Of a stretch of 64,000 nucleotides of DNA, positions 1 to 64,000 are shown piece by piece. Numbering within the stretch: the stretch's first letter is position 1; the number at the start of each line of letters is the position of its first letter. Source of the stretch: Eukaryota sp. TZLM1-RC (Eukaryota; Protista; Metamonada: BaSk clade); assembly GCA_040285825.1 (NCBI GenBank), contig JAUPSS010000002.1:2046001-2110000 (forward strand). Reading direction: 5' to 3'. A program made the translations under genes and the position numbers. The notes beneath the pieces are model-generated. The model made no database searches. It saw only the letters and a program-made list of their open reading frames with translations, and had not been told where the DNA came from.

Positions 1-300
1 CTCTTTGTTTTTTCTTTGCTCGGATCTTTAGGTAAGGCTGCTTTGGCTTTGCTTGAGGATTTGAATGTAGTTGTAAAGGAAAGTACTGGAGGAATTTTCA
101 ATTGTGTTACAGGTAATACAGGATTGTATTTTCTATTTTTAAGGGAATGGTGAAATTAATTTCTGAATCACTTTCTTCTTTTGGTCGATTTTCAAAATCT
201 TCAGAAATTAACTGTTTCCCATTCAGAGAGGCAGCTTGTAAGGACATGGAGCTTTAGTTGTGTATTTGACATTTGTATTTTGGTTCGTTGTTTCATAAGT
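1..300 (+). mobile_element. 3' fragment of CRE-like (RLE) non-LTR retrotransposon, decayed
   Basis: Translates to VFSLLGSLGKAALALLED..VKESTGGIFN..RIVFSIFKGMVKLISESL, matching the RLE C-termini at 25100-25418, 25551-25814 and 36240-36500; followed by a T-rich 3' tail. Confidence 0.7.
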
Positions 301-428
301 AAAATTCCAACAAAATTACCTATCAAACGGTTAAGCCATCCTTCTTCACTTTTAAAGAAGTTCATATTCACATTGAATCCAGAGAAGGACCAGGTTTACC
401 AACTGGTCTACTTTGTTACTAACTTTTG

Positions 429-2777
429 ATGTCCGATCGACCGACACCAGAACCAAGGCGCTTGGAGAAGGTCCGTCTTATTGGACGTGGTAACTTTGGA
501 GCTGTCTATCTTGTCAGACAGATAGCCACTGGTGAACTTCTTGTCCTAAAACAACTTACAAACATCTCTCCAGAAGAAAGAGAAGCTGCTGAGAATGAAG
601 TAAAGCTCCTGCAGCTCCTCTCTCATCCAAATATCATCAACTACTACGGATGTTCTGCTAATGATGGGCAGTTTAACATCATTATGGAATATGCAAAAGG
701 AGGCGACCTTCACTCAAGAATCCTTAACAGAAGAGGACAACATCTCTCTGAATCTGAGATTATGTTCCTGTTTGTTCAAATTGTATCAGCCCTGAAACAC
801 GTACACGACAACAATATCCTGCACCGAGATCTCAAAACACAAAGTATGATTCCTTTTTCTCCTCTCATTACAGACATTTTTCTCACGGACAATGATGTAG
901 TAAAGCTTGGAGATTTTGGCATTTCCAAACAACTTGGCACGCATAATGATTTTGCCAGAACCTCAGTAGGAACCCCTTATTACCTTTCCCCTGAACAATG
1001 CGAAGACCGTCCCTACAATAGCAAAAGTGATATCTGGTCCCTAGGGTGTATTTTGTATGAGCTGTGTGCATTGCGGCATGCTTTTGTTGCCAAATCAATA
1101 CCGGCACTAGTGATGTCGATATTAAGGGGTATTTATGAACCAATTCCTGCTCTTTATTCGCAAGATTTGTCTGATTTGGTCAAATGGTTGCTGTCTTCGG
1201 ATCCTGATGATCGACCAACGATTGATGAGCTGGCACAATCAGAATTTGTTAGAAAATGGAGTGGTGAGTTTTTAAAGAAGTGGGAGGAAAAAGGCCAAAA
1301 CAATGTACAAAAGATCAAAATACCGAAGAATTTTGAAGATGGTAAGGGAATGGAAACTTGGAAAAAAGAAAAACATAATCAGCTTCAAGAACTGGAATCA
1401 TTGATGAAAGCACACCGCCACCCTTCACCGTCTCCTCTGAACCATTACACTCCTCCCCAACGCCAACCTCCTCCTCCAGTAAGAAAGCATAAGGGTAGGG
1501 AACTGAGAAGGGAGTCTCCGCTGAAGAAGGAAGAAGTGAAAGAAGAATTGCGGCAAAAAAGGAGACATAGGGTAGCTTCAAAGAATGATATGAAGGATCA
1601 CGAGAAAAAATTTATAGCAAAACTTAAAAACGTTAAAAGCAGAATTTCCAAACCTTCTCCTTCTGTTGAAACAAAGGCTGATTCAAAATTAAAAGAAGGG
1701 AGTAAAAAGGAAAGTGAAGTAACTCCTGTTCTTAAAGAGGAAGTTGGTGAAGTCAGCAGTCAAGGAAAGTCAAGGCCTAAGGTGACCCCCAAGGCTCCTG
1801 ATTCTGGACTGCGTGCCTTTATTCAGAAGAAGAAAAAGGAAAAAGTACAAAAAGATCAAAATGAAAAGTCTGATATTGAGATTCTAATTCCAACAAACCC
1901 CCCTATTCAACCGGAAGCTCAAAAAGAAAAAGTTAATGAGCCAGTAGTTGAAATATTTGTAAAAGAACCTGAAACATCCAACCAAGATCGTCAAGATGAA
2001 CAAATTGAGAAAGAAGATCAAAAAGAAGACGAACAAGTGCAAGAAGCAGATCCAAATTCTTCGTCTTTTGTTGAAGAATCTTCTGTCCCAGATACAGCCG
2101 AGCAACAACTAAAAGATAAATTCAGTGATGCAGAAGAGTACTCAATACCACCAAATTCTGCACCTTTTGAACCCAGAGGTATTTCTCCAACACCAGATGA
2201 TTTCAACCGTTGTTTGTCTTTCAAGGGAAATCTGCTCAAAAATCCTATTGTCGATGATGTCTTTGATGACGTTTCTGATGATGAAATCAATCAAAGTTTC
2301 AATTTCCAATCAAATTCAGGTCCAGAATTCACATCTCCGATACATGAGCAAGACATTCCTGGTTCAACTCCTCTTTTCCAAACAGAAGGTCTCTCATCAC
2401 CCCCTGCTGCAGAGTCTTTGAAAGTCAAGGAGAATTCAACAGAAACACCGAGAACAACAGAATATAATGCAGTTGCCAATACTATGAAGACAATGCTCAG
2501 AGACGAATTCCAGACGTGTAAAGAACCGTCAAGAAAGGTCAATAAAAGTCCCATTGACACGTCATCAATAGTTCAAAAAATAGAAGAACTACGAGACTTT
2601 TGTGAACGACAACTGGGTCTTGATGCTTTTATTACCGTTTATGGTATTTTAAAGCAATCAGATCCAACACTTTTAGAACAAAATTGGGTGGTGCTGGAAG
2701 ACATTCTTGGTGATAGGATTTTTTTGTTAGGGTGTATTCAGCGAATTTTAACATTAGAAGGTAAATTGAAGGACTGA
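429..2777 (+). CDS. NIMA-related (NEK) Ser/Thr kinase, ~772 aa, one intron 844-873
   Basis: GRGNFG, VLK, HRDLKTQ|NIF (restored by removing the 30-nt gtatga...ttacag intron), DFG, GTPYYLSPE, KSDIWSLGC; charged tail and NEK1-like C-terminal IEELR..CE..LG motif. Confidence 0.93.
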   Translation: MSDRPTPEPRRLEKVRLIGRGNFGAVYLVRQIATGELLVLKQLTNISPEEREAAENEVKLLQLLSHPNIINYYGCSANDGQFNIIMEYAKGGDLHSRILNRRGQHLSESEIMFLFVQIVSALKHVHDNNILHRDLKTQSMIPFSPLITDIFLTDNDVVKLGDFGISKQLGTHNDFARTSVGTPYYLSPEQCEDRPYNSKSDIWSLGCILYELCALRHAFVAKSIPALVMSILRGIYEPIPALYSQDLSDLVKWLLSSDPDDRPTIDELAQSEFVRKWSGEFLKKWEEKGQNNVQKIKIPKNFEDGKGMETWKKEKHNQLQELESLMKAHRHPSPSPLNHYTPPQRQPPPPVRKHKGRELRRESPLKKEEVKEELRQKRRHRVASKNDMKDHEKKFIAKLKNVKSRISKPSPSVETKADSKLKEGSKKESEVTPVLKEEVGEVSSQGKSRPKVTPKAPDSGLRAFIQKKKKEKVQKDQNEKSDIEILIPTNPPIQPEAQKEKVNEPVVEIFVKEPETSNQDRQDEQIEKEDQKEDEQVQEADPNSSSFVEESSVPDTAEQQLKDKFSDAEEYSIPPNSAPFEPRGISPTPDDFNRCLSFKGNLLKNPIVDDVFDDVSDDEINQSFNFQSNSGPEFTSPIHEQDIPGSTPLFQTEGLSSPPAAESLKVKENSTETPRTTEYNAVANTMKTMLRDEFQTCKEPSRKVNKSPIDTSSIVQKIEELRDFCERQLGLDAFITVYGILKQSDPTLLEQNWVVLEDILGDRIFLLGCIQRILTLEGKLKD

Positions 2778-2873
2778 TTGATGCATTAAGTGATGTTTAC
2801 CATTGTAAGTATTTGTAAATTAGTATTATTTAAATATTGACATTTATAAAAATTGGTTTATTTCAATATACAG

Positions 2874-5216
2874 TTATACCAAAGCTCTTGTATCAAGGCA
2901 ACATTGTTTTCTTAAAGAAGCTTTGAGACAAATAAATACTACTAAAACAATAGTGGAAAAAACTAAAAATAATCTAAGAAATGATTGTTTCCCTATAGAA
3001 AAATCTTCAAAACTTGATGGAACATTGAAGTAATCATCTAAAAATTCTGAAACCAGTCTGACACTTTCTCTATTTGGTTCAGAACTCAGATCATCATTTA
3101 AACAAATAAACTTTGGTCTTCTTCTCCTTATTGAGTCCAATACCCTGGAAACTTCACCAGCATTGTCTGTTAGGGGATGGAAAGCGACATCATCCAAATC
3201 TTCAATAACAAATTGATATTTGTTTTTGGAAGTTTCAATTTCATTAAGGGTGTCAATAACTATGGTCAAGTGGGAAAATTTAAACCTTGATATTTTAAAC
3301 AAAGAAAAATCTAAAGGTTTGTAATTTTCGTCATGATGGGTGATTACGGAACCGGACAGTCCAAATTTGGAAAGTGCATTTAATTGACTGCCAGCTAGGT
3401 CAAAAAAGGATTCAGAATTTGTTGAATTTTGAACGTATTGCATTGGAGACATTGTTGTTTGTCCTGTTACAACTTTTTGTAACCAATCAATAGAGTTTTG
3501 ATTAACAGGATCAAATAAGTCTGCCAAAAGTCGTCTAGCTTCTATTCCGCTGATAAATCCATCACTGTTGACGTCATAAAGGTCAAAATAAAACTCCCAG
3601 GACTGGGGACTTCGCTTGACTTCCTGAAGGAATTGATAATACATTAATCCAAACTGAACATCATTTGAACTTCTAAATCTATTTTTTGAGGTGTTAAGAA
3701 AGTTTTCTTTAAATGTTTCAAAGCAATCTTGTAGGACAGGTAGTTGAATTAAATAAGGCATGTGGGCAGGTACTCGACGACCGACAGGGCCAAATTTTGA
3801 AGAAAGGATCATATCAACATGACGTAAAGAATCAGAATATGCATCGACTTCCTCTTCCTTTTCCTCAATGTCATCAGGAATATCATTGACTGGGTCATCA
3901 TTTTGAGCTTCATTTTGATCTTTTTGATCCATTTTTTGAGGTGTTTCATCTTCTTCGTTTATAACAACAATAATTTTCATTCCAAATAAAACATTGTCCT
4001 CATCAATTAACCGAATTTTGTGATCAAATTTAGTAACTTTGATATTACTTATAGAACTCAACTCTTTTAGAGCATTTGTTAGATGGTCTCTTGGTCTCAG
4101 AACAACATAAAGTTTTTGTTTTGAATGATTAAAGAAAACCTTCCAAATACAATTCAGAGAAAACTTCTGTTCATCTTCCACGGCAAAATCTATGGGTTTG
4201 TATTCTACTTCCACAAAGGAGTTATTAACTGAAACGTCGACAATCAAGCTCTTGTCGTCAATCAAAACTTCAATCACATCCCCATTTTGACCCTCTTGAC
4301 TGGCAACCTCATCATCACTACAGTCACCTCCATCAAACCCACATTCTTTATTATTACAATTAGTATCACACATCCCATCACCCACCCAATTAACAAAGCA
4401 ACCAGTTGAGCAATATTTTGCATTATTGGAGGTTTCTGACTGCCACGACCATGATGACGTTGCAGTTTCCGTTTCCACCCCTTCACAGTCACCTCCATCA
4501 AACCCACATTCTTTATTATTACACACTCCATCACATCTTCCGTCACCAATCCAAGCTGATGAACACCCTGGTGAGCATTCAGGGACAGGCCAGGTGGGGA
4601 AGACAGACTGGCCTCGAGGAGAGACTAAATCAAAAGGAGTGATTGGAGAACCTAGGAAGAAATCATCGTTGAAGTAAATAAAATGGTCAGACACACCAAG
4701 AGAGGAGAGTCTGTGGAACTGAGCCTCAATGGCCGGGGAAGAGAAAACAGGGAGGAAGGAGTGGAGAGAAGGGTCAAAAAGGTCCCTGTGGTCAATGACG
4801 GTCAACTTTGGATGACGTGTGTTAAGCCATGTGGGAATTTGCCTATCCGTGATTAAAAACACCTTACGAATCCAAGGTGCATAAAGCTCTAGAGAACGTA
4901 AAGAGTATTTGAGTTCATTGAATTCCCTGTACCTATTGTTTTCAATTGATTTTGTTGAAAACTTGGAGAGAGAAGACTGGAAGGAAGGATCGCTAGAGTT
5001 TACCCAGGTGTAAACTGCATCAATAACTGGAGCTTCGGTGTGAGGGTTGAAGGAAACTGGAGGAGTAGCTAGGTGTGTGGAGAAGTTTGCCATGTGCAGA
5101 AAAAGAGACACAACACTGAACAGGAAAAGAAAGCAGAAAAAAGCAAGGCCATAAGAGGTGTTGACAATGTTGAAGAGATGATGTCGTAAGACCTTTTGCA
5201 GTGAAGAGGACGACAT
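2874..5216 (-). CDS. Stealth-family GlcNAc-1-phosphotransferase alpha/beta-like protein (GNPTAB-like)
   Basis: Stealth CR1 IDAVYTWVN; CR2 ELKYSLRS..APWIR..FSSPAIE..YFNDD; two LNR/Notch repeats (C..GC...WxGDGxCD..CNNKECGFDGGDC); CR3 RRVPAHMP; EF-hand DVNSDGFIS; CR4 KFICLND; N- and C-terminal TM helices. Confidence 0.9.
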   Translation of the reverse strand: MSSSSLQKVLRHHLFNIVNTSYGLAFFCFLFLFSVVSLFLHMANFSTHLATPPVSFNPHTEAPVIDAVYTWVNSSDPSFQSSLSKFSTKSIENNRYREFNELKYSLRSLELYAPWIRKVFLITDRQIPTWLNTRHPKLTVIDHRDLFDPSLHSFLPVFSSPAIEAQFHRLSSLGVSDHFIYFNDDFFLGSPITPFDLVSPRGQSVFPTWPVPECSPGCSSAWIGDGRCDGVCNNKECGFDGGDCEGVETETATSSWSWQSETSNNAKYCSTGCFVNWVGDGMCDTNCNNKECGFDGGDCSDDEVASQEGQNGDVIEVLIDDKSLIVDVSVNNSFVEVEYKPIDFAVEDEQKFSLNCIWKVFFNHSKQKLYVVLRPRDHLTNALKELSSISNIKVTKFDHKIRLIDEDNVLFGMKIIVVINEEDETPQKMDQKDQNEAQNDDPVNDIPDDIEEKEEEVDAYSDSLRHVDMILSSKFGPVGRRVPAHMPYLIQLPVLQDCFETFKENFLNTSKNRFRSSNDVQFGLMYYQFLQEVKRSPQSWEFYFDLYDVNSDGFISGIEARRLLADLFDPVNQNSIDWLQKVVTGQTTMSPMQYVQNSTNSESFFDLAGSQLNALSKFGLSGSVITHHDENYKPLDFSLFKISRFKFSHLTIVIDTLNEIETSKNKYQFVIEDLDDVAFHPLTDNAGEVSRVLDSIRRRRPKFICLNDDLSSEPNRESVRLVSEFLDDYFNVPSSFEDFSIGKQSFLRLFLVFSTIVLVVFICLKASLRKQCCLDTRALV

Positions 5217-5270
5217 CAACTAAAAGCACACTAATGTTGAATAGTTTTTACTGTGGGAAATTCCCATAAG

Positions 5271-7373
5271 TACACGCTCAATTTTCGTGTGGAATAATTA
5301 CAAATACTATCTACCACACAAATACTGAGGCCTTTCATTACCACTCATTCTGGCTTCTGCAATTGCAAACATATTTAGACAAGCCAGCTTATTTCTATTG
5401 AAAAGCTTTGTTGAGCCTTTGTTACTGAGTTTGCAACTCTCACTGTTACAAGCTAATAAACCATGACATTTAGTAACAGGAGTCTTTGCTCTTCTGTAGA
5501 ATCTGGGATTTGTTACTCTCAAAAACGTAGCAACCTTTGCAAAACAAACAGGACATTTTGCTGAAGTGAAAGCTTCATTAATCATCAACACTTCAAATCC
5601 ATTTCTTTTCAGAAATTCAGTCCATCCAATGCCTCTAGTAGGTCTCTGATGTTTTAAATTCTTGGAAACTTTTTTTACCATAATCACCCATTAGTATTAA
5701 AGTGTCTTTTGGGTTGCCAGACTGCTGAACAAGGCTTTTTAACAACCAACTTTCAGTCTTTTGCTTGTGAATAAAAGCTTGCATTTTATGAATGCTCCAC
5801 AAGTCAAGACTGTAAAAGTCAATTGTCAAAAAAGCTTGCCGAAGTTTGGTAACCACAAAGTTTGAGAACTCTCTAAAAGTTGCTGAATTTGCAGCAAATG
5901 CGGATAATTGGGTGTGCATCTTCAATTGTCATTTCATTAGACTCTATCAATTAGTTCCTGTCGTAACCTACCTCAGTATACTTTGTCGCCCATCGTTTTT
6001 GCTTTTCAATCATCCTACTTTTCAAAGACTAGCACATCTGAGTCATTCTTAACCATTTGTACTTCTTGTCTTGATTCATGACCCGACTATTTCTTTGCTG
6101 TTCAGTTTCATCTTCAGGAACTATGGCTAATTCTTGATCCGTTTTTTTACTACCAAAATACAATAAATCACGTTTTCCAGGATCACAAACAACAATTAGT
6201 TTGTCTTGAAAAGCATCAACATCATCATCATCAAATATAAATCAGAAATACTAGCCTTGTTGTCTGGCTTACATTTCTGACCTTGTAAATCCCGATGAAC
6301 AAATTCTACTGCAATCTTAAATCCATCTGTGTGGATAATGTTGTTGAATTGATAGCTCTTTTGTTTGAACATTAATTGGTTTAAATCGATAAAATTAGAC
6401 CAAAATTCAAATTGCTCAGGTGGTTTGAATTTCGTAATTTGCGCTAGTGTATTGGACATTTTCGACGTCTGTGTAAATGATAAATCATCAATTAATGTTT
6501 GTTTAATTATTCTCCATATTGTTCTTGAATCAATAGGAAAATATCCAGGGCCTACAGTGGTTGAAACAGAAGAAATATGATAAGGTTTTCCCTCTCTACT
6601 GGAGATATATTGGGCGATTGTAATTGCTGGTTTTAGGAATATTTGAGGATCTTTTTCAACAGCGTCTGCAGGAAAGTGTATATCCACTGGAAATATGTTA
6701 TTAACTAAATTCTCGTCAGTGACCCTATTCTCAATTTGACAAATGAATGGCTCAATAAGACCTTCAAATATGTCTGTGAGTTCATTATTTCTTATATCAG
6801 GTTGTTCACATAAATCGAAAAATTCATCATTCAGAAGGTCTGAAATATTACCAGGATGATGAAACAAAGAACTCAAGCAATCTCTATCATAAACTAAAAA
6901 CAAGTTTTTGAATTGACGAAGCCTAAATCTATATAGTGAAATAATTGTAGATAATGGCGTCGAGTATCCACCCAGCTTGTGCATTTCTGCTAACATATTT
7001 TCCACATCTGGTTTGTCAAAATAAGCATTAATAAATCGATTAATATGTTTTTTATAATTTAGTTTCAAATTATTCTCAAAAATGGCAAACATTACTGGGG
7101 CCATTTACTTGGGTGGTTTACTGAAGCCATCAGTTGGAAATCGTGGAAACTGTTCAGGCTTGTGTCTTGAGTGATCAAGATAACTCAATGTTTTGTTTAA
7201 CTTTTGTTGCTCAAAGGTAGTTTTAAAAGTATAAACTCCTTCGTCATGTACAAAGTCTTCAAAATCCTGTGGAAATGCACTTTTTGGTTTCACCATTCTT
7301 TGCCCATAATACTCAGCTGAAATATAACGAATTCTGGCCATTAATGATTAATATAATTGGGCAATTATTCGTG
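5271..7373 (-). mobile_element. Fanzor (TnpB-like) element family A, copy 1, pseudogenised
   Basis: IHTDG, RuvC-I VVCDPG, LMGDYG, RuvC-II INEAFTS, zinc finger CPVC..CHGLLAC...C, RuvC-III-position NRN..ACLNM, terminal ERPQYL; near-identical inverted copy at 13277-15380. Confidence 0.88.
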
Positions 7374-7376
7374 TCA

Positions 7377-8400
7377 AAGTGTAAAATTTAATAGATGAGC
7401 TGTTTATTCTCACTACATTCCAGACACCCACTTTGTGTCACGTGTATTCACTCGGTCTTGTGCACTTAACCCGCTACTGACCCCTGCAGCGGTGCAACAA
7501 ATTCGGACTGACCTTTCTTTGGTCACCGAGATTTGTCATAAAGCGTGTTTATTGCTTCAATCTTTTCTTCTAAATTTTCCGTTGGCATCTAGAGCTTTAG
7601 TGGAACAGGATGTATGGTATCTGTTTATGACCGTCATCACCACTGTTTCTTTTCCAAAGCCTTTCACATCTAAAGGCCAACGGCAATTACTCCATATCTT
7701 TTACAGTGAATTTCTTCCTGAATGCCCACAAGACAGTCTTGTTTCTTCATGGGAAAATTCTTTGGTGCCTTATAGAAATTTATTCAATTTTTTCTCAATG
7801 CTTGGCTGCAGTCTCAGAATTTTAATTTTATCAATAGAGAAGGGCTTTCTCCTTACCTTGCTTGTCGGTCTCGTCAATTGGCGTCTAACGTGAAGACAAG
7901 TTTACCTAATTTTTGTCAATCCTGGACAAATAACTTTATTCGTGCTCATTGTAGAGCTCTAGATAAAACAAATGTCTGTGCCAATTGTATTCTTTCTTTC
8001 TTTTGCCAGAGGAACCATTAGCCAACCCGAGGAAGTAGTTGTTGATTCTGTTCTCGAACACTACATCAATTTCAATCTGAATAATTCAAGAAAAAGATTC
8101 TTTTTATTAAATGCATGTAAGTTTATCTTGAATCTCCTTCAAAGATTTCCTTCCACTGCTTCCCTACTGTCCTCATATGATAAAATAATCTTTTCATCAA
8201 AGGAAACTGGTGAGCTTTTTCTCTTTAATCTTGAAATTTCACAATACTTACTCACTTTCTTTTCTCCCATGCAATGCTGGAAGAAATTTAGAATAATACC
8301 TTTAGCTTCTCATAAATGTTCTAAATTTCATGAGCTACCTTCACATGTACAAGCTCTCAAGTTGAAAAGAGAAGTTGAAGTGAAAAGTTGAAGAGAAAAG
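7377..8400 (+). mobile_element. Fanzor family B 5' fragment (left end plus N-terminal ORF remnants)
   Basis: Left end aagtgtaaaattt..gatgagctgtttattctcactac and ORF SRVFTRSCALN.LLTP..QIR.DL..VTEICH are homologous to 38500-39531 (-), which continues into RuvC motifs. Confidence 0.75.
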
Positions 8401-9669
8401 TTGAAATTATTCACAAACAATGTTTTTGAACAATCTTTATTAATAAACATCCAAGTTGTCAGGGTTTTGGGTAAACAATACCCAACATATACGTGCAATA
8501 CCCTTAGTATTTCCACTTATATTGTGTCAATATTTGAGGATAGGATAGAGCATCTCCAGAAGAAGCTTCATTGCCCACCTTGAACGCCAAAATATTTGAT
8601 TTATGTTTTCTGCAATTTTTACGTTGAAATGTAAAAATATATGAATTACTCATCAGCTTTATTGGAACTACTATTACTATATTGAGTAGAACGTTGAAAT
8701 AGTTGGCTCGTGGTTACTAGAATCGATTAGTATGGACTATTTGTAAATATTTCAAATACAAAAGTGGTCTATTGTTCCTGATCTTGCCTTACTGCATCAA
8801 GAATGTCAAATTCACCAATTCCATATTTCGCAGAAAATTTTCCACGTTGCCCTTGTTCATTTATTTACCTTAGACTTATAAAGTGTTTGATTTAGTCTTC
8901 TTTGTATTTAGTACTTACTGCGGATAACCTTTAATGATGGAAAATTTCTCGAAAATAGCCTGATGGATCCAAAATATTGGCCCAATGTGCTCATTATGCA
9001 GCTCTGGACACGTAACGTTATGCCACATATGATGAAGTTGTCCAAGTTAACCCATTCTCGAAACATATAATAGACTTGATAAGACATTATTCAATTTTGA
9101 ACTGCGGTTCTGAGAGGTGTGGTATCATTTCAACACTTTTTTTGAAAAGAAGGTGCATGTTTTCATGATTAAACATTTTGCAAATCTGTGTAACTTTAAG
9201 AGAGTAAGTCACTGCATCTTCTTTGGTGAACACATATTTTGAAAAAGGTTCAGATGGAATTTATCGATTTAAATTCGTATGTTCGTCTTATTTGAAGCAG
9301 AAATGTTGCTTCAGCTAGTATGATTTCTCTACAGCGAGGTTTCGCAGTGATAATTAAATTAACTACGATTAAATACAATTTGTTATCAATACATATTTGT
9401 CGCTACACATCCATAAATACATGTCACGGCTTAATAGCATGAAATGTAAATTCTATAGCATTTTTTCAAGAAGGATTTGAAATAGAAATAAACTGGCTTG
9501 GTCACTCCATCAAACCCAAACTCAGAAATTTGATAGATCGAGGTTTGGATGAGTTCAAACCTGCTGATCAATGATGACAAGGCATTTTCTACAATTTTCT
9601 TGACCAGATGACCAGAAAGGTTTTTCCTCCGATCTCGATTCTCAATCACATTTTCTTATATACAAAACA

Positions 9670-10930
9670 ATGGCCGATCCTAAACAAGAAATCCTTGCTC
9701 TCATTGATGAGCTTTCCAAGCTCAAGCACGACCTCTTTGGTAACGATTATCTCCGTACATGGGATCTCTCTGACGACACTGTCAAAGCTGTCGTCTTGAC
9801 TTCCCAAATCTTGAAGAAGATGTGGGACAACAACATCTCTGCCAAGGTCTTTGACTCTGGACTTGCTGTCTCTCAATTTCGTGATAATGTATGAAATTTC
9901 AAACTTACTCACTACAGTCAACCCGTACTCGTTTTTCTTTCGCCTCGGCAGCTGCTTTCCTGGGACTCAATGTTCAAGATCTTGATGAAGAGAAGTCTCA
10001 GATCAGTCATGGTGAAACTGTCCGTGAAACTGCTAACATGATCTCATTCCTTACAGAAGTCATTGGTATTCGTGATGATAAGTTTTTGGGAGCTGGCCAC
10101 ACTTATCAAGCTGAAGTTGCTCAATCACTTTCCGATGGACATAAGGAAGGTGTACTTCCCCAACGTCCAGCCGTTGTAAACCTCCAATGTGATGAAGATC
10201 ACCCAACTCAATCCATGAGTGATTTACTTCATCTGATTGAACATTTCGGAGGTGTTGAAAACCTCAAAGGTAAAAAGCTCGCCATGACCTGGGCCTACTC
10301 TCCCAGTTATGGTAAACCTTTGTCTGTTCCTCAAGGTATCATTGGTCTCCTCAGTCGATTCGGCATGGACATCCATCTTGCCCACCCTGAAGGGTTTGTT
10401 TTTTCAATTATACTCATATTAGATATGACCTTATCCCCGAAGTTGTTGACATTGCCAAGCAAAACTCTGAGAAAAGTGGTGGTTCCTTCACTCATGGTCA
10501 CTCTATGACAGATGCCTTCAAGGATGCCCACGTTGTTTATCCCAAATCCTGGGCCAGCATGGCTACCTACGCCAAGCGTACTGAGTATCTCAAGAACGGA
10601 GATAAGGAGGGCCTTGATCAACTTGAAAAGATCACCCTTGCTGAAAATGCTAAGCATATGGACTGGGAATGTACTGAAGAAAAGATGAAGCTCACAAAGG
10701 AAGGAAAGGCTATGTATATGCATTGTCTTCCTGCTGATATCACAGGTGTTTCTTGTGAACACGGTGAAGTTGAAGCTTCTGTTTTTGATAGATATCGTGT
10801 TGATACCTACAAGGAAGCTTCTCATAAGCCTCATGTAATTGCATCAGCTGTCCTCTTGTCTCGCTTCCAAAACTGTCCTGAAGTTTTGAAGAAGTTGGTT
10901 GAAGAAGGCAAACCTCACAGACGTGTTTAA
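9670..10930 (+). CDS. ygeW: Knotted carbamoyltransferase YgeW-like, ~400 aa, introns 9889-9917 and 10394-10422
   Basis: Splicing two 29-nt GT-AG introns restores FRDN|STRTRFSF and HPEG|YDLIPEVV; motifs SHGETVRETANMISF, NLQCDEDHPTQS, WAYSPSYGKPLSVPQG, VYPKSWA, YMHCLPADITGVSC. Confidence 0.93.
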
Positions 10931-11689
10931 ATTAGTTTTGTAGAGTTGTCTTATATAAATTTTTGATGTATCGTTCACTGTCAAGACAACAATTGTAACA
11001 AATCATTTATCTTGATTATTTGACTTTGGGAGTAGCCTATATTAGGAGTAACATGAATGGAGTCGTAGCTATCTGTGTAGTAATATAATCTTTCATTCAC
11101 TGGAACTAAAAAGCTCAACTTAGGTTTATTCTCTTGCTGAAATTTCGATTTGAGTTAAAATGATTCATTTAAATTATAGCTTTGTGATGTGAGTTGTGTC
11201 AATTGAAGCCATACAAAAACATGACGTCATTAATTGCCATGACAATCAATCCTTTGAATTCTGAATTTTACTAAATAAAAATTTTATGATGGACCATCCA
11301 AATCCAACATGGTCCTAGTTTAAGTAATTATGCGTAAATAATGATGAGTGAAAAGAAAGTTAAACTTCCAGAGAAGTAACAGAATTTGAATGGATGATCC
11401 TCTGAATTGTTCAGTGTCTGGTTTTAGCTTATATAACGCAGACAATCAAATTGAAATTGCCAAAGTAACACCAATTAAGAAGAATTCATTGCCACTTCAG
11501 ATTTCTGAATTATCTGGACATGCTTTCTGGGACACACAGGCAATTTACAGAATTTTGGATCCCTGATCAATCGAATTACCCGAGAAATTCTGGAGCTTTT
11601 CTTGGAGGAAACATTCAAAAATTCCAATATCAAAATTAGAAATGGATTGTTCGAATAGGTGAAGGGGCTTTCCAACAGCAGGATTACTT

Positions 11690-12670
11690 TTTTATTTTTT
11701 CATAAGCGCTGATATTGCAACTTGCCACCTACACCTTATAAGAAAAGATAAAGCTGGGAAGAGTCGCCTAAAGAAGCCCGAACAAGATGAAAAGGAACCG
11801 TACCTGACTGAAATTCCACGAAATGAGCTGATTAATAAAACCTTCTCAGAAATTGACCCTGGCATTAGGGAGCAATTGATGGCTGGGAAACGAAAATGAA
11901 ATTGCCCAAATCCCAACATGTAAACTGAACCACACTCAATCCCAACAGATGCAAGATTAGAATGGGACGAATGGCGTGAAGAAAACAAAAAAGAAATAGA
12001 GGTTTTATTAACAGAATTAAAAAAGACAAAAGGACAAAACCAATAATCGCCATTTCAGGCCAAAACAAAATCCTCCTCCTCCGAATGAAAACAAGAAAAA
12101 AAACTAAAGGAATTTACTTTCAAGAGACTCACTGCTCCTCAAGGGAGAAGAGAAACTCTGAACAAAGACCATCAAAAATCCAATAAGGATGCTAAAGAAT
12201 CATGGATTTACAAAAAAACAGTTAACTAATGGGAAGAAAGTTTAACACAAATTTTAAAGAAAACTCTAGACCATAAAGAATTCCTATAATACTGCAAAGC
12301 AAAAAACAACTCTTCTCTCCATAATGGAGTTTTTTACTCTTATATAGAGGAGTCATGAAGTTGCAAAGATTCATGACCAAACAGAGGTCTGAAGCAAAAT
12401 GGATGAATGAATTTGAAAATAAGTTTGGAGTTCCAGAATAATATTTTAGTGATGGGTCATCGGAAGCAAACCAATTTTAACCATCAAGCACCAACAAAGA
12501 ACGTTGGATATCGAAAGATGTTTGAAAAACATAACTTTTGTCTATTGCTGCTGGAGGATTATTGAACAAGTTGTCGATGTCATGCATGTGTACTCGAGGG
12601 GAAAGAAGGCGAAAATGTAAAGAAGCATCGAGTACCTAATCCAAGACCTTACATGATTCATGTTGTGGAT
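11690..12670 (+). pseudogene. Decayed Fanzor fragment (family E)
   Basis: IDPGIREQL (~11855), NEFENKFG..ILVMG, HQAPTKNVGYRKMFEKHNFCLLLLED..TSCRCHAC, PNPRP; many stops and frameshifts. Confidence 0.7.
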
Positions 12671-12732
12671 CAATATAGTTTTGGAAAGATCCTGATTCCT
12701 TTCATCTTCATATTCCATATTACAGTTCTACA

Positions 12733-13265
12733 TTGGCATTTCGGGTGCATTTCTGCACCATCTCTAGGGATATGGATATTCAGACAGAAATATTCTGTGA
12801 CGAGAGAACCTTGCTTCGTAGGTTTTTAAACATCATTGGCAATCATCAACCTCATTCTTGTCTAAATCACAATTTAATGCAGTTTGATTTACAGGTTTTA
12901 AAAATAGATTATATTATTTTGATTTACCTTTTCCCACTGTTCCAGATAATACAGTAATTGATGTACTCAATCAACTTTCACCAAGCTGAAGGAAAGTTGT
13001 CATCAGGGAAAATGGCTTCTTTCTTTTAGATACTTTGGTTTTTGCCAAAAAAAAATTTATTAATATACCCTACGGACATGGATTAGGCAATCTGGCATAT
13101 ACAATGATAAATAAAAAGAAAAACAAACTTCATAAGAAATTTTCTCATATTATACCAATTGATTGTTTAGCTTCTTCTCTGAGGCAAAATTCAATTCAAT
13201 ATGGGCTTCATGATTGTATCCTTTGTCTGAAACATTTCGTGCTGTTTCAGAAAGACAGAACGTAA
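12733..13265 (+). pseudogene. Fragment resembling a family-B DNA polymerase 3'-5' exonuclease domain
   Basis: IFCDERTLLRRFLNII..HQP..NHNLMQFDL (Exo II-like) and later YGLHDCIL (Exo III YxxxD-like); broken frame. Confidence 0.4.
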
Positions 13266-13276
13266 TTTTATACCAC

Positions 13277-15380
13277 CACGAATAATTGCCCAATTATATT
13301 AATCATTAATGGCCAGAATTCGTTATATTTCAGCTGAGTATTATGGGCAAAGAATGGTGAAACCAAAAAGTGCATTTCCACAGGATTTTGAAGACTTTGT
13401 ACATGACGAAGGAGTTTATACTTTTAAAACTACCTTTGAGCAACAAAAGTTAAACAAAACATTGAGTTATCTTGATCACTCAAGACACAAGCCTGAACAG
13501 TTTCCACGATTTCCAACTGATGGCTTCAGTAAACCACCCAAGTAAATGGCCCCAGTAATGTTTGCCATTTTTGAGAATAATTTGAAACTAAATTATGAAA
13601 AACATATTAATCGATTTATTAATGCTTACTTTGACAAACCAGATGTGGAAAATATGTTAGCAGAAATGCACAAGCTGGGTGGATACTCAACGCCATTATC
13701 TACAATTATTTCATTATAGAGATTTAGACTTCGTCAATTCAAAAACTTGTTTTTAGTTTATGATAGAGATTGCTTGAGTTCTTTGTTTCATCATCCTGGT
13801 AATATTTCAGACCTTCTGAATGATGAATTTTTCGATTTATGTGAACAACCTGATATAAGAAATAATGAACTCACAGACATATTTGAAGGTCTTATTGAGC
13901 CATTCATTTGTCAAATTGAGAATAGGGTCACTGACGAGAATTTAGTTAATAACATATTTCCAGTGGATGTACACTTTCCTGCAGACGCTGTTGAAAAAGA
14001 TCCTCAAATATTCCTAAAACCAGCAATTACAATCGCCCAATATATCTCCAGTGGAGAGGGAAAACCTTATCATATTTCTTCTGTTTCAACCACTGTAGGC
14101 CCTGGATATTTTCCTATTGATTCAAGAACAATATGGAGAATAATCAAACAAACATTAATTGATGATTTATCATTTACACAGACGTCGAAAATGTCCAATA
14201 CACTAGCGCAAATTACGAAATTCAAACCACCTGAGCAATTTGAATTTTGGTCTAATTTTATCGATTTAAACCAATTAATGTTCAAACAAAAGAGCTATCA
14301 ACTCAACAACATTATCCACACAGATGGATTTTGGATTGCAGTAGAATTTGTTCGTCGGGATTTACAAGGTCAGAAATGTAAGCCAGACAACAAGGCTAGT
14401 ATTTCTGATTTATATTTGATGATGATGATGTTGATGCTTTTCAAGACAAACGAATTGTTGTTTGTGATCCTGGAAACCGTGATTTATTGTATTTTGGTAG
14501 TAAAAAAACGGATCAAGAATTAGCCATAGTTCCTGAAGATGAAACTGAACAGCAAAGAAATAGTCGGGTCATGAATCAAGACAAGAAGTACAAATGGTTA
14601 AGAATGACTCAGATGTGCTAGTCTTTGAAAAGTAGGATGATTGAAAAGCAAAAACGATGGGCGACAAAGTATACTGAGGTAGGTTACGACAGGAACTAAT
14701 TGATAGAGTCTAATGAAATGACAATTGAAGATGCACACCCAATTATCCGCATTTGCTGCAAATTCAGCAACTTTTAGAGAGTTCTCAAACTTTGTGGTTA
14801 CCAAACTTCGGCAAGCTTTTTTGACAATTGACTTTTATAGTCTTGACTTGTGGAGCATTCATAAAATGCAAGCTTTTATTCACAAGCAAAAGACTGAAAG
14901 TTGGTTGTTAAAAAGCCTTGTTCAGCAGTCTGGCAACCCAAAAGACACTTTAATACTAATGGGTGATTATGGTAAAAAAAAGTTTCCAAGAATTTAAAAC
15001 ATCAGAGACCTACTAGAGGCATTGGATGGACTGAATTTCTGAAAAGAAATGGATTTGAAGTGTTGATGATTAATGAAGCTTTCACTTCAGCAAAATGTCC
15101 TGTTTGTTTTGCAAAGGTTGCTACGTTTTTGAGAGTAACAAATCCCAGATTCTACAGAAGAGCAAAGACTCCTGTTACTAAATGTCATGGTTTATTAGCT
15201 TGTAACAGTGAGAGTTGCAAACTCAGTAACAAAGGCTCAACAAAGATTTTCAATAGAAATGAGCTGGCTTGTCTGAATATGTTTGCAATTGCTGAAGCCA
15301 GAATGATTGGTAATGAAAGGCCTCAGGATCTGTGTAGTAGATAGTTTTTGTAATTATTCCACACGAAAATTGAGCGTGTA
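13277..15380 (+). mobile_element. Fanzor family A, copy 2, pseudogenised
   Basis: Inverted near-identical copy of 5271-7373 with the same left boundary cacgaataattg and right boundary gagcgtgta. Confidence 0.88.
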
Positions 15381-15449
15381 ATGGAAATTTCCCATATTCC
15401 AGTAATCTCACCAATCTACTACTATTTGACATTTTTGTTCTGCTAGCCG

Positions 15450-15695
15450 ATGTCTTTGTCCACTATAGGCTACTCAATCACCAAGGAAGATTATGGACTT
15501 GTTCCTATACCACAACCTTCTCACCCTGTACTAGAAATTCCAGAGACTTCCCTCATGGAAATCTACAGACAACTTACTCCTTCTGAACCTCCCCAACTTA
15601 CAGCAGATGATTTTATCAGAGTTTGCTCTTTCGCAAAACCACCACTTGAGAAGAAACCCTCTGCTTTGAAGCTGAAAATCCGACGAAGAAGATGA
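15450..15695 (+). CDS. Small hypothetical protein with a basic C-terminal NLS-like tail
   Basis: Clean ATG-TGA ORF with host-like composition, ending KKPSALKLKIRRRR; convergent with the next gene. Confidence 0.55.
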   Translation: MSLSTIGYSITKEDYGLVPIPQPSHPVLEIPETSLMEIYRQLTPSEPPQLTADDFIRVCSFAKPPLEKKPSALKLKIRRRR

Positions 15696-15860
15696 TTTTT
15701 TATAGGTACTCTCTTTCTCACCGCTTGGTGATGTGTTTCACTTTTATATATTATATTGCTTGTGTGTTGTTATTGTAACTTCAAACAACAAGCTTTTTAT
15801 TATTTGATCTCAAGTTTTTAAATAAATAATTATACCATCCATCTTTGTCTATACTAATTT

Positions 15861-18080
15861 TTAATAGTAGCTAAAACTTCGTATTTGTTGAGTTGGGTGA
15901 GTCGCTGTTGACTTTCTCTGTTTTTCTGCCTCCACAACCAACATTTTTAAGGCTGAAGCTTGAATCTTCAAGACTGATGAATCAGATGAAACAACAAATT
16001 CTGGAATCCTTGCAGAAAGGAATGTCTGCTGTTTGTTTCTTAATTGAGAAGATTTTTCATAGATAAGTGCAAGCTTACCCTTCAACTCACCCAGATGACG
16101 AGTCTTCAGTAAAGAAAGCTCTTTTGAGTGCTTTGTCTTCAGTTTTTGTCTCTCCTGGATGTTTGCTTTGGATTCAGCTTTACATTGGAAACTTTTGAGA
16201 TTAACCAACTCCAAATGAGTCTTCTTCAACAGATTGTCAAGATCTTGTATTAAACTAGACTCCAGTTGTAATTGTTCGTTATGGAGCGTAAACAGTTGAT
16301 GTTCACCTCCAGGAAGGGAGAGAAACTTTCTGAGAGCAGTATATAAACGAAGTACTTCAGATTCTTCCGTCGGTTGGGACTCTTCTTGATGTTCCTCTTC
16401 GACTACCGCAGTCGTTGATTCACTAACACCATCTAGTAGAGCAGAGAAAAGGCTATCATCGACAGAGAAAGTATCGATATGCTGAGGTGGTCGCTCTGGA
16501 ATATAACGTTCTGGTTTCTTCTTCTTGGCAGGTTCAGGGGCTTTTTGCTTTGATTCATACGCATTGTAATCATTATCAAAATCTATGTGTTTTTTGCCTT
16601 CTACTTGTCTGATTTTGGTGTAGAGTTCTATTAACCTTTGCTTGGCCAATTCAATTTCCTGCAATAAATCAACGTTAATTGTTTCATTGTTTGAACTAAC
16701 ACGATAAATTCCAGCTAAAATTGTATCAGCAGCTTTAGAATACTTTTTGCTAGCTTCATAGTTCTCAGCCAACAGTTCTGTCAATGATAAGCAGTACTGT
16801 AACAGAGATTGAGAATGTAAAAGATCAATTTTCTTTGAAATCGCAAAAGTGGACAAATCCAGTTTAGAATACAAATTAACAAAACTCTTGATGGTAGCAC
16901 AGATCTCAGTGTAATAACGGTCCAATGAAGAGGCAACAACGAGTTCTTGATAATGGGAGATCCATTGTGAAATGATTTGATCAAGAACTTTTACCAATCT
17001 TTGATGATCAATATTTGACACTTGCAATTCCTTTTCTAAAACATAGCAAGTTAATTCATACGAAGGTAACTCAACTTCATTAACTGATGATCTCAAAAGT
17101 GCTAGTGTTTGATCATCAATTTTTACATCCTTTTTTGAACTGGATCTGGTATAGTTGAATGATGAAAACTTGCATCTAAAAATCCATAAATGAGAAGATG
17201 TATGAGACACTTTAGAATTAGAAAAAAAGGTAACTGTTTGAGAAGCCAAGAGAAACACCCCATTTGTAAGAGATGAAACATCCGCTTCAGTGAGATACTC
17301 TTTACCAATGTCACAAGATAGTCCAACTGTACCAAAGAAACCATCCAACAATGATGAGGGTTGTGTATCATTGATAGAAAGGTCGATCAAACCAATGTAT
17401 CTTCTAGACAATTTGAGCACTATTGAATACTTTGTGAGTAACGGTAACTCTCGTAGTTTGTTCACAAAGATATGAAGATTTTCTAAAGACTCGGTTTCCA
17501 GTGAGTCTATGATAGACACAAGCTCTTCTGCAATTTCTATAATGTGGGAATCTTGCAAACTCTTAATCCTAATCAAATTCGATGAATCTTGAAGGTTGAT
17601 TATAGATTTTATAAGTTCATGTTTCTCTGGATTGGTCAAAACAGAGCGACACGTCATATCCATCACCTCCTGTAGAAGATCAAGTTTAGAGTGTTTAACA
17701 CACCATTTTGCAACAGTCTTGATTGCTTCTGTAGAACCAAAAGAGTACGACAGCACAGTGGATAAAATATAACGTACATATGTAACAGGTAAGACTGGAT
17801 CCTTACACAGTACATCCAACCTCAATAGATGTGATAACAAAATTGGAGATGAATCAACCAAGAACATTAATGAGGATATAACACTTGACACATTGTACTG
17901 TTGGGCATCCAACGTGTCCCAATGCTGTTCTATGAATTTGAACAACGTAAGTATGTAGTGGTCACTGACGGAATACAATAAAACATCTAAATTGGCAATA
18001 GCTTCATCTATGATAGCTACAGCCTTTGAAAACGATACAGTCAGTGGAGGTGAAAGCTTTCTGATAGCTTTGGAAAGCAT
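15861..18080 (-). CDS. Hypothetical alpha-helical protein with a C-terminal DGCR6/gonadal-like coiled coil
   Basis: 739-aa uninterrupted ORF; C-terminal KQQTFLSARIPEFVVSSDSSVLKIQ resembles the DGCR6 QQxxL..GF.VT.P..L.LQ motif (weak). Confidence 0.6.
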   Translation of the reverse strand: MLSKAIRKLSPPLTVSFSKAVAIIDEAIANLDVLLYSVSDHYILTLFKFIEQHWDTLDAQQYNVSSVISSLMFLVDSSPILLSHLLRLDVLCKDPVLPVTYVRYILSTVLSYSFGSTEAIKTVAKWCVKHSKLDLLQEVMDMTCRSVLTNPEKHELIKSIINLQDSSNLIRIKSLQDSHIIEIAEELVSIIDSLETESLENLHIFVNKLRELPLLTKYSIVLKLSRRYIGLIDLSINDTQPSSLLDGFFGTVGLSCDIGKEYLTEADVSSLTNGVFLLASQTVTFFSNSKVSHTSSHLWIFRCKFSSFNYTRSSSKKDVKIDDQTLALLRSSVNEVELPSYELTCYVLEKELQVSNIDHQRLVKVLDQIISQWISHYQELVVASSLDRYYTEICATIKSFVNLYSKLDLSTFAISKKIDLLHSQSLLQYCLSLTELLAENYEASKKYSKAADTILAGIYRVSSNNETINVDLLQEIELAKQRLIELYTKIRQVEGKKHIDFDNDYNAYESKQKAPEPAKKKKPERYIPERPPQHIDTFSVDDSLFSALLDGVSESTTAVVEEEHQEESQPTEESEVLRLYTALRKFLSLPGGEHQLFTLHNEQLQLESSLIQDLDNLLKKTHLELVNLKSFQCKAESKANIQERQKLKTKHSKELSLLKTRHLGELKGKLALIYEKSSQLRNKQQTFLSARIPEFVVSSDSSVLKIQASALKMLVVEAEKQRKSTATHPTQQIRSFSYY

Positions 18081-18826
18081 TGGACCAACAGCTATTTAGG
18101 AAGGAGAGGAATTAATTTTGGGGAAATCTCTACATATTTGGCAGCAATTGTTTCAGAGGTTTAAGTTGTAGCTCTGTTCCCTCAGTAGTACACATAAGCT
18201 ACAGTGATTTGTATCTATTTGAAAATTTAGAAGGATATTTTTCAAACCCTGAAATGAACTAGCTTCTCAATATATATATCTTGAGGAAACTCAGAATATT
18301 GATTTCGTCTACTTCTACTCAATCCTCAATAATTCTTCATCAGTCGTAATTAAATACACAGGAAAAGTTCCCTCAAACCTCAAAGTTCTTGAGGATGGCC
18401 AATGATTTCATAAGGATTGTCCGTTACATATACCTTTGGCTTTCAATTTTTCCATTATGGGGTTCTACAATTGTGGAACCTTCTATCAGTATACACTTTA
18501 CTCAATTACAATCATTTATTAAACAAAGATGGAAAGTGATGGAAATACAGTGTTGGGTCGAGGGTCAAATGATTGATTTAGTGGTCAACCACTGGAACTA
18601 TGAAAAGTTGATAGATTTCACACCATGTATTGTTATCTGTATCAGAATCATAGTTGTGGGTCACATTTTTTACACAGTGATTTTTTCAGGAGCTTCCTAT
18701 TCAATTTATTACAAAATTTGAAGAAAAAGAGGTTGAATCAGCATGGAACTCCAATAGTTAAAGTAAATGAAAAGTGATTATTTTGTTGAAAAATCAAAAA
18801 TTTCAGCTATTTGCTATCCAACAATA

Positions 18827-21190
18827 ATGCATCCCATTGTTACCCACGTAGAAGGGTCTGTCCTACCCTCACAGTGTCAACCAGACTATAGTGTAGCTAA
18901 CCCTTGGCTGAAATGTACACGAGACCTTGTTCCACAGAAACATGGATTTGCCACGGCTAACCAACTCCTTTTTACTTCTAACAAGCCCAAAAAGCTTCTT
19001 GTCGTTGATTCCAAACGTGAAGGTAAACCTCAACTCAAGAATATAGCAGCTCAATTTGAACCCTCTGAGTTTGCACTTTCCCATCAAGAAGTTGAAAGTA
19101 GTACGTGCAACTATGCTGCTGGTGTCTCTTCTCAGGGTTTCATTAAGCTCATTCCTATTGAAAACAGCCCCACGAGTTACTCAACTTCCAGTCCAAACAC
19201 CCTCAACACTGCTCCCCTGGCTTTTGGTACCCCCATGCTCACCAGTGTACCCGACCAGTGGGTCTTTTACGCTTTTGTTGGTGGATGGCTTTTAAGGATT
19301 GACGCTGCTGCCGTTGAACCTTCCGATCAAGAGATTGATTGCTCTCAAGATGTTTTCGGCATTACCAAACTTCACCTTCCCTTTCATTCCCCTTCCATGC
19401 TGGCTTGCTCTTCCAGTTATGTTGTACTGACTGTTGACTCCACCCTCAGCATTCTCGACGCAAACGACATCCACAAGCCTATGGTGACTCGTTCAATGGA
19501 TTCTCCTGTTTCTGGTATTGGGTTCCTCTCAGATGAGTTGTTGGCGATTGCAAGCGAGGACAAGCTGGAACTTTTGAATCTCAGTCAAGACGGTGCCCAA
19601 ACTCAAAGGGTTTTATCCTTAAGAAGTGCTGAGTGGCAAGTTCGATCTCATTACAATAACGATTTCCTCTGTCTCTTTAATGGAATTAAGACTTATTTAT
19701 TGAAATTTAATGGAACTAGGCCAGTTTCTACTGTCTGTCTTGACAATAACTTTGGTGTTTCTATCCCTGGAGCACCCACCATTGTTGATGACTCTGTGTT
19801 TTGTGTCATTTATGTTGACAGATCGCTTCAGGTGAATGATAAACCTATCCAAGCAAAAATGCTCTGTTATCTAAGAATGGATCTTTCAATGTTTGAAATT
19901 GAGGAGGTTGATCCAAAGCAATTCCCAGAAGCTGTAGAAGATGATAATACAGAAATTGATAACGAAAAAGAGGAAAAGGTGGAAAAACCCCAACCCCAAC
20001 TCCAACCCCAACCCCAATTCCAACCTCAAGATCAACCCCAACCTCAAGATCAACCTCAACCTCAACCTCAACCTCAAGATCAACCCCAACCTCAACCTCA
20101 ATCTCAACCCCAAGATCAATCTCAACCCCAACACCAACCTCAATCTCAACCCGAAGCCCAAGTCAAAGGTGGAGCAGGTGAGCTGAACACAGCAGAATCT
20201 AGGATTGCTGATCTAGTTATTCAAAGAATGACCAAGTCAATAGCACCAGTTGTTGCTGATGTTGTTAAGTCATCCCTTCAATCAGCTTTACTCCAGTCAT
20301 TACCCCCTAAAGAACAATTAGTTCCGGATCTGGGCGACCATATTTCTGAATTGGGCTCATCTGTAGAAACCCTGCAGAACACTGTCTCTCAACTCACTCA
20401 AATTGGTGCTCAAGTCTCCCAAACAGTATCAAAGGTTCCAAATAAGGTAACCGAACACTTGAACAAACAAGTGGGCAAAATGAATCCTCCTCAGGCCAAG
20501 AATATGGATAAGGCTATTGTAGCCTCTATTCAACAAGCAGTTCAAAGTTCGTTTGCTTCTGTCTCTCAAAAGTGTTTTGACTTGGCAACCAGTGTCGAAA
20601 AGGAAACCAGTAAACGTCAGGCTTCGATTTCTGCTTTTTCCAAAGATGTTTCAAACATCAAATCGTCCTTAGATAAAATTCATCAGCAAGTGGGACAATT
20701 GGACAGAAAGGTCCAGAGCAGTTCATCTGTCGAAGAAGTTAAACATATGATTGGGAAACTATCAAATCAAGTTGATTTATTGATGAAACGTCAAGTTGTA
20801 ACATGTCCCTTCACAGATTCTTTGAAACCTGAAATGCAAGCAGGAAACTATATCAAAGTTTTGGAAACTATATTAGGTCATTCTGATGGTATCATTGCAG
20901 CTGATGCCCTCGAATCACTGCTTTCCATTTACAGAGTTCCAGCAAAAGTTTTGGTCAAGGGGATTCCCATCGAATACTTGTCAGCGCTTGTGAATTTGAT
21001 TTGTTATAGACTAGCTGCTGATCTTGAATGTGAGCATATCATTCATCTATGTCAATTTGTTTTTGTTAAGCTTTTGAATTCAGATGATCCTGATTTAAGC
21101 TTCTTAGACTCTGTCAAAACTATCCTTGAAAAGTATCCAGATGCAACCCAACTTGATTCCATTAGGAATTTGTATACAATGTTTAACTAG
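18827..21190 (+). CDS. Beta-propeller/Q-P linker/coiled-coil protein, EDC4 (Ge-1/VARICOSE)-like architecture
   Basis: Long ORF (open from 18767); beta-rich WD40-like N-terminal half, (QP)n linker, helical C-terminal half; family assignment from architecture only. Confidence 0.5.
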   Translation: MHPIVTHVEGSVLPSQCQPDYSVANPWLKCTRDLVPQKHGFATANQLLFTSNKPKKLLVVDSKREGKPQLKNIAAQFEPSEFALSHQEVESSTCNYAAGVSSQGFIKLIPIENSPTSYSTSSPNTLNTAPLAFGTPMLTSVPDQWVFYAFVGGWLLRIDAAAVEPSDQEIDCSQDVFGITKLHLPFHSPSMLACSSSYVVLTVDSTLSILDANDIHKPMVTRSMDSPVSGIGFLSDELLAIASEDKLELLNLSQDGAQTQRVLSLRSAEWQVRSHYNNDFLCLFNGIKTYLLKFNGTRPVSTVCLDNNFGVSIPGAPTIVDDSVFCVIYVDRSLQVNDKPIQAKMLCYLRMDLSMFEIEEVDPKQFPEAVEDDNTEIDNEKEEKVEKPQPQLQPQPQFQPQDQPQPQDQPQPQPQPQDQPQPQPQSQPQDQSQPQHQPQSQPEAQVKGGAGELNTAESRIADLVIQRMTKSIAPVVADVVKSSLQSALLQSLPPKEQLVPDLGDHISELGSSVETLQNTVSQLTQIGAQVSQTVSKVPNKVTEHLNKQVGKMNPPQAKNMDKAIVASIQQAVQSSFASVSQKCFDLATSVEKETSKRQASISAFSKDVSNIKSSLDKIHQQVGQLDRKVQSSSSVEEVKHMIGKLSNQVDLLMKRQVVTCPFTDSLKPEMQAGNYIKVLETILGHSDGIIAADALESLLSIYRVPAKVLVKGIPIEYLSALVNLICYRLAADLECEHIIHLCQFVFVKLLNSDDPDLSFLDSVKTILEKYPDATQLDSIRNLYTMFN
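19987..20157 (+). repeat. Coding minisatellite (caacct/caaccc hexamers) encoding a QP/QD repeat
   Basis: PQPQLQPQPQFQPQDQPQPQDQPQPQ... Confidence 0.9.
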
Positions 21191-21260
21191 AACTGGTGTT
21201 TTTTGTTGAATAAATATAACCCTTTTATGATATAATGTTTTTTTACAACTCTAAATGAAT

Positions 21261-22718
21261 TTAAAAACGTTCCCAAACCTCAGGTGCAATTCTCTTAGCT
21301 TCAGCAGCAATGACTTCAGCATTGAGGGTCAATAATTCACGGTCATACATCAAAAACTTTCCGTTACAAATGGTGGAATGGACCAATTGAGAGCCCATTC
21401 CAAACACAACATGCCAAGGGAAGTTACCAGCACTAATGGGTGTTGGCGAAAAGTAATCCAAAATTATTAAATCAGCAACAGCGCCCTTCTCAAGTTCACC
21501 TACATTGACACCAAAAGTATTGGATGCGAGTTGAGCGTTGTTTTGGAAAAGAATTTCAGCTGGTTGGGGTCCCATAACTCTAAAATTAAACAAAACTCAA
21601 AAACAAACAAACCTTGGATCTTTCTTGGCCAATTTGTTCACAAAATAAGCGGCTCTCATTTCTCTAAGCATATCATTGTGCATTCCATCTGTTCCTAAGA
21701 TAAGAATGTAAAATGATCAAACCAACCCAAAACCACAGTAACATCGTTTTCCAAAAGCTTGGGGATATCAGCGACACCAACTCCATTGTTCATATTAGAC
21801 TCAGGTTGATGGGAAACGACAGTACCAGTCTCCTTGAGAATTTGGACTTCCTTATCATTAACATGAACACAATGGGCAAACAAAGACTTGCTAGAGGTTA
21901 GTCCAAACTTGTGGAGTCTTTCAACTGGACCATAGGTTTCAGCGACATCTTCAATGCCTTCAGCAACATGAATATGGCATCCAACATCAAGGTTCTTCAT
22001 GGCTTCAGCACACTTAGTGAGAATTTCATCAGAAACAGTGAACTGAGCATGGAGACCAATCATTCCAGCAAGCATAGCACGTTCGGCTTCTGGAAGGGCT
22101 TTGAGATTTTCGATGAAACGAACGTTTTCGGTGAGGCCAGCAAGGGCTTCATCAGCTCCATTACGGTTGGAGATTTCATAAGTGAGACAGGCTCTGACAC
22201 CAGCTTCCTTGCAAACATCAGCAATGACATCGAGAGATCCTTCAAGAGCAGATGGAGATGCGTGATGATCAAAGACTGTTGTCATACCGCATCTAATGGC
22301 TTCAGCTAAACAAACTTGAGCAGAAAGCTTGGTAGAACTGTTATCAAGTGCTTTATCTAACCGCCACCAAAGACGTTCCAATACTTGACCAAAGTTGGCA
22401 GGAGGGTCATCCTTAAGAGCCATACCACGAGAATACATGCCTAAGATAAGTTTTTAAGGGACTAAACTGACCGTAGAAGTGAGTGTGAGCAGAGATTAAA
22501 CCGGGGGCAATTAAGCGACCCTCAACGTCGATTTTAACAACATCGGGATTGTTTAAGTGCTTGTATAAAACTTCAGATGAAGTGCCGACATCAACGATGG
22601 TAGAGTTCTGAAAAGCAACTGCACCATTTTCGATTACTTGGCAGTTTGGGCCATGAGTCACAACAGTTCCATTATAGAGAATCTTAAGATCGGTGTCTTT
22701 CATTGATACAAGAGTCAT
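21261..22718 (-). CDS. ssnA: SsnA-like amidohydrolase, ~453 aa, introns 22441-22471, 21695-21726 and 21580-21612
   Basis: PGLISAHTHFY|GMYSRG, LERLWWRLDKALD, FDHHASP, GLHAQFT, HIHVAEG, AHCVH, PESNMNNGVG, VL|GTDG; three 31-33 nt GT-AG introns give one continuous frame. Confidence 0.88.
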
Positions 22719-22804
22719 TGTTTGAATAGAAGAAGGTATTAATAGTGATATTTGAACCTATTGAGATTATTTAGGTTTTACAATTACTTCTTTACAAAGC
22801 AGTT

Positions 22805-25800
22805 TTGCTACCAACCCTTTTGGCAAAACATGTTTTAATAGAAATGCATTTATTAGTCAACAAAAAAAGTTTGTTGGCATCGATTGTTTTTGGTCGTGTC
22901 AAACACAAAGCTTCTAAATTTTTAAATCCTCATCAATTTGGAATAAAAACAATTGATGGTGCTTCTGTGGCTGCTCTTGCCTCTGATACTTTTTTAAATT
23001 CAGAGGATAATAATTTTCTTTTTGATCTCGACTTCAAAAATGCTTTTAATTCTGTGAAACGAAAAGCAATTTTTGATGTAATTAAATCTGATTTTCCTGA
23101 GCTTCCAATTTATTTCTATCACTTTTATGGTAAAGAATCAAATTTAATTTTTAATTCATTTGGTTTAAAATCATCTTCAAGTGAAAAACAAGGTGATTCT
23201 TCAGTTACTTTCTTGTTTTGTTTAGCTATTCACAAAATTTTAGATATCATTAAGCAAAAATATCCTTCCCTAAAAATAGTTGCTTTTATGGATGATATAT
23301 CCCTGATTGGTTCATTTGATTGACTACAATTGCTTGCTCAAGAAATTGCCGATTCATATGAAAATATTGGGCTTCATCTTAATGCGAGCAAATGCCTTCT
23401 GATTGGCTCTTCTGCTCAGGATCTTGTGATAAACGATTCTCTTGTCCCTTTTACTAACTATAGTAGTGATGCTTTTATAGTTTCTTGGTTGTTGGTTAGG
23501 AAATGTGCCTCAAATTCGGAATGAATTACAAGTTACTATGGAAAAAATGAAAATTGAACTTGATTCGATTTCTTTTTTATATTTAGAAAAACATATTGAA
23601 TTTTTTATACTTAAAATTTGCTATACTGGGAGAATAACCACATTTTGAGATTTTGTGCCCCTTCCATAGCATTAAATTTTTCTGTCGTTCCTTTAAGTCA
23701 TTGAGAACAGACTTTTTTTTCTGATTTATTGGATGTAGAAAGGAATGTTGAAAAGTCACTTATTTTCTTCAGCAAATTTGGGTGGTATTGGATTTACAAA
23801 ATCTTCTATTTGGTGTCAATCAGCATTTTTGGGTGGAGGCAAGAATTTTATTTACGAATTTTTTCGTAAATTTCCGGCAAATTCTCATTTATTAGTTCCC
23901 AGTTGCAGTCCATATTTGAATGGGTTATTTTGTGAACTCCATAGATTGCCGCCACAAATCTAGATCAAATGTTTTCCCCAATCAATTCAAGAAATTCCGA
24001 ACCAACCTCTTTTTAATTTGCAATTTTGCTGTAAAAAGCTTCAACAAAAATTGTCAAAGATTTTCGAAAACTTGGATTTTGATGTTAGACTTTTGCAAAT
24101 TTTTTACAAGATATGTGTGATAGTTCATCTTCTGCCTTAGTAACAACAACTCCTCAAGTTCATGGCACTCTCTTAACTGATTATGCCTGGCGTTGAATAT
24201 GAGATTTCGCTCCTTTATCTCGCCTGATAATTTACCTCATAATTTAATTTGTAAACTCGAAAAATTACAATTACTGATTTGTTAAATTGTAAACAATTTA
24301 TTACTTATAGAAGCAAGGTTCACGATGCTGTAAGAGACCAATTATATTATATGTGTAAGTCTAATAGAATTGAATCCTTTTTGGAACCTCTGTTGTCAAA
24401 TCTGTTTGATGCAGAAGATGATTTTCATAAGAATAATAGAGGTGATGTTATATTACCTGGATTAGATGGACTCTTCATTTTATTGGATGTAATGTCTATT
24501 GATCCTTGTAATGCCTCAAATGAAAGGCTTGCTAATTCTGAAATTCATAATCCTCTTTCAAATGCTGAAAATTTCAAAATCAAAAAATACAATGAACCTT
24601 TGTCCAAATTGTCCGGTCAACAGCATGCAAAATATAATTTGTATCCATTTGTATTTTGTCTATTTGGTTCACTTGCTCCAACGGCTATACGTAATTCATA
24701 ATACTTTCTCATCTGTGTTTTATTTGGCCCAATAACGTTCCTCATATTTTGGTTTGCGAATGTGGATCAAAAATGATCAATGATTTGTCCAAATCATTTG
24801 TTTAACTGTAAACATTTTATTACTTTTCGAACAAAAGTTTATGATGCAGTTAGAGATCAGTTTTATTGTATGTCAAAGTCTCACAAAATTGTCTCCTATT
24901 TGGAATCATTACTTTCTAGTTTGGTTGATGAGGACACTTTGAATTCTTTTGGTCGTAACAGAGGTGATTTAATGCTTGAAGGACTTGATGGGACCACTAT
25001 CATTACTGATGTGAGTTCAACTGATGTGGGTAATAATTCTTTCATACCATTAGCTCAGTCAAAACACAAGAATCCGCTGTGTGTTGCCGAAAATTCTAAA
25101 ATTGATAAATATAAAGCAAGGTTGGTTTCCTTGAATGCTGAATCTCACACTCATCATGTCCTTTGTCCATTTGCTTTTTCCTCACATGGTACGCTTGGAC
25201 CACTTGCTTTATCTTTTTTGGATGATTTTGTTCAAATTGTAAAACAACGTACAGGAAGAATCTTTGACAAAACGTTTTGGCAGAACAGAATTGTATTTTC
25301 AATTCTCAAAGGTGTTGTATCTTTATTATCCTCTGCTTTATTATCTCTTGGTCGCTTTTATGAAGGAAAAACTTCCAGTCAATTTTTGTTGACTGCTTTG
25401 GGATATGAAGATTTATAATTTTTATTTTTGTGTTTAGTTTTTTAAAAGTAATGATTTAAATTTAATTTTTTTAAAAGCTGAAAATTTCAAAATCAAAAAA
25501 TACAATGAACCTTTGTCCAAATTGTCCAGCCACTGCTTGCAAGGTACAATTTGTATCCATTTATATTTTCTCTATTTGGGTCACTTGCTCCCACGGCTAT
25601 ACGCCTTTTGGCAAATTTTGAAATGATTGTAAAGAGCAGAAAAAACAGAAATTTCAACAGATTGTTTTGGCAAAATAGAATTATGTTTATTATTTTTAAG
25701 GGGATGTTCAAGATGGTTTCTGCTGCTTTGCTTTCTCTTGGATTTCATTATGAGAGAGATCCATCTAGTTATTTTGTTTTGGGAGAGATGGATTATTTAG

Positions 25801-25814
25801 ATGTTGATTTATAA
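22805..25814 (+). mobile_element. Decayed CRE-like non-LTR retrotransposon (RT + RLE) with a nested second 3' fragment at ~24692-25476
   Basis: RT motifs HQFGI, DFKNAFNSV, KQGD, AFMDD, GLHLNASKC; GGIG; CCHC-RLE region LNC..RSKVHDAVRD, RGD, DV, K..KY, YPF.F..FG. Confidence 0.85.
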
Positions 25815-25879
25815 GTTTTCTAATAAATAAATATATTTCAAAGAAAAACTGTATTTTGGTCCAAAATACTTCAGTCCAA

Positions 25880-26420
25880 TCAAAAACTAGTAAACAAACT
25901 TGAAATTCTATTTCTTCCTGCCCCAAGTCAGCCAAAAAGAATTGACTGGAAGATATTCCTTTATAAAACCGTCCAAAAAATAACGCAGAATTCAATAGAA
26001 GGAAATCAGCTTTAAAAATTGAAAATACAATTCTGAAATACAATGAAAATACAATGAGTGTGAGATTCAGCATTCAAAGATAGCAACTTTGCTTTAAATT
26101 TATCAATCTTAGTTTTTCGGCAACAGATGAGGGGTTTCTATATTTTGACTGAGCTAAAAATACAATTCTGCTTGACTCTGACATACAAAAGAGTTGATCA
26201 CTTATTGCATCATCAACATTTGATGGGATAGTAGGGTGTTCACAACTAGAAAGATGATTTGGAGAAATTTTCGTCCACATTTACAAATCAAATAATGAGG
26301 CACGTTGTCTGGCCAATTGAAACATCGAAGGCACATTGTACATGAAAATGTACTAAAAATAGACCACAGATTCGAGAAATCTGATTAATTGAACTGTTGT
26401 GGACATCTTACAAAAAATTT
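25880..26420 (-). mobile_element. Inverted decayed CRE-like 3' fragment
   Basis: HLSSC..VDDAISDQLFCMS, RIVFSIFK..GRFYKG..SQFFLADLG, homologous to 24780-25418. Confidence 0.7.
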
Positions 26421-26722
26421 GAGAAAGCAGAATTCTCATCTTTGGACGATCCAAGATGAACATTAATATCGAATACTTTAATAATTGTTATTATTAATTT
26501 TATATAAATAAACTGGAATTGGGTGTATCAGGCTGACCAAGGATTAGGAATGTTTATGATTATCTGCTGACCTTCAGCACCCGTTGATCAATAGAGTTGA
26601 GCGTCTTCAACAGAAAATCAGTTCATTTGATTTAAATAAATAGAAACCAAGTGATGTACAAAAGATCTACAGTAATAATCTACAGCTACATTCTGCTCTC
26701 AACACTTCTTCACTTCCTTGCA

Positions 26723-28714
26723 ATGCAGAACAAAATACAACGTGTAGGGAGACAGCTTGGGAGAGTGGGTCGGAAGATCAAAACACTCCATAGATCCTCA
26801 ACTGTCTCTCGATCGTTTAAATTTTTGCAGCACTTAACCATCAAGCAGATCATCGCCCTATGCTCATTTCTTACTAGTCTATATGTTGCTCTTCACTCAG
26901 GGTTCTCCATCAACCAACAAACTATGGGTGATGTCTTTGAACCGTTGTACTACATGGTTTATGGTAAAGGAATCATGAATCTTCAATGGTATCAACGTCA
27001 AGTACCCTCTATCATGCCCATTCTGCTCTACCCTTTTGGTGTGATTCTTAAGCTATTCTTTTCAAAGTATATGGTCCTGTTCCTTTTGCAGGTAATCCCT
27101 GCGATATTGTCCACAATAACTCATCTTCATCTAGCAAACTCTGCTAGTGCACGGTTTGGTAAAGTAGTTGGTCACCTTACCCATGTGTTCCTCTCTTTCA
27201 ACACCTTTGTTTTATGGGGTTCCACGACTCCTGGTGTTGATCTTTTAGTTGTCTCACTCTTCACACTAGCCCTCAGCTACTGGCTTCAGGACCGCATTCC
27301 ATCAATGATATTCTGTCTTGTGATCATGACGTCTCTGAAACCTCCTTTGTTTTTGGTCCTCGCTGCTTTCGTTCTTGAGGAATTGCTAAGATGTGCCAGT
27401 ACACGTAGCTGCCCTCCCAAAACTGTATTCGTCTTCCAGTTGTACTGGACAGTGGTCTTTTCTATCTGCTGTTTGGTAACAATGACGTTCTTTGATTCAG
27501 CATTTCATAGGTCCATCACTTCTTCTTTCATCAATCAATTGTTCTTCAAATCCCATACCAGGCCTTCGGTGCTTTCTTTATTTTGGTTTTTGCTTCGTGA
27601 AAATACTTCCTTTTTATTGGTTTTTGCGACCTTATCTCTCATAGTGTGTTCAGCTATTCGTACACTAACCATTACACTTGTAGCTTCATGCTTCATACTA
27701 CACTTTACTTCCATGTCAACTCCCACAGGATTTGGTTTTGCTGTCCCTTACCTTTCTTTATGTGCAGGAATCACACTGTCCCGTGTTGGTGGATTCTCTA
27801 CTGTCCCCACATCATATGTTAGACCAGATGAAACCCCTCCCACTCCCGATACCGTTGATCTAGACACTACCCCTACCAATGCTGAGAAAATTAAGGTAAA
27901 ACAAGGATACTTACCTCCCAGACAACTGAACCAAGCATTGAAAGGACCTGTGATGGGAGGTTTTGTAGGGTTAGTGTTGGTGGTTGGTTTTGCAATGCTT
28001 TACATCACAACAGGACTGTCATTTGTCGGACTACGTTCTGCTATGGTTGCTCCATTAAAGGATGGTTACAGAAGGTTTGGTCCAGCATCAGCATCAATGT
28101 ACATCAAGTCTACACCAAAAGAGGATCTTCCCATGGGTTGTATTATCACCCTACCTTATTCTTCATGGCTACTACCTCGCCAGTGTGATAAGGCATATGT
28201 TGTCTCTTTCTTTGATGAATACGAAGAAGGAGCGCATGGTGCACCGTACAAAAGGTTTGAGGATAAGAAGATTTCTGCTTATATCGACTTTGATAAAGGA
28301 GGTCCCAAGATTTCCAAAGATACAGACATTTGGAGTCATTTGAAGCAAATTGAAACAATAAACCAAATGGGAGAAGACATTAACTGTGATGACGTCATCC
28401 TGGGAAACAGGATTGGGATGATTTTGATCCAGGGTCAAAAACGACCTTCCCACAAGACGAAGATTCAACTAGAACTGGCTAGTCAACAACGGTTCAAAGA
28501 TGAATATCAATCGATTTGGAACTTTTACTACGAACATTATCTTGCAAATTGTTTGAAATTCTTTTTCCCCACAAATGAAATAAGAGGATTTGATAATTAT
28601 CATTCCCTTTCTTGGAGAGATAGGGTATTGTTTGGGTGGTTGAGACCCAAAGCTAAAAAGTACATGAAACAAAGGAAAATTGGTTTAGTAAATTTCTATA
28701 TTCGTGATAGATAG
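26723..28714 (+). CDS. Multi-pass GT22 (ALG9/PIG-B-like) mannosyltransferase-like protein, divergent
   Basis: About 10 hydrophobic segments; FEPLYYMVYGKG resembles ALG9 WEP.HYL.YG.G; ORF open from 26654. Confidence 0.55.
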   Translation: MQNKIQRVGRQLGRVGRKIKTLHRSSTVSRSFKFLQHLTIKQIIALCSFLTSLYVALHSGFSINQQTMGDVFEPLYYMVYGKGIMNLQWYQRQVPSIMPILLYPFGVILKLFFSKYMVLFLLQVIPAILSTITHLHLANSASARFGKVVGHLTHVFLSFNTFVLWGSTTPGVDLLVVSLFTLALSYWLQDRIPSMIFCLVIMTSLKPPLFLVLAAFVLEELLRCASTRSCPPKTVFVFQLYWTVVFSICCLVTMTFFDSAFHRSITSSFINQLFFKSHTRPSVLSLFWFLLRENTSFLLVFATLSLIVCSAIRTLTITLVASCFILHFTSMSTPTGFGFAVPYLSLCAGITLSRVGGFSTVPTSYVRPDETPPTPDTVDLDTTPTNAEKIKVKQGYLPPRQLNQALKGPVMGGFVGLVLVVGFAMLYITTGLSFVGLRSAMVAPLKDGYRRFGPASASMYIKSTPKEDLPMGCIITLPYSSWLLPRQCDKAYVVSFFDEYEEGAHGAPYKRFEDKKISAYIDFDKGGPKISKDTDIWSHLKQIETINQMGEDINCDDVILGNRIGMILIQGQKRPSHKTKIQLELASQQRFKDEYQSIWNFYYEHYLANCLKFFFPTNEIRGFDNYHSLSWRDRVLFGWLRPKAKKYMKQRKIGLVNFYIRDR

Positions 28715-28822
28715 TGAGGAATAAAGAATGAAATTGACAATTATCAACAAAGGACAGAACACTAGATGTTTATAAACACCAAAAATATACAAGAATTAGA
28801 TACAGAAAGAACCAACAGAACC

Positions 28823-29338
28823 TCAACACCAGCTAAGGTCTCTGACTAGCTTCATTAACTCACATACATTGAATCCAGAAGTTGCTACTGAATCAACTAC
28901 CTTTACATCTTTGACTTGACTCATTGAAGTATGATAAAGGCGTTGAAGAACTTCTTCTCGGGTGATTGCACCTGGTTTGTCCTGTTTATTGGCTACAATG
29001 AATATATTAGTGTTTGAGCAAAGGGGAAGCAGATAATGAAGTTCAGTGGTTGCTTCTTCAATGGTATCGGTATCAGCAGAGTCCACTACAAAAACAATGA
29101 CGTCCACTCCATCCTCAAGATGATGTTTCCACAAGTGACGATTGCCAACATTACCATTCAAGTCTATGAGAAAATAATGAAATGCTCCCTTTCGACAATG
29201 ATGAATATTTAAGTAATTTGATTGAATAGTAGAAGATATGTGGTGGCCATTGAACAAGGAAAGCAAGGAACCTACTAGAGTTGTTTTTCCGGCATTAGAC
29301 AAGCCAATGAAGAGGAGTGATTTGTACAGTGACTTCAT
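28823..29338 (-). CDS. Divergent Arf/Arl-family small GTPase
   Basis: G1 GLSNAGKTT, G3 DLNG, R.LW.H, VFVVDSAD, G4 ANKQD, G5 SVATSG. Confidence 0.85.
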   Translation of the reverse strand: MKSLYKSLLFIGLSNAGKTTLVGSLLSLFNGHHISSTIQSNYLNIHHCRKGAFHYFLIDLNGNVGNRHLWKHHLEDGVDVIVFVVDSADTDTIEEATTELHYLLPLCSNTNIFIVANKQDKPGAITREEVLQRLYHTSMSQVKDVKVVDSVATSGFNVCELMKLVRDLSWC

Positions 29339-29467
29339 TCTTCTAGAATAAAGTAGAGGGTCGGAGTTTTTTTGTAAAAAGAGTTTCTTCAGGATCCTTC
29401 CTCTTAGCCTTCCTCAACCTTGCCTCTCTCTCCTATACTGTTTGAACACTTTCATTTACACGTGCTT
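29339..29467 (-). mobile_element. Decayed Fanzor-D 3' end abutting the Arl start codon (core internally deleted)
   Basis: aagcacgtgtaaat..agagaggcaaggttga..gaagaaactctt..aaaaaactccgaccctctac aligns with the Fanzor-D C-terminus and leader reconstructed at 36105-36880. Confidence 0.65.
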
Positions 29468-30146
29468 ATTTGTACAGTTTTTCAGCAGATGCGGGGTCAA
29501 TTTCAAAATTTTTTTTCTTAAATAGACGAAATAATGGAATTGTTGTCCATTTATAGTATTGGTATTTTTGAATTCGCAGCAGAATAGGAAAAATTATTGA
29601 TGTACCACTTTGACGTGTAGAATAGTTTCATTTCTTCTGTTCCTTGGCCTTCTTTAATAAATCTGCCAGCATTCCCATGTACGTTGGCTTGTGCGTATAA
29701 CGTTCCACCGTGGATACAAGACCAGAAAGACAGAAGTATAAAACTTATAACCAAAACATTAATCAATATCTAGAGTTGCACCTTACTAATTATGTGAAGC
29801 TAAAGGTCAAGTTGTGTTAACTGGACAAGAGTTTTCTTTATATATTTTTCCTTTATTTCTTAATAATGGATATCGGGTCTGTTGATCATTCATACACTTC
29901 CAAGTAGATTGAATGGTGTATAAGCACAGCATATTAGATGCATGGATTGAAGAATAAGAGCGGTAGTGTACATACAAGGGGTAATTGATGTGTTCCCATT
30001 CCATATAAATACACTACCATAGCATTAATTATTTCAAAACAAAATTTATTCTATAGACAAAAAATAAATTCTTTAAATTACAACTGACACATGTACAATA
30101 AAGGATAATCATCATTCAAAAAACATCATATTCTAAATTTCAAAAT

Positions 30147-31409
30147 CTAAAGCAGTATACTCTTAATCTTTGATCTTAAAGCTACAGCATCTTCATCTTC
30201 GTTCCGTTCCTCTTTGGAAAGTTCTGCATAAATACCCTCAAATATTTCAAACTGCTCCCTTGCCTCCTCCAGCCTTGCAAAGTTAATCAATGAAGCACAA
30301 AAGTTGAGCCTTGTTGTCCAATCATCTTTGAGTTCCAACGACCTTTCATAGGCTGCAATACAATTGTCAAAATCGTTCAACTTCCCCAATACCACTCCCA
30401 AATACGTAAATGCGGTGTGGAAATCTGGTTTAAGGTTTAAACAAGTTGAGAGATAATGAAAAGCAGAAGCATATTGCTCACAATTCATATAGACTAACGC
30501 TAGATTAAATGGAATTATCCATTCAAAGGGACCGTATTGGGTCGCCTTTTTTAAACAAGCCACAGAAGCTAAAAGATCATTCTTCCCAAAGAAACACATC
30601 CCAATATTGTTCCATAGTTGAGCAGAAGTGGGCATCTGCTTTACTGCCAACCTATACTTTACGAGAGCCACATCATTATCTGAACTGTCCTGAATCATAG
30701 AACCAGCTGCTAGAATGGCTTTTGAATCTCTTGGGTCTATTGTAAGCGCGTTACCCAAAAAGTCAAAAGCTTTCGGTAGATCGTCCATTCGCAGACAAAG
30801 CAGACCAAGCGTGGTGAGGATCTTTGGGTTATCAGGGGAGAAATCTAGGGCTTCTTGGTACACTTTGACGGCAAGAGAGAACTGACCAGTAAGTGTGTAA
30901 CACCGGCCAAGCTGTGAAAAGGCACAATCGTGGGGTTCATGGTTGATTGAATTCCGAAGACTTTCAATGGCCTTTTCGAATAGTTTAAGGTACAGCTGAC
31001 ACACTCCAATGCAATACCAAATCTCCCAATCGTCAATACCAAGATTATAAGCTTCGTGAAACACTTCAATAGCAGCTTTGTGCTTCCCTAATAGATGTAG
31101 CGATTTTCCCACTTGTTTAATATTTCTTACTGAATGGGGGTTTAAAAAGGTAGCAACGTGGAAGAGCTGCAGGGATTCATTAATTTTACCCTGGTGTCGG
31201 AAGATAAGACCTTTAATGTAGACTGCATACTCACAAAGTCCATTGGTCTTGGTTAAGACATCATCTATTATAGAAAGACACGACTCAAAGTCTTGACGAG
31301 AGTAAAGTGTGTGTATAAGGTGATTCGAATCCTCTCGAAATGTGGGAGACAGTTCAAGCAGTTTTGCTATGGTTTGAAGAGTTTCAAGATCTTCATTGGG
31401 AACAGTCAT
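30147..31409 (-). CDS. BBS4: BBSome subunit BBS4 (TPR protein)
   Basis: TPR array with CEYA.Y.KGLI.R..GKI.ESL, LLGKHKAAIEV, DVALVKYR, LWNNIGMCFFGK, PFEW.I.FNL, QYASAFHYLS. Confidence 0.93.
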   Translation of the reverse strand: MTVPNEDLETLQTIAKLLELSPTFREDSNHLIHTLYSRQDFESCLSIIDDVLTKTNGLCEYAVYIKGLIFRHQGKINESLQLFHVATFLNPHSVRNIKQVGKSLHLLGKHKAAIEVFHEAYNLGIDDWEIWYCIGVCQLYLKLFEKAIESLRNSINHEPHDCAFSQLGRCYTLTGQFSLAVKVYQEALDFSPDNPKILTTLGLLCLRMDDLPKAFDFLGNALTIDPRDSKAILAAGSMIQDSSDNDVALVKYRLAVKQMPTSAQLWNNIGMCFFGKNDLLASVACLKKATQYGPFEWIIPFNLALVYMNCEQYASAFHYLSTCLNLKPDFHTAFTYLGVVLGKLNDFDNCIAAYERSLELKDDWTTRLNFCASLINFARLEEAREQFEIFEGIYAELSKEERNEDEDAVALRSKIKSILL

Positions 31410-31476
31410 TCTGACAGATATTGTCTATAACAATGAAATAAGTGTCCTTTTTAGACCAATGTAGAGGGACTGAGTT
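31410..31476 (-). promoter_or_regulatory. Conserved 67-nt Fanzor-D right-end leader flush with the BBS4 ATG
   Basis: 59/67 ungapped identity to 36105-36171, including an identical 31-nt core taaaaaggacacttatttcattgttatagac. Confidence 0.85.
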
Positions 31477-31651
31477 TTTTACATCTGTGGTTTTCATTTG
31501 AAATGCATACTTTCATCAAGCATCATTCAAACTTATTCCAAGAACTTTCATTCTTGGTGAGATCGTCCACAGACGTTCTAGAATCCTCGAATAATTGGCC
31601 ACCAATCTCAGTGAGCCCATTTCTCCTCTAGAACAATACGTAGCTTTGAAG

Positions 31652-32798
31652 CTAGTTTCTTTGTGGTCTCTGGAACGCTTCTGGTCTTGTTCCATAGTAG
31701 TGCTCACTAATTGCAATTTTTAGTTGATTAGGTGATTCAGAAATGTCTCTAGACCATACTTGATTACATTCCGGACAACTGAACTAGGCGTTGTGAACTT
31801 TAACTTCATCATCAACTTCTCGATAGATCTTTTGGTGTAGCATCTTGCAGCAGTTCACCTTTGCAGATGTCATATATTCATCTCCGATCTTCACATTAGC
31901 AAGCGAACATTGTAACAACTTGAGAAACGCCTTACGTGTTCACTTTTTGACGTGATGTACCACCACCTCCATTGCCAAACCACACCTTTACTTCTCGACC
32001 GTTTGCAAATTTTTTCACTTTGTTGATAATGGAGCTGAATCTTTTTTGTTTTCTTATAAAGAAGTCAAATGTGTTTCTCCTCAATGCTTTTCGAGCACTC
32101 AGATATAATTGCTGCTTTAGCAATGATTGTCTTACGTTATTACCTTCATAGTCCTTATAGTCACCGATAGTTGATATTTCAAGCAGATAATGGTTCAATT
32201 TCTGCACTTCATAAACATCTATTGATGAGTGGGTCAGTGAAGCGGAGTGATTGATTTTTCGTTGCTTTGGTGCCAAGAAGATATTGGATACGTGCGGCCC
32301 TGAACGTGTTCCAATGCTGGAACCACATAGATTTGAGTGGTTGGGGTCGATGGCCAAGAACACCATTTCCGTTTGGTCATCAGGTGCCTGCCACTCAGTA
32401 GCTTTTGGTTTCTGGCGAGGTCTTGGCCGTTGAACCTTGGCTTGCAAGGTATGTTTTCTATTCCGAGTGGTTTCGTAGTAGTCAAGTTCCCCTCTGGATC
32501 TCTTATCACTCAAGGCTTCTCCGGACAAACTCACTCGTGTTGCTTTGGGGTGCGGTTTGAAAGTTATACGGACATTATCACCATTAGAAGACATGGTGTA
32601 GTCATTAGCTTTTGTTTTAAACAATAAATAAGGGTTTTTCAAAATTGTTTGTGATGTGTTTTTGGAGATAAAATGGTTGAGAACCCATGTGGAAAAGGGG
32701 ACAAAAGCAGGCTTCAAACTAGGGATGGGAGTGAGTCTATTTTGTCTAAAGGAATGTGGAAAGGCTTGCTCCAGGTAGTTTTGGTGGTTTTGGTCCAA
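31652..32798 (-). pseudogene. Fanzor family C, 5'-truncated, with frameshift and stop
   Basis: RuvC-I FLAIDPN, KVWFGNG, RuvC-II GDEYMTS, CPEC..WSRD (RuvC-III), terminal RPEAFQR; stop at 31652-31654. Confidence 0.82.
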
Positions 32799-33636
32799 AC
32801 AATGGAATTAAAGTACTTTATTTATATTAAATAAAGTGACTAAAGTACTTTATCGCTTTGGTCATCCCTGATGGATGCTGTATAAAGTTTCTTCACCCCA
32901 AATTGAACCTCAAGAACAGTATATTCCTGACTTTGATATTAATCCTGATCAATCAAAGAAAAATCAGCCAACGTGCTCATTGAAGTAACGGATTTACAAT
33001 ATTTTTCTACAAACTTATATACTGTAATGAGCCATTCAAGAAGAACTAAAACAGTAAGTAACATTTAGGTACAATCAAGATCAAGGAAGAATTGAGTCAA
33101 AAAGTTTTAAAAGCAAAAGAATACGAGTTTATAGTCATAATGAGTTTCATGAAAGAACAATTAGGTCTTCTGAAAGGCTTATTGATCAATCCAACTGACA
33201 ATTTTCTGAAGTGCAACAAAATTGGATCGACCTAAATAGCAATATGTTTGATCAAAGTAATCAATAGACTATGGTCTATTGAAGTGAAGTTCCTCAAGAA
33301 ATTAATTACTCATTAAACATAATTAAAGCGTCAAACTACAACTGAATCAGAATGGGACACAACTTAATTCCACTTCGACTCCAAAATCAAAAAGTTCAAT
33401 ACATTAACCAAAAATTTTGTTTCATTATATCACCAGTGGTTTGGGACATACCACAAAAATATTATTCGAAATACTGAGATAATGTGTTGAATTCATTCAA
33501 AAAGTTTTAAGGAACGCTTGCATGTTGAGCAAGAATTTCATCCTCAAGACCTGGTTTCTCGACAGGAGGAATTTAGGCAATTTAAGGAGTTTTGTTCATT
33601 ATCCTAAGAACACTTGAAAAATTCCAAGGAATTTTG

Positions 33637-33683
33637 CATTGGTTCACGGAGAAACCATTCATTGTTAGACAATATCTATAGTG
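33637..33683 (+). promoter_or_regulatory. Degenerate Fanzor-D right-end leader flush with the dUTPase ATG
   Basis: cattggt...ttcattgt-tagac-aatatctatagtg-ATG; same 13-nt TAGAC-to-ATG spacing as the other copies. Confidence 0.7.
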
Positions 33684-34136
33684 ATGACAGTACCATTTAT
33701 CTCTGTAAAACAACTGGATCATGCTATTGACTTACCACTTCCCACTCGTCAAACTCCTGGGTCAAGTGGATGCGATGTTTGTGCTGCAATTTCGTCTGAT
33801 ATTATTTTACATCCCAATGAAAGATCACTAGTACCAACTGGTTTAGTTTTAGATATTCCGATAGGTTTTGAGGTTCAAGTTAGGCCACGTAGTGGATTGG
33901 CTTACAAACACGGTGTTACAGTTCTCAACTCTCCTGGGACCATTGATTCAGATTATCGTGGTGAAGTAAAGATTCTGCTGATTAATCATGGTGTCCAATC
34001 ATTCACGATAAAAAGAGGTGAAAGAATTGCTCAATTGGTTCCTTCAAGGGTTTGTCATGATGTCTCCTTCATACAAGTATCTCATGTCACTGATAGCATC
34101 AGGGGGCCTGGTGGTTTTGGGTCCACTGGAGTTTAG
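33684..34136 (+). CDS. dut: Trimeric dUTPase, bacterial type
   Basis: Five motifs: SGCD, VRPRSGLA, NSPGTIDSDYRGE, ERIAQL, RGPGGFGSTG. Confidence 0.95.
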   Translation: MTVPFISVKQLDHAIDLPLPTRQTPGSSGCDVCAAISSDIILHPNERSLVPTGLVLDIPIGFEVQVRPRSGLAYKHGVTVLNSPGTIDSDYRGEVKILLINHGVQSFTIKRGERIAQLVPSRVCHDVSFIQVSHVTDSIRGPGGFGSTGV

Positions 34137-34531
34137 GATGAAAGAGTCTATAACAGTCTTATCTTAGTGCTGGCTTTCATTTAACTGTTGGTGTATTTGG
34201 GTATTTTTTGTTGAACAAGATCAAAATTGTTAGCATTCAGCATTAACATAGATTGTAAAAAGTTATTTAATACAAACATTGGTGGTTGTGTCCGTAGTGT
34301 TCATGCTTTCAGCTTAATTCTCACATGAACAATTATTGAGATTGTGGTGTAAATTAGATCTATTTTTTTGATTCAAGTATTTTACAACAAGCTGTCGTCA
34401 GAGAACAAAGATTAGAAAAGTTCCATCAAAGAAATTACAAACAAAGAAGTGATCTGTATTGTAAAGTTGAAAACGGATTGAACAATACTAAAGCACATGT
34501 ACAAAAATCATTTATATAAAAGATATCATGA

Positions 34532-36104
34532 TCAACACAACATATCAGGAGTCCTATTGACTGGACAAACAAGATTCATGTCCTTATATGGGCGAATAGA
34601 GTTGTAGAAAGGCCAGCTTTCAACAGGCATCCAATAATTACCCAACAATTGACAGATTGGATAATCCCCAAGACCACATTCAATTGGCTTGTCGTCCCAA
34701 GACTTTTTATAAATATCAAGCTGCATGACATCCTTAGGGGTAAACTCGGTAGCAACAATAGACTGGGCTACTCTGGGTTCGAAAACACCAGCTTCCCTTA
34801 GCATAGCAACAGCAAATGCTGAACAGATGAGTTCATTTTTTCCATTATAAAGCCATTCGTCCTTTTCGGGAATTGACATTAACTGTGCCCAATTCATTTT
34901 ACCTTGTTGGGCTAGATATTTGGTCACATCTTCTATTGAGTTGAGGTTATAATTATTCAAGCGATGGCGCATTCCTTCCAGAACGAGCACATCAATTTTG
35001 TCCTTGGCAAATGACTCTGCTAGTTTGAGTCCAGCTAATAGGAAATGCCAATCAATATTCTTGGGTAGAGTTTGAGTTTCAGTATCAAAGAAGGAAAAGA
35101 AAAAATTGTGATAACCATAAGGTTGGTGTTCACGAACCTTAAAGAAATTAAACGCCGCAGTATTGTTAAACTTCTTGGATAAATCATCTCTTAAAGGAAG
35201 AACAACAGCATTGGCATGCTTCTCCAGGGCCTTCCACTGTGCAAAAGGCAACGCAGTGATACCCTTTCGGAGAGTCGGAGAGGGATCAACATCCTGGAAG
35301 GGGGCATCATCTTGGCTTTCACTAATTAACAGCTCACCAGTAAAAGGATCGCGGATGACAATACAGACGTGGCCGGTAGCTGCTCCAGTGCTGCGGTAAG
35401 GAATGACCCGGATACAAACCCAAAGGAAATCATACTAGAGAGTCCAGTCATACTTGTAGTAATGATGATATCCCCAGGACGAAGGACTGAGGGATCGACA
35501 TCAAACTCCTGCTGTCTAGGAACAAAGTCAATATTGAGTGCTTCCTTGAAGAACTTGAGGTTCTCCTGCTCACTCTTCTTTCCCATGAACAGATGAATGG
35601 TGTGCCAGATGTCTTCGACTAAATGAATAAGATTGTCTTGGATGTGGAAAAGGTAGATACTTGAGTAAATAGTGAGATGTAGAAAACAAACCCATTTGCA
35701 ATAGCATCTTTGAACTGGTGGTCGTTCAGTTTGAAACTCCAATCATGTACACCATGACGGACCGCCGTCTTGACGTTGACAGAATTCATGGTGGCGATTA
35801 CATAAGAATCCATGCAGAAAAAACTATTGGGGTTGGAGGCATCAAGAGAAAGTGAAACATCTTTGTTCTTGTGATCGAAAAAAACGCTTACCGTGTTGTT
35901 CCTGAAACAATGAGCCTTGAAATGATGACGATAAGAAGGGCCGTGAGCTTGAGTAAAGTGGACCACCAACCGGGGAAGGAAATCGTAGTATTTAAGATCT
36001 GCAACAGAAGTACTTCCAACATTGGGGGGAGCAACTGCACCAGCAAGAATCATCATTACTGAGAGAATAACGACACATAGCGTGAATGACGATATAATCA
36101 CCAT
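34532..36104 (-). CDS. Secreted permuted papain-like (NlpC/P60, YaeF/YiiX-type) protein, ~503 aa, introns 35660-35691 and 35391-35419
   Basis: Signal peptide; 32- and 29-nt GT-AG introns join three ORFs; RPGDII, TGHVC, ISES, PYGY, ICSAF..EFTPKD with the permuted His-before-Cys order. Confidence 0.7.
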
Positions 36105-36172
36105 TATAACAGATGACGTCTATAACAATGAAATAAGTGTCCTTTTTACACCGATGTAGAGGAACTGAGTTA
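36105..36172 (-). promoter_or_regulatory. Fanzor-D right end/leader: from the reconstructed Fanzor stop (TAA 36172-36170) to the host ATG
   Basis: Joins in frame to the Fanzor C-terminus once the TSD-flanked insert 36208-36793 is removed. Confidence 0.85.
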
Positions 36173-36207
36173 TTGGGAAATGGAAGATTTTCTTCTGGAT
36201 ACTTTTT

Positions 36208-36793
36208 GTATTCATTTAATAAGGAATATGAAAACATACAATACACAACTAAAACTCCACATCCTCAAAATCTGCCTCCCCTACATCAAAACAATTAATT
36301 GCTAAAGATTCATAAAATTTGCCAAAAGAAGAGAGTGAATCAGAAACTAATTTTACCATTCCCTTAAAAATGGGACATACAATCCTGTCCTGCCAGTAAA
36401 ACGATTGAAAATTCTTCCAGTTCTTTCCTTTACAACTACAACAAAATCCTCAATGAAAGCCATAGCAGCCTTACCTAGAGATCCAAGCAACGAAAAAACA
36501 AAGGGATATAAATTATATTGGGCATGAGAATTTTTGTAGCGCGTACTATCAATAGTGGGGTCATTAAGAATTAATTTTGATAACAAAGGCTCTGAAAAGG
36601 AATCTACTCGATAAGATTTACACATTACATAAATTTGGTCCCTGACATTATTATCCACTTTACTTCTAAATGTAATGAAATGTTGACAGTTCAAAAGATG
36701 AGTAAACAAAAGAGGTTTACCACATTTACTTGTTAATTGATTGGGCAAATTGTTTGGCCATTGAAAACAACGAAAACGCATGTTTAAGAGCCA
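36208..36793 (-). mobile_element. 5'-truncated CRE-like retroposon with an ~18-bp target-site duplication
   Basis: WLLNMRFRCFQWP..HLLNC..FRSKV..VRDQ..YPFVFSLLGSLG; flanking direct repeats ttcttctggatacttttt (36190-36207) and ttcttcttgataccttttt (36794-36812). Confidence 0.8.
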
Positions 36794-37097
36794 TTCTTCT
36801 TGATACCTTTTTCTTTGAACCTTTGTCAATCTTGACTCTCTGCAGGTATTCCGGTCTTTCTCCACCATTTACATGTGCTTTCATCACTGCCAACATATTA
36901 AGCGAAGCATTTCGATCTCTATTCCACAAACTTTCGCATGATTTACATCGGAATGTTTCAACTGTTCTCTCCGCTTTCTTACAGTTGAAACAACAGCAAC
37001 TGGTTCGAAACTCATCAATCAAAAAGACCTTATAACCAGCCTTTTTAAATAGAATTCTCAACCCTTTTCCTTTGGTAGGTTCTTTGAATTTCACCAT
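36794..37097 (-). pseudogene. Fanzor family D C-terminal fragment
   Basis: KFKEPTKGKG, RuvC-II IDEFRTS, CFNC, CKSC, RuvC-III WNRDRNASLNM, ERPEYLQR. Confidence 0.88.
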
Positions 37098-39531
37098 GAG
37101 AGTTTAAGAGAAAACAAACCTTTGTATTTGGACTTTCTTACTCTGAATTTCACCTATCATGCATTATCCTGTGAAATTCACTCCTGTTTTCACCTTTCTC
37201 AATGTCTACTCACAGGCTGTAGGAGACATGTAGCGTCTTTCGATAAAGACAGTCATGATCTTCATCAATGGGCTACCTCACTTGAATACACCTACTGCTT
37301 TCACAGAACAAAGCCTTGCGACTTGATGTATCTAAGTGGATCTACCAAATGCTACTAGGGCATTTGTGGATCAGTCTCAAAAGGTTTTTATTTTCAAAAT
37401 AAAATAATAAACTCAAAATAAAATATCAGTTTTTCAAAAGTTTTTGTTTCTGTATGCTCAGGTTGCCCATTTATCTCCTCAACAGGTCTTCTGGGCAAAT
37501 GTATCGTTCCGGCCACAATTCCGCTTTCTTCTTAATTTGAATATTTTTTGCAGCGGAAATATCTCTGTCATTTACTATTTGACACTCAGTACAAATACGT
37601 ATCTGCCATGAGCCTGCTTGATATTCTCAGCCATGCAACAACTAGACAGTTTGCTTGTATTAAATTCACTGGTTGACAAGTGCTTCACGTCCTTTTGATA
37701 ACACAACCATTTTTTGAAAGCCCTTGCTGATCCATATCGATTGAGTTTTCGGCAATGAGAAGGGAAATTAGCAGAACCCACAGCAAGGTAGAGTTTTTCA
37801 GATTGTCAGTCAGCCTTTGAAACTTGTTGAGACTCTCTCTGAACCGTCTCTCTTTTCGTCTGCGTTTATCAAATTTAATTATTTTCCATTTCTGGCGATT
37901 ACTTTCCAAGTACACTTTCCTCCTGACCAAATTCCAATGGTTCAAATATTGGTTGAAATTTTGAACGGAATATTGGTTGGGAGAGTGTTTACTAGGTGAA
38001 GGTTTTGTCATGTATCTTCTGCCAGTTGGACAAGGAAAAATTCCACATTGATTATCATTTAAGAAGTAACCTCATAATCTAGATTGGCCCAGATCATTGC
38101 CAATAAGGGGCCTTTCACGTGAAATTTCGACTGAATATCTACGTCTTCGACGGGACATTCAATTAGTGCCCTTCAATTGTGTTTCTCTGGTTTTGTTGGC
38201 ATCAGGGTCACTTTTCATTTCTTTTTTTAATCTTCTTTTCTTTTTTAATGGTTCATTCAGCTCATTTGTGTTTTCTGAGTCATTATTTTTTCTTTGAAAT
38301 ATCAACAGCAGTTCATTACCATTAGTTTTCAATAAAAAAATTTTAAACCTATTTTTCAAACTTTTTTGTTGATATTAAGTTTTATTAGGTTTTTCATAAG
38401 GGCATTGTTTGAATATTCGTTTCAGACATGTATTTTTGACGAACTTTGTTTTGGAAGATGATCCTTCAATAAGGTGAACTTTTTTTCAAAAAGTGGAGAA
38501 CATGTGAAGGGACCTCAAGAAATTTAGAACATTTATAAGAAGCTGCAGCTAATAAGAAGCTGCAGAGGTATAATTCTACATTTGTTCCAGTAATGCATAT
38601 GAGAAACAAAAGTTAGTTAGTATTGTGAAATTTCCACATTAAAGAGAAAAAGCTCAAAAATTTCCTTCGATAAAAAGGTGATTCTATCACTTGAAGATAG
38701 TAAGTAAGCAGTGGTAAAAAATCTTTTAAAGATATTAACAATAAAATTACCTGCATTTAATAAACAGAATCTTTCTCTTGAATGATAAAGATGGAAATTG
38801 ATTTAGGGTTCGAGAAACAAAAGAATAACTACTTCTTTGAGTTGCTCCTCTTCTGTTATTTCACTAGCTTCTAGAGGTGCTAAGGGTTCATCTGGTATAA
38901 GAGAAAGAAGATAATTGGCAACGGCATTCTTTTTATCCAGTGCTCTACAATGAGCACTAATGAAGTTTCTTGTCCAGGATTGACAAATTTTAGGTAAACT
39001 TGTCTCAACATTAGATGCCAATTGACGAGCTCACAAGCAAGGTAAGGAGAAAGTACTTTTCTATTAATAAAATTGCGTTTCTGTGACTGCAGCCAATCAT
39101 TGAGAAAAATATAGAATGGATTTTTATAGGGAACTGGAGAATTTGCCCAAGTAGGAACGAGAACACCTGTCTTGTGGGGATTCAGGAAGGAATCCATTGT
39201 AAAAGATATGGAGTAATTGCCGTTGGCCTTTAGATGTGGAAGGCTTTGGAAAAAACAAGAAACAGTGGTGATGACGGTCATAAAAAGATACCATACATCC
39301 TGTTCCACTAAAGCTCTAGATGCCAACAGAAAATTCAGAAAAAAAGATTGAAGCAATAAAGAAGCTTCATGGCAAATCTCGGTGACCAAAGGAAGGTCAG
39401 CCCGAATTTGTTTCACTAAAGTAGGGGTCAGCAGCGAGTTAAGTGCACAAGACCGAGTGAATACACGTGACACAGCGGGGGTGTCTGACACGTAGTGAGA
39501 ATAAACAGCTCATCTCTCAAATTTTACACTT
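37098..39531 (-). mobile_element. Fanzor family B, near full length, decayed, with a hairpin-rich 3' region
   Basis: Left end shared with 7377; RuvC-I IGNDLG (~38090), WGSANF, RuvC-II SEFNTSK, CTEC..NDRDISAAKNI; stop at 37471-37473; the right boundary is approximate. Confidence 0.8.
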
Positions 39532-42500
39532 GTCGACTTTTCTCTTGCTCCATAAGGAAGGGAGCTGCTCGAATGCATAAAGGTCCATTGATTCGAGGTA
39601 AGGCTCCGTGTCCTTGTTATGAGTTTGTAGAATCTATCACTGGAGTCATTTTCCTGTCTTCGGAATTTGCTTCCATGAAGGAGGGAGCTGCTCAAACAAA
39701 CAGTAATTTGTAGGTTCGAGGTGAGCCTCCGCATCCTTCATGATATGTTGGCGAAATTCTTTCTCTTCGTCATCCAGTTCGTCCAAAACGGACTGCAGTT
39801 CTTCATATCCTTGAAGGACTGTCGACGTTTCCGAACATGAACCAACATTTGCGTTTTTTGGTGAGGAGGGGGGTGGTCCCGTTCCTGAACCCTTTTGTGG
39901 CATTAAGTTGGACTTGGAAGATGCGGGAGGTGGTTCCGTGCCTGATTCCATCATTTTGAACTTGGAAGATGCGGGAGGTGGTTCCGTGCCTGTTATCATC
40001 GGTTTTCCTTGAGGAGGGGCGGAGGGTGGTCTCAAGCCCGAGTCCTCGACTTTACTTATCTCTACTACTTCTCCTACTACTAATGTTTGTATGCTAATTG
40101 CATCCCTGTTATGTTCCTGTATGTTAGTTGTAATAGTGTCGGTGTTTTGGCTGAAAAAGACTGACATGATATCTGCTAAAGATATCCTCTGTAGAAAAGC
40201 TGTGTGTTATCAAAGTGGTATACCTATAACCTTGATGGCCAATAATTATTGTTGCCTTAGGTTGCAAAAGTGGTTGAGAGAAAAAGAATGAGGAAAAAGT
40301 TCATTTATTTTCTAATCATAACATATAAGCCTTAGGGCGCCAACACTGCTTCTTCCCTTTTTCACAATAAATCAGCTTATATGAATATGAAACAAAACTA
40401 TAACAAATAACTAAATAACTATAAATACTAAGAACTAAATACTGAATTCTACTGTTTTCTATTGTCTACAATTATCTTTGTAGTGATTGAAATTCACACA
40501 AACACTGGGTTCACATTTTGAAGATCGACAATTGATGTACTATGACTCTCCCAGAACAATGTTAGTATAAGGTAGTCAGCAATAACTGAAAAGGGCCTCG
40601 TTCCAAGATCTGTGTGTTTGAATACTTTGTTGTGTATGTTTTAGTCGCTACATAAAGATGCTCTACTTCTTCCCTTTTTCGTAAACGAGAAACGTGGTAG
40701 TGTCGTTTAGTAAAGGTATCATGGAATCGAAGAATGGATTCGCTGATGATTATGCAGGGTCTACGTTGGATCAAAAACAACAGTAAGCAAAGTAACAAAC
40801 CTCAGAGACCTGAAGGTGGCGTATTTTGTTGTTAAAGTACTGGCTTTACGACTAAAAATATCAGAGGAGCAAGGACCATATCTTTGCATTGTAGTATCAT
40901 AATAGTGGAGGTGGAGTTTCTACTCGTAACCTCGGATTTGGTCGACTTTTCTCTTGCTTAATAAGGAAGGGAGCTGCTCGAATGCATAAAGGTCCATTGA
41001 TTCGAGGTAAGGCTCCGTGTCCTTGTTATGAGTTTGTAGAATCTATCACTGGAGTCATTTTCCTGTCTTCGGAATTTGCTTCCATGAAGGAGGGAGCTGC
41101 TCAAACAAACAGTAATTTGTAGGTTCGAGGTGAGCCTCCGCATCCTTCATGATATGTTGGCGAAATTCTTTCTCTTCGTCATCCAGTTCGTCTAAAACGG
41201 ACTGCAGTTCTTCATATCCTTGAAGGACTGTCGACGTTTCCGAACATGAACCAACATTTGCGTTTTTTGGTGAGGAGGGGGGTGGTCCCGTTCCTGAACC
41301 CTTTTGTGGCATTAAGTTGGACTTGGAAGATGCGGGAGGTGGTTCCGTGCCTGATTCCATCATTTTGGACTTGGAAGATGCGGGAGGTGGTTCCGTGCCT
41401 GTTATCATCGGTTTTCCTTGAGGAGGGGCGGAGGGTGGTCTCAAGCCCGAGTCCTCGACTTTACTTATCTCTACTACTTCTCCTACTACTAATGTTTGTA
41501 TGCTAATTGCATCCCTGTTATGTTCCTGTATGTTAGTTGTAATAGTGTCGGTGTTTTGGCTGAAAAAGACTGACATGATATCTGCTAAAGATATCCTCTG
41601 TAGAAAAGCTGTGTGTTATCAAAGTGGTATACCTATAACCTGAATGGCCAATAATTATTGTTGCCTTAGGTTGCAAAAGTGGTTGAGAGAAAGAGAATGA
41701 GGAAAAAGTTCATTTATTTTCTAATCATAACATATAAGCCTTAGGGCGCCAACACTGCTTCTTCCCTATTTCACAATAAATCAGCTTATATGAATATGAA
41801 ACAAAACTATAACAAATAACTAAATAACTATAAATACTAAGAACTAAAGACTGAATTCTACTGTTTTCTATTGTCTACAATTATCTTTGTAGTGATTGAA
41901 ATTCACACAAACACTGGGTTCACATTTTGAAGATCGACAATTGATGTACTATGACTCTCCCAGAACAATGTTAGTATAAGGTAGTCAGCAATAACTGAAA
42001 AGGGCCTCGTTCCAAGATCTGTGTGTTTGAATACTTTGTTGTGTATGTTTTAGTCACTACATAAAGATGCTCTACTTCTTCCCTTTTTCGTAAACGAGAA
42101 ACGTGGTAGTGTCGTTTAGTAAAGGTATCATGGAATCGAAGAATGGATTCGCTGATGATTATGCAGGGTCTACGTTGGATCAAAAACAACAGTAAGCAAA
42201 GTAACAAACCTTAGAGACCTGAAGGTGGCGTATTTTGTTGTTAAAGTACTGGCTTTACGACTAAAAATATCAGAGGAGCAAGGACCATATCTTTGCATTG
42301 TAGTATCATAATAGTGGAGGTGGAGTTTCTACTCGTAACCTCGGATTTGGTCGACTTTTCTCTTGCTTCATAAGGAAGGGAGCTGCTCGAATGCATAAAG
42401 GTCCATTGATTCGAGGTAAGGCTCCGTGTCCTTGTTATGAGTTTGTAGAATCTATCACTGGAGTCATTTTCCTGTCTTCGGAATTTGCTTCCATGAAGGA

Positions 42501-45500
42501 GGGAGCTGCTCAAACAAACAGTAATTTGTAGGTTCGAGGTGAGCCTCCGCATCCTTCATGATATGTTGGCGAAATTCTTTCTCTCATCCAGTTCGTCTAA
42601 AACGGACTGTAGTTCTTCATATCCTTGAAGGACTGTCGAAGTTTCCGAACATGAACCAACATTTGCGTTTTGTGGTGAGGAGGGGGGTGGTCCCGTTCCT
42701 GAACCCTTTTGTGGCATTAAGTTGGACTTGGAAGATGCGGGAGGGGGTTCCGTGCCTGATTCCATCATTTTGGACTTGGAAGATGCGGGAGGTGGTTCCG
42801 TGCCTGTTATCATCGGTTTTCCTTGAGGAGGGGCGGAGGGTGGTCTCAAGCCCGAGTCCTCGACTTTACTTATCTCTACTACTTCTCCTACTACTAATGT
42901 TTGTATGCTAATTGCATCCCTGTTATGTTCCTGTATGTTAGTTGTAATAGTGTCGGTGTTTTGGCTGAAAAAGACTGACATGATATCTGCTAAAGATATC
43001 CTCTGTAGAAAAGCTGTGTGTTATCAAAGTGGTATACCTATAACCTAAATGGCCAATAATTATTGTTGCCTTAGGTTGCAAAAGTGGTTGAGAGAAAGAG
43101 AATGAGGAAAAAGTTCATTTATTTTCTAATCATAACATGTAAGCCTTAGGGCGCCAACACTGCTTCTTCCCTTTTTCACAATAAATCAGCTTATATGAAT
43201 ATGAAACAAAACTATAACAAATAACTAAATAACTATAAATACTAAGAACTAAATACTGAATTCTACTGTTTTCTATTGTCTACAATTATCTTTGTAGTGA
43301 TTGAAATTCACACAAACACTGGGTTCACATTTTGAAGATCGACAATTGATGTACTATGACTCTCCCAGAACAATGTTAGTATAAGGTAGTCAGCAATAAC
43401 TGAAAAGGGCCTCGTTCCAAGATCTGTGTGTTTGAATACTTTGTTGTGTATGTTTTAGTCGCTACATAAAGATGCTCTACTTCTTCCCTTTTTCGTAAAC
43501 GAGAAACGTGGTAGTGTCGTTTAGTAAAGGTATCATGGAATCGAAGAATGGATTCGCTGATGATTATGCAGGGTCTACGTTGGATCAAAAACAACAGTAA
43601 GCAAAGTAACAAACCTCAGAGACCTGAAGGTGGCGTATTTTGTTGTTAAAGTACTGGCTTTACGACTAAAAATATCAGAGGAGCAAGGACCATATCTTTG
43701 CATTGTAGTATCATAATAGTGGAGGTGGAGTTTCTACTCGTAACCTCGGATTTGGTCGACTTTTCTCTTGCTTAATAAGGAAGGGAGCTGCTCGAATGCA
43801 TAAAGGTCCATTGATTCGAGGTAAGGCTCCGTGTCCTTGTTATGAGTTTGTAGAATCTATCACTGGAGTCATTTTCCTGTCTTCGGAATTTGCTTCCATG
43901 AAGGAGGGAGCTGCTCAAACAAACAGTAATTTGTAGGTTCGAGGTGAGCCTCCGCATCCTTCATGATATGTTGGCGAAATTCTTTCTCTTCGTCATTCAG
44001 TTCGTCCAAAACGGACTGCAGTTCTTCATATCCTTGAAGGACTGTCGACGTTTCCGAACATGAACCAACATTTGCGTTTTTTGGTGAGGAGGGGGGTGGT
44101 CCCGTTCCTGAACCCTTTTGTGGCATTAAGTTGGACTTGGAAGATGCGGGAGGTGGTTCCGTGCCTGATTCCATCATTTTGAACTTGGAAGATGCGGGAG
44201 GTGGTTCCGTGCCTGTTATCATCGGTTTTCCTTGAGGAGGGGCGGAGGGTGGTCTCAAGCCCGAGTCCTCGACTTTACTTATCTCTACTACTTCTCCTAC
44301 TACTAATGTTTGTATGCTAATTGCATCCCTGTTATGTTCCTGTATGTTAGTTGTAATAGTGTCGGTGTTTTGGCTGAAAAAGACTGACATGATATCTGCT
44401 AAAGATATCCTCTGTAGAAAAGCTGTGTGTTATCAAAGTGGTATACCTATAACCTAAATGGCCAATAATTATTGTTGCCTTAGGTTGCAAAAGTGGTTGA
44501 GAGAAAGAGAATGAGGAAAAAGTTCATTTATTTTCTAATCATAACATATAAGCCTTAGGGCGCCAACACTGCTTCTTCCCTTTTTCACAATAAATCAGCT
44601 TATATGAATATGAAACAAAACTATAACAAATAACTAAATAACTATAAATACTAAGAACTAAATACTGAATTCTACTGTTTTCTATTGTCTACAATTATCT
44701 TTGTAGTGATTGAAATTCACACAAACACTGGGTTCACATTTTGAAGATCGACAATTGATGTACTATGACTCTCCCAGAACAATGTTAGTATAAGGTAGTC
44801 AGCAATAACTGAAAAGGGCCTCGTTCCAAGATCTGTGTGTTTGAATACTTTGTTGTGTATGTTTTAGTCGCTACATAAAGATGCTCTACTTCTTCCCTTT
44901 TTCGTAAACGAGAAACGTGGTAGTGTCGTTTAGTAAAGGTATCATGGAATCGAAGAATGGATTCGCTGATGATTATGCAGGGTCTACGTTGGATCAAAAA
45001 CAACAGTAAGCAAAGTAACAAACCTCAGAGACCTGAAGGTGGCGTATTTTGTTGTTAAAGTACTGGCTTTACGACTAAAAATATCAGAGGAGCAAGGACC
45101 ATATCTTTGCATTGTAGTATCATAATAGTGGAGGTGGAGTTTCTACTCGTAACCTCGGATTTGGTCGACTTTTCTCTTGCTTAATAAGGAAGGGAGCTGC
45201 TCGAATGCATAAAGGTCCATTGATTCGAGGTAAGGCTCCGTGTCCTTGTTATGAGTTTGTAGAATCTATCACTGGAGTCATTTTCCTGTCTTCGGAATTT
45301 GCTTCCATGAAGGAGGAGCTGCTCAAACAAACAGTAATTTGTAGGTTCGAGGTGAGCCTCCGCATCCTTCATGATATGTTGGCGAAATTCTTTCTCTTCG
45401 TCATCCAGTTCGTCTAAAACGGACTGCAGTTCTTCATATCCTTGAAGGACTGTCGACGTTTCCGAACATGAACCAACATTTGCGTTTTTTGGTGAGGAGG

Positions 45501-48500
45501 GGGTGGTCCCGTTCCTGAACCCTTTTGTGGCATTAAGTTGGACTTGGAAGATGCGGGAGGTGGTTCCGTGCCTGATTCCATCATTTTGGACTTGGAAGAT
45601 GCGGGAGGTGGTTCCGTGCCTGTTATCATCGGTTTTCCTTGAGGAGGGGCGGAGGGTGGTCTCAAGCCCGAGTCCTCGACTTTACTTATCTCTACTACTT
45701 CTCCTACTACTAATGTTTGTATGCTAATTGCATCCCTGTTATGTTCCTGTATGTTAGTTGTAATAGTGTCGGTGTTTTGGCTGAAAAAGACTGACATGAT
45801 ATCTGCTAAAGATATCCTCTGTAGAAAAGCTGTGTGTTATCAAAGTGGTATACCTATAACCTAAATGGCCAATAATTATTGTTGCCTTAGGTTGCAAAAG
45901 TGGTTGAGAGAAAGAGAATGAGGAAAAAGTTCATTTATTTTCTAATCATAACATATAAGCCTTAGGGCGCCAACACTGCTTCTTCCCTTTTTCACAATAA
46001 ATCAGCTTATATGAATATGAAACAAAACTATAACAAATAACTAAATAACTATAAATACTAAGAACTAAATACTGAATTCTACTGTTTTCTATTGTCTACA
46101 ATTATCTTTGTAGTGATTGAAATTCACACAAACACTGGGTTCACATTTTGAAGATCGACAATTGATGTACTATGACTCTCCCAGAACAATGTTAGTATAA
46201 GGTAGTCAGCAATAACTGAAAAGGGCCTCGTTCCAAGATCTGTGTGTTTGAATACTTTGTTGTGTATGTTTTAGTCGCTACATAAAGATGCTCTACTTCT
46301 TCCCTTTTTCGTAAACGAGAAACGTGGTAGTGTCGTTTAGTAGAGGTATCATGGAATCGAAGAATGGATTCGCTGATGATTATGCAGGGTCTACGTTGGA
46401 TCAAAAACAACAGTAAGCAAAGTAACAAACCTCAGAGACCTGAAGGTGGCGTATTTTGTTGTTAAAGTACTGGCTTTACGACTAAAAATATCAGAGGAGC
46501 AAGGACCATATCTTTGCATTGTAGTATCATAATAGTGGAGGTGGAGTTTCTACTCGTAACCTCGGATTTGGTCGACTTTTCTCTTGCTTAATAAGGAAGG
46601 GAGCTGCTCGAATGCATAAAGGTCCATTGATTCGAGGTAAGGCTCCGTGTCCTTGTTATGAGTTTGTAGAATCTATCACTGGAGTCATTTTCCTGTCTTC
46701 GGAATTTGCTTCCATGAAGGAGGGAGCTGCTCAAACAAACAGTAATTTGTAGGTTCGAGGTGAGCCTCCGCATCCTTCATGATATGTTGGCGAAATTCTT
46801 TCTCTTCGTCATCCAGTTCGTCTAAAACGGACTGCAGTTCTTCATATCCTTGAAGGACTGTCGACGTTTCCGAACATGAACCAACATTTGCGTTTTTTGG
46901 TGAGGAGGGGGTGGTCCCGTTCCTGAACCCTTTTGTGGCATTAAGTTGGACTTGGAAGATGCGGGAGGTGGTTCCGTGCCTGATTCCATCATTTTGGACT
47001 TGGAAGATGCGGGAGGTGGTTCCGTGCCTGTTATCATCGGTTTTCCTTGAGGAGGGGCGGAGGGTGGTCTCAAGCCCGAGTCCTCGACTTTACTTATCTC
47101 TACTACTTCTCCTACTACTAATGTTTGTATGCTAATTGCATCCCTGTTATGTTCCTGTATGTTAGTTGTAATAGTGTCGGTGTTTTGGCTGAAAAAGACT
47201 GACATGATATCTGCTAAAGATATCCTCTGTAGAAAAGCTGTGTGTTATCAAAGTGGTATACCTATAACCTAAATGGCCAATAATTATTGTTGCCTTAGGT
47301 TGCAAAAGTGGTTGAGAGAAAGAGAATGAGGAAAAAGTTCATTTATTTTCTAATCATAACATATAAGCCTTAGGGCGCCAACACTGCTTCTTCCCTTTTT
47401 CACAATAAATCAGCTCATATGAATATGAAACAAAACTATAACAAATAACTAAATAACTATAAATACTAAGAACTAAATACTGAATTCTACTGTTTTCTAT
47501 TGTCTACAATTATCTTTGTAGTGATTGAAATTCACACAAACACTGGGTTCACATTTTGAAGATCGACAATTGATGTACTATGACTCTCCCAGAACAATGT
47601 TAGTATAAGGTAGTCAGCAATAACTGAAAAGGGCCTCGTTCCAAGATCTGTGTGTTTGAATACTTTGTTGTGTATGTTTTAGTCGCTACATAAAGATGCT
47701 CTACTTCTTCCCTTTTTCGTAAACGAGAAACGTGGTAGTGTCGTTTAGTAAAGGTATCATGGAATCGAAGAATGGATTCGCTGATGATTATGCAGGGTCT
47801 ACGTTGGATCAAAAACAACAGTAAGCAAAGTAACAAACCTCAGAGACCTGAAGGTGGCGTATTTTGTTGTTAAAGTACTGGCTTTACGACTAAAAATATC
47901 AGAGGAGCAAGGACCATATCTTTGCATTGTAGTATCATAATAGTGGAGGTGGAGTTTCTACTCGTAACCTCGGATTTGGTCGACTTTTCTCTTGCTTAAT
48001 AAGGAAGGGAGCTGCTCGAATGCATAAAGGTCCATTGATTCGAGGTAAGGCTCCGTGTCTTTGTTATGAGTTTGTAGAATCTATCACTGGAGTCATTTTC
48101 CTGTCTTCGGAATTTGCTTCCATGAAGGAGGGAGCTGCTCAAACAAACAGTAATTTGTAGGTTCGAGGTGAGCCTCCGCATCCTTCATGATATGTTGGCG
48201 AAATTCTTTCTCTTCGTCATCCAGTTCGTCTAAAACGGACTGCAGTTCTTCATATCCTTGAAGGACTGTCGAAGTTTCCGAACATGAACCAACATTTGCG
48301 TTTTTTGGTGAGGAGGGGGGTGGTCCCGTTCCTGAACCCTTTTGTGGCATTAAGTTGGACTTGGAAGATGCGGGAGGGGGTTCCGTGCCTGATTCCATCA
48401 TTTTGGACTTGGAAGATGCGGGAGGTGGTTCCGTGCCTGTTATCATCGGTTTCCTTGAGGAGGGGCGGAGGGTGGTCTCAAGCCCGAGTCCTCGACTTTA

Positions 48501-50183
48501 CTTATCTCTACTACTTCTCCTACTACTAATGTTTGTATGCTAATTGCATCCCTGTTATGTTCCTGTATGTTAGTTGTAATAGTGTCGGTGTTTTGGCTGA
48601 AAAGGACTGACATGATATCTGCTAAAGATATCCTTTGTAGAAAAACTGTGTGTTATCAAAGTGGTATACCTATAACTTAAATGGGCAATAATTATTGTTG
48701 CCTTAGGTTGCAAAAGTGGTTGAGATAAAGAGAATGATGAAAAAGTTCATTTATTTTCTAATCATAACATATAAGCCTTAGGGCGCCAACACTGCTTCTT
48801 CCCTTTTTCACAATAAATCAGCTTATATGAATATGAAACAAAACTATAACAAATAACTAATTAACTATAAATACTAAGAACTAAATACTGAATTCTACTG
48901 TTTTCTATTGTCTACAATTATCTTTGTAGTGATTGAAATTCACACAAACACTGGGTTTACATTTTGAAGATCGACAATTGATGTACTATGACTCTCCCAG
49001 AACAATGTTAGTATAAGGTAGTCAGCAATAACTGAAAAGGGCCTCGTTCCAAGATCTGTGTGTTTGAATACTTTGTTGTGTATGTTTTAGTCGCTACATA
49101 AAGATGCTCTACTTCTTCCCTTTTTCGTAAACGAGAAACGTGGTAGTGTCGTTTAGTAAAGGTATCATGGAATCGAAAAATGGATTCGCTGATGATTATG
49201 CAGGGTCTACGTTGGATCAAAAACAACAGTAAGCAAGGTAACAAACCTCAGAGACCTGAAGGTGGCGTATTTTGTTGTTAAACTACTGGCTTTACGACTA
49301 AAAATATCAGAGGAGCAAGGACCATATCTTTGCATTGTAGTACAATAACAGTGGAGGTGGAGTTTCTACTCGTAACCTCGTATTTGGTCGACTTTTCTCG
49401 TGTTTGGCTCCATAAGGAAGGGAGCTGCTCGAATGAATAAAAATCCATTGATTCGAGGTAAGGCTCCGTGTCCTTCTTAGGAGAATCCATCACTGGAGTC
49501 ATCTTCCCCTTCTGTGGTATGTACTCTCCTGAAGGGGTAGATTATGTAAAGTGGGATTTCCACCCGTTTCTTTACTAGATGCTACATTAGGGAGGGGAAA
49601 GGGAACTGGTCCGTTCTCGTGGCCTCCTCTGACTCTTTTAGGTTGTACATCTTTTGTGAGGAGAGAGGGAGCCGGGTCCGTTCTCGTTGCCTCGTCTGTT
49701 TCTTCTTTCCTTTTGAGGAGAGAGGGAGCCGGGTCCGTTCTCGGTACCTCGTCTGTTCCATCTTTCCTTTTGAGGGGAGAGAGAGCCGGGTCCGTTCTCG
49801 TTACCTCTTCCATTGTTGAAGATGGAGGGACCTCGTCCACTCTTTTATCTTTCATTTTTAGGGAGAAGAAGGTGGAATCCGGGTCCGTTGCCTCGTTACC
49901 CTCTTTGTTATGTATATGTGTATGTGTCGCTGGTTCCTGCTGCATGTTAGGTGGGGAATTAGGGTCAGAGATATCTTGCTGAAAGATGTCTGACATGCTG
50001 TAAAGGTTTCTGGTTTCTGGGGATGTTCACTAGTAAAGTGCTGAAGTTATGGTATACCTTTTGACTTCAAAATGGCCAATAATTATTGTTGCCTAAAGTC
50101 TATTGTAGTAAAGAAAAGAAAAGTCAATGAGGAAAAGTTGATTTATTTTCTAATCATATTATATAAGCCTTAGGGCGCCAACA
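39532..50183 (-). repeat. Tandem array of a non-autonomous TRIM-like LTR element (~1.41 kb unit, 8 shared ~96-bp LTRs)
   Basis: LTRs TGTTG...CAACA at 40250-40345, 41659-41754, 43064-43159, 44473-44568, 45880-45975, 47288-47383, 48696-48791 and 50087-50183; PPT aaaaagggaagaagcag before the internal LTRs; each unit has a Pro-rich ORF of up to ~173 aa. Confidence 0.88.
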
Positions 50184-50189
50184 TTAACC

Positions 50190-50650
50190 ACAAATTTTTC
50201 AAAATGATCGACAACGTCCACCCAAAGACTCGGCAAATGGACAAAATTTGTAACAAACATGACGAAGATGAACTCTTTCAAAGGATTTCATATTTCTCAT
50301 GCTTGTATAGTCTGAATCATCTGAAGAAGATACTTCGGATTTTGCATTTTTCAAAGCCTTTTTCTTGGTAACATCGACTGTAACAACAGTCAACTACCTT
50401 GAAACCACCATAAATGAGGCTACAACAACATCAGCACGCCGTTTTCCATGTTTGGAACCTCCTACCATTTCATTCACATCAAGATACCTCAACAAAAGTT
50501 CTACAAATGATTCAATATCATAGGAATTGCATATTGCATAGATTTGGTCTCTAACAGCATCATGTATTGTCGAACAATGGGTAATGAATCTGTTGAAGGT
50601 AAACAAATGTGATAATGTCAGTTAAGGTCCACATTTACAATGAAGATCCA
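50190..50650 (-). mobile_element. Decayed CRE-like RLE fragment
   Basis: IHDAVRDQIYAIC..IESFVE.L..RRADVV; FCPFA.SLGG. Confidence 0.65.
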
Positions 50651-50704
50651 ATTCTAGGTAAAATTTGCCATATTTGTAGGGTTCATCATATCTGCGATGA
50701 TGAA

Positions 50705-50784
50705 GGCAACGTGGCCGAGTGGTCTAAGGCGCTGTCTTAAGGCGGCAGTGGGAAACCGCGTGGGTTCGAGTCCCACCGTTGTCA
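50705..50784 (+). tRNA. tRNA-Leu(AAG)
   Basis: Acceptor GGCAACG/CGTTGTC+A, D-arm TGGCCGAGTGGTCTAAGGC, anticodon loop TTAAGGC, long variable arm, T-loop GGTTCGAGTCC. Confidence 0.95.
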
Positions 50785-50809
50785 ATTTATAATGCTAATA
50801 CTAAATATA

Positions 50810-51394
50810 CCGTATATTGGTTTGAATTGGTTCAAAAAATAGTGGGAATTTTTTATAAGTGGGAACTAAAATATTGGCAACTTTTTAAAAAGTTCCCAAT
50901 ATTCCCAATGTTTTTCTAAAATTGTTGTATGTCCTATTTGTGCAAAGTTGAGTAAACACAGATAACAAAATTTTATAGAAACAGTGCATTGTCAAAGGGA
51001 GTACCTGCAGAATGCATCAAGATGAAGTTGACCAAAGGAGCTTTGAATCACCATTTGGGAAGATGGATCATGACTGCTTTTCGTTTCGTTGAAACAAATG
51101 CGTCTCAATGGATCGCGTCAGGATGGGAAAAGGTCGTTAAAAACATCTCCACTTGTCTAGAATATGAAGCAGGTGATATCATAGAAATCAGATCAGATTT
51201 GTCTGATATTGAGTCAGAGTATGAATGATTGTAGTTTGGTTTAACTTTTACTTATAAATGTTGGTCTTTAAACTTTACACACGTGTTACCAAAAAGTGCC
51301 CACGTGTGAACGCTGTTTAAAAATAAATTATTTTGAAAAATTCCCAATTTAAAAATTCCCACTGTTTTTTGAACCAATTCTAACCAATATACGG
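50810..51394. mobile_element. Tc1/mariner (pogo-like) non-autonomous element / MITE, 585 bp
   Basis: TIRs CCGTATATTGGTT.GAATTGGTTCAAAAAA.AGTGGGAATTTTT, flanked by TA on both sides; internal ORF remnant 50989-51228 resembles a DDE transposase C-terminus. Confidence 0.88.
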
Positions 51395-52629
51395 TAATTG
51401 TAATTTGCTTGAAATTCTCGCTATACTGAACGCCTCCACTCTCTCCTTCATGAACGTTTTTGAAGCAATGACATGTTTAATTAATTTGGATGTCATCGAT
51501 CATTATTCTTACTCTGGTAAATTTATCAACACTGATTGCCCGCTTGAAGTTCGATACAATAAATTTTTGCGTCCAGTTAATTCAATAACTACTAGTGGTT
51601 TATTTGAATTGAAAAACTATTTTCACTATATTGTCACGTATAAAAGACTACAAGGTAAACATTTCCAGATTAACGATTTATATGTTCAAGTCCCTGTCTT
51701 GTTGCTGTTCTTCTTTTTGCGTCAGCTAAATCCGCGCAATGCGTTTCGTGGAATGTCCCTATTTTACCTCGCTGTCCATAAAAGATGTTGGTATGTTCTT
51801 GAGTGAGTCTATTTTAGTGAGTTAGCCGCTCAGCAACCAGAGACACAGCTATTGTTGCCAAGGCCTATTATTGTTGCCTAAATTCGTCAATATTGCTCCC
51901 AACAGTCGTTCTCGCAGTAACAGAGTTCTTATTTACGATGTCAAGAGATCCGCCAATGTTCATCTTATTGTAGATAGTATTTGTTTTTCTTTCGTCTTCC
52001 CAAGATCATTCTTTATGATCCTACGTGGGCCTGAAATTATTGTGCATCCAGCAGGAAGCGGAAGTTCTGGAGAATCTACAAGATGATTCTCAAAAAAGTC
52101 AACGCAATTGCCTTTCTTAGCCATTTCAAGGCAGAATAGAAGTATAATACTGGACGTTGTACGTTGGGCAGAACGGGAAGATGGGTAGGTGAGACAAGGA
52201 CATCAGAAGATGGAGTCGTAGCCTGGGGTCAAAAACTAACACTTCTTTTGCAAATACGAGGTGGTTCTATTCCTGATGTAGTGGATGAGGAAGAAGAACC
52301 CTGAACACTGGTTTCCGTGACTGTATCTTCCGAGGAAGAAGATTACCCAGTAGGAGAAGAAGTAAAACTCTCATCACAACCAGTCAGAGGTGACTTTTCT
52401 GGTCACGACTAAGGAATTCGGGAGGAAAAACATGAAAAATTTAGAACTGGAGGAGGATCAGACTTACCAGACTCGGCAGCGTTCTTTTAGCACACCGAAG
52501 TGGGTCCAATAATTAATGATGATTTTTGGTGAGGGATCATACCAAGGTGAATGTAATGTGATTTATTACGAAGGCAAATACGTTTTTCTTTAGCTTAAGC
52601 GCTAGAGCGCAATTACACAATAAACTATA

Positions 52630-53520
52630 ATAAAATGTAAATAACCAAAAAACAATGTGCAAACCTATCCAATGTTAACAAAAATGCAAAACAGCTGCAA
52701 ATATAAAAGTTGTTTTTATCAAGACAAGAAATACAAATTGATGAAAGTGACTCAGATGTTTTGGTTTTTGAAAAGCATGAAAATACTGGAAAAATAGATA
52801 AAATATAATATGATATAATATATTTATAAGTAAAAATAGGATTGATGAAAAAACAAAACATATGGGCCACCAAGTATACTTAGACAAAAAAGGATATGAA
52901 CCAGATGATGGATTCTACCAAAATGACAACCGAAAAAGCAAACCTCAATTTATCAGCGTTTGCTGCCTATTCAGCAACTTTTGTAGGTTTTTCTACCTTT
53001 GTGGTTGCCAAACATTGACAAGTATGAACTTTAAGTCGACTTTGATAATTTTAGCTGGTGCGCATTCATGAAAGGCAGGCTTACATCCACAAGCAAAAGA
53101 TTGACAGTTGGTTGTAGATCAACCTTGTTCAGCAGTTTGGCAACCCAAAAGAGACTTCAATGCTAATGGTTGATTATGGTAAAGACAGCCTTATAAATAC
53201 GAAAAATCATCAACCTATTCAAAGAATTGAATGAATTCAATTTCGGAAAGGAAATGAATTTAAAAGAATGATAAATAATGAAGCTTTCACTTCAGCAATA
53301 TGTCATGTTTGTCTTGAAAAGGTTGAAACGTTTTTGATGATACCAAATCTTAGATTTTATCAGATAGAAAAAAAATCAGTTACTACCTTTGATGGATTAT
53401 TAGCTTGTAATAGTGAAATTTGTAAATTCAGTAATAATGGTTCAATGAACTTTTTCCATAGCAATAAGCTGGCATGATTTAAAGTCGTTTGCAAATGCTG
53501 AAGCCAAAACCAATGGTCAT
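52630..53520 (+). pseudogene. Old decayed family-A-like Fanzor fragment
   Basis: HKQKIDSW..LVQQFGNPKET.MLM.DYG, INNEAFTSAICHVC..GLLACNSE.C, homologous to 14880-15300. Confidence 0.75.
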
Positions 53521-53799
53521 TATTTTGGACGAAAGGATTATGAGATTATGGGGATTTGCCCGGATTGATTTCAAAATGAATCAATTTCCCGAAATTCGAA
53601 TTCATTTTTAGGTCCTTTAGTATGTCCCATCAAAACAAAATCTATTCCATATCGTCGAGAGGGCTTTAATCTGGGCTGTGCTATTCAATCTTTTTGTAAC
53701 TTGAAAAATGCGATATTTACCCTGCTTGGAATTATTTCCAAAAATTTACAATTGTTTCCCACCAGAACAACAGGTACGACGAATTACCATTTGTTTCAT

Positions 53800-54326
53800 C
53801 TATTTGTAGGAAATTATAAAAATTATTTCTAGATGGTAATGTGAGTGGTGCAATGGCCTTATTGAATGACCAAAAGTTGGTTCCTGAACATTGTGATACT
53901 ATTATTAAGTTAAATAAAGTTCATTCTTATGAACAGGCACCGAGTAAGTTCATGTAACCTTCCAAATCCACAAGCGGTGGTGCTTGTCCTATTGCAATTG
54001 ATGCAGTGATCTTTGGTCTGTTTTCTACACTGATTTTCAATCGTGTCAAGAACAGTGCTCAAGAGTTTCTTGGTGCTGTTCAATTTGATGTAGGAACATA
54101 TGATGGAGCAAATGCTGCTGCTTTTGGTGTGGATCTATTTATGAATTTATCAAAAGAAAATGTTGTAGTTGTCTGTGCTTTCAAAAATGTCTTTAATTCT
54201 GTAAAACGTAATGCTATTGTTGAAGTACTTCAATATTCCCCAGTTTTTGCAGAAGTTTCTTGTTTGAATTTGTATGCCAACAATGAGGTGATATTCAATG
54301 TGCATGGTATGATTCACCTGAACTAA
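53800..54326 (+). mobile_element. Decayed CRE-like RT fragment
   Basis: QFDVG..DGA, AFKNVFNSVKR, homologous to 22805-23100. Confidence 0.6.
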
Positions 54327-54430
54327 TTATCGATTGTACTATGGTATATGGTGGAAAAGGGGGGTTCCAATTCTGACATTCAGCATTTAGTCAAAGTTGC
54401 AGAGCTTTCCAAGAAATCAAAGTGAGAAGC

Positions 54431-55523
54431 TGATGGCTCCTTTAGGTTCAAATAGAATAAGGGTAAAAAAAATCAACTTTATTTTGACATCTCGACTTAA
54501 GGCTACAATAATTATTGTCCTAAATTAAGTCACCGGTGAATCATAACTAACAGCATTCCATCAGCTAGCAGTCAATTCAGATCAACCAAAACAGGTAACA
54601 GCACGTGAGATATTTCTCAGAAAGATTCTTGTGACACCCCACTTACTTACCATAACATGTAATGAAAAGATATTCAAGACAACGAAATTACAGGACCATC
54701 TCTCACCTCATTTTCCATCAAATCTCTAGTTGGAAAAGTGGAAAAAAGGCGCTAGTGAAGGTTTCTTCAGACTTCTACACAAGAACGCGGAGGCTTACCT
54801 CGAGTCAACAGACTATTGTCTGTTCGAGCAGCTCGCTCTTTTATGGAGCCAAACACTAAACAGGTCGAATACACACGAGGTAGCGAGTAGAAACTCCACC
54901 TTCACTATCAATGTACTACAAGGGAAAGAATACGTTTGGTGCTCCTCCAACATTTTTAGTCCAAAAGGCAGTACTGCAACAACCAAAGACGCCGCCTTCA
55001 GACCTCTTTCATTTTGTACTTTGCCTACTGTTGTTTTTAGTTCAACATAAATCTGTACAATCATTAGCGAATACACTATTCGATTTCACAATAATTTTAC
55101 TAAACGGCACAATCACGTCACTGGTTTACAAAAAAGCGGAGGAGCAGAGTGTCTTTGGAAAACGATTGAAGCAAACTCAACAAAGTAATCAAAGCACAGA
55201 TCTTAGAACAAAACCATTTTAGTTATTGCTAACTACTCTATTCTACATCATTGTGAATGAGACATAGTACATTGGTTGTCGATTTTGAAGCAATAAAACC
55301 AGTGTTGGTACGATTCCCAACCAGTGCAGAAATAGTAGACAATAGAAAACATTAGCATTAAGTTACTGGTATTTTGTATATTTATAGTTTTTATGGTTAT
55401 TTGTTTATTTGTTTAAAGTTAATTAAATTTGAAAAAGAGGAAAAGCAATGTTGGCGCCTTGAGGCTTAAATAGAATGAGCAAAATAAATCAACGTTATCT
55501 TAAAATTTTGACTTAAGGCTACA
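54431..55523 (+). mobile_element. Single complete TRIM-like element related to the array, with 4-bp TSD AAGC
   Basis: LTRs 54431-54507 and 55449-55523 (TG...CA), PPT gaaaaagaggaaaagcaa, aagc on both flanks; internal KNAEAYLESTDYCLFEQL is homologous to the array unit. Confidence 0.82.
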
Positions 55524-55559
55524 AAGCTCTTCGTCAACGTCTCAATGGAGCACGACACA

Positions 55560-55822
55560 GAAACATCAGACTGTCACAATTGCTATTTCAATTTTTGGTA
55601 CCATTGGAAGTGAAGGTCTCAACTTTTTAAATGATTTAGGAATAGTTATTAAAGAAAGTGGTTGTACATTTGATTGATTGATTTGAAAAGAACAGAATCG
55701 TATTTTCGTTATTGAGAGCTCTTCCTCGTTATATCAGCTCCATATTGAATAACATCACGGAGTTTTATAACAAGCGAGTTGCTAGGCAAGTGAATAGCGA
55801 AAATCTCCCGTTATTCAATTGA
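55560..55822 (+). mobile_element. Decayed CRE-like 3' fragment
   Basis: AISIFGTIG.EGL.FL.DL..VIKE..KNRIVFSLLR. Confidence 0.55.
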
Positions 55823-56321
55823 CGGGATATTTAGTAGGTAGAGGTATTAGTTAAGGTTGTTGGTTGATTTTTAAAATGTTACTGTTCCAGAAATAAAACT
55901 TAATCTTTATTCAGTTTCTGTGTCACAATGCTAAATATTAGGTTCATGTGTGCGGTTTGCTTCCCACGAATTCGAAGATTAATCATCTGTGAAGATAAGC
56001 AACCGATCATTTATCACAGTTAATCAATTCAATGATGATACAATCAAAGAAACGATTTTAAGGCTCTAATTCTATAATACAAATATAATTGTAATATAAT
56101 TCACTCTTAGCAAGACCAACTAAACATATAACAACCTTCCCATATGTAAATAAATAGCTGTGTCTACACCCAGAAACTGGGACTGTAAGATCAACCATGC
56201 TATTGTTTACAGTTATTAAACAGTAGTTGAGGGTGTTAAACCTACTGGTTGAGTGTATCTTACAGGTATCTACAATTGAAGGATTCTTGACCACATGTGA
56301 TGCTCACTTCTACGTCCCAAC

Positions 56322-57080
56322 ATGTCCATTTTCAAATCTGATCACGATTTAATAGACGATATTGATTTAATAGATGATGATCTGCTCCAAGATGAACCTA
56401 TAACATTTTCGACAGGTGATGATCCAAGTGATGGAGCATGGCCTACATTTCCATCATGGCAGTCTGTTGTTAATCATGTGCCGCCTCCATCTATGCAACC
56501 AATGGTACCGCCAACAAATTTTGGGTGGCAAAATCATAGTTATCTGTCACAACAGAACCTACAACCACAATTACACGGATACCATGGGTCAAATTTACCT
56601 CCACAAGGTTACAATTCATATTGTTTCAGTCCCTCATACAGTGGGGTGCCAGCACTCGCAGAATCCTCATCATACCCATCATCAAACTTTGACCATTGGC
56701 AGGTATCAACTCACAATTATCATCAAGAAGACCATCCATCTCAGCATGCAAAATTACCATCTTCTTTTTCAACAGTAACAAAAAACAAATTCTGTAAGAA
56801 CAGGGAGTGTACATCGATAGTAACACCTAGAGTTGATGGAAAGGCACGCTCCCCATACTGTTCAAATAAGTGTCAAACAAGAGAGCAGAACCTCAGACAG
56901 GGTAGAGTACGTCCAAACATGCACTCAATTTGTCTAAAGAATACCATCCTGATTCTCTCTCAACTCTCTGTACCGAATCTACCAATGTCTGTAATGCCGT
57001 TTTTGGAGACTGTGAGCGAGGATGAGACCGATCCTCAACGTGTAGCTATGACTGTTTTGGAGTGGCTGAAACACCAATAG
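56322..57080 (+). CDS. Hypothetical protein: acidic N-terminus, P/Q/S/Y-rich middle, Cys4 zinc-binding motif
   Basis: 252-aa ORF with CKNREC..RSPYCSNKCQTREQNLRQGR. Confidence 0.7.
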   Translation: MSIFKSDHDLIDDIDLIDDDLLQDEPITFSTGDDPSDGAWPTFPSWQSVVNHVPPPSMQPMVPPTNFGWQNHSYLSQQNLQPQLHGYHGSNLPPQGYNSYCFSPSYSGVPALAESSSYPSSNFDHWQVSTHNYHQEDHPSQHAKLPSSFSTVTKNKFCKNRECTSIVTPRVDGKARSPYCSNKCQTREQNLRQGRVRPNMHSICLKNTILILSQLSVPNLPMSVMPFLETVSEDETDPQRVAMTVLEWLKHQ

Positions 57081-57165
57081 GAAGATGAGTGGTGTGAATA
57101 AAAATATTTTAATGCGAATAAACAAGAGAAAACAAGAGAAAATAAATGAAAACTTTCAACTAAAA

Positions 57166-57798
57166 CTAACAATTCATTCTTAAATTACCGTTATCTGATG
57201 TAAAATCTGAAAGTTTATTCATTGAGAAAAAAATGTCTAAATCTTCATTATTTTCACTGAGTAGGAATTTAAACTCTGTATTAAGTAAGGAAACATCTTC
57301 AACGATGGCTTGAACCAGTGCCCGCTCTGTTGTAATGGATTTTGTAAAACTATTGCTGGTTGGTGGTGGGATTTTCTCAGAATGAGTGTGAGCAGTTTCG
57401 TTCTTAGGACCATAACAGCAAATATTTTCAATAGTGTAGGTCCTCCAAAGAGCACTCGATTGGCATGGGTAAAAGCGGAGTCCACCTACACTGGATACAT
57501 CAAAATCTGCATCCCACGAGGATGTTGACAATGAGTGTGATTGATGAGCATCGTCTTCGCAATGCGGACATTTCATAAGACGATGTTTGGAAAGCGCTAC
57601 TCGCCATGGACCACGTTTACCATCACCTTCCTCACCGTACGGACGCCACCATATAGTAATGTGTGATGAAAAATAATTGACAAAAGAAACAGAAGAAAGA
57701 TGTACTGGTGAGCTGAAGGAGATTTCGTGGAAAAAATGATGTGGCTGTTCAAAACTATCAGTTGATGGTGTAGAAATACATTGATAGTTGACTTCCAT
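57166..57798 (-). CDS. NICN1: Nicolin-1 homologue (tubulin polyglutamylase complex subunit)
   Basis: F.NY....I.I..R..W...L..H.LM..PH.EDDA..LR....Q.S.LW..Y.IE.I..Y matches the nicolin-1 pattern. Confidence 0.75.
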   Translation of the reverse strand: MEVNYQCISTPSTDSFEQPHHFFHEISFSSPVHLSSVSFVNYFSSHITIWWRPYGEEGDGKRGPWRVALSKHRLMKCPHCEDDAHQSHSLSTSSWDADFDVSSVGGLRFYPCQSSALWRTYTIENICCYGPKNETAHTHSEKIPPPTSNSFTKSITTERALVQAIVEDVSLLNTEFKFLLSENNEDLDIFFSMNKLSDFTSDNGNLRMNC

Positions 57799-57868
57799 TC
57801 TTAGAGATACTGTCTAAAACAAGGGAATAAGTGTCCTTTGCAATCCAAGATGTGAAGGGGATCAGTTA
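57799..57868 (-). promoter_or_regulatory. Fanzor-D right-end leader flush with the NICN1 ATG
   Basis: taactgatccccttcacatc..aaaggacacttattcccttgttttagac-agtatctctaaga-ATG; 13-nt spacing; preceded by a K-rich tail ending in TAA. Confidence 0.8.
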
Positions 57869-58483
57869 TTTTGATTTCTTGGTTTTGATTTAGTTTTTCA
57901 TAATCCTTATCCCCCTTTTCTATGGCTTCCTTTTTTGACCTATCTGGTTTTGAAAACAGGGATATTCAAGACTCAGATGTTGATTCATTCATACCCGACC
58001 TTGACACTGTTTCTGAAAGTGCTGCCCAAATCTTATCTCGTCCCCTTCCAACCAACATAGAGAGATGCAGCTATTAGCAACCGTTCCTCTTACTGAAACT
58101 TCAAAAGGAAATGATTCAACCAAAACAATCTAAATTTAACAATTCAAGACTATTATATTTCGTACTTTTAATTTAAGACTATTATCTAAATATTTTTCCA
58201 TTGGTAATTTCAACTCACAAATCAAGATTGTCTTCATTCTTTTTCTTCTGTTTTTTGTGATAACAATTACATCAAGTTTTAACTCAGTCACAACCCAAGG
58301 AAAAATTCTTTTGGAAAGTAAAGGAAAAGGTATATTGTGTTTTTCGGGGATTTGATTACGTGGACAACTCCATATAATGGGACGCAACGTTGCAGGTCCA
58401 GTTTGACATACTGAACAGACATGAGATAAAAGTTTAGATCTATTGGGAATTTTCCGACAAATTTTCCATCGATAAAAGTCATC

Positions 58484-61400
58484 TGTAGGTATCTTACTAG
58501 TGAATACCTAAGTATTTATATAGTATATTTAGATGGACCTGAGAACGTACACCTCCTCCCAGACTGGTTTAGACCAGGTCTATATAAAATTTATAAGTAT
58601 AATAGCACTTCTGGGGAAGATTATACGGTAGTTAGAAAGGTTCACGAGTACTACTTATCAACGTCCAACCCTGATCTCGTTGAGATGAGACCCGCTTCTC
58701 AACCGTTCAGGCTGCTTCTTGTGGAACAAGGAGATACCTTTAAACGAGATTATGCCAATATGAGAACGGCAGTCGTCTCCACCTACAGGTCTCCTCCTAA
58801 CCATCATAACCTACAAATTGGAGACACCTGGGTTTACAACAAAGTTTTGCCTTCACCCCAATCTTAGGAATAGAGAATACGCCTTTTCAAAGTATTAGAC
58901 CTTTCAGGCATCCATCCAATTCGATGTTCAAGAGGAACCAATACCTCTTCAAAAACTCCAAATAGACAAGGTACCGAAGCCTGGTAATCAGGACATTCAT
59001 ATGGAAGTCCTCACCATCCAACTTTCAAATATTACCCCACCACTGGAAGAGTCGACCTCATATCAAACAGGTCCAGGATTGAATAGACAAGACCTAGTAA
59101 CGTCTCGGTCACAAACGTCATTTAATATACATGACCCATTTCAGATACTTGACTTAAATTTACAATCTCACGTTGGATATCATTACAGAACAAAGTTTGT
59201 AAAACATGAAATGATCCATGACCACCCAGACTCGAATTTCCAAAAACTCAAATGAAATGAGTACATTTTCTATTGGAGTTTGCACTCTGGGACACTACAG
59301 GTAGAGGAGGTACAACAAATGTCGATAAAATAGAAATGCCTCAATCGAGTTAAACCAAACAACAAAAACAGATCGCTGACATGGTTAATAGTCTATCTCA
59401 GTTGCTAGCAATTGAGGGAGGCGACACAACTGAGATAAAACAACAGATAGATTCATTACGGTCTCAGCTTGATTCGCTTCAGACACCAAAAATATACAGA
59501 ATAGACCTCAATTTCATTCACAAGATAGGGCCACCAATTCACGCATACGACATGCTCAGGACCATTTTGGCAACGACCAACTTCCTAGAAATTTCGGATT
59601 GCATCAGCGCAAGAACCATATCACTTTGAAAACAACAACAGATTCTTAGCACAGAGCCAACAGACGCAGCAATTTTACTGCTTTTTGTAGAAATAGTCAA
59701 TTCAATTCACTCCATGACGCCCAATTAGCCCTTCACAAACTCCAATTCAATTACCGTAAAATCAATTCAATCGAAGACGCACAAAGGGAATTTGCGATAT
59801 ACATGGAAAACTCTGGGGACATCCTGAGAATGTTTACGTACATAACAGATGTATCATCTAGGATCGAAGATGTAAATTACTCGAGTGGAATGATTTTTTT
59901 GTTGACTCTTTCAATGTCAACAGTGGCTCATGTTTTTTCAACAGACATTAACAACTTACCTTTCACTGAGCCTCTGTTCGACGAATTTTGTAAATACAGT
60001 TATCGAAAGGACACGCTAGTAAGCTTCCTCCAATTAACAAGAAAGGTCAAAAACGACTTGCTGACATAGATAAAAGTCGCTCAGAACAGAGAGACGGTTC
60101 AGCTATTGAGAAGAGCCGCTTCCAGATCCAAAATTAAAACAGGTGATTTCCACACCTAAGCTGGGAAGAAAAAGACCAGCTAGCCCGATTCATCCACCCA
60201 AATTTGAGGAAAGCAAAGCATTACAGAGGAAGCCACAAATTCTGCACTTTTTGCTCAGAAATCAGGCCATGTCATAGCAAAATGTGAAAACCCTGGATGC
60301 ACCAGATCTTTGCTTCCTATCAACCAACCTAGAAGCGTTGGCAACAGTAGAGCCCGAGGTAAACCATTCAGAGATAGTTTCGATACTTTTAAAAATATTC
60401 ATAGAGGCCGTGGTAGAAGCCAAGGTAGATTTAGGTGCCGAGGTGGCGATGGTGCAAAAGGCAAAAAAAATTGTGGATATATCGTCGCACGCTACAGCTC
60501 CCGAATTGAGCCCTATTCATTCAACTGGCGAATCGGTACATACAGCTCAAGCATCCCTTTTGAACCCACTCTTTTTCTGTGATACTAATAAATTGAATAA
60601 ATATTTGAGTTTAAACAGCCTAGAAAGAGATTTATGCAATCGAGCAGATGAATTTGCACCTTGTGTTAACCGCAACAGATCCAAGCAGCCGTAGTTCTTA
60701 GAGCTTCAGGTTAGAATCAACGATACTGTCATAAAAGACATGACAGATACAGCTGCATTTTGTTCAATCATTTTCCTTGACCTAGCAAATAAGTGTTCAA
60801 TGTCCATAAACGAAAACAACATAAGACAATTTATCCCTGCTAGCAATGTATCAACGAATTAGGCAGCGAGTGCACAAGGCATTCTGACGTTCAATGTGGA
60901 CAGCATCGCGAACCAAGTATCAGTAAAACATGCTCTCCCCATCATACCAGGTTCGAACAAATTTTTGATTTGGGTAGACATGTTACAACAACTTGGGCTA
61001 CTGACATCTGACCGTTTAGTTATCTTACCAGACGAAGAATGCTGCACCCTGCTAAATGCTGAAGCAATTTTTGCTAACAGAATTCAACTCACAAAATTTG
61101 TCATGCAGAATCAATTTCTTGCAGTGAAGAGGATTTTAGTCAGCAATTGGGTAAATCTGGATGTGAGATTTATTTAGATGATATTGAGTATAATAAAAGT
61201 GTCTGATATTTTAGCTCAATACAAGGACGTACTCATCGAAAAGCCCAATAAAGATGGAATCAATTGTCCACCAATGACAATCACCTTCTACAATACTGAT
61301 ACAATTGTACACAAACCAGCTGGGGGCCTCAAGCCAAAGAAATTACAAATATTCAATCAGATGTTTGATGAATTGATTGAATTGGCTATGCAATTCAAAC

Positions 61401-63694
61401 AACAAAAAATTAGCAAGAAACGAGTAAATGCTTTAATAAACAAACTTGCTCCAAAACTATCAAAGAAGTACGGTCACTAGTTTGCTCAGTCAATTTCATA
61501 AGAGATTGGCTCCCAAATATTTCACAACTATCAGTACCCATAAATGAGTTAATAAAACACAAACAACGTAGTGTAAGTTGGGAAGTCAAACACCATCAAT
61601 TATTAGATCAAATAAAACAACTTATAATAAATCACATGCCTCTGGAATTACTTTCACCAGACAAACGCATTCTGATTAGCACTGATGCATCTGACATCGC
61701 AGTAGGAGTAGTCATTTGGCAAGAAATCACACCTTATGCACCGCATTAAAAGTTAGAAAAGTAAAACCAATATCCCTCTGTAGTAGGATTTTAACCGATA
61801 CTCAAAAGTGTTGGTCTACTTTACAAAAATAACTATACGCGATGTTAATTATATTAACAGAAAGTCATCTGGAAAGCTTTATCATTGCTAGACAGCTGAC
61901 CACTTTTACGGATCACAGGAATACTACATTCCTTGGTACGGTTCCCGAAAAAAACACAATCGTCAAGAGCTGATTACCTATTTTGTCAGAATTCGACTTC
62001 GATATTGTACATGAAGAAGGAGAAAACCATCACTCGGCTGATATGATGTCAAGAAACATACATACAAATTTAGAAAATGCGGAAATAAAACACATCAATT
62101 ACCCACATGATCCCCTTTGGCACGGTGATATACCACCTTCTGTCGACCATTCTGATTATAAAGATCCAGACCCAATTCAAATTTTCAAATATACAAAGCA
62201 TCCAGATTTACCCATTTTTTCAAATTGGCTCTCAAAAGTTAGATCAGAGCAACAACTAGCCATTAGCAATAATTATCCATTATTTAATAACGCTGCACTA
62301 TGCAAAAACACAGAAATCCGGTTAAATGATAAAAGTAAAATGATTATACCGACCAAACTAAGGAAAAAAACACTTAACCTAATACACGGTTGAACCCAAT
62401 CAGACCACCCTAGTAAAAACGAAAGTCTTCATAAACTATTCAGAAGCGATTTCTACTGGCCAAATATGAGAAAAGATCTCATCAAACATATAGAACGTTG
62501 TCCTACTTGCCAGAAAACAGCACTAGTTAAGCAATCAAAGACTCCCTCAACTGTTTCCAAGTGAACTAACCGCCCCTTCGCAAAATTAAACGTGGATACT
62601 ATTGGCCCCACTCAATAAGAACAACAATGATTCTAAATATTGATTATTTCTTGTCGATCAAATTGATTTGCCAAAAATTGTCAATTATAATATCTAATTC
62701 AATTTTTTATCATTCTGAAAGTAATGAATTGCTCGAAAGAAAACATCGAGATGTGATACAATGTATAGGAAATTTTTGAAAGACTACAACGACTATGATG
62801 CATGGTGTCACATATCTACCATTAACTCAACTATTTATTCATAAAACCAAAAGCAGAATAACAAATCACACTCCATATGAATTGATGTTTGGGTCATCTA
62901 TCAGCCCATGATCAGATCCTGCTAACATAATAGGAGGTATTTTCGATTTCGAATCCAATGTGCTACTTTTGCAAGACCTCAAATTGAAGAATGATAGTCT
63001 CCAAAAGAAATTGGAAGAAGCAAAGCATCACCAATTATTAAACAGACCCAGTCATACGAAAAACACAGATAAAAACACATTTAATATTGCTGACTATGTT
63101 CTTCGAAAGACTAAACAACCTTATAAATTACATGGATTTTGGTTAGGCCCATATTTGGTTTCAGAAAACGCTTCCACCTCCACATTATTAATAAACAACC
63201 TGACGACTGCTGAACAAACAAAAATATCTAGGAGGGACTGTAAAATTCATAACGCTGACGATCCTAACGATGTTGATCTACTTAGGGCAATCGCAGCTAC
63301 TAATTCAGGTGAACATGTCATCGAGGAAATCCTTGACGAGTATAATACTGCTCAAGGATCCTTCTGTACTGTGAGATGATTTGGTGGAGATTCTACTACT
63401 ACGAGGAACCACTCCATTCTTTCAGATACTCAGAAGGGTATCAACGATTTAATAATAAACGATTTAATAAGAAACCTATTGAAAGAAAACGTAAATCTAT
63501 TAAATCCAATAGCGCAGCTCAGGCTCTCTGCGTGCCTCAGCGAAAGCGTTATCCGCAAAGGAAGCGGAAAATCTACTGTACGTAATTTTAATTAAGAAAA
63601 CGGGAGAAGGTAGTGTAAAATCTCACTGGTGAGTACCTAAGTATATATATAGAATAACATTAAATAAAATTATATTTTTTTAATCCGGTTTACA
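58484..63694 (+). mobile_element. Decayed Ty3/gypsy (chromovirus-like) LTR retrotransposon with most of RT deleted
   Basis: LTR start TGTAGGTATCTTACTAGTGAATACCTAAG resembles the 3' LTR 63614-63694 (TGTAA..TTACA) after PPT aagaaaacgggagaagg; CCHC knuckle ~60240; protease DTAA; RNase H TDASD, TDH, ADMMSR; integrase H..H..FYWP..CPTCQ, GPY; chromodomain-like IEEILD. Confidence 0.88.
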
Positions 63695-63921
63695 CCAACA
63701 CCTACTAACATACAGCTAGCATAAAGCCTAACGGCAACAAATTTACAGTACTTTCCTTTTTTCTTTTGCTATTCCAATATCCAAAGCCAATCTCAATATT
63801 GTGTCCATCAGTATTCAATTTAACTTTCAATCTGTTGATCCCGTTGGACTCACATTTTTGTTTATTCATGTATTTGTACAAAGTCTGGCGCCTAACAGAG
63901 GACCTTTGTCAAATGGGATAG

Positions 63922-64000
63922 TGTTGCCTAAAGTCTAATGTGGTTAAAGAAAAGTCAATGAGGAAAAGTTGATTTATTTTCTAATCATATCATATAAGTC
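63922..64000 (-). mobile_element. Partial LTR of the TRIM family (same subtype as 50087-50183), cut by the window edge
   Basis: tgttgcctaaagtc..aagtcaatgaggaaaagttgatttattttctaatcata. Confidence 0.8.

Follow-up and report, generated by a model that had tools for sequence, protein, structure and literature searches.

The segment at positions 36105-37097 of the window (the whole 64,000-nucleotide stretch of DNA that was analysed) is very likely the decayed 3' end of a family-D Fanzor element whose right end adjoins, on the same strand, the native start codon of a host gene. The tail of this family stands at the ATG of 17 unrelated genes, and the identity between copies falls from ~85% in the tail to ~54% in a spacer of 4-5 nt and then to background. 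The source genome is GCA_040285825.1, which we take to be that of Skoliomonas litria TZLM1-RC.

Layout of the locus

The D tail, which is split by a retroposon, the leader that follows it and the downstream host gene all lie on the minus strand, in the following order:

Down to ~37472, with the 3' region reaching 37098, minus strand: decayed Fanzor "B"
36795-37097, minus strand: C-terminal relic of a family-D Fanzor ORF (101 codons), identified by a TNB match and by identity to D copies
36794-36811, minus strand: upstream copy of the target-site duplication, encoding KKVSRR, identified by repeat search; it maps to L008 6575-6592
36208-36793, minus strand: 5'-truncated 3' fragment (586 bp) of a retroposon, probably of the RLE-type non-LTR class, identified by repeat copies and C-terminal homology
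36190-36207, minus strand: downstream copy of the target-site duplication, encoding (Q)KVSRR, identified by repeat search
36146-36189, minus strand: last codons of the D ORF, namely KSSISQ, a private TAA (36170-36172), LSSSTSV and the family stop TAA (36146-36148)
36105-36145, minus strand: 41-nt 3' untranslated right end of D, with a small ATTGT/ACAAT hairpin, ...ATCTGT and the 4-nt spacer tata
35619-36104, minus strand: first open stretch of the host gene, with its ATG at 36102-36104

The retroposon and the host ATG are 103 nt apart. After the downstream repeat copy, 20 nt of reading frame end in the TAA at 36172-36170, and a leader of 65 nt then runs to the host ATG. The host gene product has a signal- or TM-like N-terminus, and a Pfam search with the stretch 35619-36104 gave no match.

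The leader is part of the Fanzor element

Removal of the insert together with one repeat copy restores the C-terminus that is typical of the family. The window translation reads ...WNRDRNASLNM...ERPEYLQRVKIDKGSKKKVSRR upstream of the insert (also noted there as ...KIDKGSKKKVSRR) and (K)VSRRKSSISQ followed by a stop downstream of it. Both window repeats map by BLAST to a single 18-nt segment (6575-6592) of the uninterrupted copy in L008, and the same segment is present once in the relic upstream of the Arl-like gene. Likewise, the uninterrupted family-D copies of this genome each contain the 18-mer once, and their C-termini read ...KGSKK(K/M)VSRRKSSTSQKLSPSTLV and stop; annotated proteins give ...KIDKGSKKMVSRRKSSTSQKLSPSTLV, ...KVDKGSKKKVSRRKSSTSQKLSPSTSV and so on, and the last codons in other D copies are KSSTSQKLSPSTLV and stop. 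Nine family-D copies share the same 3' flank up to a host ATG; the whole tail is present in L001, L004, L005, L006, L007, L012 and L008, and internal deletions are found in L002 and L003. In addition, three contigs from two samples of public sequencing runs (the public data being three low-coverage DNA contig sets with no RNA run) join 36794 straight to the leader via 15 nt, of which 12-13 are identical to the window sequence aatcttccatttccc.

The TAA at 36170-36172 proved to be a copy-specific change (AAA>TAA), as all other copies have AAA (Lys) at this position. The family ORF continues for 8 codons (KLSPSTLV) past it, to the TAA at 36146-36148, from which 41 nt remain to the host ATG; in L001, L004 and L005, too, 41 nt separate the D stop from the ATG of the next gene. 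Because the window TAA is private, the first 27 nt of the "leader" are Fanzor coding sequence (the last 8 codons and the stop). The leader shared by these genes thus consists of family-D sequence throughout: 8 terminal codons with their stop, then 41 nt of untranslated right end.

These results bear on an earlier note, made from the sequence alone. Its claim that an ~18-bp direct repeat flanks 36208-36793 held, with 16/18 identity and a single copy in uninterrupted D, and so did the claim that deletion rejoins WNRDRNASLNM...ERPEYLQRVKIDKGSKKKVSRR to KSSISQ-TAA, on both the window sequence and the uninterrupted D copies. The host ATG does lie 65 nt after this TAA, and 41 nt after the family stop. 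What failed was the placing of the leader's beginning directly after the TAA, since the family ORF runs 8 codons further and the TAA is private; this correction strengthens the Fanzor reading. The central claim, that the leader is a Fanzor right end and not merely a host promoter, held (27 nt are D coding sequence, and the uninterrupted copies agree). Uninterrupted D copies with a different C-terminus or 3' flank would have refuted it, and the check for such copies came out in favour of the claim.

A later retroposon insertion splits the D tail

The repeat copies at 36190-36207 and 36794-36811 align without gaps, and they are the only pair of repeats of at least 18 nt within 35900-37400. The insert between them (36208-36793) is repeated DNA: it shows 82% identity to positions 3-266, at the very start of the window, and further copies lie in L005 (5372-5623, 93% identical) and L004 (6372-6642, 80%). 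It is more distantly related to retroposon C-terminal ORFs at 24271-25722 of the window. Its ORF tail ends at the stop codon 36353-36355, which is followed by a 145-nt 3' UTR. The encoded tail has 35% amino-acid identity to the window ORF 24279-24701 with a 58-residue gap, and ~58 residues that would hold the RLE core are absent from the insert. RVT_1 was matched at 4.8e-10 in window 22805-23323, upstream of the C-terminal ORFs related to the insert; the criterion of a reverse transcriptase is therefore met via a related window copy, and the insert itself holds the C-terminal tail only. The insert contains a C...C-x7-H-x3-C motif, and its relatives at 24279-24701 and 24780-25418 show RGD...D...K..KY, read by eye. 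Pfam and PDB searches with the retroposon C-terminal ORFs gave no matches, and the class rests on the reverse transcriptase match and on motifs read by eye. Because the copies are repeated and the tail is homologous to an ORF downstream of the RVT_1 ORF, we assign the insert to a non-LTR family of the RLE type, which likely encodes a reverse transcriptase followed by a CCHC-like motif and a restriction-enzyme-like C-terminal domain.

In contigs of the public runs, full-length retroposon copies continue past 36796, so the region of 36796 is the 5' truncation point of the insert, and the criterion of a 5' truncation combined with a target-site duplication is met. The 3' end of other retroposon copies reads ...TGAATAAAAAAAG. 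The aaaaag that opens the downstream repeat may be the retroposon's own A-rich 3' end, and the true duplication is therefore put at 13-19 bp. Taken together, a 586 bp retroposon fragment was inserted 12 codons before the premature stop of the window copy (20 before the family stop), later than the D element itself and with a duplication as in target-primed reverse transcription.

The earlier note had called the insert a CRE fragment. The retroposon part of this claim held (RLE-type non-LTR); membership of CRE was not established. Copies were seen at unrelated sites, namely in the Fanzor tail (window), next to the gene for a subunit of RNA polymerase I (L004) and in a spacer without annotation (L005), so that the criterion of site-specific insertion into spliced-leader genes is not met and the clade label is unsupported. 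The insert family resembles the R2/CRE/NeSL group in having a reverse transcriptase, then what looks by eye like a CCHC motif and a PD-(D/E)xK-type C-terminal domain, and in its 5'-truncated copies with target-site duplications; it differs in occupying unrelated sites rather than spliced-leader or rDNA genes, and the inserted copy lacks the endonuclease-like core.

Two further observations concern this retroposon. In run X1 and in run X3, one contig agrees with the window as far as 36216 and then departs from it; the departing part resembles a divergent retroposon 3' UTR, and it may be that another D copy carries its own related retroposon at this site. Moreover, the deleted retroposon type (without the ~58 residues) has the highest contig depth of the region in the low-coverage runs, and it is possible that it forms a successful deleted, non-autonomous subfamily, with the caveat that depth is not copy number.

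Family D as a Fanzor

The TNB domain (PF07282, Cas12f1-like) was matched at 9.7e-11 on window 36726-37097 and at 1.5e-06 on the annotated protein P0151. The window fragment is 75-89% identical to P0001, P0151, P0153, P0156 and P0159. A profile-free search of 1.8 billion proteins with the 101-residue D fragment returned P0001 at 82% identity, and a second protein search found at least 11 annotated D ORF fragments in GCA_040285825.1 at 80-91% identity. The RuvC-III NRD motif is present and invariant (W58, N59 and D61 in the alignment); the RuvC-I and RuvC-II parts are missing from the window, and elsewhere only decayed frames of them were found. With P0002, the nearest full-length relative, as the query, only metagenomic proteins were found, at 41-51% identity to P0002.

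Fuller D copies carry the exonuclease domain of a family-B DNA polymerase upstream of the Fanzor part (L006:774-1154 and L004:1528-2322; DNA_pol_B_exo1 at 5.5e-10 in L006). Family D is multicopy with a right boundary that is defined at 17 junctions, all copies seen are dead, and no intact copy, left end or transposase was found among the D loci examined. Nor did these loci reveal an omegaRNA or a TAM. Left ends at L008 4753 and L004 1552 were considered and rejected as truncation points, because other copies extend further upstream; as only L006 extends to the exonuclease ExoI region, no left boundary of D was set. The NPGP (2A) motif is absent from every D locus fetched. The fold of the D tail was no better than that of shuffled sequence (z = 0.36), and the consensus fold of the tail in an alignment was weak (-10.7 kcal/mol).

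The window relic has suffered a 5' cut, the loss of 21 codons, the premature stop and the retroposon. Homology to D spans 36794-37093, and the lost codons (WCRNPRPWKRHEMSIRHGLTM) belong to the zinc-finger region and are present in other copies. At the 5' cut, the 3' region of Fanzor B meets the dead D at ...ctctcATGG, directly followed by TGAAATTC (37093-37100), whereas other D copies read ACA(T/A)GAAATTC here; the ATG at this junction is therefore inside a dead element. This ATG (37097-37095) is not a working start codon, and D homology begins at 37093. The D sequence that would lie upstream of the junction (37093-37100) was found nowhere in the window. Relatives of the B 3' region (L007, L009) diverge before its end, and no junction was obtained from them.

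Right ends at the start codons of 17 unrelated genes

We aligned 17 right-end junctions: nine of family D (L001-L008 and L012), two in L009, one D-like junction on the opposite strand of L006 and five in the window (36105, 31410, 29339, 57799 and 33683, with the corresponding ATGs at 36102, 31407, 29336, 57796 and 33684). All of them consist of a conserved end, ...(TA)GACAATATCTGT, a spacer of 4-5 nt and an ATG. Averaged over pairs, identity is 0.84 for the dead coding tail and 0.87 for the 3' untranslated end, drops to 0.54 across the spacer and reaches background (0.24) beyond the ATG. For D, the term right end holds insofar as similarity among the copies ceases at the ATG. The docked genes are unrelated to one another and encode BBS4, galactokinase, ENY2, a RING-HSP70 protein, an SGF29-type Tudor protein, a SPRY protein, two WD40 proteins, a TPH-domain protein, dUTPase and an Arl-like GTPase. 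Besides the retroposon-split copy, the window contains the following right-end relics:

31410-31479, minus strand: D right-end relic (KLSPSTLV and stop, then the 41-nt end) directly before the BBS4 start, 89% identical to 36105-36172
29339-29467, minus strand: relic of a D tail, older and ~73% identical, whose end (...ctctactttattctagaaga ATG) is shortened; the Arl-like GTPase gene follows
57799-57868, minus strand: D-like right-end relic before the gene at 57166-57798
33640-33683, plus strand: D-like right-end relic before the dUTPase ATG (33684)

The earlier note had also claimed that the ~130 nt upstream of the Arl gene align with the reconstructed tail. This held: 29339-29467 aligned with the joined D tail across the junction with a score of 53, against 17.3 +/- 2.3 (maximum 30) for 1000 shuffles. 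A relic of the D body, 68% identical, accompanies the right-end relic before the dUTPase gene, at 32991-33306. Another Fanzor's 3' region comes to 70 nt from the BBS4 ATG, and the Arl relic, L002 and L003 show internal deletions. Nearly all of the 1.39-kb spacer that separates two divergent genes in L001 is taken up by the D relic.

A purine (A or G) follows the ATG at 17/17 junctions, compared with 13 of 24 other sampled gene starts; this background sample is small and includes transposon ORFs. The spacer is AAGA at six junctions, including the oldest relics, TTCA at four and AGTG at two. AAGA was found at 0/24 control starts, and all four TTCA junctions continue with ATGA.

Other observations were made around these junctions. 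Two older D-like relics (68-75%) on the minus strand, L009:9715-10115 and L006:4753-5797, end at the starts of WD40 genes with the spacer AAGA. At L006:3449-3574, the ATG after one D right end opens an ORF of only 41 codons, and a convergent WD40 gene comes next; possible explanations are a small gene that the annotation misses, a gene that has died and docking at an ATG that is not a start. Upstream of the BBS4 leader, the stretch at window 31481-31520 (...gaaagtatgcatttcaaatgaaaaccacaga) recurs at L009:3990-4030 and is likely a right end from a further repeat family; its junction with the D tail reads ...cacagATGt, joined to aaaaaactcag. We did not rely on an extended D homology upstream of the BBS4 leader: its score of 31 was reached by 3/500 shuffles, and it was discounted because it overlaps the segment also present in L009.

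The docked start codons are native

The docked ATGs are the genes' own start codons, as shown for BBS4 by its orthologues and for galactokinase by its signature. In the sister strains GEM-RC1 and TZLM3-RCL, BBS4 has an equivalent start codon and its upstream DNA has no similarity to D or the leader; at this one orthologous locus, the D leader is thus absent from two relatives. The galactokinase signature falls at residues 10-38 only if translation begins at the docked ATG. The GenBank model of this gene begins 30 codons late, at 3611, and the signature needs the ATG at 3521 (L012). In other GenBank models, the dead D tail and the host protein are joined into one product, as in P0057 (with ENY2), P0073 (with the RING-HSP70 protein) and P0154, whose model reads through the leader. 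The following models are chimeric or mis-started because of the D tail:

L002:4001-4525
L003:4001-6179
L012:3001-3570
L012:3611-4831

Alternative explanations

Two alternatives to the history set out above were weighed. The 18-nt repeat could have arisen by chance or from recombination between two D relics, in which case the 586-bp segment would not be a simple insertion. In favour of this, the repeat copies differ at 2/18 positions and the aaaaag on the 3' side may be the A-rich end of the retroposon. However, both repeats correspond to a single segment, which every uninterrupted D copy has only once and across which the D sequence continues exactly; each repeat copy is one private change away from the family state (the Arl relic has ...GGATCC..., the upstream repeat of the window has C>A and the downstream repeat has lost one G); and the 5' edge of the insert is the point at which full-length retroposon copies run on. 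This alternative is all but ruled out. A host promoter or 5'-leader motif common to many genes, to which D is merely adjacent or was attracted, or which it captured once, is a second possibility. A core of ~20 nt (cattgttatagacaatatct) does precede several ATGs, and upstream of some of these cores (57805-57824 and 33660-33679) hardly any Fanzor coding sequence, or none, can be recognised; moreover, metamonad promoters are short and near the ATG. Against it, the leader opens with 27 nt that form the conserved end of the D frame (KLSPSTLV and stop), D stop and ATG lie exactly 41 nt apart in L001, L004 and L005, the motif is absent at 24 other sampled gene starts (a D-like tail was otherwise found only at L006 3730-4752), the leader is absent at BBS4 in the sister strains, and identity in the leader follows identity in the dead coding tail. 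We therefore consider a host motif very unlikely.

A further alternative agrees with our main reading on the identity of the leader and differs on how it came to lie at start codons. Here the placement is not aimed: insertion takes place at any ATG-purine, or through a microhomology join, and selection keeps the copies at start codons, as the genome is compact and the right end can replace a promoter. The purine after the ATG (17/17 junctions against 13/24 sampled starts), the meeting of the B 3' region with dead D at a non-functional ATG (37095-37097) and the D end that precedes a 41-codon ORF (L006) all speak for it, and the one-orientation insertion of Rep-type elements at 2-4-nt targets with 'fuzzy' right ends (PMC10288648) fits the half-conserved spacer. 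On the other hand, the background sample is small and contains transposon ORFs, D was not found together with an HUH or any other transposase, and the spacer pattern could reflect subfamilies. The balance tips against this alternative, though only slightly. The ATG-purine, the spacer pattern and the B/D junction favour a sequence-directed, orientation-specific join at ATG-purine that is filtered by selection; tethering to the transcription start complex remains possible and is not excluded.

A proposed mechanism and its limits

Under our preferred reading, that of a D right end docked at native start codons, we infer that D would integrate in a fixed orientation immediately 5' of an ATG-purine and would displace the host gene's own upstream region. 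The last 20-70 nt of D may then serve as the core promoter and leader of the docked gene, an inference for which there are no RNA data; such a role would explain the survival of this end through nested insertions and 5' deletions, and the near-complete filling of the L001 spacer by the D relic also points to it. By analogy with TnpB and Fanzor systems, an omegaRNA scaffold may extend over the end of the D ORF and the right end, with the first bases of the host gene as the guide, a prediction to which folding gives no support. Counting against a promoter role, conservation of the leader hardly exceeds that of the dead coding tail (0.87 versus 0.84), so there is no clear sign of selection on the leader. 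Moreover, the window has two nested cases, and neither retains the portion of D that should lie upstream of the newer element, contrary to what plain insertion would lead one to expect.

A bolder reading, which we regard as no more than possible, is that D and other Skoliomonas Fanzor families integrate at start codons via an ATG-purine core and swap the promoter. The host promoter and ATG would then drive the element's long exonuclease-Fanzor frame, the right end would provide a replacement promoter and leader, and the omegaRNA guide would always start with the host start codon.

Comparison with known systems

Family D resembles Fanzor1 and TnpB (SpuFz1 and ISDra2 TnpB) in its TnpB-type C-terminal zinc-finger/TNB domain and its NRD RuvC-III motif. 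Characterised Fanzors have an omegaRNA at the transposon end that can overlap the stop codon (PMC10432273), and the nuclease ORF of D likewise ends tens of bases from the right end, which in characterised elements is the omegaRNA site, with the flank as guide (PMC10432273). In contrast to these systems, fuller D copies carry a PolB-type exonuclease domain and the copies seen are all dead, and no described element has been reported to end at host start codons. A search of the full-text literature turned up no paper connecting start codons with Fanzor or TnpB elements, and the Skoliomonas genome paper contains no transposon analysis.

Rep-type transposons insert in one orientation beside a 2-4-nt target, and their right ends may carry bases of the parent flank (PMC10288648). 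D is like Rep/HUH elements (Helitron, IS91 and Replitron; PMC10288648) in its orientation-specific insertion beside a 2-4-nt target, its subterminal 3' hairpin and its 'fuzzy' right ends, and some Helitrons carry Fanzor genes; however, neither a Rep gene nor a CTRR end nor an A/T or TT target was seen in D, so the resemblance is one of behaviour only. Ty3 and other start-site-tethered retrotransposons integrate, as is inferred for D, with base precision by the start of unrelated genes. Ty3 is an LTR retrotransposon that reaches Pol III genes via TFIIIB, whereas D is a DNA element at Pol II start codons with the upstream region replaced, as we infer. In bacterial IS elements with outward promoters, terminal DNA drives the neighbouring gene, as we propose for D; their distance to the gene is variable, whereas the D junction is fixed at the start codon and its promoter activity is only inferred.

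Implications

Fanzors are the eukaryotic relatives of TnpB and Cas12, and next to nothing is known of how they choose targets or affect their hosts. The retroposon-split copy acts as a natural control in that it shows the leader and the nuclease C-terminus to be one piece of DNA. The right end of D lies at the start codons of at least 17 unrelated genes, the conserved genes BBS4, galactokinase, ENY2 and dUTPase among them, so that, as we infer, transposon DNA has replaced their upstream regions. Fanzor ends at start codons are unusual and, as far as the literature was searched, undescribed. If the aiming is indeed sequence- or transcription-directed, it would be a placement rule not yet described for OMEGA-type elements, and, if this holds true, the acquisition of promoters by compact protist genomes would become directly testable.
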